Assembly: GCA_964387425.1 (NCBI GenBank)
Contig: CAYLXP010000099.1
Location: forward strand, 1 to 20,997
DNA from: an uncultured Victivallales bacterium
Lineage (GTDB): Bacteria; Verrucomicrobiota; Kiritimatiellia; UBA8416
Length of the DNA stretch: 20,997 bases
Reading direction: 5' to 3'
Both the position numbers and the translations under genes were made by a program. Below the pieces are notes generated by a model. That model did no database searches. It saw only the letters and a program-made list of their open reading frames with translations, and was not told where the DNA came from. Positions 1-20,997 of the stretch are shown here, in pieces. How positions within the stretch are numbered: position 1 is the first letter of the stretch; each line of letters begins with the position of its first letter.

Positions 1-114
1 CTCATACGGCCAGAATAGGCCGACTGCCTACTAGAGTAAAGGGGATACCCAGTTGAGGACATTTTCGAGCGGACCGTTGAGCTCGCAGAATCCGTCCGCC
101 ATTACTCTATTAAG

Positions 115-927
115 TTGAAACGGATGCTGGACGTCAGTGACAAATTTGCCGGCACGGTTCTGCTGCTGGATGACGTCACGAAACGTAAAGAGGCGGAAGC
201 CGAGCTGCAGTCGCTGGCGGAGGAGCTGGAGCGTTCCAACAAGGAGTTGGAGCAGTTTGGCTACGTTGTTTCGCATGACCTGCAGGAGCCGCTGCGCAAA
301 GTCATCGCTTTTGGTGAGCGCTTGAGGAGAAGCTGCGGCGAGGCGCTGGACGAGACCGGGACGGACTCGCTCGATCGGATGACCAATGCCGCGGAGCGAA
401 TGAAGACGTTAATCCAGAGTCTGCTGGCCTATGCGCGGGTGACTACCCGAGCCAAGCCTTTTGAAACGGTTGACCTCAATGTCGCGGTGGAGGAGGTGGT
501 CTCCGATCTCGAGGTCCGCATTGAGGAGACGGAGGGGCGCGTTGATGTCGGCACGCTGCCGAGCATCGACGCGGAGCCCGTGCAGGTTCGGCAGCTCTTC
601 CAGAACCTGATCGGGAATGCGCTTAAGTTCAGGAGGCCGGACGTTGCACCGGTTGTGACCATCTCGTCCGAGCCGGTTGCAGAGGGCGATTTCGACGGCC
701 ACCGCATAACCGTGTCCGATAACGGAATTGGCTTCGACATGAAGTACAAGGACCGCGTGTTTGGCGTCTTCCAGCGTCTCCATGGGCGGGGCGTCTACGA
801 GGGATCCGGCATCGGTTTGGCCATCTGCAGCCGGATCGTTGACCGACATGGCGGGTCGATCGACGTGACCAGCGCCGTGGGCGAGGGGACTTTCTTTACC
901 TTTACGCTACCCAGCCGCCACGCCTGA
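115..927 (+). CDS. histidine kinase catalytic core (end of a PAS domain, coiled coil, HisKA, HATPase_c); sensory N-terminus missing or disrupted
   Basis: H-box 'VVSHDLQEPLRKV', N-box 'QLFQNLIGNALKF', G1 'SDNGIGFD' and G2 'GSGIGLAICSRIV' are all visible in the translation. The segment 'GTVLLLDDVTKRKEAEAEL' looks like the C-terminal strands of a PAS domain. The same frame has stops at 16-18 (TAG) and 37-39 (TAA), and all three forward frames are closed within the first 60 nt. The first usable starts are TTG 115 and ATG 124. Confidence 0.7.
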   Translation: MKRMLDVSDKFAGTVLLLDDVTKRKEAEAELQSLAEELERSNKELEQFGYVVSHDLQEPLRKVIAFGERLRRSCGEALDETGTDSLDRMTNAAERMKTLIQSLLAYARVTTRAKPFETVDLNVAVEEVVSDLEVRIEETEGRVDVGTLPSIDAEPVQVRQLFQNLIGNALKFRRPDVAPVVTISSEPVAEGDFDGHRITVSDNGIGFDMKYKDRVFGVFQRLHGRGVYEGSGIGLAICSRIVDRHGGSIDVTSAVGEGTFFTFTLPSRHA

Positions 928-1320
928 GCTACGCACGTCGCGGATGAAGTCAGCATACTGCATATCGGTAGTCGCGCTATGTTCCGCTAGCCACCCGACC
1001 ATTGCGTTCCTGAGGCGTGCAGGATTCAGCGCGTCACGCTCAAAGGCATCGACATGCTTCAGGAATGCCTCGGCCGCCTGCTCGTGGTCGGATTGATGCA
1101 GAGCGAATCCCGGAACCTTGTAGTGGCGAACCAGGTGTTCCTCACTAGTGAAATGGAAGTCCAGGTAGCCTTCAATCTCATGCAGCAGCCCGGCCATCTC
1201 TTCGCGAGCGCAGGTTTCCTCTATCTTGTCGAACAGGGCATAGAGGTAGTCGTGCTGCGCATCCATCTCCGGAATACCCAACCTCGGCCTGCTTCGTTCT
1301 TCTGCCATGGCGCGTATCAT
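907..1320 (-). CDS. hemerythrin-like (HHE cation-binding) protein
   Basis: The translation carries spaced His/Glu motifs typical of hemerythrin: 'DAQHDYLYALFDKIEE', 'HFTSEEHLVRHYKVPGF', 'HQSDHEQ' and 'FLKHVDAFERD'. It converges on the kinase gene with a 21-bp overlap. The start is ambiguous: ATG at 1320 or 1308, or TTG at 1344. The ribosome-binding site is weak. Confidence 0.6.
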   Translation of the reverse strand: MIRAMAEERSRPRLGIPEMDAQHDYLYALFDKIEETCAREEMAGLLHEIEGYLDFHFTSEEHLVRHYKVPGFALHQSDHEQAAEAFLKHVDAFERDALNPARLRNAMVGWLAEHSATTDMQYADFIRDVRSSGVAAG

Positions 1321-1365
1321 TCCCCACCGGGCTGCGTAGGTCAATCAAGATGGGGGGCAGATTGC

Positions 1366-1615
1366 GGTGGCAAACCCACCCCGATTGGATAAAAGCAACG
1401 CACAGAGCGAGGCACCGAACCCACCCCGCCTCTCGGGGACTCGAGGCACCCCTCCCAAGAGGGGATTCTCGCTTACTCAATCCAAGACCGTTCTCTCACT
1501 AACCCTCCGAAATCCCCTCTCGGGAGGGGTGACCGGCGCAAGCTGGTCGGGGTGGGTTCGTCGCCAGAAGGTAAGGGGAAACCGCGAGACGGCATACCAC
1601 GTTGTGGTAGTTTTT
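1366..1615 (+). other. highly structured GC-rich RNA-like element in a divergent intergenic region, ending in a terminator-like hairpin
   Basis: Local hairpins: 1366-1380 (ggtgg-caaac-ccacc), 1424-1438 (ccccg-cctct-cgggg), 1449-1464 (cccctc-ccaa-gagggg) and 1514-1529 (cccctc-tcgg-gagggg). The 10-mer 'aacccacccc' occurs at 1373-1382 and 1418-1427, and its exact complement 'ggggtgggtt' at 1549-1558, so the two copies compete for one partner. The second copy overlaps the 5' arm of the 1424-1438 hairpin. A 6-bp stem (1595-1600 with 1604-1609) is followed by T5 at 1611-1615. Confidence 0.3.
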
Positions 1616-1705
1616 GTCGTTGACTTCCTTTGTCCCGTGCGGGAAAATCTAGGTGAAAAGAAGGCTGGAGGCGTCTCCTTCAAGTCGAGTCACGGGAGGA
1701 CTCTG

Positions 1706-2443
1706 ATGAGCGCATCTCTCGGCGAAAAGGTCCCCAGGGGGAATGGCCCACCCGTGGATATGGATGCATTCCCCGAGCCCGGGCTCTACCTACAGCTCCC
1801 TGACGGTGAGTGGATTGTCATGACCCATCATGTCGTCGAAACGGCCACCCGGGCGATGCTGGACGATCCCGAGGCTATCCCCGAGCACGTGCGTGCCGCC
1901 GTCGATTACAAGCCCTGCCACATCTGCCCGGCGCGCGCCACAGCCGAGATCTGTCATGCCATTATGCCGGTCCTGCCGTTCTTCGACGCTCTTGACAAGT
2001 ACCTGTCACACGAGCAAGTCACCGCGGTCTACCGGGATGATGTTGGGCTGACGGTCGTCAAAACCTCGATGCAGAATGCACTCATGTTCATTACGATTCT
2101 CAGCCTGACAGAATATTGCGAAGTCGGGCAGGAGTACGCCTGCTTCTTCGATGGCGTTAACCCACTGATGCCGGGTGACCTGATAGCCAAGTCCGTATTC
2201 CAGAGCATCTTCCTTGCGTCGGATGGCGATTTGACAAAGGTAAGGAACGCGATAAACACGATATCGACAGATCTACTGGAAACGGCGCGATGCCAGGTGA
2301 AGAGGCTGGGCTTGATCTGCGGTCGTGACTCCTTGCTGAACGCATTCGTGAACACCGAGATGATCATGCAGTTTGTCGAGCTGGAGTTCGAGAAACACCT
2401 GGAGGCCCGAGGGCTGGGGTTCGGTGACATTGCGGATACGTGA
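1706..2443 (+). CDS. hypothetical Cys-rich protein (245 aa) of unknown family
   Basis: A strong RBS GGGAGGA (1694-1700) sits 5 nt before ATG 1706. The frame stays open to TGA 2441-2443. Cys motifs are 'CHICPARATAEICH' and 'EYCEVGQEYAC'. I do not recognise the family. The ORF-track 5' extension back to 1367 runs through the hairpin-rich region and is probably not coding. Confidence 0.55.
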   Translation: MSASLGEKVPRGNGPPVDMDAFPEPGLYLQLPDGEWIVMTHHVVETATRAMLDDPEAIPEHVRAAVDYKPCHICPARATAEICHAIMPVLPFFDALDKYLSHEQVTAVYRDDVGLTVVKTSMQNALMFITILSLTEYCEVGQEYACFFDGVNPLMPGDLIAKSVFQSIFLASDGDLTKVRNAINTISTDLLETARCQVKRLGLICGRDSLLNAFVNTEMIMQFVELEFEKHLEARGLGFGDIADT

Positions 2444-2479
2444 GGGTGGCGATCGGGCTATTCGTCTGTGCTTCCTTAA

Positions 2480-2508
2480 TTGACAGTCACACACAAAACC
2501 CGTAGCTT
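2480..2508 (+). promoter_or_regulatory. sigma70-like promoter for thrS (TTGACA-N17-TAGCTT)
   Basis: A perfect -35 TTGACA at 2480-2485, a 17-nt spacer, then -10 TAGCTT at 2503-2508. This is about 60 nt upstream of the thrS start. The leader contains a small hairpin 'ggcc-aaata-ggcc' at 2522-2534. Confidence 0.4.
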
Positions 2509-2566
2509 TCCCTTTGTTTTTGGCCAAATAGGCCAGCACGCGAACCAAACACGGGAGTGACTCCAA

Positions 2567-4282
2567 TTGGATCTTGAACGACTGCGCCACAGTACGGCGC
2601 ATGTGATGGCCGCCGCCATCTGCCGACTCTATGATGACGTTCTGTTGGACATCGGGCCGGCGACGGATAGCGGTTTCTACTACGACGTAGACCTCCCGAA
2701 GCGCATTGCTCCCGAAGACTTTGCCGATATCGAGGCCGAGATGGCCAAGATCGTGGCGGAGAAATCCCCCTTCGAACGGGTCGAAGTGTCGCGTGAAGAA
2801 GCGGTCAAGATGCTGACTGAACTGGGGCAGACCTTCAAGCTCGAGCGGCTCCACGACATCCCCGAGGGGGAGGCGATCACCTTCTATCGTTGTGGCGACT
2901 TCATCGACCTTTGCCGCGGTCCGCACGTGGACAACACTGGCGACATCCGGGGTTTCAAGCTTACCTCCGTGGCCGGTTCTTACTTCCACGGCAAAGAGAC
3001 GAACCCGATGCTGCAGCGTATCTATGGCATCGCGGCCCAGTCTCCCAAGCAGATCAAGGTGCAGCTGAAGCAGCTTGAAGAGGCAAAGAAGCGCGATCAC
3101 CGCAAGATCGGCAAGGAGCTGGACCTGTTCAGTATCCAGGAAGACGTTGGCCCGGGGTTGGTGCATTGGCATCCACGGGGGGCACGGATTCGCTCCATCA
3201 TCGAGGATTTCTGGAAGCGCGAGCATTTCCGGGCCGGCTACGAGCTGCTCTACTCGCCGCACATCGGCCGGGCCGAGCTCTGGCAGACATCCGGGCACAT
3301 CGACTTCTATAAGGAGAATATGTACTCGCCGATGGATGTGGACGATCACGACTACTTCGTGAAGCCGATGAACTGCCCATTCCATATCCAGGTCTATAAG
3401 AGCCAGAAACGCTCCTATCGCGATCTCCCGCTGCGTTGGGCCGAGCTGGGTACCGTCTACCGCTATGAGAAGAGCGGCGTGCTGCACGGGCTGCTGCGCG
3501 TGCGCGGCTTCACACAGGACGATGCCCATATCTTCTGCACGCCGGAGAAGATCCAGGAAGAGGTCAAGACCACGGTCACCTTTGCGCTGAATATGCTCAA
3601 GGCCTTCGGCTTTGAAGACATCAGCGCCTATCTCTCGACGCGTCCGGAGAAGGCCGTTGGCGAGCAGACCCGCTGGGAACAGGCAACCGCTTCACTGAAG
3701 CGCGCGCTGGAAGCCGAATCGATCGACTACGAGGTCGATGTCGGTGGCGGCGCCTTCTACGGTCCAAAGATTGACCTCAAGATCAAGGATGCCATCGGCC
3801 GTGAGTGGCAGATGGGGACAATCCAGTTTGATTTCAACCTTCCGGAACGCTTTGATATGAAATACACCGGTGAGGATGGCAAGGATCACCGGCCCTACAT
3901 GGTGCACCGCGCACTGCTCGGCAGTATCGAGCGGTTCTTCGGCGTGCTGGTGGAGCACTACGGCGGTAAGTTCCCGCTGTGGCTGGCCCCGGAGCAGGTC
4001 AAGGTCCTTCCCATTACCGACGATCAGCTTGAATACGCCGACCAGGTTGCCGAAACCTTGCGCGCCGCCGACTTCCGCGTGGCCGTTGACCGGCGTTCCG
4101 AGCGAATTGGTGCGAAGATTCGGGTGGCCCGCAACGAGCGTGTGCCGTACATGATTATCCTGGGCGGAAACGAACAGGAGAGCCAGACCGTGGCCCTTCG
4201 CGGGCGGGATGGCGAGCAAGAAGTGATGTCGCTTGAAACTGCAATGGAGCAGCTGCAGGCAGAGGTAGAAAACCAAGCATAG
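2567..4282 (+). CDS. thrS: threonyl-tRNA synthetase lacking the N-terminal TGS (N1) domain
   Basis: Editing-domain motifs '[12 protein letters not shown]' (HxxxH) and 'DLCRGPHV' (CxxxH) are present. Class II catalytic motifs include '[14 protein letters not shown]', '[17 protein letters not shown]' and '[13 protein letters not shown]', followed by the anticodon-binding C-terminus. TTG start at 2567 has RBS GGGAG at 2553-2557. An in-frame TGA at 2558-2560 rules out a longer N-terminus. Confidence 0.9.
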
Positions 4283-4293
4283 GGAGGTCGACT

Positions 4294-4821
4294 ATTCGTT
4301 CGTTCATCAGAGTCAATCTTAAGATCCGCGTACCCGAGGTCCGCCTGACGGGCCACGATGGCACACAGCTCGGCGTGATGTCGACGCGTGACGCCATGAA
4401 GAAGGCCCACGAGTTGGGCTTGGATCTTGTCGAGATTTCGCCGAACGCCAATCCACCGGTCTGTCGCCTGATGGACTACGGCAAATTCCGGTACGAGCAA
4501 GGCCGCAAGCAGCGTGAACAGCGCAAGCACCAGCACCAGAATGCGGTCAAAGAGATCAAGTTCCGCCCCAACGTGGGTGACCATGACTACGAGACCAAGG
4601 TCAATCACGTCCGGAAGTTCCTTGAAAAGGGCCACAAAGTTAAGATCAGCCTGACCTTCCGCGGGCGCGAAAACGCACATCGCGAGCTCGGTTTCGCGGT
4701 TGTTGAGCGCGTCATCAAGGACTGCGAAGATCTCAGCACCGTGGACATGGCTCCCAAGCGGGTCGGTCGCATGATCGTGGCCATGCTGGGCGTTCGCTCC
4801 GGCAAGGGCTCAAAGAGCTAA
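4294..4821 (+). CDS. infC: translation initiation factor IF-3, probable AUU start
   Basis: The tracked ORF (4375-4821) begins 'MMSTRDAMKKAHELGLDLVEISPNANPPVCRLMDYGKF', which is IF-3. The same frame is open upstream and reads 'IRSFIRVNLKIRVPEVRLTGHDGTQLGV'. That is the conserved IF-3 N-terminus, and it contains no ATG, GTG or TTG. ATT at 4294-4296 lies 6 nt after RBS AGGGAGG (4281-4287), which overlaps the thrS stop. AUU is the known autoregulatory infC start in many bacteria. Confidence 0.8.
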   Translation: MRSFIRVNLKIRVPEVRLTGHDGTQLGVMSTRDAMKKAHELGLDLVEISPNANPPVCRLMDYGKFRYEQGRKQREQRKHQHQNAVKEIKFRPNVGDHDYETKVNHVRKFLEKGHKVKISLTFRGRENAHRELGFAVVERVIKDCEDLSTVDMAPKRVGRMIVAMLGVRSGKGSKS

Positions 4822-4947
4822 AAAAAGCGATAAAAACGCTGGACGCCTCTTGGTGATTGCGATAGCGTACGGGCCTTTTCCATCCGGGACCGAGAAGTGC
4901 TTAGTGCCTCCTGGGATGGGCAACACGACTAGAGAGACGGGGGCAAC

Positions 4948-5142
4948 ATGCCTAAGACGAAGACAAATAAGTCGGCAGCGAAGCGGATCAAAGTGACCGC
5001 ATCCGGTAAGCTGAAGTACTCGAAAGCGGGCTCGGGACACCTGTTGTCCAGCAAGACCCGCAAGCGCAAACGCAACCTGCGTAAGGCCGGGGTCCTAAGC
5101 CCGGCAGAGAACAAGCGCATCAAGACGCTCCTCGCGTCCTAG
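4948..5142 (+). CDS. rpmI: 50S ribosomal protein L35
   Basis: 'MPKTKTNKSAAKRIKVTASGKLKYSKAGSGHLLSSKTRKRKRNLRK' is a typical L35 sequence. It sits in the conserved infC-rpmI-rplT position. Confidence 0.9.
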   Translation: MPKTKTNKSAAKRIKVTASGKLKYSKAGSGHLLSSKTRKRKRNLRKAGVLSPAENKRIKTLLAS

Positions 5143-5167
5143 CAACCCTTTTTTCAGGAGAAGAATC

Positions 5168-5524
5168 ATGCCAAGAGCAACAAACGCACCAGCATCACGC
5201 CGTCGGCGTCGTCGCGTTCTTGACCAGGCCAAGGGCTTCCGTGGAGGACGCAGCAAGCTGTTCCGTACCGCTACCGAGGCCGTCGACCGCGCCATGCGCA
5301 TGTCGACCACACATCGCAAGGACAAGAAGCGCAGCTACCGCCGCCTCTGGATCAGCCGTGTCTCGGCTGCCTGCCGCCTGAATGATATTTCGTACAACCG
5401 GTTCATCGAAGGTCTTACCAAGGCTAACGTTGGGCTGAACCGCAAAATGCTTTCCGAGATCGCTATTCACGATCCCGAGGGCTTTACGAAGATCGTCGAG
5501 CAGGCTAAGGCCAGCCTGGCGTAG
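5168..5524 (+). CDS. rplT: 50S ribosomal protein L20
   Basis: 'ASRRRRRRVLDQAKGFRGGRSKLFRTATEAVDRAMRMSTTHRKDKKRSYRRLWISRVSAACR' is a typical L20 sequence. ATG at 5168 lies 7 nt after 'caggagaag'. Confidence 0.9.
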   Translation: MPRATNAPASRRRRRRVLDQAKGFRGGRSKLFRTATEAVDRAMRMSTTHRKDKKRSYRRLWISRVSAACRLNDISYNRFIEGLTKANVGLNRKMLSEIAIHDPEGFTKIVEQAKASLA

Positions 5525-5542
5525 CGCAGATCTGTGCACCCG

Positions 5543-5572
5543 AAAAAGGCCATCCTAGGATGGCCTTTTTTT
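5543..5572 (+). terminator. intrinsic terminator/attenuator hairpin between rplT and pheS, flanked by an A-run and a T-run so possibly bidirectional
   Basis: An 8-bp GC-rich stem (aggccatc 5547-5554 with gatggcct 5559-5566) has a CTAG loop. A5 lies upstream at 5543-5547 and T7 downstream at 5566-5572. It ends 17 nt before the pheS ATG. Confidence 0.6.
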
Positions 5573-5588
5573 GTGTCGAGAGGGAATC

Positions 5589-6608
5589 ATGAACGTAGCG
5601 GAAATTGAGGCAATCAAGGCGGAAGCGCTGGCGTCGGTTGCGGCGGCAGAGACGGCCGAGGACATCGAGGCGGTTCGCATCAAGTACATTGGCCGCAAGG
5701 GCCTTCTGCCGCAGATCATGAAGGGGCTGAAGGATGTGGCCCCCGAAGAGCGCGGCGCCGTAGGGAAGGGCGCTAACGCGCTGAAGAACGCACTGGGCTC
5801 AGCCCTGGATGAGAAGCTTGCCGCCTTGAAAGGCGGCGCCGGCGATGCTCCCGCGGCGGCATTCGATACCACGCTGCCGGGACGGTGGCGTCCGCGCGGC
5901 ACGATGCACCCGATCTCCCTGGTCATTGAAGAAACCGTTCGCATTTTCAGCCGGCTCGGGTTCACCGTGGCTGAGGGTCCCGACGTTGAGACCGGGTACC
6001 GCAACTTCGAGGCGCTCAACACGCCGGACTACCATCCCTCGCTGGATCACCAGGACACCTTCTGGCTCGAGTCGGGAGAGCTGCTGCGAACGCAGACATC
6101 CCCGGTGCAGATTCGCGTGATGGAACAGCAGCCGCCGCCGGTTCGTATCGTGACCCCCGGGCGCTGCTATCGCCGCGACACCACCGATGCCACGCACAGT
6201 GCAAACTTCCACCAGATCGAAGGTCTCTATGTCGACACCGATGTTTCACTGGCGGACCTGAAGGGCACGCTGGCCTACTTTGCACATGAGATGATGGGCC
6301 CCGACGTGAAGGTCCGTTTCCGCCCGCACTTCTTCCCGTTCACCGAACCCAGCGTTGAGTGCGATTTCTCGTGCCACGTCTGCGGCGGGGATGGATGCCG
6401 GGTGTGCAAACAGAGCGGATGGATTGAGATTGCCGGCGCCGGCATGGTGGATCCGCGCGTCTTTGAGCGCGTGGGATACGATGCGACCGCGGTGATGGGG
6501 TATGCGTTCGGAATGGGAATCGAACGCATTGCAATGATCAAGTACGGCATTCCGGACATCCGGATGCTCTATGATAACGACGTCAGGTTCCTGACACAAT
6601 TTCGATAG
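5589..6608 (+). CDS. pheS: phenylalanyl-tRNA synthetase alpha subunit
   Basis: 'MNVAEIEAIKAEAL...YIGRKGLL' is a typical PheS N-terminus. Class II core motifs 'GRCYRRD' and 'FHQIEG' are present. RBS GAGAGGGAA lies at 5578-5586. The tracked ORF start at 5571 is inside the terminator T-run, so ATG 5589 is preferred. Confidence 0.9.
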   Translation: MNVAEIEAIKAEALASVAAAETAEDIEAVRIKYIGRKGLLPQIMKGLKDVAPEERGAVGKGANALKNALGSALDEKLAALKGGAGDAPAAAFDTTLPGRWRPRGTMHPISLVIEETVRIFSRLGFTVAEGPDVETGYRNFEALNTPDYHPSLDHQDTFWLESGELLRTQTSPVQIRVMEQQPPPVRIVTPGRCYRRDTTDATHSANFHQIEGLYVDTDVSLADLKGTLAYFAHEMMGPDVKVRFRPHFFPFTEPSVECDFSCHVCGGDGCRVCKQSGWIEIAGAGMVDPRVFERVGYDATAVMGYAFGMGIERIAMIKYGIPDIRMLYDNDVRFLTQFR

Positions 6609-6626
6609 AGACGGGGAGCAACCACA

Positions 6627-9032
6627 ATGAAGGTGCCTGTTAGTTGGCTGCGTGAATACGTTGACTTGGATGCAACGCCGGAGGAGCTTGCGGATAAGCT
6701 GACGTTCTCGGGAATCGAAGTCGAGGGGATCCACACGATCGGCAGCGACTATGCCGGCGTAGTCGTCGGAGAGGTGCGCCGGATCGAGCAGCACCCCGGT
6801 GCGGACCGCCTGCGGCTCTGTCGTGTATTCAACGGCGACGAGGAACTCCAGGTTGTCTGTGGTGCGGACAACTTCGAGGTCGGTGACAAGGCCCCCTTTG
6901 CAGGCGTCGGTGTGACGCTTGCGAACGGCTTCAAACTCAAGAAGGCGAAGATTCGCGGCGAAGTCTCCTTTGGGATGCTCTGCGCCGAGGACGAGCTGGG
7001 CATCTCGGACGACCACGAGGGCATCATGGTTCTCCCGCGTGATACGGAATCCGGGACGCCACTGAGCGACGTCCTGGGACCGCCGGACACGGTGCTGGAA
7101 CTCGAAATCACCTGGAACCGCCCGGACTGCCTTAGCGTGATTGGCATTGCGCGCGAGTTTGCGGCGCTTTACGGCACTGAGCTGAAGCTCCCCGAGGTGA
7201 CGGTTGCCGAGTCTGGTGCCAACGTCGAGGACCTCGTGTCGGTAACAATTGATGATCCCGAGGGCTGCCCGCGCTACACGGCGCGCGCCCTGTCGGACAT
7301 CACGATTGCGCCCAGCCCACTCTGGATGCAGCGCCGGCTGGCGATGAGTGGCGTACGCCCGATCAACAACATCGTGGATGTAACGAACTACGTGATGCTG
7401 GAATGCGGCCATCCGCTGCACGCGTTTGATCACAGTCTTCTGGAAGAGGGCAAGATCGTTGTGCGGCGTGCGCGGGACGGCGAGAAGATGGTCACACTCG
7501 ACGGCGTCGATCGTCCAGTGACTCCTGACATGCTGATGATTGCAGACGCGGAGAAGCCCGTGGCTGTTGCCGGCGTCATGGGTGGGGCCGGCAGTGAGAT
7601 CCGTGACGACACGGCCACGGTGCTGCTGGAAAGCGCCTCTTTCGATCCGCGTGGCATCCATCGCACCTCTCTGGCACTGTCGCTCTCCACCGAGTCGTCG
7701 CACCGTTTTGAGCGCTACGTGAATGTTGAGACCGTAGACTGGGCCGGCAATCGCGCCGCGCAGTTGATGCAGGATGTCGCCGGGGCATCGGTGGCGGCCG
7801 GCATGGTCGATGTCTACCCGCGCCCCTATGAGCCGCGTCGGATTGAACTGAACATGGCCCGCATGCACAAGCTGTTGGGCGTCCACGTCGGTGTCGAGAA
7901 GGCGGTCGAGGTGCTCGAGTCGCTGATGATCCCGGTAGTGGAGCAGGGGACAGAGTCAATCACGGTGGAAGCGCCCGGCTTCCGGCCTGACCTTGAGCGT
8001 GAAGCGGACCTGGTTGAGGAGATCGCCCGGATGTATGGACTGGCGCATGTTCCGGATGTCGTGCCTGCCGCCCGGATCGTGCCGCTCGCCAGCGATGAAC
8101 CGACCCGCGCGCTGTTCACGTGCCGTGACAACCTGATTGCCATGGGGCTGCTTGAGATCATGAGCTACAGCTTCGTTCCGGAATCGCTGTTGGACGCGTT
8201 CTGCGACTCTGATAAGACCTCTCGCGTGGTGTTGCCGAACCCCGTGAGTGCTGACCATGCCGTGATGCGCAACTCCCTCGTTCCACAGATGGTGGAGTGC
8301 TTGGGCCGCAACCATTCCCGGCAGATTATCGACGCGACTCTCTTCGAGATTGGCAAGGTGTTTTGGCAGGATGAAAAGGGCGTTGTCGACGAGGAAGACC
8401 GGGTCTGTATTGGTGTGATGGGCAAAGCGGGCCGGGGAGCCCTGGAGAAGCGCACGGCCGTCAAGGACGACGAGGTATTTCTCTGGGCCAAAGGTATCGT
8501 GGAAGGCCTTGCCGAGGCGCAGTGCATCGGTCCACTGACGTTCACGCCGGTGGATCATCCCTATTGCGAGTCCGGCGAGTCCGTCTCTATCCTATTGGGG
8601 GACAAGGTGTTAGGATTTCTTGGGTTGCTGCGGAAGGAGCTGCGCCATCGCCATCGCATGGCCGAGCCCGTGGCAATTGCCGAGCTTTCGATGACTCCAC
8701 TTCTGGAGTCCGTTTTCTCAACTCGCTCGTTTCATCCGGTGCCGCAATACCCCGCAATCAGCCGGGACGTGGCCATCATTGTTGACGAAAACGTCATGCA
8801 TCAGGACATCTTGAGAGTCATTCAGGGGGCCGCACCGGTCGAGTTGACAGGTGTTGATCTCTTTGATATCTTCACGAGTGGAGGGATGAGACAAGGCAAG
8901 AAGAGCCTCGCCTACTCCCTCACGTATCGTTCTTTTGAGCGCACATTGACGGACGAGGATGCCAACGGGTATCACGAAACGATCAAGGATGCTCTGAAGA
9001 GTGAGCTCGGTGTTGAAATACGAGAAGGCTGA
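6627..9032 (+). CDS. pheT: phenylalanyl-tRNA synthetase beta subunit
   Basis: 'MKVPVSWLREYVDLD' is the canonical PheT N-terminus. The 801-aa length and domain order are typical (tRNA-binding, B3/4, B5, C-terminal anticodon-binding). RBS GGGGAG lies 8 nt upstream. Confidence 0.9.
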   Translation: MKVPVSWLREYVDLDATPEELADKLTFSGIEVEGIHTIGSDYAGVVVGEVRRIEQHPGADRLRLCRVFNGDEELQVVCGADNFEVGDKAPFAGVGVTLANGFKLKKAKIRGEVSFGMLCAEDELGISDDHEGIMVLPRDTESGTPLSDVLGPPDTVLELEITWNRPDCLSVIGIAREFAALYGTELKLPEVTVAESGANVEDLVSVTIDDPEGCPRYTARALSDITIAPSPLWMQRRLAMSGVRPINNIVDVTNYVMLECGHPLHAFDHSLLEEGKIVVRRARDGEKMVTLDGVDRPVTPDMLMIADAEKPVAVAGVMGGAGSEIRDDTATVLLESASFDPRGIHRTSLALSLSTESSHRFERYVNVETVDWAGNRAAQLMQDVAGASVAAGMVDVYPRPYEPRRIELNMARMHKLLGVHVGVEKAVEVLESLMIPVVEQGTESITVEAPGFRPDLEREADLVEEIARMYGLAHVPDVVPAARIVPLASDEPTRALFTCRDNLIAMGLLEIMSYSFVPESLLDAFCDSDKTSRVVLPNPVSADHAVMRNSLVPQMVECLGRNHSRQIIDATLFEIGKVFWQDEKGVVDEEDRVCIGVMGKAGRGALEKRTAVKDDEVFLWAKGIVEGLAEAQCIGPLTFTPVDHPYCESGESVSILLGDKVLGFLGLLRKELRHRHRMAEPVAIAELSMTPLLESVFSTRSFHPVPQYPAISRDVAIIVDENVMHQDILRVIQGAAPVELTGVDLFDIFTSGGMRQGKKSLAYSLTYRSFERTLTDEDANGYHETIKDALKSELGVEIREG

Positions 9033-9100
9033 CGAAGCGAGCCGGTTGGCGCGGGACGGAAGCCTGAATGAAATGATGATCAAGGTGGGGTTTCGGCCCG

Positions 9101-9328
9101 ATGATGAGTACCTTATTGAATGTTATTCTGCTGGCCCTCGGATGGCTTCTGGTGGTGTTGGCTGGCGGATTTATTGAGCGCGAGAGAATCGCCGTTTATA
9201 TTGATGAAAGGCGCTATCGCGGCTCGTTCAGAGGGCGTAAAGCCCACTGTTCTATAAAAACAGAATACATGCACTCCATAGGGAACGAAAATACCCTGCC
9301 TTGTTCGATCACAGGCAAAGATCTCTGA
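9101..9328 (+). CDS. doubtful small ORF (75 aa) with one N-terminal transmembrane helix, in a low-GC island
   Basis: 'STLLNVILLALGWLLVVLAGGFI' is a plausible TM helix. AGGTGG lies 12 nt upstream. Codon usage (tta, aat, gtt, att, ttt, tat, ata, aaa) is unlike the rest of the window. A good promoter lies inside the ORF. It may not be coding. Confidence 0.2.
   Translation: MMSTLLNVILLALGWLLVVLAGGFIERERIAVYIDERRYRGSFRGRKAHCSIKTEYMHSIGNENTLPCSITGKDL
9174..9202 (+). promoter_or_regulatory. sigma70-like promoter (TTGAGC-N17-TATATT) in the low-GC island upstream of the structured RNA and rarA
   Basis: -35 TTGAGC at 9174-9179, an exact 17-nt spacer, then -10 TATATT at 9197-9202. The predicted TSS is near 9209, about 285 nt upstream of the rarA ATG. 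Confidence 0.4.
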
Positions 9329-9478
9329 CCCAGTACATAGGTATCAGGGAGCTGGAATGCGGCGGATGACGGTGTAACTGCCTTCGGGCAGGAGACCTGA
9401 AACGCTGACTATAGCACCCACCTCGCTTGCGAGGTTCAGAGACGCAGCTTGGTACGGCAACGGTGGGGTATTTTTTTT
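9290..9478 (+). ncRNA. candidate structured small RNA (possible 6S/SsrS-like) or terminator-containing leader upstream of rarA-ygfA
   Basis: A UUCG tetraloop hairpin lies at 9378-9391 (ctgcc-ttcg-ggcag). A CUUG tetraloop hairpin lies at 9421-9434 (cctcg-cttg-cgagg). A long-range closing helix pairs 9290-9305 with 9456-9472: 16 bp including G.U pairs and one bulged C. It ends in T8 at 9471-9478. These features are strand-specific: the complements would be CGAA and CAAG loops. Local GC is about 48% against about 62% for the window. Confidence 0.35.
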
Positions 9479-9494
9479 GGTTCCGGGGGAAGGC

Positions 9495-10814
9495 ATGGAT
9501 CTGTTTGAGAAACGAGGGGACGCCACGCCGGCGGAGGCTCAACCGCTGGCAGCGCGCATGCGACCTGCCTCGGTTGACGAGGTCCTGGGGCAGGAACACA
9601 TCCTCGGCCCCGGCAAACTCCTGCGGCGTGCCATCGATGCCGATCGCCTCGGTAGCATCATCCTCTACGGTCCCCCCGGCTGCGGGAAGACCTCCCTGGC
9701 GGAAGTCATCGCCGCTGCCACCCAGCGCCGATTCGTCCGAACCAGCGGCGTGCTTGCCAACGTGGCGGAGCTCCGTGCACTGATCAAGGAGGCCCGTCAC
9801 CGCCTCAAGCAGGACGGCTCCGAGACGATACTGTTCGTGGACGAGATCCATCGCTTCAACAAGGCCCAGCAGGATGTCCTGTTGCCGCACGTTGAAGATG
9901 GCGCGATCACGCTGATTGGCGCGACGACCCACAACCCGATGTTCTTCATCAATACCCCCCTGACGTCGCGCTCGCTGGTGTTCGAGCTGAAGCCACTCTC
10001 CGAAACGGCGATCGTGGAATTGCTGCACCGGGCTCTCGGCGATGAGCGCGGGCTTGCAGATCATGCCGTGTCCGCAGACGATGACGCGCTGGTGCACATC
10101 GCGGCCATGTGCGAGGGCGACGCCCGACGCGCGCTGAATGCGCTTGAGATCGCTGTGCTGACAACGCAACCGGCTGATGACGGTACGGTTCAAATTGACC
10201 GGGACGTGGCCGAGGACTCCGTCCAGAAGAAGGCCATTCTCTACGACAATGATGAGGACGGTCACTACGACACGATTTCGGCCTTCATCAAGAGTGTGCG
10301 CGGTTCCGATCCGCATGCGGCGGTCTACTGGTTGGCGAAAATGCTGTATGCCGGCGAGGATCCCCGTTTCGTCGCGCGCCGGCTCATCATCCTGGCCTCC
10401 GAAGATATCGGCAACGCCGATCCCCGCGGCTTGCTGGTGGCTACGGCCGCCATGCGATCTGTCGAGTTTGTTGGCATGCCCGAGGCCCGTATCATTCTCT
10501 CCCAGGCGACGACCTATCTCGCCACCGCCCCCAAGAGCAATGCGGCCTATGTTGCTGTCGACAAAGCCCTGAAGGATGTCGAAGCCGGCCGCGTGTTACC
10601 CGTTCCCGAACACCTCAAGAACGTTCACCTGAAGGCGGCCGACGGTACCGACCGATCCAAGGGCTACGCCTATCCGCACGAATTTAAGGGGCACCATGTG
10701 AAGCAGGAGTATATCCCCACCTCGGCTGTCTATTATGAGCCGAGTGAGGAAGGGTACGAATCGACAATTGGGAAGCGGATGGCGAGCTGGGCTGAAGCCG
10801 GTGCGACGGCATGA
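9495..10814 (+). CDS. rarA: replication-associated recombination protein A (AAA+ ATPase RarA/MgsA)
   Basis: Walker A 'GPPGCGKTSLA', Walker B 'ILFVDEIHRF' and sensor 'IGATTHNP' are present, followed by the MgsA C-terminal helical domain ('AVYWLAKMLYAGEDPRFVARRL'). RBS GGGGGAAGG lies just before ATG 9495. The tracked start at 9477 is inside the T-run. Confidence 0.85.
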   Translation: MDLFEKRGDATPAEAQPLAARMRPASVDEVLGQEHILGPGKLLRRAIDADRLGSIILYGPPGCGKTSLAEVIAAATQRRFVRTSGVLANVAELRALIKEARHRLKQDGSETILFVDEIHRFNKAQQDVLLPHVEDGAITLIGATTHNPMFFINTPLTSRSLVFELKPLSETAIVELLHRALGDERGLADHAVSADDDALVHIAAMCEGDARRALNALEIAVLTTQPADDGTVQIDRDVAEDSVQKKAILYDNDEDGHYDTISAFIKSVRGSDPHAAVYWLAKMLYAGEDPRFVARRLIILASEDIGNADPRGLLVATAAMRSVEFVGMPEARIILSQATTYLATAPKSNAAYVAVDKALKDVEAGRVLPVPEHLKNVHLKAADGTDRSKGYAYPHEFKGHHVKQEYIPTSAVYYEPSEEGYESTIGKRMASWAEAGATA

Positions 10815-11395
10815 GCGAGACGATGGAATCGAAAGAGCGCATTCGTCGTGAGATACGAATGCGGCGAGCGGCGTTATCGCCGGAGTGGATTGCATCGGCA
10901 AGCGAACGGGTTGCGGAGCGGTTCATGGCCCTGGAGGCGTTTCAGACGGCTGAGACGATCTGCCTCTATATGGCAATCGCGGGAGAGGTTCAATTGGATG
11001 CCGTGATGGCACAGTGTTGGGAAGATGGCAGGCGCGTGCTGGTACCGGCGTACCGGCCGGCGCAGCAGGACTATGGGTTCAAAGTGATCACGTCTGACAT
11101 GGCACTGGCCGAGGGTCCATGGGGGGTGCCGGAGCCGGCGACGGACGCCTGGGCCGATGTGGGATCAACGGCCTGCTTGGCGGTGCCCGGTATGGCGTTT
11201 GACGAAGCCGGCGGACGTGTGGGGCATGGTGGCGGTTACTATGACCGTCTGCTGGCCTCCGTTGGCAGTGACCGGTCCCGCGTGGGGGTCTGTTTTGACT
11301 TCCAGCGGGTCGAGCGGGTTCCGCGCGAGGCGTGGGACGTTGGAATGGATTTTGTGGTGTCGGAGTCGCGCGTAACGCGCGGCATGAATGCGTAA
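10811..11395 (+). CDS. ygfA: 5-formyltetrahydrofolate cyclo-ligase
   Basis: 'KERIRREIRMRRAALSPE', 'LVPAYRPAQQDYGF', 'VPGMAFDEAGGRVGHGGGYYDRLLA' and 'VGVCFDFQ' are typical 5-FCL motifs. The ATG overlaps the rarA stop (ATGA at 10811-10814), which suggests translational coupling. Confidence 0.8.
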   Translation: MSETMESKERIRREIRMRRAALSPEWIASASERVAERFMALEAFQTAETICLYMAIAGEVQLDAVMAQCWEDGRRVLVPAYRPAQQDYGFKVITSDMALAEGPWGVPEPATDAWADVGSTACLAVPGMAFDEAGGRVGHGGGYYDRLLASVGSDRSRVGVCFDFQRVERVPREAWDVGMDFVVSESRVTRGMNA

Positions 11396-11466
11396 CGAGC
11401 TGTACGGCGGCCGGCTCCGGGGGCGGAGCAGGGCGCGTCGGCAGATAACAGGACAGGAGGGGATAC

Positions 11467-13020
11467 ATGCAAGCGGTGATAGCAGGTGTTGCAGCAGGTG
11501 TAATTGGGTTGGCTGTAGGGTACCTGATACGATTGGCGATGGGGCGCATGAAGGCGACGGCGGACGAAGGGCAGGCCAAGATGCTGCTCGCCGACGCACA
11601 GCGCGAGGCGGAGACGATTCGCAAAGAGGGGACCATCAGTGCGAAGGCGGAGGTTCTCAAGGCGCGCGAGGAGTTTGAGAAATCGACGGAATCCCGCCGC
11701 AAAGAGCTGGCGGCACTTGAAGAGCGCGTGAATCTGCGCGAGACGAACCTGGATCGCAAGGTTTCGCTGATCGACAAGAAGGAGCGGACCGTTGATGAGA
11801 AACTGGCCAACATCGAGCAGCGCGACGAGGAGCTGAAGCAGGACAAGGAACAGGTTCAGAAGCTGATTGAGGAAGAGAAGCAGAAACTCCAGCGCATTGC
11901 AGGCATGACGCAGGACGAAGCCCGGCAGATGCTGCTCTCGCGTATGGAGAAAGAGGTCCACGGTGAGATCGGCGGACTGATTCGGCGCATGCAGGAGCAG
12001 GCCAAGGATACGGCCGAACGTGAAGCCAAGAAGATCATAACCCAGGCCATTCAGCGTTACGCGTCCTCGCACACGAGCGACATTGTGACCAGCACGGTGG
12101 CCTTGCCCAGTGACGATATGAAGGGGCGCATCATTGGTCGGGACGGCCGGAACATCCGGGCCCTCGAAGCGGCCACGGGCGTTAACTTCCTGATCGACGA
12201 CACGCCGGAAGCGGTCGTGGTCTCGGGATTCGATCCCGTGCGGCGTGAAATCGCGAAGCAGGCCCTGGAACGCCTGTTGACGGATGGCCGTATCCATCCC
12301 GCTCGCATTGAAGAGGTCGTTGAGAAGGCTACCGAGGACATGGGTGAGACCATTCGGGCTGCGGGTGAAGAGACCCTGTTCGAGGTGGGAATCCAGGGCG
12401 TTGACCCGGAGCTGGTCCGGACACTCGGTCGGCTGAAGTACCGCACGAGCTACACGCAGAATGTTCTGCGGCACTCGGTGGAAGTCGCACAGCTCATGGG
12501 GCTGATGGCCGGCGAGCTGGGGCTTGATCCCCTGGTTGCCAAGCGTGTTGGCTTGTTCCACGACATCGGCAAAGCGCTCGACCACGAGGTCGAAGGCGGC
12601 CATGCCATTATCGGCGCCGATCTGCTGAAGCGCATGGGCGAGCCACAGGAAGTCGTGAACGGGGTTGCCTCCCACCACGAAGAGGTTGAAGCGCAGAGCC
12701 TCTATGCTGTGCTGTGCTCAGCAGCAGACGCGATGTCCAGCTCGCGCGTCGGGGCGCGCTCGGAGACGAGCGGCCTCTACGTCAAGCGCCTGGAGAAACT
12801 CGAGGCGATCGCGAACGAGTTCGAAGGCGTCGAGAAGAGCTATGCCATCCAGGCCGGCCGTGAAGTGCGCGTCATCGTGGAGCCGGACAAGGTGGACGAT
12901 AGCGCAGCGATGGTGCTGGCACGCAATATGAGCAAGAAGATCGAAAGCGATCTACAGTATCCGGGGCAGATTCGCATCACGGTGATCCGCGAGACCCGTT
13001 GTGTCGAGTATGCGAAGTAG
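11467..13020 (+). CDS. rny: ribonuclease Y
   Basis: An N-terminal TM helix ('AVIAGVAAGVIGLAVGYLI') is followed by a long coiled coil. A KH domain ('GRIIGRDGRNIRALEAATGVNFLIDD') and an HD domain ('VLRHSVEVAQL...HDIGKALDHEVEGGHAIIGA') follow. RBS AGGAGGGG precedes the start. Confidence 0.9.
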   Translation: MQAVIAGVAAGVIGLAVGYLIRLAMGRMKATADEGQAKMLLADAQREAETIRKEGTISAKAEVLKAREEFEKSTESRRKELAALEERVNLRETNLDRKVSLIDKKERTVDEKLANIEQRDEELKQDKEQVQKLIEEEKQKLQRIAGMTQDEARQMLLSRMEKEVHGEIGGLIRRMQEQAKDTAEREAKKIITQAIQRYASSHTSDIVTSTVALPSDDMKGRIIGRDGRNIRALEAATGVNFLIDDTPEAVVVSGFDPVRREIAKQALERLLTDGRIHPARIEEVVEKATEDMGETIRAAGEETLFEVGIQGVDPELVRTLGRLKYRTSYTQNVLRHSVEVAQLMGLMAGELGLDPLVAKRVGLFHDIGKALDHEVEGGHAIIGADLLKRMGEPQEVVNGVASHHEEVEAQSLYAVLCSAADAMSSSRVGARSETSGLYVKRLEKLEAIANEFEGVEKSYAIQAGREVRVIVEPDKVDDSAAMVLARNMSKKIESDLQYPGQIRITVIRETRCVEYAK

Positions 13021-13131
13021 GGAGTAACTACGAAATACGCGAAAGGCGCGAAAGGCTGATAGGCTTTCGCCTCCGCGGGGCCTACGGCGTGACATACCGC
13101 TGTTCGTCCACTGCTGGGATTGAAAGGTGAT

Positions 13132-13932
13132 ATGAAGGTACTGATGGTGGGAGATTTGGTGGGGTCACCGGGGCGGCAGGTGTTTGCGCAGGTGGTCACC
13201 CGCATGAAGCAGACCAAGGGCGTCGACTTTGTTGTCGTTAACGCCGAGAACTCGGCGGGTGGCAAAGGCGTGACGGGAAAGCTGGCAGAGGAACTGTTTG
13301 CGGCCGGTGCTGATGTTATCACGCTGGGGGATCATGCCTGGAACCAGAAAGAGTTTATTTCCTACATCGACTCCGAGCCTCGCATCTTGCGTCCGGCCAA
13401 CTTTGCGCCTGGTAACCCGGGCCATGGCGCCGTGACCGTCAACACACCGTTTGGTGATGTCACGGTACTCAACTTGGTGGGGCGTGTTTTCATGGGGCCT
13501 TATGACTGCCCGTTTCGCAAAGCTGATGAGCTGCTAAAGGAGCATCCGTCGAGCAAGATCAAGCTGGTCGATATGCATGCCGAAGCAACGTCCGAGAAGA
13601 TTGTGATCGGTCGGTACCTGGATGGGCGCGTCAGTGCTGTTGTGGGAACGCACACGCATGTCCAGACGTCTGACGAGATCGTCCTGCCGGGCGGCACGGC
13701 ATATTTGACAGACCTTGGGATGACGGGGGTGAAGGATTCTGCCATTGGAAGAGAACTGGACTCGGTGGTTTCCATGTTCTTGACAGGGATGCCGTCGAAA
13801 TATCAGCTCGCCAAGGGCGACCCCGTGCTGGAAGGCCTCCTGATCGACGTCGATCCTACGACTGGGCGTGCAAAGAAGGTCAAGCGGTTGCGTGAGAGTA
13901 TGTCGGGTGCTGCGAAGACGGCGTGGCAGTAG
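13132..13932 (+). CDS. ymdB: YmdB-like metallophosphoesterase (TIGR00282 family; 2',3'-cyclic-nucleotide phosphodiesterase)
   Basis: 'MKVLMVGDLVGSPGR...VVNAENSAGGKG...GDHAWNQKE...GTHTHVQTSDE' contains the calcineurin-like metal-binding motifs. Adjacency to rny matches the rny-ymdB pair of Bacillus. ATG 13132 is preferred over the tracked TTG 13120. Confidence 0.8.
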   Translation: MKVLMVGDLVGSPGRQVFAQVVTRMKQTKGVDFVVVNAENSAGGKGVTGKLAEELFAAGADVITLGDHAWNQKEFISYIDSEPRILRPANFAPGNPGHGAVTVNTPFGDVTVLNLVGRVFMGPYDCPFRKADELLKEHPSSKIKLVDMHAEATSEKIVIGRYLDGRVSAVVGTHTHVQTSDEIVLPGGTAYLTDLGMTGVKDSAIGRELDSVVSMFLTGMPSKYQLAKGDPVLEGLLIDVDPTTGRAKKVKRLRESMSGAAKTAWQ

Positions 13933-13988
13933 TCTTCAGTCATTTGCGCCTGCGGCGCGTCATTTGTCATGAGTCACTGGTGGGGACA

Positions 13989-15392
13989 ATGGAGTCGAGA
14001 GGAAAAGCTTCGTTGCAGATGTTGGGGCAGGATCGGACGGCTGATGATCGCCCGAAGGCGCTATCGGTTTCCGAACTGACGCGGATGATCAAGGGCACGC
14101 TGGAAGGACGCTTCGGCAGCGTGCTCGTGGAAGGCGAGCTCTCCAACGTAAGCCAACCCGCATCGGGTCACCTCTACTTCACCATCAAAGATGCGAACGC
14201 CCAGATTAGCGCGGTCATGTTTCGGGGCAACCAGCGGGGGTTGAAATTCCGCCCTCAGGATGGCGTCGTGGTCCGCGCCCGGGGCGAGATTAGCGTCTAC
14301 GAGCGGCGCGGGAACTACCAGATTCTCGTGCGGCGCATGGAGGAGGGCGGCAAGGGCAGTCTGCAGGCGCAGTTCGAGGCCCTGAAGGAGAAGCTCCAGA
14401 AGGAGGGGCTCTTTGCCAAGGAGCGCAAGCGGCCGCTACCGATGCTGCCGCAGCATGTGGGCGTGGTCACCTCCGCGACCGGCGCGGCCATCCGCGACAT
14501 TCTGAATGTGGTTTCACGCCGCTTTCCCAACCTGCACGTCCTGGTGGCACCCGCCAAGGTCCAGGGTGATGGTGCCGCCGAGGAGATTGCGAGTCAGATT
14601 GATCGGCTCAACGAAATCGGTGGCCTGGACGTTCTGATCGTGGGGCGGGGCGGCGGCAGTCTCGAGGATCTCTGGAGTTTCAACGAAGAGGTCGTTGCGC
14701 GGGCCATTGCACGATCTACGATTCCCGTGATCTCGGCCGTGGGGCACGAGGTGGACTTCACGATCAGCGATTTCGTCGCCGACCTGCGGGCACCGACACC
14801 GTCGGCAGCCGCCGAGCTGGTCGTGGGCTGCAAGGAGGCGTTCCAGGATCGCCTTGCCGAGCAGCAGGGACGTCTTGTGCGGGCGCTGCGGGAGAGCGCG
14901 CTTGCCGCCCGGAACCGGTTGCTGCATGCGGCGGGGAGCTACGTGTTCCGCGAGCCGGCCAACGCCGCGGCACGGCACCGTCAGAAACTGGATGCGTGCC
15001 GGATGCGGATTGAGCACAAACTACGCGGTGCGCTGCAGGAGACGCAACAGACGCTGGACCTGATTGAGTCGCGTCTGCAGCAGGAGACACGCACGGCAGT
15101 CCAGGTGAGCCGCCAGACGCTTGAGGATCTCCGGCTGAGAATGGTTCACCGCGCCAAGCTGCGCCACCAGATGGGCGTCCAGGATGTGCGCCGCGTTGCC
15201 ATGCAGCTGCGGGCATTGAACCCGTTGGCTGTACTGCAGCGCGGTTACTCGGTAACGCGGGGCGCCGATGGACGCATCATTGCCAGAGTTGCGGACGTGA
15301 AGCCGGATGAGATCGTGGAGACGCAAGTTGCGGATGGACGCTTTGAGGCCGAAGTGAAGATTGTGAAGAAGGACGAGGGGCGCTCCGGGTAG
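13989..15392 (+). CDS. xseA: exodeoxyribonuclease VII large subunit
   Basis: 'LSVSELTRMIKGTLEGRFGSVLVEGELSNVSQPASGHLYFTIKDANAQISAVMF' is the XseA OB-fold N-terminus. A catalytic region and C-terminal coiled coil follow. The start is uncertain: ATG 13989 or 14019, with GTG 13923 as the tracked maximum. Confidence 0.85.
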   Translation: MESRGKASLQMLGQDRTADDRPKALSVSELTRMIKGTLEGRFGSVLVEGELSNVSQPASGHLYFTIKDANAQISAVMFRGNQRGLKFRPQDGVVVRARGEISVYERRGNYQILVRRMEEGGKGSLQAQFEALKEKLQKEGLFAKERKRPLPMLPQHVGVVTSATGAAIRDILNVVSRRFPNLHVLVAPAKVQGDGAAEEIASQIDRLNEIGGLDVLIVGRGGGSLEDLWSFNEEVVARAIARSTIPVISAVGHEVDFTISDFVADLRAPTPSAAAELVVGCKEAFQDRLAEQQGRLVRALRESALAARNRLLHAAGSYVFREPANAAARHRQKLDACRMRIEHKLRGALQETQQTLDLIESRLQQETRTAVQVSRQTLEDLRLRMVHRAKLRHQMGVQDVRRVAMQLRALNPLAVLQRGYSVTRGADGRIIARVADVKPDEIVETQVADGRFEAEVKIVKKDEGRSG

Positions 15393-15451
15393 GGTTGCTC
15401 TCCTTGACTGGAGTGAGCGGGGACGCTCACTAGGCCTGCGGAGAGCAACCC
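15392..15451 (+). repeat. 60-nt nested perfect hairpin immediately after the xseA stop
   Basis: The outer 12-bp perfect stem pairs 15392-15403 (gggttgctctcc) with 15440-15451 (ggagagcaaccc). The inner 7-8-bp stem pairs 15413-15419 (gtgagcg) with 15424-15430 (cgctcac) around a GGGA loop. No T-run follows. Confidence 0.5.
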
Positions 15452-15515
15452 CACCCTTCGCTGGATGCGTGGGGCCGGGAACAGTGGAATATGATAGAAG
15501 AGAAGGAGTTTCGTA

Positions 15516-15818
15516 ATGGCTGCAAAGAAGACCGATGAGAAGGCGCCGAGTTTTGAGAAATCCATGGATCGCCTTGAGGCGATTGTCTCCGATATGGAAG
15601 GCGGCGAGCTCAGCCTGGACGCGATGATTACGCGTTTCGAAGAGGGACAGTCGCTGATCAAGTTCTGCTCGGGAAAACTGGACGAGGTGGAGCGGAAGAT
15701 CGAGAAACTGCTGACGACCGAGGGCGACATCCAAACGGCGCCATTTGGTGACGACACTGACGACGATGACGACGACGATGAGAACGGCGACGACGAGGAA
15801 GGGAAGTTGCTGTTCTGA
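15516..15818 (+). CDS. xseB: exodeoxyribonuclease VII small subunit with a poly-acidic C-terminal tail
   Basis: 'SFEKSMDRLEAIVSDMEGGELSLDAMITRFEEGQSLIKFCSGKLDEVERKIEKLL' is typical XseB. RBS AAGGAG lies 7 nt before ATG 15516. The C-terminus reads 'DDTDDDDDDDENGDDEEG'. Confidence 0.85.
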   Translation: MAAKKTDEKAPSFEKSMDRLEAIVSDMEGGELSLDAMITRFEEGQSLIKFCSGKLDEVERKIEKLLTTEGDIQTAPFGDDTDDDDDDDENGDDEEGKLLF

Positions 15819-15879
15819 ACGTCGAGCATCCAGCCAACGCCCAAGACGGGCAAGCCTCGAACACTGAGCCTCGAACACC
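15817..15879 (+). repeat. copy A of a dispersed intergenic repeat (roughly 75% identical to the core of copy B at 20858-20920)
   Basis: Copy A reads 'gaacgtcgagcatccagccaacgcccaagacgggcaagcctcgaacactgagcctcgaacacc'. It aligns to 'gaacgtccaacaccgaaccaacgccacaggcgggcaagcattgaacatccaacctcgaacgaa' in copy B. The shared core is 'ccaacgcc..a.g.cgggcaagc.t.gaaca...cctcgaac'. It starts at the xseB stop codon and runs up to the dppD-like start. Confidence 0.45.
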
Positions 15880-15880
15880 T

Positions 15881-16855
15881 GTGTTGTTGGATGTCCAGGG
15901 CCTCTCTGTCGGTTTTCGCAACGGGCCTGACGAGGTGATCGTTGTTCGGGACGTGAGTCTGCGCATTCGCGAGGGCGAGACGGTCGCGCTGGTAGGCGAG
16001 AGCGGTTGTGGCAAGAGTGTCACGGCGCTTTCCCTGGCGCGTTTACTGCCTGAGCCTCCGGCATTTCATCCAGCCGGTGTCATCGTCTTTCGTGGACGCG
16101 AAGTACTGCAGATGTCACGGGCAGAGATGCGAGCGATTCGCGGCGGCCAGATTGCCTACGTGTTCCAGGATCCCGGGACAGCATTGAATCCCGTCTTCAG
16201 GATTGGGTTCCAGCTCCAGGAAGCAATTCGGTCGCATCGGAAAGATGTCGATGCGGACGAGGAGGCGGTTCGCCTGCTCAAGCAGGTCGGGTTGCCCGAT
16301 CCAGGAGCCTGTCTGCGGTCGTATCCGCACGAACTGAGCGGCGGCATGCAACAGCGAGTGGTCATCGCGATGGCATTGGCCTGTCGCCCCAAGCTGCTGG
16401 TGGCCGATGAGCCGACGACGGCGCTGGATGTGACGATCCAGGCGCAGATCCTTGATCTTCTGAAGAGTCTCCAGGAGGAGCTGGGAATGGCCGTGCTGCT
16501 GATTACGCACAATCTTGGCCTGGTTGCGGACGTTGCCCATAGTGTTAACGTGATGTATGCGGGGAGTCTCGTGGAATCGGGACGCGTCGAGGAGGTGCTT
16601 GCCGCTCCAGCCCATCACTATACGAAGGGTCTGCTCGATGCCGTGCCCCGGTTGGCCGCTTCGGAAGGCCGCATGCAGGGAATTGATGGTGCGGTCCCTT
16701 CGCCACGCGAACTGCCGTTGGGCTGCCCGTTTGCCCCGCGCTGCGCCAAGGCCGCGGATGAATGCCGCCGCACGATGCCGAGGACGCGCAGCATCTCTAG
16801 TGGTCGTGGCCATGCCGTACGCTGTCATTTTCCTTTGGGAGTCGCCGTGAATTGA
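15881..16855 (+). CDS. Dpp/Opp-family ABC transporter ATP-binding protein (DppD/OppD-like)
   Basis: Walker A 'GESGCGKSVT', signature 'LSGGMQQRV' and Walker B 'LLVADEPTTALD' are present, with a Cys-rich oligopeptide C-terminal extension ('GCPFAPRCAKAADECRR'). GTG or TTG start at 15881. Confidence 0.85.
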   Translation: MLLDVQGLSVGFRNGPDEVIVVRDVSLRIREGETVALVGESGCGKSVTALSLARLLPEPPAFHPAGVIVFRGREVLQMSRAEMRAIRGGQIAYVFQDPGTALNPVFRIGFQLQEAIRSHRKDVDADEEAVRLLKQVGLPDPGACLRSYPHELSGGMQQRVVIAMALACRPKLLVADEPTTALDVTIQAQILDLLKSLQEELGMAVLLITHNLGLVADVAHSVNVMYAGSLVESGRVEEVLAAPAHHYTKGLLDAVPRLAASEGRMQGIDGAVPSPRELPLGCPFAPRCAKAADECRRTMPRTRSISSGRGHAVRCHFPLGVAVN

Positions 16856-16865
16856 TGATTGAGAG

Positions 16866-16906
16866 CCGCGATGCAATATTGCATCGCGGTGGCCACATGC
16901 TATCAT
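16866..16906 (+). promoter_or_regulatory. perfect 24-bp palindrome overlapping a sigma70-like promoter directly upstream of the DUF433 gene
   Basis: The palindrome CCGCGATGCAAT|ATTGCATCGCGG spans 16866-16889. The promoter is -35 TTGCAT (16879-16884), a 16-nt spacer, then -10 TATCAT (16901-16906). The predicted TSS is at about 16913, 2-3 nt before ATG 16916, so the mRNA is near-leaderless. No SD sequence is visible. Confidence 0.55.
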
Positions 16907-16915
16907 ACGAACACC

Positions 16916-17140
16916 ATGAACGAGTACATAGCAATCGAACCAGGCGTTTGCCATGGGAAGCCTTGCATCAGGGGTACCCGAATACTGGTCAGCGGTATTC
17001 TGAATATGATGGCACACGGTGCCGACATCGGCGAGGTGCTTGACGCCTACCCACAGCTCTCACGTGAAGCCGTGCTTGCAGCACTTGCCTACGCCGAAGC
17101 TCTCGTCGAAGATGAAGAAATCCTGCCGGTTGCGGTCTGA
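16916..17140 (+). CDS. DUF433-family small protein (putative antitoxin or DNA-binding partner)
   Basis: 'MNEYIAIEPGVCHGKPCIRGTRILVSGILNMMAHGADIGEVLDAYPQLSREAVLAALAYAE' matches the DUF433 pattern (I..dP.v..GkP.IrGTRi.V..vl..l..G.s.eeIl..yP.Lt.e.i.aAL.YA). It is about 75 aa. The tracked upstream extension from 16859 runs through the palindrome. Confidence 0.8.
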   Translation: MNEYIAIEPGVCHGKPCIRGTRILVSGILNMMAHGADIGEVLDAYPQLSREAVLAALAYAEALVEDEEILPVAV

Positions 17141-17505
17141 TGCGTTTGCTTCTGGATGAGAACCTGCCCATCATGACGGTCAAGTTTCTTCGCGAGTTGG
17201 GCCACGATGTGGTTGGCGTTCACGATGAAAGTCTCGTTTCCCAGGCGGACGAGTTCATTTTCGCGCACGCGCGACAGTCCGAGCGTGTGCTCGTTACCTA
17301 CAATGCTGACTTCATCGATCTGCGGGCATTGGCAGGAGTCCATCACAGCGGCATCATAAGGCTGCGGATCAGTAACCAGCGGCCCCACTTTGCACATCCG
17401 ATCTTGCGGACAGCTCTTGAGCAACTGCAGGATCGCGATCTTGCGGATACGCTTGTCACCGTGAGTGACCAGCGCATTCGTGTGCGGCACACTTCAGAGC
17501 CCTGA
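17140..17505 (+). CDS. DUF5615-family PIN-like protein (putative toxin partner of the DUF433 gene)
   Basis: 'MRLLLDENLPIMTVKFLRELGHDVVGVHDESLVSQADEFIFAHARQSERVLVTYNADFIDL' is the DUF5615 / Mut7-C-like PIN-fold signature (DENL...GHDV...T.D.DF). The start overlaps the DUF433 stop by 1 nt (TGATG at 17138-17142). Confidence 0.8.
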   Translation: MRLLLDENLPIMTVKFLRELGHDVVGVHDESLVSQADEFIFAHARQSERVLVTYNADFIDLRALAGVHHSGIIRLRISNQRPHFAHPILRTALEQLQDRDLADTLVTVSDQRIRVRHTSEP

Positions 17506-17517
17506 GCCCGTCGTACG

Positions 17518-18510
17518 ATGCAAACGGAAACACATCATCTCCTTCTCGATGTCTGTGACCTCGTGGTCGAGTACCAGGTGGAGGGGAAGCGCGTGCTGCG
17601 GGCGGTTGATGGCGTGAGCTTCTCGGTCGGAAGGAACGAAGTCGTCGGGCTTGTGGGGGAGAGCGGTTGCGGGAAGACGACGACAGGCAATGCCATCGTG
17701 GGGCTGGCGCCCGTGGCTGCGGGGACGATTCAGTTCGACGGCCGGGACATAACGAGTCGCACGGCGGCGGAGAAGCGGCAGCTTTGCTGCGAGGTACAGA
17801 TGGTCTTCCAGGACCCGATGGGTTCGCTCAATCCCCGCCTTCCCGTTGGTGACGCCGTGCTCGAGACGCTTGTTGTCCATCGTGGCCGCCTGGGGTTAGC
17901 CACGCGCGCGGCACAGCGTGCCCGGGTTGAGGAGCTGCTCGACATGGTGGGCCTGGGAGCGGACTTCATCCCGCGCTACCCGCACGAGTTGAGTGGGGGG
18001 CAGCGGCAGCGGGTCGGCATCGCGAGAGCTCTCGCGGTTCAACCGCGTCTGCTGATCGCCGATGAACCGGTCTCCGCCCTGGATGTTTCCGTACAGGTGC
18101 AGATTCTCAACCTGCTCAAGGACCTGAGCGCGGAGCTTTCGTTTGCCTGCCTGTTCGTCGCACACGATCTTGCTGTCGTACGGTACATGTGTGACCGGAC
18201 GCTGGTGATGTACTTTGGGGAGATCGTGGAGGAAGGCCCCACGGAAGCGCTATTCCAACAGCCTTCTCATCCCTACACGCGAGCGTTGCTGTCGGCGGTG
18301 CCCGACGTAGACAAGGGCCTGGCCGCACGGAAGGGCGGGGGAGACCGCATCATTCTCGAGGGTGAAGTTCCGTCGCGACTCGAACCGGTTGAGGGCTGTC
18401 CATTCCACACGCGTTGTCCGCAGGCGGTCGAACGTTGCCGGACGGATAAGCCGGTCGCAACCGATTGTGGTGACGGCCATCTTTCGCGCTGTCATTTTGC
18501 CCACGGATGA
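17518..18510 (+). CDS. Dpp/Opp-family ABC transporter ATP-binding protein (DppF/OppF-like)
   Basis: Walker A 'GESGCGKTTT', signature 'LSGGQRQRV' and Walker B 'LLIADEPVSALD' are present, with the C-terminal 'GCPFHTRCPQAVERCR' extension. It lies 12 nt downstream of the DUF5615 stop. No obvious SD. Confidence 0.85.
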   Translation: MQTETHHLLLDVCDLVVEYQVEGKRVLRAVDGVSFSVGRNEVVGLVGESGCGKTTTGNAIVGLAPVAAGTIQFDGRDITSRTAAEKRQLCCEVQMVFQDPMGSLNPRLPVGDAVLETLVVHRGRLGLATRAAQRARVEELLDMVGLGADFIPRYPHELSGGQRQRVGIARALAVQPRLLIADEPVSALDVSVQVQILNLLKDLSAELSFACLFVAHDLAVVRYMCDRTLVMYFGEIVEEGPTEALFQQPSHPYTRALLSAVPDVDKGLAARKGGGDRIILEGEVPSRLEPVEGCPFHTRCPQAVERCRTDKPVATDCGDGHLSRCHFAHG

Positions 18511-18543
18511 TATACTCACCGCATCTTGAGGAGACGCCAGTTC

Positions 18544-19392
18544 ATGATAAGAGCTTTCCTTTGCACAGCACTGGTCTGCGTTCTGACCGGTTGCGGTCAT
18601 GCTACCCTGGACGGCCGGCTAGGTGCGGGCGTCCGCTATTCATCCTACGGTCCTCCCTCTAATCCCGGCGCTCGATACTGGACCAGGGTGGCTCGCGATA
18701 TGGCGGACACCTTTCCGAAAGCCGTCCCCCAAGTGGTGTGGATCGTGGGTACCCGTGAGGGCACCGGTACCCGCCTTAACTTCCCCGGGCAGAGCGATAG
18801 CCCGCACATTATGTTCTCGGAGGCAGACGCAAACGAAGAGGTGCTGACTCGGTTTGATCGTATGCGGGGGCAGGTTTGGTTGCAGGTGGAACCGGGGCAG
18901 GCTTCGGTAGAGGAGTTGATTGACATTCTGCTCCAGCGCTATGGACATCACCGGTGCGTGATCGGAGTGGGCGTGGATGTTGAGTGGTTTGGTGCCGGCG
19001 ATGATGCGATCGGGACGCCCGTGTCGGACGAGGTGGCCCGGTCCTGGGTCGCGGCTGTTCGCAAGCACGGATCGAACTACTGGCTCTTTCTAAAGCACTG
19101 GCTGACGTCGCACATGCCGCCGACAGAGAGAGACGGCATCATGTTCATTGATGACAGCCAGGACCTCCATTCCCTCAATGCCATGGTGTCTGAGTTCAAG
19201 ATGTGGGGGAAGGCGTTCGAGCCTGCCCCAGTTGGCTTCCAGTATGGGTACGCTTCCGATAGGGAGTGGTGGCAGGTCCTGGACAATCCTCCGGCTGACA
19301 TCGGTGATGCGCTTCTTTTCGAAATCCCGAACACAAAAGGCCTGTACTGGGTGGACTTCACGGTCTTTGAGATTTTCCCGCCAGAAGAATGA
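18544..19392 (+). CDS. lipoprotein of unknown function (283 aa)
   Basis: The signal peptide 'MIRAFLCTALVCVLTGCGHA' carries the lipobox LTG|C. RBS GAGGAGA (18528-18534) lies 9 nt before ATG 18544, 33 nt after the dppF-like stop. The mature part contains 'VGVDVEWFGAG'. A glycoside-hydrolase-like TIM-barrel fold is only a guess. Confidence 0.7.
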   Translation: MIRAFLCTALVCVLTGCGHATLDGRLGAGVRYSSYGPPSNPGARYWTRVARDMADTFPKAVPQVVWIVGTREGTGTRLNFPGQSDSPHIMFSEADANEEVLTRFDRMRGQVWLQVEPGQASVEELIDILLQRYGHHRCVIGVGVDVEWFGAGDDAIGTPVSDEVARSWVAAVRKHGSNYWLFLKHWLTSHMPPTERDGIMFIDDSQDLHSLNAMVSEFKMWGKAFEPAPVGFQYGYASDREWWQVLDNPPADIGDALLFEIPNTKGLYWVDFTVFEIFPPEE

Positions 19393-19416
19393 CATGTGTT
19401 TTTTCTGAAATTCCTG

Positions 19417-19446
19417 TTGACGCAAAGAACTTTGTGATGCAAAGTT
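19417..19446 (+). promoter_or_regulatory. promoter-like -35 (TTGACG) followed by a 7-5-7 palindromic operator-like site AACTTTG-TGATG-CAAAGTT
   Basis: TTGACG lies at 19417-19422. The perfect inverted repeat aactttg (19428-19434) / caaagtt (19440-19446) has a 5-nt spacer. It sits in the 60-nt AT-rich gap between the lipoprotein stop and the next ORF. No convincing -10 was found. Confidence 0.4.
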
Positions 19447-19454
19447 GATGGCGA

Positions 19455-19958
19455 TTGAGGAAACGTCTGACTCGCACGGAGGCCGAATTGACCGATACGC
19501 CGGATAGTGAAAAACGCGAGAAGCGACACGACGCAACCTACTGGTTCAGGTGGGTGATGGTGCTGCCGGCGACCGGCGCGGCGTTTCTCATGGCCGGTAT
19601 CCTCGGCGCCATCCCCGCCTTCTTCGTCCAGGATGAGTGGGGGCTCATTCTCTCGGGACCCCTGTGTGCGATAGCCTGGGTATTTGTTGCCTGGGCGACG
19701 GCGCCCTCACATCGGGTGACGACTGCCATCTCAGCATTTTGCGTGGGTGCCGGAGTCGCGGCCGGGCTTGTGCTGCTGATCCCCGTGGGCTTCGTCCTGA
19801 AATTCACGATGTTCACCCTCACGTGTGCAGGCGGTCTGGGAGCTCTTGCCTTCTGCCTGCCCAAGGCTCATCGGCAGAAGGTGATTCAACAGATCAAGAC
19901 AGTCACATCAAACAGCATTAAGACTATTCAGAACACGGCAACAATGAAGGAGGACGGA
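19455..19958 (+). other. in-frame upstream extension of the SPFH ORF encoding about 4 transmembrane helices (possible N-terminal domain of a fusion protein, or translated leader)
   Basis: No stop codon separates this segment from the SPFH part. It encodes 'LPATGAAFLMAGILGAIPAFF', 'LILSGPLCAIAWVFVAWA', 'AISAFCVGAGVAAGLVLLIPVGFVL' and 'FTLTCAGGLGALAFCL'. Candidate starts are TTG 19455 or ATG 19557, the latter after AGGTGG at 19548-19553. The last 60 nt (19900-19958) are AT-rich with A/T third positions, like a linker or UTR. Confidence 0.35.
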
Positions 19959-20849
19959 ATGTCAGAGCACCAGAGTATTCGACAGTTTATCAAGGGGAAC
20001 ATCTGGGCCAAGTTGGTGACCATAGTCATCGTGTTGGTTGTGGCTGCGAACGTGGTCATCGGCCTCGGTCGCGGCACCGTGGATATCATCACGCAGGAGT
20101 ACAAGGGACTCTACATGCGGATGGGGCGCTATGTCCGGACGGTTGATCCTGGTCTTCATCTGAAGATTCCCATCGTCGATCAGATCATCCGTGTCAACGT
20201 TCGGGAGCGACAGGGCTATATCCAGCATGTTGATGCAATGACCAAGGACAATGTCATCATGCGCGTCTCATTGCAGTACACGTTCGAGGTCACCGATCCC
20301 GTGAAATACCGCCTTGAGATGGATGATCCGGACAATATCATTCTCGAGTTCGTGCAGGGTAAGCTCCGCGACATCGTCAACACCATCTCGATGGCGGAGG
20401 TTATGCAGCAACGCCAGCAGCTCGGTCAGAGCATGACCGACGCACTGGCGGAGAAGGAGTCGCACTTTGGTGTCCATTTCCTGCTGATCCAAGTGCAGGG
20501 CACCTACCCTCCGACCGAGGTAGAGGAGGCGATCAAGCAGCGCATGGTGAGCGAACAGCGCACCGTGGCGGCTGAGCAGGAGGCGAGGCAGAAGGAGATC
20601 ATCGCTGATGCCGACTTCTACGAAGCACAGAAGCGTACGGATGCCGCCAAGTACGAGATCGAGGAAACGGCTGCGGCCAAGAAGGAATCGATCAACCTGT
20701 TGCTCGGAGAACTCTCCCAGAATGAAGCTCTGGGCGAGAAGTACCTCGAGTACTTGATCGCCCAAGAGCTCAAGAGCAACAGCAAGTGGATTATTTCCGG
20801 GAGCCAAGTTCCCGAGATGCATCTGAATGCAGAGGGTGGGGGGCAGTAG
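19959..20849 (+). CDS. SPFH/band-7 (stomatin/HflC-like) membrane protein
   Basis: A consensus RBS AAGGAGG (19947-19953) lies 5 nt before ATG 19959. It is followed by a TM helix 'IWAKLVTIVIVLVVAANVVIGLG' and then the SPFH core ('YMRMGRYVRTVDPGLHLKIPIVDQIIRVNVRERQ...MTKDNVIMRVSLQYTFEVTDP'). A coiled-coil, Glu/Ala-rich C-terminus follows. Confidence 0.75.
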   Translation: MSEHQSIRQFIKGNIWAKLVTIVIVLVVAANVVIGLGRGTVDIITQEYKGLYMRMGRYVRTVDPGLHLKIPIVDQIIRVNVRERQGYIQHVDAMTKDNVIMRVSLQYTFEVTDPVKYRLEMDDPDNIILEFVQGKLRDIVNTISMAEVMQQRQQLGQSMTDALAEKESHFGVHFLLIQVQGTYPPTEVEEAIKQRMVSEQRTVAAEQEARQKEIIADADFYEAQKRTDAAKYEIEETAAAKKESINLLLGELSQNEALGEKYLEYLIAQELKSNSKWIISGSQVPEMHLNAEGGGQ

Positions 20850-20850
20850 C

Positions 20851-20965
20851 CCGTTCCGAACGTCCAACACCGAACCAACGCCACAGGCGGGCAAGCATTG
20901 AACATCCAACCTCGAACGAAGAGAACTTCAGACTTCGATGTTCGGTGTTGGACGTTCGGTGTTCA
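20851..20965 (+). repeat. copy B of the dispersed repeat, with 20-bp perfect terminal inverted repeats (MITE/REP-like palindromic element)
   Basis: The 5' arm 'ccgaacgtccaacaccgaac' (20856-20875) is the exact reverse complement of 'gttcggtgttggacgttcgg' (20940-20959). The 64-nt spacer contains the core shared with copy A. A direct partial duplicate 'gttcggtgtt' lies at 20955-20964. The element begins 2 nt after the SPFH stop codon. Confidence 0.5.
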
Positions 20966-20997
20966 TCTCTTCATCACCCATCATACCGGTAGCCGGC

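What the first reader, a model, noticed from the sequence alone, without database searches (positions are those of the whole stretch)
9209..9478. Structured, terminator-ended RNA candidate upstream of rarA-ygfA: possible 6S/SsrS-like RNA or attenuator leader
The 400-bp low-GC island after pheT has a near-consensus promoter (TTGAGC-N17-TATATT, TSS about 9209). Downstream of it lies a region with hallmarks of a stable non-coding RNA on the + strand only:

- a UUCG tetraloop hairpin (9378-9391) and a CUUG tetraloop hairpin (9421-9434);
- a 16-bp long-range closing helix pairing 9290-9305 with 9456-9472, enclosing about 150 nt;
- a T8 run (9471-9478) abutting the rarA RBS.

In E. coli and many other bacteria, 6S RNA (ssrS) lies immediately upstream of, and is co-transcribed with, the 5-formyl-THF cyclo-ligase gene ygfA. 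Here the same enzyme gene sits two genes downstream, coupled to rarA. A ~180-nt RNA with a long closing stem is the 6S architecture. The alternative is a cis-acting attenuator in a ~285-nt rarA leader.
Basis: partly seen in the sequence, partly recalled or inferred. Interest (0 to 1): 0.7.

Follow-up and report, generated by a model that had tools for sequence, protein, structure and literature searches.

The report
Canonical 6S RNA gene upstream of rarA
The structured spacer between pheT and rarA is an ordinary 6S RNA gene, the widespread small RNA that mimics an open promoter to hold back RNA polymerase; the one mildly new point is that relatives carry an rRNA-style antitermination signal (boxA) in the 6S leader.

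Summary
Window 9290-9473 (+) matches Rfam 6S/SsrS (RF00013) over the full model: 66.6 bits against a gathering score of 46.4, and it is the only Rfam hit in the window. All the features described are present: both tetraloop hairpins, the closing helix of about 15-17 bp, the T8 run and the TTGAGC-N17-TATATT promoter.

The host is a Kiritimatiellia-like PVC bacterium known only from metagenomes. A 6S sits on the same strand upstream of rarA in 46 of 80 related loci. In a 33-sequence alignment 92% of cells are paired and 35 of 43 pairs show compensatory changes.

The order pheST-6S-rarA-ygfA-rny-ymdB recurs across these lineages. It combines the two known 6S linkages, ygfA in Proteobacteria and rarA in Firmicutes. 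Only 21 nt separate the 6S from the rarA ATG, so co-transcription is implied, as in E. coli ssrS-ygfA.

One extra finding: Verrucomicrobiota and Kiritimatiellia 6S leaders carry a hairpin followed by GYTCTTTG(A/G)NAA. The same element sits at the boxB-boxA positions of Verrucomicrobia-type rRNA operons. The window's copy (GTTCTATAAAAAC) is degenerate.

Verdict: a known family and an ordinary member, so low interest. The boxA link is a modest lead.

The parts
9174..9202 (+). Sigma-70-like promoter TTGAGC-N17-TATATT (-35 at 9174-9179, -10 at 9197-9202); predicted transcription start about 9209
   Evidence: It is the only promoter-like site in 8900-9700. Verrucomicrobial 6S genes have the same architecture, TTGAGA-N17-GATAnT, upstream of their leaders. 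It is not recognisably conserved in the closest relatives L001-L010. The transcription start is inferred, not mapped.
9209..9289 (+). Predicted 5' leader of the 6S precursor, about 80 nt, removed by processing
   Evidence: Inferred from the distance between the promoter and the 5' end of the 6S model match. Relatives have leaders of comparable length.
9233..9245 (+). Short hairpin GGGC-GTAAA-GCCC, boxB-like by position
   Evidence: Found by folding the 32 nt upstream of the motif. In most 6S leaders, and in Verrucomicrobia-type rRNA leaders, a variable hairpin ends 2-3 nt before the motif.
9249..9261 (+). Degenerate boxA-like element GTTCTATAAAAAC (lineage consensus GTTCTTTGnAAa)
   Evidence: Identified by positional homology to the GYTCTTTG motif, which occurs within 100 nt upstream of the 6S in 25 of 45 loci. 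The background rate is 0.019 per 100 nt. The same motif occurs in rRNA leaders and 16S-23S spacers. The window copy has 2 mismatches and is not significant on its own.
9290..9473 (+). 6S RNA (ssrS) gene, 184 nt
   Evidence: Rfam RF00013 at 66.6 bits against a gathering score of 46.4, model positions 1-187 of 187. The lineage model R1 scores it at 141 bits. Covariation supports the fold.
9290..9307 (+). Closing stem, 5' strand; pairs with 9455-9472
   Evidence: MFE helices. The consensus helices are conserved, with G-C to G-U and compensatory changes.
9322..9328 (+). Internal stem TCTCTGA, pairing with TCAGAGA at 9436-9442; it borders the central bubble and is the predicted pRNA template region
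   Evidence: Helix 4: 6 of 7 pairs have compensatory changes. UCUCUGACCC is highly conserved. The pRNA role is inferred by analogy.
9329..9346 (+). 5' strand of the central bubble (CCCAGTACATAGGTATCA), unpaired in the consensus
   Evidence: The consensus structure leaves these columns unpaired. The 4-bp hairpin that MFE predicts here is not conserved.
9347..9419 (+). Terminal arm with the apical UUCG hairpin (9378-9391)
   Evidence: Helices 5-9: 17 of 18 pairs have compensatory changes.
9420..9435 (+). 3' strand of the central bubble, forming the small CUUG hairpin
   Evidence: Helix 10: all 3 pairs have compensatory changes. The flanking GCACCCACCU and GGUUCA match the Rfam consensus.
9471..9478 (+). 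U8 run directly after the closing stem; probable 3'-end or leaky-terminator signal
   Evidence: Visible in the sequence. T-rich tails follow the closing stem in most of the related loci listed, and 23 of 45 have at least 8 T in the 12 nt around the 3' end. The function is inferred.
9495..10814 (+). rarA/mgsA, starting 21 nt after the 6S; no room for a promoter of its own
   Evidence: Pfam MgsA_C, AAA_assoc_2 and RuvB_N. The MDLF N-terminus is conserved in relatives, and the gap to the 6S is 1-31 nt in the close relatives.
10811..11395 (+). 5-formyltetrahydrofolate cyclo-ligase (ygfA/fau), overlapping rarA by 4 nt
   Evidence: Pfam PF01812, E 8e-41. It follows rarA in many related loci.
9101..9328 (+). 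75-codon ORF called as a gene in the public contigs; probably a spurious call across the promoter, leader and 6S 5' end
   Evidence: Called as a gene in the JGI contigs. It has no Pfam match. By tblastn only its last ~15 codons match relatives, and those codons overlie the conserved 6S 5' end.

Best explanation
Window 9290-9473 (+) encodes a canonical 6S RNA (SsrS).

By homology, it folds into a long, imperfect hairpin: closing stem, large central bubble and terminal arm. This shape mimics an open promoter. The RNA binds RNA polymerase holoenzyme carrying the primary sigma factor and sequesters it when growth slows. It is released when the polymerase uses the bubble as a template to make a short product RNA (pRNA). 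That pRNA would be templated by the conserved UCUCUGACCC segment at about 9322-9331.

The gene is probably transcribed from the promoter at 9174-9202 as a precursor with an ~80-nt leader. That transcript probably continues into rarA-ygfA, and possibly rny-ymdB. The mature 6S would then be cut out at about 9290 and trimmed at the U-run. The closing stem plus U8 probably acts as a partial terminator that sets the ratio of 6S to downstream mRNA.

In related Verrucomicrobiota and Kiritimatiellia, the leader carries an rRNA-type boxB-boxA module. This would load the Nus-factor antitermination complex. The window keeps only a degenerate copy.

Shown here: family membership, structure, conservation, synteny and motif identity. 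Inferred: polymerase binding, pRNA synthesis, transcript ends, co-transcription, terminator activity and Nus-factor loading.
For: - Family match: Rfam 6S over the full model, above its gathering score, on the + strand only.
- Conservation of position: Rfam-grade 6S at the same position in 11 of the 16 closest loci and in a distant Verrucomicrobiae locus. The lineage model finds it upstream of rarA in 46 of 80 loci.
- Covariation, independent alignment: 18 of 43 pairs compensatory in a MAFFT alignment.
- Covariation, 33 sequences: 92% of cells paired and 35 of 43 pairs with double changes. No shuffle out of 500 reaches these values, and sliding the partners drops pairing to 42-49%.
- Bubble sequences: GCACCCACCU and GGUUCA match the Rfam consensus.
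- Fold stability: z = -4.19.
- Synteny: followed by rarA and ygfA. ygfA adjacency to 6S is documented in PMC9130861, rarA proximity in PMC8414754, and E. coli ssrS-fau are 20 nt apart.
- Co-transcription: only 21 nt lie between the 6S and the rarA ATG (1-31 nt in close relatives), and no promoter-like site lies in between.
- boxA: the motif is present in 25 of 45 loci where about 0.9 are expected by chance. It is identical to the element in rRNA leaders and spacers. Its core matches the published search pattern GYTCTTTAANA. The order promoter, hairpin, boxA matches rrn leaders.
Against: - There are no expression data, so transcript ends, abundance, polymerase binding and pRNA synthesis are all untested.
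- The promoter matches only 9 of 12 positions and is not recognisably conserved in the closest relatives.
- The window's boxA-like site has 2 mismatches, including T6 to A, and is not significant on its own: 5 matches in the window against 1.7 expected.
- The closest leader homologue, L003, lacks the motif.
- The terminator scan does not call the closing stem plus U8, because its 'loop' is about 150 nt.
- The rRNA loci used for the boxA comparison are assigned to Verrucomicrobia only through a probe-target signature recalled from memory.
Confidence: 0.93

Rival explanations
1. The element is only a cis-acting attenuator or riboswitch-like leader of the rarA-ygfA mRNA. Its structure plus the U8 run would stop or pass transcription in response to a signal, and no stable trans-acting RNA would be produced.
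For: The structure ends in a stem followed by U8, only 21 nt before the rarA ATG. It necessarily lies within the rarA leader, because no other promoter is detected.
Against: - The full-length 6S covariance-model match is far above the gathering score, and no riboswitch or leader family matches even at E <= 1.
- In Verrucomicrobiia the same RNA is followed by its own canonical terminator, with rarA about 150 nt or more further on (up to 1.6 kb), so it exists as an independent unit.
- In Omnitrophota a promoter abuts the mature 5' end.
- No alternative terminator/antiterminator pairing was seen.
Confidence: 0.03
2. The spacer encodes the 75-residue protein called by the gene finders (9101-9328). 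Its hydrophobic N-terminus would make it a small membrane protein, and the RNA structure downstream would be incidental.
For: An intact ATG-started ORF with a hydrophobic N-terminal stretch. It is called as a gene in three public contigs.
Against: - No Pfam family matches.
- tblastn against 80 related loci finds only the C-terminal ~15 residues, where the ORF overlaps the conserved 6S 5' end. That is nucleotide conservation, not protein conservation.
- The ORF runs across the promoter, the leader and 39 nt of the 6S.
Confidence: 0.02
3. The structure is the transcription terminator of the upstream thrS-infC-rplT-pheST cluster, with nothing functional beyond ending that operon.
For: It lies downstream of pheT and ends in a stem plus a T-run.
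Against: - It starts 258 nt after the pheT stop codon and is 184 nt long, with conserved and covarying internal architecture.
- The same RNA occurs in Verrucomicrobiia loci where pheT is not upstream.
- It has its own promoter.
Confidence: 0.02

Closest known systems
E. coli ssrS (6S RNA) in the ssrS-ygfA(fau) dicistronic unit
   Same: - Same Rfam family and same three-part architecture.
- About 184 nt in both.
- A 5' leader that must be processed.
- The next ORF starts about 20 nt after the 6S in both (20 nt in E. coli; 21 nt here), implying co-transcription.
- The cyclo-ligase gene is in the same operon.
   Different: - rarA is inserted between the 6S and the cyclo-ligase, with rny-ymdB following.
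- The 3' end here carries a U8 run that E. coli lacks.
- E. coli has no + strand boxA-like site upstream of ssrS.
- Outside the conserved blocks, sequence similarity to E. coli ssrS is low.
Firmicute 6S RNAs (B. subtilis 6S-1/bsrA; lactic acid bacteria 6S)
   Same: - Canonical 6S fold.
- Conserved proximity to rarA (PMC8414754).
- A processed 5' leader (PMC10578484).
- These are organisms that have RNase Y.
   Different: - In lactic acid bacteria rarA lies upstream of a monocistronic, terminator-ended 6S. In B. subtilis rarA is on the opposite strand.
- Here the 6S lies upstream of rarA, on the same strand, and is evidently co-transcribed with it.
rrn-type boxB-boxA antitermination modules outside rRNA operons (suhB leader; CRISPR-array leaders)
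   Same: - A GYTCTTT-core motif after a promoter, in the leader of a long untranslated transcript.
- Published rationale: protection of non-coding RNA from Rho (PMC5725501; PMC7665894).
- The order hairpin then boxA matches rrn leaders (PMC10250234).
   Different: - The downstream RNA is 6S. No paper in the searchable library links boxA to 6S/ssrS.
- Baniulyte et al. state that their survey did not consider non-coding RNAs.
- The window's own copy is degenerate.
- Nus-factor binding is untested.

Membership tests
6S / SsrS RNA (Rfam RF00013) | Covariance-model score at or above the curated gathering score, over the full model | tested here: met
   66.6 bits against 46.4, model positions 1-187 of 187, + strand only.
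6S / SsrS RNA (Rfam RF00013) | Length of about 150-200 nt, folding into closing stem, large central bubble and terminal arm | tested here: met
   The gene is 184 nt. The consensus structure from independent and model-guided alignments has these three parts, and 35 of 43 pairs are compensatory.
6S / SsrS RNA (Rfam RF00013) | Conserved sequence blocks flanking the bubble (CUGA..CC on the 5' side; GCACCCACCU and GGUUCA on the 3' side) | tested here: met
   Seen in the alignment to the Rfam consensus. The blocks are invariant or nearly invariant across the related loci.
6S / SsrS RNA (Rfam RF00013) | Small hairpin within the 3' strand of the central bubble | tested here: met
   Hairpin at 9420-9435. 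All 3 consensus pairs have compensatory changes.
6S / SsrS RNA (Rfam RF00013) | Binds RNA polymerase holoenzyme carrying the primary sigma factor | not testable with these tools
   Needs co-immunoprecipitation or gel shift.
6S / SsrS RNA (Rfam RF00013) | Serves as a template for pRNA synthesis, which releases the polymerase | not testable with these tools
   The template region is only predicted, from the conserved UCUCUGACCC segment.
6S / SsrS RNA (Rfam RF00013) | Abundant, stable, discrete transcript | not testable with these tools
6S / SsrS RNA (Rfam RF00013) | Frequent (not universal) linkage to ygfA and/or rarA | tested here: met
   The order 6S-rarA-ygfA is seen here and in many relatives. 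The linkages are documented in the literature.
boxA (NusB-NusE binding site of rrn-type antitermination) | Core sequence GYTCTTT followed by an A-rich tail | tested here: inconclusive
   Relatives meet this, with consensus GTTCTTTgnaAa across 28 leaders. The window has GTTCTATAAAAAC: 2 mismatches and not significant on its own.
boxA (NusB-NusE binding site of rrn-type antitermination) | Same sequence as the boxA of the lineage's own rRNA operons, in both the leader and the 16S-23S spacer | tested here: met
   Verrucomicrobia-type rRNA operons carry GYTCTTTGA(A/C/T)A at -112 to -245 before the 16S and at -85 to -117 before the 23S. The rRNA operons and the 6S loci come from different contigs and genomes.
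boxA (NusB-NusE binding site of rrn-type antitermination) | Located in the transcribed leader just after a promoter and preceded by a boxB-like hairpin | tested here: met
   The order promoter, hairpin, motif, 6S is seen. The hairpin regions fold better than all 200 shuffles on average. The rrn order boxB-boxA-boxC is described in PMC10250234.
boxA (NusB-NusE binding site of rrn-type antitermination) | Binds NusB-NusE and confers resistance to Rho-dependent termination | not testable with these tools
   Needs gel shift or ChIP, and boxA mutants with and without Rho inhibition.

The most novel reading that the evidence does not exclude
In Verrucomicrobiota and Kiritimatiellota, 6S RNA is transcribed like an rRNA. 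A boxB-boxA module in its leader recruits the Nus-factor antitermination complex. That complex would do three things: protect the untranslated 6S transcript from Rho, help the distant 5' and 3' strands of the closing stem to pair, and, where rarA abuts the 6S, carry the polymerase through the stem plus U-run into rarA-ygfA-rny. This would add 6S RNA to the short list of non-rRNA targets of boxA (suhB and CRISPR arrays). It would also tie the synthesis of a global polymerase regulator to the machinery that makes ribosomes.
Probability: 0.4. Interest if true: 0.5.

Novelty: already known. Interest (0 to 1): 0.27.

Why it matters
As a 6S RNA gene it matters little. The family has been known for decades, and the standard Rfam model finds this copy, so the result mainly corrects the annotation: the public contigs call a spurious 75-codon ORF across it.

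Two side results are of modest value.
- The PVC and Omnitrophota arrangement 6S-rarA-ygfA joins the two separately reported 6S linkages. This hints at an old association of 6S with replication-fork rescue and folate salvage genes.
- The rRNA-type boxA in many 6S leaders would, if functional, extend Nus-factor antitermination to another abundant non-coding RNA. It also gives a testable explanation of how an untranslated 6S-mRNA co-transcript escapes Rho.

Tried and rejected
For the conserved leader motif I considered several explanations before the boxA comparison settled it.
- Alternative promoter (sigma-54, ECF or Bacteroidetes-type): rejected because the motif's distance to the 6S 5' end varies from 4 to 75 nt and no matching second element is conserved.
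- LexA-type TGTTC half-site: rejected because there is no second half-site.
- RNase E or RNase Y cleavage signal: the motif does not fit the RN|WUU rule as I recall it.
- Alternative pairing partner of the closing-stem 3' strand: the complementarity is not conserved.

Other checks that led nowhere:
- A leader-trailer extension of the closing stem (GGAAC 9282-9286 with GUUCC 9480-9484) exists in the window but is absent from L003, so I dropped it.
- The 75-codon ORF was rejected as coding.
- Minus-strand hits of my model (19.6 bits in the window against 141 on the + strand) reflect the near-symmetry of a long hairpin, not a second gene.
- Literature look-ups failed for Wehner 2014 and Arnvig 2008, which are not held. 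A search for papers printing the motif returned only primer noise.
- The Rfam permissive scan of 8950-9560 found nothing besides 6S.

Full report
**Observation**

- CTGCC-TTCG-GGCAG lies at 9378-9391.
- CCTCG-CTTG-CGAGG lies at 9421-9434.
- A T8 run lies at 9471-9478.
- In the minimum-free-energy fold, 9290-9300 pairs with 9462-9472, 9301-9304 with 9457-9460, and 9306-9307 with 9455-9456.
- TTGAGC-N17-TATATT at 9174-9202 is the only sigma-70-like site in 8900-9700.
- GC falls to 0.47-0.53 across the spacer, against 0.57-0.67 in the flanks.

The + strand folds much better than shuffled sequence (z = -4.19, 0 of 200 shuffles as good). The - strand is weaker (z = -2.35).

**Identity**

Rfam's 6S/SsrS model (RF00013) matches 9290-9473 on the + strand over its whole length: 66.6 bits against a gathering score of 46.4, E 1.9e-11. 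It is the only Rfam hit in the 21-kb window. A permissive scan of 8950-9560 adds nothing else. The alignment shows the family's conserved blocks around the bubble (CUGA..CC, GCACCCACCU, GGUUCA).

**Gene context**

Pfam assigns the following genes, all on the + strand:

| Gene | Coordinates |
|---|---|
| thrS | 2567-4282 |
| infC | 4375-4821 |
| rplT | 5168-5524 |
| pheS | 5571-6608 |
| pheT | 6627-9032 |
| 6S RNA (Rfam) | 9290-9473 |
| rarA/mgsA | 9495-10814 |
| 5-formyl-THF cyclo-ligase | 10811-11395 |
| RNase Y | 11467-13020 |
| YmdB | 13120-13932 |
| xseA | 13923-15392 |

rarA and the cyclo-ligase gene overlap by 4 nt.

**Source and relatives**

The rarA protein's closest relatives, at most 75% identical, are from MAGs labelled Kiritimatiellia, Verrucomicrobiota, Lentisphaerae, Omnitrophota and Planctomycetia. 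The exact protein occurs on ~20-kb JGI metagenome contigs. The host is therefore an uncultured bacterium of the PVC group.

Rfam finds a full-length 6S directly upstream of rarA, on the same strand, in 11 of the 16 closest loci and in a Verrucomicrobiae locus. I built a covariance model from these sequences. It finds a + strand 6S upstream of rarA in 46 of 80 loci.

**Structure support**

- An alignment made without reference to structure has compensatory changes at 18 of 43 consensus pairs.
- In a 33-sequence model-guided alignment, 92% of cells are paired and 35 of 43 pairs have double changes. No shuffle out of 500 reaches the observed values. Sliding the 3' partners by 1-3 columns drops pairing to 42-49%.

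The consensus has these parts:
- a closing stem;
- an internal stem (9322-9328 with 9436-9442);
- an unpaired 5' bubble strand (9329-9346);
- a terminal arm capped by the UUCG hairpin;
- a small covarying hairpin in the 3' bubble strand (9420-9435).

This is the canonical 6S architecture.

**Transcription unit**

The rarA ATG lies 21 nt after the 6S. In close relatives the gap is 1-31 nt, and in L022 and L044 the ATG abuts the U-run. No promoter-like site lies in between. rarA-ygfA must therefore be transcribed through the 6S gene.

E. coli has the same layout, with ssrS ending 20 nt before the cyclo-ligase gene. The literature records 6S-ygfA adjacency in several proteobacterial classes (PMC9130861). 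It also records 6S-rarA proximity in Firmicutes, but there rarA is upstream or on the opposite strand and the 6S is monocistronic (PMC8414754). The order pheST-6S-rarA-ygfA-rny-ymdB recurs in many of the related loci. It combines both known linkages.

T-rich tails follow the closing stem in most of the related loci. In Verrucomicrobiia a second, canonical terminator follows and rarA lies further downstream. In the window's clade there is none. I infer that the closing stem plus U8 is a partial terminator or 3'-end signal. This is not shown.

**Promoter and leader**

The window's promoter has the same architecture as the promoters upstream of verrucomicrobial 6S genes, TTGAGA-N17-GATAnT. I could not recognise it in the closest relatives. 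It would give an ~80-nt leader that must be removed.

Omnitrophota and Planctomycetia loci instead have a TTGATT-N17-TATAMT promoter abutting the mature 5' end.

**A boxA-like element in the leader**

Within the leaders of the Verrucomicrobiota and Kiritimatiellia loci, G(T/C)TCTTTG(A/G)NAA recurs 4-75 nt upstream of the 6S. It usually follows a short hairpin of variable sequence by 2-3 nt.
- It is present within 100 nt upstream of the 6S in 25 of 45 loci. The background rate is 0.019 per 100 nt.
- Its core equals that of the published boxA search pattern GYTCTTTAANA (PMC5725501).
- The order promoter, hairpin, motif matches the boxB-boxA order of rrn leaders (PMC10250234).

To test this directly, I fetched 16S genes carrying the Verrucomicrobia-type signature ACACCTACGGGTGGCAGCAG.
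- Of 49 loci with enough upstream sequence, 19 carry the core motif in the 400 nt before the 16S, where about 4 are expected.
- Fourteen occurrences at -300 to -90 give the consensus GtTCTTTGAaAg. A short hairpin ends 2-3 nt before about half of them.
- In three complete operons confirmed by Rfam, the motif also sits 85-117 nt before the 23S.

That is the textbook placement of boxA. The 6S-leader motif is therefore the lineage's rrn-type boxA.

The window's copy, GTTCTATAAAAAC at 9249-9261 after the hairpin at 9233-9245, has two mismatches and is not significant by itself. The closest leader homologue, L003, lacks it. E. coli ssrS has no such site. No paper in the searchable library links boxA with 6S or ssrS. 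Function is inferred by analogy with rRNA, suhB and CRISPR leaders.

**Rejected readings**

- The 75-codon ORF at 9101-9328 is called as a gene in the public contigs. It has no family match and no protein-level conservation. It spans the promoter, the leader and the 6S 5' end.
- A purely cis-acting attenuator and a pheT terminator are both contradicted. The same RNA occurs as an independent, promoter-to-terminator unit in other lineages.

**Verdict**

It is a canonical member of a long-known family that standard tools detect, so it is ordinary. The boxA link and the combined synteny are modest leads that still need experimental testing.

Noticed in passing
window 9233-9261; L001-L068 leaders (for example L001:2800-2860, L038:880-925): A hairpin followed by GYTCTTTG(A/G)NAA recurs in the leaders of 6S genes of Verrucomicrobiota and Kiritimatiellia. 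The same element sits at the boxB-boxA positions of Verrucomicrobia-type rRNA operons, in both the leader and the 16S-23S spacer. The window's copy is degenerate.
   Followed up: yes
window 9101-9328: A 75-codon ORF is called as a gene in the public JGI contigs. It overlaps the promoter, the leader and 39 nt of the 6S, and it is not conserved as a protein. It is probably a spurious call.
   Followed up: yes
L001-L080 (rarA-anchored loci): The gene order pheS-pheT-6S-rarA-ygfA-rny-ymdB is shared by Kiritimatiellia, some Verrucomicrobiota, Omnitrophota and a Chlamydiota-labelled MAG. It joins the ygfA linkage (Proteobacteria) and the rarA linkage (Firmicutes) of 6S in one operon-like block.
   Followed up: partly
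L022:3990-4010; L044:3990-4005: The rarA ATG follows the 6S U-run by only 1-3 nt. The only purine-rich stretch that could serve as a ribosome-binding site lies inside the closing stem's 3' strand.
   Followed up: no
L036:104-277: A second, weak 6S-like match (37 bits with my model, below the Rfam gathering score) lies about 3.4 kb upstream of the main 6S of this Verrucomicrobiae locus. It could be a diverged paralogue or chance.
   Followed up: no
L026-L068 (Verrucomicrobiia loci), about 60-110 nt upstream of the 6S: 6S promoters in this group share CTTGAGAAA-N14-GATAnT, a -10 element beginning with G rather than T. This may reflect the lineage's promoter preference.
   Followed up: no
window 4617-4628: GTTCCTTGAAAA, one mismatch from the boxA consensus, lies inside infC on the + strand. 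It is most likely chance.
   Followed up: no
window 9282-9286 with 9480-9484: GGAAC in the leader can pair with GUUCC just before the rarA ribosome-binding site. This would extend the closing stem in the precursor. The pairing is not seen in the closest relative, L003.
   Followed up: partly

Follow-up and report, generated by a model that had tools for sequence, protein, structure and literature searches.

Phased heptamer arrays at two gene ends of a Victivallales bacterium: probable miniature and half-element forms of an IVS-like four-helix-bundle cassette family

Short repeats dispersed between bacterial genes are known in several forms. REP sequences consist of one imperfect palindrome each, about 20-40 nt long, and are species-specific and mobilised by a RAYT transposase (IS200/IS605-like Y1); REP, BIME and REPIN elements reach tens to hundreds of copies per genome, and the copies within one genome evolve in concert. 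The Correia element of Neisseria is a MITE, about 100-150 bp long and bounded by terminal inverted repeats, which lies near gene ends, is co-transcribed and forms a hairpin that RNase III can cut. The intervening sequences (IVSs) in the 23S rRNA of Coxiella, Leptospira and others are bounded by a long terminal-repeat stem, which in Coxiella is 28 bp long, is cut by RNase III and carries an S23p ORF in its loop; the Coxiella IVS also has two to three tandem heptamers whose copy number varies from strain to strain (PMC4990558). Arrays of short tandem units have been described in Geobacter metallireducens, where 'global regulator binding sites' of classes 1-3 are made of GTTGCTYN, TCTCCGTS[Y] and MTYCTGA units (PMC2700814), and in cyanobacteria, where a post-transcriptional role has been proposed for the STRR/TAACTGA repeats (PMC4679880).

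Our study concerns two repeats, copies A and B, in a window of 20,997 nt (the whole stretch of DNA that was analysed) from an uncultured Victivallales bacterium. Copy A occupies almost all of the 62-nt spacer between xseB and a dppD-like gene, and copy B lies downstream of an SPFH/Band 7 gene. The gene that faces the latter, encoding a response regulator, was called at 15459-16139 on the minus strand of loci L002-L004 and mapped to the window with an offset of 5515; its stop codon falls at 20974-20976 (minus strand), and copy B therefore sits in a 124-nt convergent spacer (20850-20973). The features referred to below are these:

15816-15818, plus strand: stop codon TGA of xseB (ORF 15516-15818; Pfam Exonuc_VII_S).
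15817-15879, plus strand: copy A, a solo array (nine heptamers in phase), read from the sequence in the same frame as copy B.
15838-15858, plus strand: 'core' of copy A, CGCCCAA GACGGGC AAGCCTC (pattern match at 15834-15855; fold).
15881-15899, plus strand: GTG start of the dppD-like gene and codons for MLLDVQG (ORF 15881-16855); coding sequence, not an eroded arm.
20847-20849, plus strand: stop codon TAG of the SPFH/Band 7 gene (ORF end 20849; Pfam Band_7).
20856-20959, either strand: hairpin of copy B, a perfect 20-bp stem with a 64-nt loop (arms 20856-20875 and 20940-20959, 100% complementary).
20858-20920, plus strand: left array of copy B, nine phased heptamers (sequence, repeat search and motif scan).
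20879-20899, plus strand: 'core' of copy B, CGCCACA GGCGGGC AAGCATT (core pattern; homologous insert in L059).
20921-20939, plus strand: loop segment of copy B, the GAGAACTTCAGACTTCGAT region, conserved in the sister species.
20937-20964, minus strand: right inverted array of copy B, four heptamers (regex run detection).
20974-20976, minus strand: stop codon of the convergent response-regulator gene (gene calls on L002-L004).

The preliminary description of this DNA had reported a sequence of about 62 nt at copy A that is roughly 75% identical to the core of copy B, both copies being in the same orientation and 3' of a stop codon. A repeat search and alignment within the window bear this out: 15812-15876 matches 20853-20917 on the same strand and without gaps at 50 of 65 positions (77%), copy A overlaps the xseB TGA, and the array of copy B begins 9 nt past the SPFH TAG. 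When either copy was compared with the window by blastn, the A/B pair scored E = 1.4e-11 to 1.8e-11 and the next best match E >3, while the core pattern CCAACGCC-N5-CGGGCAAGC has two zero-mismatch matches in the window, at 15834 and 20875. The likeness starts 5 nt within xseB, at GTTCTGAAC, which represents conserved C-terminal xseB codons. Both arrays measure 63 nt (9 x 7) and share a common heptamer phase. To the preliminary description we add this phasing, the core set within the array and, as discussed below, the connection with four-helix-bundle (S23p/IVS) cassettes.

The units of copy A are GAACGTC, GAGCATC, CAGCCAA, CGCCCAA, GACGGGC, AAGCCTC, GAACACT, GAGCCTC and GAACACC, several of them degenerate, with GAGC or CAGC replacing GAAC or CAAC. 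The array opens with GAACGTC (15817-15823), which shares bases with the xseB stop codon, and ends one base ahead of the dppD GTG at 15881. RNA folding gives the core of copy A a 4-bp GC mini-hairpin (GCCC/GGGC); the copy has no partner inverted array and folds no better than shuffled sequences (z = 0.06). It had been proposed that copy A once had a 3' arm, eroded where it overlaps the dppD start. We find no support for this, because GTGTTGTTGGATGTCCAGG encodes the conserved N-terminus MLLDVQG and the same stretch is kept as coding sequence in a sister species (L140), which has the LLDVQG codons, three heptamers upstream of them and no hairpin there.

The left units of copy B are GAACGTC, CAACACC, GAACCAA, CGCCACA, GGCGGGC, AAGCATT, GAACATC, CAACCTC and GAACGAA, and those of its right array, read on the minus strand, are GAACACC, GAACGTC, CAACACC and GAACATC; TRF reports a period-7 array at 20934-20964. 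The left array is broken by the core, and five SAAC units remain when a 28-nt insert is taken out. The 18-mer GAACGTCCAACACCGAAC occurs at 20858 (plus strand) and 20940-20957 (minus strand), with a further match at 20900 that has 3 mismatches, against a chance expectation of 0.05. RNA folding of copy B yields -47.3 kcal/mol on the plus strand (z = -4.61) and -53.6 kcal/mol on the minus strand (z = -4.39). The tail 3' of the copy reads GGTGTTCATCTCTTC; neither copy is followed by a U-tract, and a terminator scan of 15000-20997 calls neither. The terminator role suggested earlier finds no support at either copy, and a 3' stabiliser or processing role is plausible for copy B only, copy A folding like its shuffles.

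The repeats can be followed at the orthologous sites of relatives. L140 has about 84% nucleotide identity to the window (genes 78-91%; about 16% divergence) and carries three-unit arrays, shorter than those of the window, at both orthologous sites, with a hairpin at site B, where positions 51-114 of copy B align to L140:18886-18949 with 83% identity. A paired arm change at this site gives CACC/GGTG in the window and CATC/GATG in L140 and L011, and the L011 allele is restructured yet folds (z = -4.0). The site B hairpin is conserved across about 16% divergence, and the arrays at both sites differ in parallel between the sister species. Because arrays stand at each of these sites in L140 too, copies A and B are most readily seen as old residents evolving in concert and not as a local duplication; the arrays may have been homogenised by recombination among copies. 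Housekeeping genes in conserved synteny surround both copies, and the sites compared showed no clean presence/absence polymorphism. The spacer in L001, which is 155 nt longer, contains a scaffold N-gap with duplicated sequence and is not an insertion polymorphism. Array sites number two in the approximately 27 kb of this genome that we examined (A and B) and two in 21.5 kb of L140.

The preliminary description had further proposed that the two copies belong to a dispersed, REP/MITE-like family. Searches of metagenomes support such a family: the arm 18-mer occurs at at least 120 metagenome loci on non-redundant contigs of 36-70% GC and at 32 loci of a viral collection, the architecture is palindromic, and arrays stand at both orthologous sites in L140. 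Among the 125 matches listed, 121 fall within runs of at least 4 units, an inverted array lies downstream in 68 and upstream in 21, so that the order GAAC...GTTC is preferred, and about 35 lack a partner array within 1500 nt without being truncated by the end of a contig. Counted strictly, runs most often have 5 units (70 of the 120 listed), and an in-phase GAAT comes next in 72. At the loci listed, the usual member has five SAAC heptamers and a GAAT unit on one side, an interior that varies and, on the other side, the inverted GAYGTTC array. The pairing arms of copy B, by comparison with this usual form, have only 3-4 units and use the rare CACC variant. The family arm, about 42 nt in length, is kept nearly base for base among carriers that include the PVC-group bacterium of the window and Desulfobacteraceae. 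For about three quarters of the two-armed members (n = 46), folding predicts 20-40 base pairs between the arms, and in 16 of the 46 the 10 nt past the right arm include 6 T or more; about a third combine T-rich tails with A-rich leaders, in the manner of bidirectional intrinsic terminators. The genes flanking family members are ordinary housekeeping genes, only 4 of 48 classifiable elements lie between divergent genes, and across the family loci sampled there is no fixed distance from, or coupling to, stop codons. Anatomically the label 'REP/MITE-like' is a fair one, given the inverted arms, the intergenic sites and the few cases between divergent genes.

The core also recurs elsewhere: at the unrelated locus L059 a core homologue at L059:8836 reads CGCCAGAGGCGGACAAGCATC and has GAAC runs on either side. 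All 31 matches to the core pattern in viral contigs are unrelated sequence without flanking heptamer runs, most of them in conserved phage sequence that reads like coding region, and 5 core-pattern matches found earlier are at chance level. No Rfam family matches copy A, copy B or 12 family loci at the gathering score; the 12 loci have no Rfam rRNA match, and the window scan gives only 6S RNA. A blastn search of PLSDB plasmids with a typical element found nothing, though masking of the query by the low-complexity filter may have played a part, and a literature search for the unit strings returned only unrelated PCR primers. The family is widespread and apparently undescribed.

Its full-length members suggest what kind of element it is. 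All four full-length four-helix-bundle genes (PF05635, S23p) in our sample (L120, L060, L121 and L025) sit between an array and its inverted partner, and the same layout is found in the genome of Desulfobacteraceae Eth-SRB1 (L210) and in L211, the latter with 4 elements in 20 kb. These members encode only the four-helix-bundle protein, of about 120 aa, and shorter elements carry remnants of its gene inside; a gene or remnant lies within 100 nt at about 7 of the 120 sampled loci. Around more divergent four-helix-bundle genes stand inverted arrays that consist of other heptamers. In the window, tblastn gave no significant match to the gene, which is also absent from the related loci. A likeness between the loop of copy B and the start of the four-helix-bundle ORF appeared in 1 of 8 comparisons (p = 0.006), and we treat it as not established.

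We consider it probable that the left half of copy B, like copy A, is a nine-heptamer array from an IVS-like four-helix-bundle cassette family. Membership in the family and its architecture are shown by the data above: the arrays are composed of units of the GAACGTC/CAACRYC type with a 21-nt GC mini-hairpin core inserted in phase, and the elements consist of fixed-length phased-heptamer arms around a variable interior, the loop of full-length forms holding the PF05635 gene. Such a cassette has the anatomy of an rRNA intervening sequence, but is placed here between ordinary protein genes. Since full-length members have the gene between their arms, copy B (array, loop and inverted array) can be read as an ORF-less miniature of the cassette, and copy A, a solo array, as a half-element. 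The elements would then behave as non-autonomous, selfish or near-neutral repeats that persist at gene ends. If transcription runs through, the 20-bp duplex of copy B would lie within the 3' regions of both convergent transcripts and, judging by its stem length and by the Coxiella IVS, may act as an RNase III substrate or as a barrier to 3'-exonucleases; copy A, being unstructured, would serve only as a spacer within the xseAB-dpp gene string.

Of the systems described, the 23S rRNA IVS comes closest (PMC4990558). Both have a long terminal-repeat stem, whose 28 bp in Coxiella compare with 20 bp for copy B and 20-40 bp for about three quarters of the members folded; both have a PF05635 gene in the loop of full-length members and, just upstream of that gene, tandem heptamers that vary in number between strains, and both are regarded as selfish elements whose mobility is unexplained. 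They differ in that copies A and B lie between protein-coding genes and not in 23S rRNA (helix 25 or 45), are ORF-less, and use the heptamer GAACRTC, not GACAGAT, to build the whole arm on both sides, and RNase III cleavage is here only predicted. With the Geobacter metallireducens sites the elements share an identical architecture, 3-5 tandem hepta-, octa- or nonanucleotides paired with an identical opposite-strand array at a variable distance, and an intergenic location in dozens of copies; the unit sequences there are different, a single genome is concerned, and the available part of that paper mentions no four-helix-bundle link (PMC2700814). The STRR/TAACTGA repeats resemble them as intergenic tandem heptamers whose unit is common to distant phyla with no evident transfer route, but form plain direct arrays, of 2-43 copies and for the most part immediately 5' of start codons, without an inverted partner or a fixed length (PMC4679880).

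With the REP, BIME and REPIN elements of proteobacteria, the likeness lies in short, intergenic, palindromic and dispersed repeats that are rare between divergent genes, form mosaics of direct and inverted units, occur in solo and paired forms and evolve in concert. Unlike them, the family described here has phased-heptamer arms of about 42 nt common to several phyla and a four-helix-bundle gene in its full-length forms, and no RAYT gene is found among the families listed for its neighbours: the top 25 families listed per set, from 177 flanking ORFs, contain no transposase, Y1 transposases included. Terminal inverted repeats are shared with MITEs by copy B and the family as a whole, but the arms are internally periodic, and we detected no target-site duplication in 44 members, whose exact termini are uncertain (longest flank-to-flank direct match 4.6 nt, vs 4.5 nt for mismatched pairs). 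An autonomous partner of the MITE type is likewise lacking among the full-length members, which encode no transposase, and we know of no transposase-bearing parent transposon for heptamer-array elements.

These comparisons leave several other explanations to be weighed against the cassette reading. That the A/B likeness arose by chance or by a one-off duplication within this 21-kb region would account for the two copies visible in the window, yet is extremely improbable: it is refuted by the E value of about 1e-11, by more than 150 other loci with the same arm and architecture, by the arrays of the sister species at both sites and by the recurrence of the core between heptamer runs in L059. 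Very improbable, too, is that the repeats are attC-like sites of an integron. GTCCAAC and GTTGGAC do fit the inverse-core (RYYYAAC) and core (GTTRRRY) consensus heptamers, copy B has both in the correct 5'-to-3' order, and the preferred GAAC...GTTC order (68 vs 21 among the matches listed) agrees with this; the anatomy largely refutes it, however, the stem of copy B being paired throughout, without extrahelical bases or an unpaired central spacer, and full-length members holding their gene inside the hairpin and not upstream of it. In addition, the window and the flanking-gene survey contain no integrase and no same-orientation cassette array, and the neighbours are syntenic housekeeping genes. 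A CRISPR can be discarded, the window having no regular repeat-spacer array.

Two functional explanations deserve more attention. It is possible, though on balance we doubt it, that the copies are cis-acting RNAs kept by host selection: the stem-loop would bring the mRNA upstream of it to an end or shield it, be it as a bidirectional terminator, as a 3' stabiliser or as a site of retroregulation by RNase III, and membership in a repeat family would account only for the origin of the copies. Copy B, which fills a convergent spacer and folds far above shuffled sequences on both strands, would suit such a role, as would the orthologous hairpin, which persists through restructuring and with a single paired change in the arms in L140 and L011, the avoidance of divergent spacers and the terminator-like tails and leaders of about a third of the two-armed members; conservation of the site B hairpin might indeed reflect host selection instead of selfish persistence. 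Against it stand the missing U-tracts and terminator calls at A and B, the position of the shuffle-like copy A inside a co-directional gene string, the variable distance to stop codons across the family and, in full-length members, identical arms on both sides of a gene, which a terminator model does not explain. It is unlikely, in our estimation, that the heptamers are iterated DNA or single-stranded RNA sites for an oligomeric protein, with the pentameric S23p-type protein as the candidate and copies near genes acting through it. This idea draws on an array length that is fixed and not microsatellite-like (the peak at five strict units plus the terminal GAAT), on array sequences kept across genomes of 36-70% GC, and on the pairing of different four-helix-bundle subfamilies with different heptamers. 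The closest solved relative, 2rld, was deposited with five chains, and a homopentameric state has been reported for the S23p of X. campestris (cited in PMC4990558); the similar paired tandem-repeat sites of Geobacter metallireducens have been proposed to bind a regulator (PMC2700814). The agreement of unit and subunit number, five in each case, may nevertheless be a coincidence, no four-helix-bundle gene was seen in the 27 kb examined from this organism, and few of the sampled loci have the gene or a remnant close by.

Returning to the cassette reading, an intergenic repeat pair in one metagenomic scaffold would by itself be ordinary; the interest lies in the family behind it, which ties together dispersed heptamer arrays, the abundant genes annotated 'four helix bundle protein' and the rRNA IVS elements. 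In its most far-reaching form, which we regard as a long shot, the phased arrays would be putative binding platforms of pentameric S23p-type proteins (five SAAC units for five subunits, with subfamily-specific heptamers), array and gene would together make a self-propagating or RNA-processing cassette for which rRNA IVSs are only the best-known landing site, and A and B would be trans-dependent relics of a kind spread across several phyla. Should this be true, a protein family and a class of elements that have lacked an explanation since about 1990 would gain a function open to testing. The family suggests experiments on protein-array binding and on RNase III processing.

Some minor observations concern the window and its annotation. 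A lineage-specific hypothetical protein (18544-19389) has homologues, in a genome-collection scan, in only two Anaerolineae MAGs, without synteny. The end of the window coincides with a scaffold gap caused by copy B, as such arrays break assemblies; in gene calls they also yield spurious ORFs and N-terminal extensions.

Taken alone, the window holds an ordinary pair of repeat copies; their interest lies in the cross-phylum heptamer-array family to which they belong and in the link of this family to the S23p protein and the 23S rRNA intervening sequence (IVS). The similarity between copy A, in the xseB-dppD spacer, and copy B, 3' of the SPFH gene, is real and in the same orientation, as the preliminary description had it: a repeat search of the window aligned 15812-15876 with 20853-20917 on the same strand over 65 nt, without gaps and at 77% identity. 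Blastn searches of the complete window with each copy in turn recovered the pair (E = 1.4e-11 to 1.8e-11) and no further copy, the remaining matches all having E > 3, and the pattern CCAACGCC-N5-CGGGCAAGC occurs exactly twice in the window. The features concerned are:

15816-15818 (+): xseB stop codon TGA, within which copy A starts
15817-15823 (+): first unit of copy A, GAACGTC, overlapping the xseB stop
15881 (+): GTG start of the dppD-like ABC ATPase gene; the copy A array ends one base upstream
20847-20849 (+): TAG stop of the SPFH/Band 7 gene; copy B starts 9 nt downstream
20974-20976 (-): stop of the convergent response-regulator gene, the far border of the copy B spacer
Copy A units: GAACGTC GAGCATC CAGCCAA CGCCCAA GACGGGC AAGCCTC GAACACT GAGCCTC GAACACC
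Copy B units: GAACGTC CAACACC GAACCAA CGCCACA GGCGGGC AAGCATT GAACATC CAACCTC GAACGAA

Copy A consists of exactly nine phased heptamers. Copy B, which occupies the 124-nt spacer between the convergent SPFH/Band 7 and response-regulator genes, has the identical nine-unit frame, followed by a 19-nt loop segment and a four-unit inverted array; TRF independently called a period-7 array at 20934-20964. The 18-mer GAACGTCCAACACCGAAC, for which 0.05 matches are expected by chance, is present on both strands of copy B, plus one site with three mismatches. The middle three of the nine units, the core, hold a small GC hairpin; the core also lies between heptamer runs, as CGCCAGAGGCGGACAAGCATC, in the unrelated locus L059, and a pattern search of the viral-contig collection did not find this arrangement again. 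The arms of copy B pair perfectly over 20 bp (20856-20875 with 20940-20959), and copy B outfolds shuffled sequences on both strands (z = -4.6 and -4.4); the fold of copy A is no stronger than those of shuffled sequences (z = 0.06). The window makes up the initial 20,997 bases of an ENA metagenome scaffold. An assembler's N-gap lies directly 3' of copy B at the window end (20997; L001:15483-15580 on a matching contig), and a portion of the right arm of copy B is duplicated beyond it, but copy B is real, since the sequence runs unbroken through this site in other assemblies of the same population. Many metagenome family matches also lie at contig ends, where the repeat breaks assemblies. Directly 5' of copy A, the xseB tail (15750-15797) is acidic, aspartate-rich and of low complexity, with GAC-type triplets (TRF periods 3, 12 and 15).

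The 3' arm of copy A had been thought eroded where it meets the dppD start. This is not supported: the bases in question, GTGTTGTTGGATGTCCAGG, are the codons for MLLDVQG at the conserved N-terminus of the ATPase, and the LLDVQG codons are present without a hairpin upstream in the sister species L140. We read the arm-like bases 3' of copy A as coding sequence. A solo array is thus what copy A represents, as do about 35 of 125 family matches, which are uncut by contig ends and have no partner array up to 1500 nt away.

A scan of metagenome contigs with the arm 18-mer GAACGTCCAACAYCGAAC returned at least 120 loci, and a viral-contig collection gave 32 further stretches, which bears out the proposal of a dispersed repeat family. 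The 120 loci listed are non-redundant bar one near-duplicate pair and range from 36 to 70% GC; this spread of GC, together with the PVC assignment of the window and a single named Desulfobacteraceae genome, is the basis for the family's taxonomic breadth. The matches are not chance 18-mers: 121 of 125 belong to runs of four or more in-phase units. For the two copies in the window, chance similarity or local duplication is effectively excluded. The usual member reads AAAAGAT-(GAACRTC/CAACRTC)x5-GAATAAT, an interior of 2-320 nt, and ATTATTC-(GAYGTTC)x5-6-ATCTTTT. Of 120 runs, 70 have a strict unit count of five, and in 72 the unit that follows in phase begins with GAAT; array length is fixed, unlike that of microsatellites. 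Among the 125 matches listed, an inverted array lies downstream in 68 versus upstream in only 21, and a contig end cuts 22. Arm-to-arm pairing of 20-40 bp is predicted in about three quarters of 46 two-armed members, and about a third of the 46 have T-rich tails. The adjoining genes are ordinary housekeeping genes, with no transposase among the neighbouring families listed; spacers between divergent genes hold only 4 of 48 classifiable elements. We detected neither a fixed distance from stop codons across the family nor a target-site duplication at its members, Rfam returned no family matches, and the unit strings did not appear in the literature searched.

A PF05635 four-helix-bundle gene or remnant lies within 100 nt of the array in 7 of the 120 loci listed. 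All four full-length genes sit between an array and its inverted array, with the start codon 10-40 nt downstream of the array, and 5' or 3' remnants are found inside shorter elements. Homologues of the L120-type protein fall into more than 7,600 clusters, the best being 86-95% identical; organism-named homologues among the matches listed are from Desulfobacteraceae, Desulfatiglandaceae or 'Deltaproteobacteria'. Arrays also bracket the gene in Eth-SRB1, a Desulfobacteraceae genome (L210), and in contig L211, where the cassette lies in a type II secretion string between the T2SS E and F genes. Nearby on that contig (L211:19246-20058), three ORF-less two-armed heptamer elements stand in tandem in one spacer of about 1 kb, as a BIME-like cluster. 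Where the four-helix-bundle gene is more divergent (34-37% identity), the inverted arrays on either side of it use other heptamers:

L110:9000-9700: divergent four-helix-bundle gene, inverted arrays GATTTGG/CCAAATC
L136:4300-4900: divergent four-helix-bundle gene, inverted arrays CTTCAAT or CTCAAAT versus GACGAAT

PF05635 genes in general may be paired with heptamer arrays. The cassette matches the Coxiella IVS, which likewise has a terminal stem (28 bp, cut by RNase III), an S23p ORF in its loop and, upstream of this ORF, GACAGAT heptamers in two or three tandem copies, variable between strains (PMC4990558); the anatomy is alike, whereas the location and the heptamer of the IVS differ from those of the window's family.

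The window's RNase Y shares 87% identity with a protein from a 'Verrucomicrobia bacterium' MAG and 72% with Kiritimatiellae proteins, which places the host among the PVC-group bacteria. Its relatives keep the gene order between thrS and dppF. In L140 (gene nucleotide identity 78-91%), site A has three heptamers only, TGAACGACCAACGTCCAACACC, and site B, with a left array of three units, a loop 83% identical to that of the window and an inverted array of six units, still folds (z = -2.0). The site-B allele of contig L011, in which CAGGGA joins an array of six units to an inverted array of five, lacks the core and folds as well (z = -4.0). The pairing arms carry a double change, CACC/GGTG in the window versus CATC/GATG in L140 and L011. 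The elements are therefore old residents of both sites; at the convergent one, the hairpin has been kept through turnover of its composition. Both sites differ alike, with three units in L140 versus nine plus core in the window, and this parallel change points to concerted evolution, which would proceed by recombination among copies. More distant relatives (RNase Y 86-88% identical) lack heptamer arrays; xseB and dppD overlap in L143, and L145 has an unrelated palindrome at this junction (14363-14440, 33-nt arms, 85% complementary). Different palindromic elements have settled at the xseB-dppD junction independently. At L140:14520-14560, no ATG, GTG or TTG lies 5' of the dppD LLDVQG codons and the three heptamers are in frame; CTG and ATA are candidate starts, or the heptamers may be translated, and the caller's start is 25 codons downstream. 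The SPFH gene (19488-20849) is only 97.3-97.9% identical to those of L003 and L011 (97.3% for L011), strains whose sequence between rny and the hypothetical gene, both included, matches the window's at 100%; L011 also differs in the gene downstream of the element. These differences point to the site-B element as a recombination breakpoint, or as the join of a chimeric assembly.

Family membership, architecture, the cassette link and the behaviour of orthologous sites are established by the data; all functions of the copies we infer. The copies are filed as palindromic intergenic repeats. The closest known systems include, with the IVS, REP/BIME/REPIN elements and MITEs, which behave alike in genomes, but neither RAYT, transposase nor target duplication was found for the window's family. 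The paired tandem-repeat sites of Geobacter metallireducens have the same architecture with other units (PMC2700814), and the STRR and TAACTGA repeats are likewise phased heptamers common to several phyla, but without inverted pairing (PMC4679880).

The copies are probably selfish or near-neutral repeats, non-autonomous and tolerated at the ends of genes. If transcribed, copy B would place a 20-bp duplex in the 3' regions of both convergent mRNAs. Since 20 bp is about the minimum duplex for an RNase III substrate, it would either be cut or block 3' exonucleases. A rival view takes the elements as RNA 3'-end elements selected by the host. By its sequence copy B is no intrinsic terminator, and the terminator role proposed earlier is not supported: no U-tract follows either copy, and neither was called in a terminator scan. 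Copy A lies within a co-directional gene string without stable structure, which fits the idea that strong stems would be tolerated only at transcription-unit ends. The elements might alternatively be protein-binding platforms for S23p-type pentamers: 2rld, the closest solved relative of the cassette protein, has five chains in its deposit, and the structure cited in PMC4990558 for the Xanthomonas homologue is homopentameric. An attC-like site is effectively excluded.

Other features of the window stand apart from the repeats. The 282-aa hypothetical protein (18544-19392) has no Pfam match, and its only homologues in the genome collection, in two Anaerolineae MAGs (52-55% identity), are without synteny. 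A nested palindrome of about 155 nt (1411-1565; arms 1411-1428/1548-1565 and 1447-1467/1511-1531, 89-95% complementary), in a long stretch without a convincing gene, has no sequence relation to the heptamer family. A DUF433/DUF5615 (PIN-like) toxin-antitoxin pair (16871-17505, +) separates two oligopeptide-type ABC ATPase genes that are adjacent or overlapping, without the insert, in L140, L143 and L145. A 6S (SsrS) RNA gene at 9290-9473 (+; Rfam RF00013, 66.6 bits, full-length match) is flanked by pheT and the gene for an MgsA-like AAA ATPase; a called ORF of 75 aa (9101-9328) ends inside it.

Follow-up and report, generated by a model that had tools for sequence, protein, structure and literature searches.

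Pairs of PIN and COG2442 genes were predicted to be toxin-antitoxin (TA) systems by Makarova in 2009 (PMC2701414), and the DUF433/PIN-like family was likewise predicted to form TA pairs in a second study, where the Mut7-C group is classed as a reduced PIN fold, without a solved structure (PMC5499597). For VapBC10, a PIN-COG2442 system described in detail, toxicity, neutralization, promoter binding, and degradation by ClpXP2 have been shown (PMC3834315). The pair sll7034/sll7033 is listed among five pSYSA systems reported from tests in Escherichia coli, where expression of the toxin slows growth and coexpression of the antitoxin lessens this effect (PMC4963859); we assign this pair to DUF433 and DUF5615 by Pfam scores of 68.1 and 78.7 bits, respectively. 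Given these studies, the statement in a preliminary description of the locus reported here that DUF433-DUF5615 pairs have not been experimentally characterized does not hold.

We analyzed a 20,997-nt stretch of DNA from an uncultured Victivallales bacterium (contig CAYLXP010000099.1; here, “the window”) in which such a pair lies between two genes for ABC transporter ATPases (Table 1). The coordinates bear out the arrangement first proposed, a DUF433-DUF5615 cassette of about 660 bp with a 1-nt gene overlap, and profile searches place both proteins far above the Pfam cutoffs of the families named at that time: 84.1 bits for DUF433 (cutoff, 23.6; profile positions 1 to 56 of 56) and 87.5 bits for DUF5615 (cutoff, 23.8; profile positions 1 to 109 of 110). 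The stop codon of the antitoxin gene (TGA, 17138 to 17140) and the start codon of the toxin gene (ATG, 17140 to 17142) have a common A. The genes are co-oriented, antitoxin first, and the resulting TGATG overlap is found in six of seven cassettes (the one in the window and five of six homologous ones); the exception, at locus L104, has a 1-nt gap between the DUF433 and DUF5615 genes.

Table 1. Features of the cassette and its flanks (positions in the window)
Feature	Position	Strand	Length or extent	Basis
dppD/oppD-like ABC ATPase gene, upstream flank	15881..16855	+		ABC_tran + oligo_HPY
Segment between the ATPase genes	16856-17517		662 bp	dppD-like end at 16855, dppF-like start at 17518
Perfect palindrome CCGCGATGCAATATTGCATCGCGG, candidate operator of the DUF433 antitoxin, overlapping the -35	16866..16889	.	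24 bp	sequence
Candidate promoter: -35 TTGCAT (16879-16884), 16-nt spacer, extended -10 TGcTATCAT (16898-16906)	16879..16906	+		read from sequence
Antitoxin gene, DUF433 (COG2442), acidic C-terminal tail	16916..17140	+	74 aa	PF04255 match
Toxin gene, DUF5615 (COG4634, Mut7-C-like PIN group), predicted nuclease	17140..17505	+	121 aa	PF18480 match
Spacer from toxin stop to dppF start, without terminator	17506..17517	+	12 nt	sequence and terminator scan
dppF/oppF-like ABC ATPase gene, downstream flank	17518..18510	+		ABC_tran + oligo_HPY
Conserved lipoprotein-like gene, without Pfam family	18526..19392	+		289 homologues

Neither flanking ATPase reaches an NCBIfam equivalog cutoff; the best NCBIfam match of the dppD-like protein is a dipeptide ABC ATPase model, below that cutoff. 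There is no permease or binding-protein gene in the window. The lipoprotein-like gene, for which no Pfam match was found, is probably cotranscribed with the genes upstream of it and, among the related loci compared, follows dppF in L096, in L097, and in the lineage of the window but in no other. A scan of positions 15300 to 19000 against Rfam found nothing.

Orthologous dppD-dppF loci were gathered by protein searches and contig look-ups; a genome scan with dppF returned generic Dpp ATPases, approximately 50% identical and from many phyla, and no orthologous locus. Five related lineages, in which dppF is 78 to 85% identical, have the synteny rny-ymdB-xseA-xseB-dppD-dppF and no cassette, and in all five dppD and dppF overlap by 4 nt, with ATGA or GTGA as the combined stop and start. 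Nucleotide homology between the window and L096 is lost at approximately position 16856 and is back at approximately 17518 to 17542. Because the N terminus of the dppF-like protein (MQTETHH) aligns with that of the relative L108 (MSKQSHH), the dppF start codon is ancestral. The insertion between dppD and dppF that the preliminary description had proposed, for which it had called for a comparison of orthologs, is therefore confirmed by the five syntenic, cassette-free lineages and their 4-nt overlap. As read from these alignments, the cassette is an insertion exactly at the 4-nt stop/start overlap of two ABC ATPase genes in one lineage, with the polarity of the indel assigned by parsimony, without a rooted tree.

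Since the comparison is one of presence and absence only, the polarity could in principle be reversed, with the cassette an ancestral and conserved component of the dppD-dppF operon that was deleted in the relatives; the 12 nt from the toxin stop to the dppF start would fit such an integrated operon. We consider this extremely unlikely, as it needs repeated, precise deletions in five distinct lineages, all with the exact ATGA/GTGA overlap, and as homologous cassettes lie in unrelated contexts. The GC content also speaks against an ancestral cassette: it is 0.56, below the 0.62 and 0.63 of the flanking genes, and lies only at the 9th percentile among 662-nt windows. This low value backs an insertion but cannot decide the matter.

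The contexts of the homologous cassettes, whose toxins are 58 to 73% identical to the one in the window and always paired with DUF433, are varied. One cassette adjoins two tyrosine recombinases (L101), one follows exbBD-tonB (L107), one lies beside other TA genes (L117), and one is between kinase/YD and IF-2B genes (L104). With five syntenic relatives lacking the cassette and homologues in unrelated contexts, the distribution is patchy and mobile. It is thus likely, in our view, that a horizontally acquired, self-contained COG2442/COG4634 (VapBC-like) type II TA operon inserted precisely at the dppD/dppF overlap in a single lineage.

An autonomous mobile element (insertion sequence, MITE, or integron cassette) was considered and rejected, given that no terminal inverted repeats were found at the cassette, no target-site duplication was recognized, and no recombinase gene is present in the window. 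The sole flanking repeat, the 8-nt direct repeat CGATGCAA, a candidate target-site duplication, is not significant, with other 8-nt repeats present in the same 716 bp. Fifteen contigs of the same species, at least 99.9% identical, all carry the cassette, with one intergenic variant (at 16897) and no cassette-free allele among them; because of this near identity, we draw no inference from them about selection or presence/absence polymorphism.

The DUF433 antitoxin, whose acidic C-terminal tail reads VEDEEILPVAV, matches PDB entry 2GA1 (E value, 9e-6), and its homologues likewise begin with MNE[YR]I and are 74 aa long. The toxin, from a family for which 2905 representatives were found, scores below threshold for PIN_10 (23.1 bits; cutoff, 26.2) and Mut7-C (20.1 bits; cutoff, 23.3), and a Pfam search gave no match to PF01850, the canonical VapC PIN domain, at an E value of ≤0.01. 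No match was obtained in a profile search of the toxin against the PDB, and a Foldseek search of its AlphaFold2 model (pLDDT, 94.2) against the PDB yielded nothing at an E value of ≤0.001 and recovered no PIN domain. R49, R114, and R116 of the toxin make up an invariant surface. We know of no substrate for the DUF5615 group.

Among the invariant or near-invariant positions of the family, the toxin keeps D6, D23, D37, T53, D57, R114, and R116, and it has N at position 55, where the family consensus is D. This substitution might indicate a decayed or domesticated remnant, with a catalytically weakened toxin and a pair that acts mainly as a promoter or regulatory insert for dppF and the genes downstream, as might the fixation of the cassette in every sampled contig and the absence of a terminator 5' of dppF. 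Such decay is improbable, however, given that N55 is common to most of the closest toxin homologues, which are still paired with intact antitoxins elsewhere, that the seven residues listed above are all retained, and that both open reading frames are full length relative to the Pfam profiles.

An abortive-infection-like module was among the readings in the preliminary description, and the pair could be an anti-phage system and not an addiction or stress module. Phage defense is known for some type II TA systems, one homologue of the cassette adjoins recombinases and another lies among other TA genes, and DUF433-PIN_10 pairs occur in defense islands (PMC5499597). Neither the DUF433 nor the DUF5615 protein matches a PADLOC defense-system model, however, and the insertion site is among housekeeping genes with no defense island. 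Nothing at this locus points to abortive infection, and we regard that role as unlikely.

The promoter first described upstream of the DUF433 gene, TTGCAT-N16-TATCAT, stands in its elements, with the -10 hexamer at 16901 to 16906, but is weak: agreement with the sigma-70 consensus is 8/12 overall and 3/6 in the -35, and a consensus promoter scan left the site below its threshold and did not call it. An extended -10 TG, at 16898 to 16899, had been overlooked. From the end of the -10 to the DUF433 ATG is 9 nt, with no Shine-Dalgarno-like sequence in between. Comparison with the homologous cassettes favors the near-leaderless start from a cassette-borne promoter that had been suggested: an extended -10 ends 7 to 10 nt 5' of the ATG in five of six of them, and the layout of TTGnnn, a 16-nt spacer, TGnTAnnnT, and 7 to 10 nt to the ATG is also found at L117, L120, and L107 and in part at L104. 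As background, only 1 of the 688 ATGs in the window shows this layout, namely, the DUF433 start. The conserved position of the extended -10 supports a leaderless transcript from the cassette, which would start 1 to 3 nt before the ATG.

The perfect 24-bp palindrome reported earlier is also present, over the -35 as described. Its halves, CCGCGATGCAAT and ATTGCATCGCGG, are perfectly symmetrical, and it is longer than expected by chance: when the window was shuffled 200 times, a half-length of 12 nt was attained just once. Extra half-sites in the window do not exceed chance. The possibility that it is a repeated or mobile element was dismissed, its 20-nt core occurring in three unrelated metagenome contigs only, none with DUF433 or DUF5615. 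We propose that the palindrome is the operator and that the cassette may be autoregulated through it, the overlap with the -35 being the customary position of a type II operator.

It is possible, although we think it doubtful, that the palindrome is instead either an RNA hairpin, by which the upstream dppD mRNA is terminated or stabilized, or a leftover of the recombination event behind the insertion. It starts 10 nt past the dppD stop and would form an 11-bp hairpin in read-through RNA, and other long hairpins in the window have a terminator-like look; however, no U-tract follows the palindrome, the terminator scan made no call there, and the fold z-score is only -1.7. Perfect symmetry without a spacer and the recurrence at the dppF start of an 8-nt copy of one arm, the direct repeat mentioned above, would suit a recombination by-product, but chance alone makes 8-nt repeats frequent in these 716 bp. 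Two observations count against an operator: the homologous cassettes lack the palindrome and have other, shorter inverted repeats, and its core occurs in the three contigs mentioned above without a DUF433 gene. TA homologues, however, normally have differing operators.

By analogy with VapBC10 and sll7034/sll7033, the 121-aa protein would be a growth-arresting nuclease, the 74-aa protein would bind and neutralize it and be protease labile, and promoter DNA would be bound by the antitoxin, either by itself or together with the toxin, with the palindrome as the putative operator. Because the toxin stop lies just 12 nt from the dppF ATG and no terminator intervenes, transcription of dppF and of the genes after it may now have two sources, read-through from xseB-dppD and the cassette promoter; that the latter drives downstream genes is suggested by this short gap and the absent terminator. 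Further reaching, and in our estimation rather implausible, is the idea that the insertion rewired a translationally coupled ATPase pair, placing dppF, the lipoprotein gene, and possibly a Band-7 gene partly under a leaderless, antitoxin-controlled promoter, with dppF translated by re-initiation 12 nt past the toxin stop. If so, the stoichiometry of the transporter ATPases would vary with the state of the TA system, for example, through antitoxin turnover under stress, and a selfish module would have become a domesticated regulatory switch.

The locus offers a clean, base-resolved case of a TA cassette placed exactly at a 4-nt stop/start overlap, for which five relatives with an empty site serve as controls, and comparative evidence suggesting that the modules of one DUF433/DUF5615 clade have an extended -10 promoter of their own, from which a leaderless mRNA is made. 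It could serve as a test case for selfish modules that perturb or take over host operons and could help in picking a tractable DUF5615 toxin. The finding does not open a long-standing question: the cassette belongs to a family already catalogued and partly tested, is no new kind of system, and is an ordinary case of selfish-module movement.

Set against described systems, the cassette resembles canonical VapBC (in which the antitoxin of a PF01850 PIN toxin is of the AbrB, RHH, Phd, or MerR type) in having a small, putatively DNA-binding antitoxin encoded 5' of a small, predicted acidic-site nuclease and a promoter-proximal inverted repeat, whereas its toxin is shorter and without a PF01850 match and its antitoxin has a different fold. 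VapBC45 of Mycobacterium tuberculosis (Rv2018/Rv2019) likewise combines an antitoxin that contains DUF433 with a PIN-like toxin of the Mut7-C group (PMC5499597, PMC2701414), but that antitoxin also carries a fused winged-helix domain and that toxin falls in the PIN_10 cluster, for which the toxin in the window is below cutoff. The pSYSA pair sll7034/sll7033 of Synechocystis sp. PCC 6803 shares both Pfam families, the antitoxin-then-toxin order, and overlapping genes, and matches residues 2 to 73 of the toxin in the window by tblastn, at 44% identity. It differs in being plasmid borne, in its 110-aa antitoxin with an N-terminal extension, in a mapped 5' untranslated region of 18 nt (and hence is not leaderless), and in an upstream region without a similar palindrome or extended -10. 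The Synechocystis VapBC10 system (ssr2962/slr1767) has a promoter with a direct repeat and an imperfect inverted repeat and a leader of 34 to 45 nt; its promoter is activated and not repressed by VapB10, whose binding is abolished by the toxin. In gene arrangement the two are alike: VapBC10 is an overlapping bicistronic operon for a 74-aa COG2442/DUF433 antitoxin and a 112-aa PIN-type toxin. In VapBC10, the toxin arrests E. coli growth, the antitoxin neutralizes it by forming a complex, and the antitoxin binds its own promoter (PMC3834315), and similar properties are predicted for the pair in the window. Like the cassette in the window, VapBC10 is a strain-specific indel, absent from Synechocystis 6714.

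The 662 bp (16856-17517) that separate the dppD-like and dppF-like ABC ATPase genes contain two small ORFs, and a profile check placed both well over the cut-offs for DUF433 and DUF5615, as the preliminary description had proposed. The 1-nt stop/start overlap described there also holds, the last base of the antitoxin TGA stop codon being the first of the toxin ATG. Matches of the toxin to PIN_10 and Mut7-C were sub-threshold in the Pfam search, and neither ATPase attained an equivalog cut-off in the NCBIfam profile search. Because of an in-frame ATG at 16871, within the left arm of an upstream palindrome, some gene callers give an 89-aa DUF433 product; the alignment of homologues supports 74 aa. 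We conclude that the module, newly inserted in a conserved operon, is a genuine toxin-antitoxin cassette of the DUF433/DUF5615 type.

Features of the cassette and its flanking genes
Feature	Position	Strand	Remarks
ABC ATPase gene (dppD-like)	15881-16855	+	ABC_tran and oligo_HPY C-terminal domain, Dpp/Opp type
Perfect 24-bp palindrome	16866-16889	.	overlaps candidate -35
Candidate promoter	16879-16906	+	TTGCAT (16879-16884), 16-nt spacer, TATCAT (16901-16906)
DUF433 antitoxin ORF	16916-17140	+	74 aa; PF04255, 84.1 bits (cut-off 23.6)
DUF5615 toxin ORF	17140-17505	+	121 aa; PF18480, 87.5 bits (cut-off 23.8)
ABC ATPase gene (dppF-like)	17518-18510	+	ABC_tran and oligo_HPY C-terminal domain, Dpp/Opp type
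Lipoprotein-like ORF	18526-19392	+	without Pfam or NCBIfam match

A near-identical locus, always with the cassette, is present in >20 metagenome contigs; one of 15 contigs of the same species has an A-to-C change at 16897, within the spacer of the promoter, and this is the sole variant in the cassette region. Starting from homologues of dppF and of the lipoprotein encoded downstream, we retrieved cassette-free relatives from five distinct lineages: L096/L097, L108 (NCBI assembly GCA_003353835.1), L109-L111, L112, and a 166-kb JGI contig together with L113. Between these relatives and the window, dppF shares 78-85% protein identity. All five keep the gene order rny-ymdB-xseA-xseB-dppD-dppF, with the dppD stop and the dppF start merged in an ATGA or GTGA overlap and no intervening gene. 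In a gapped DNA alignment, the window matches L096 at 83% identity up to ~16833-16856, and the match picks up again at ~17542. At the N-terminus of dppF, MQTETHH... in the window lines up with MSKQSHH... in L108, so the start codon at 17518 is ancestral. Judged from these five syntenic loci, the cassette is an insertion, as had been claimed. An ancestral cassette deleted in all five relatives is much less parsimonious, requiring the perfect overlap to be regenerated five times rather than a single insertion. The GC content of the cassette (0.56, versus 0.62 and 0.63 for the flanking genes) is suggestive of insertion, at the 9th percentile of windows only. An insertion placed to the base within a stop/start overlap, and controlled by five empty sites, is of modest interest.

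The closest toxin homologues (58-73% identity) are always preceded by a DUF433 gene of 74 aa starting MNE[YR]I, and five of six homologous cassettes keep the TGATG overlap. Their genomic contexts are unrelated: L101 has its cassette downstream of two tyrosine recombinase genes, and L104 between genes for a Ser/Thr kinase/YD-repeat protein and an IF-2B-like protein; in L107 it follows exbB-exbD-tonB, and in L117 it adjoins PIN_3 and DUF3368 toxin-antitoxin genes. An exhaustive search for the toxin family recovered 2905 cluster representatives, almost all of which are stand-alone proteins of ~120 aa. No PADLOC defence model matched either cassette protein, and within the window neither terminal repeats nor a recombinase were associated with the cassette. 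An 8-nt direct repeat, CGATGCAA, lies on either side of the cassette (16869-16876, within the palindrome's left arm, and 17516-17523, spanning the dppF start codon); we rejected it as a target-site duplication, since other 8-nt repeats in the same region place it within chance. The L104 cassette (3775-4366; toxin 58% identical) comes from JGI sample 3300009431, also the source of L007, a window-type contig, such that two cassettes with differing genomic contexts occur in the same metagenome sample.

Both ATPase genes are intact, and insertion would have broken their ATGA translational coupling. No terminator lies in the 12 nt that now separate the toxin stop from the dppF ATG, so transcription of dppF and the genes downstream could start at the cassette promoter in addition to arriving by read-through; translation of dppF may rely on re-initiation after the toxin ORF. 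The Dpp/Opp-type pair lies immediately 3' of xseA-xseB (window 13923-18510) in six of six related lineages, and no permease or substrate-binding gene occurs within 5-10 kb of it in the window, L096, L108, L109, L112, or L113; by gene order, it is a conserved "orphan" pair. The lipoprotein-like ORF, whose start is uncertain (230, 282, or 288 aa by gene caller), has 289 homologues at E ≤ 0.001, including Chloroflexi, Acidobacteria, and other phyla. The 120 listed are 51-78% identical, which on comparative grounds makes this a well-conserved family without annotation. PSCyt2, PSD1, and DUF1501 genes adjoin the locus in two relatives, a gene content suggestive of a planctomycete. Among the relatives (L109-L111, 6728-8194; L108; L112), the region 3' of dppF varies: one lineage has an IS-type DDE transposase there, two have lipid A acyltransferase/ACP genes, and another has PSCyt2/PSD1/DUF1501 genes; the operon end looks like a rearrangement hotspot.

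The promoter previously proposed, TTGCAT-N16-TATCAT, is present, but it agrees with the consensus at only 8 of 12 positions and was not called by a consensus promoter scan; to it we add an extended -10 (TG at 16898-16899). The -10 ends 9 nt before the DUF433 ATG, with no Shine-Dalgarno-like sequence between. When upstream regions of six homologous cassettes were aligned, the window, L117, L120/L121, and L107 shared TTGnnn, a 16-nt spacer ending TGn, TAnnnT, and 9-10 nt to the ATG; in a fifth cassette, L104, the extended -10 ends 7 nt before the ATG. Of the 688 ATGs on the two strands of the window, the DUF433 start alone has TGnTAnnnT ending 6-11 nt upstream. Because this layout is positionally conserved across unrelated insertion sites, there is good comparative evidence, short of proof, that the cassette carries its own promoter and that its transcript begins at the ATG or no more than ~3 nt from it, which lends support to the leaderless transcript suggested earlier. 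Tested Synechocystis relatives have leaders of 18 nt and 34-45 nt (PMC4963859; PMC3834315), and leaderlessness would therefore be confined to the clade of the window cassette. Of modest interest, too, is the comparative support for a leaderless promoter with an extended -10 in this DUF433/DUF5615 clade.

The perfect palindrome reported over the -35 was recovered and is statistically real: when the window was shuffled 200 times, a 24-bp length was reached once. The -35 is the usual location for type II operators. The antitoxin matches PDB 2GA1, and DUF433 proteins have a DNA-binding fold, a three-helix bundle or winged helix (PDB 2GA1; PMC2701414). A candidate operator is our best guess for the palindrome, a reading on which we are evenly divided. 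It could alternatively be an RNA hairpin or a recombination scar. The operator reading is weakened on three counts: the palindrome is not conserved in homologous cassettes, where other short inverted repeats surround the -10; three unrelated contigs that lack DUF433 carry its 20-nt core; and additional half-sites in the window are no more than chance. Read-through RNA would carry an 11-bp stem 10 nt past the dppD stop, with no U-tract and a fold z-score of only -1.7; the position over the -35 favors the operator. The longest perfect palindrome in the window (28 bp, AAAAAGGCCATCCT/AGGATGGCCTTTTT, 5543-5570), immediately 5' of pheS, looks like a bidirectional intrinsic terminator because A and T runs flank it. 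Near-perfect long hairpins occur at 1447-1531 (intergenic, 21-nt arms) and at 15387-15456 (between xseA and xseB, 17-nt arms).

Across 43 toxin homologues, D6, L17, G21, D23, R114, and R116 are invariant and D37, R49, T53, D57, and F58 nearly so; the window toxin retains them all. Residue 55 (17302-17304), the first D of the motif T-x-[D/N]-x-D-F in the DUF5615 consensus, is N, as in most of the closest homologues; P0123, P0130 (both homologous proteins), and most distant members lack N55. A Foldseek search of PDB with the confident AlphaFold2 model (pLDDT 94.2, pTM 0.88) returned no significant match and no PIN domain, and a profile search of PDB was empty, in agreement with Matelska et al. 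(2017, PMC5499597), who assign COG4634 to the Mut7-C group and describe this group as a reduced PIN fold for which no structure has been solved. The PIN assignment thus rests on published profile analyses.

PIN-COG2442 (DUF433) pairs were predicted as a new toxin-antitoxin class (Makarova et al. 2009, PMC2701414), and the earlier statement that the pair is experimentally uncharacterized proved wrong. In Synechocystis VapBC10, a 74-aa COG2442 antitoxin, the same length and family as that of the window, is co-transcribed with a 112-aa PIN toxin that is toxic in E. coli and neutralized through complex formation; the antitoxin binds the promoter with positive autoregulation and undergoes ClpXP2 degradation (Ning et al. 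2013, PMC3834315). Compared with strain 6714, VapBC10 is an indel too (Kopfmann et al. 2016, PMC4963859). A tblastn search of plasmids with the window toxin gave a match on pSYSA, where the pair corresponding to sll7034/sll7033 (DUF433, 68.1 bits; DUF5615, 78.7 bits) comprises the same two families as the window cassette. In Kopfmann et al. (2016, PMC4963859), sll7034/sll7033 is among exactly five pSYSA pairs that cite a 2013 experimental study, and for those five, growth inhibition and attenuation are described as demonstrated. Further DUF433/COG4634 pairs have been listed for ICEAfe1 and plasmid pRet42a. The window cassette belongs to a known and partly characterized kind.
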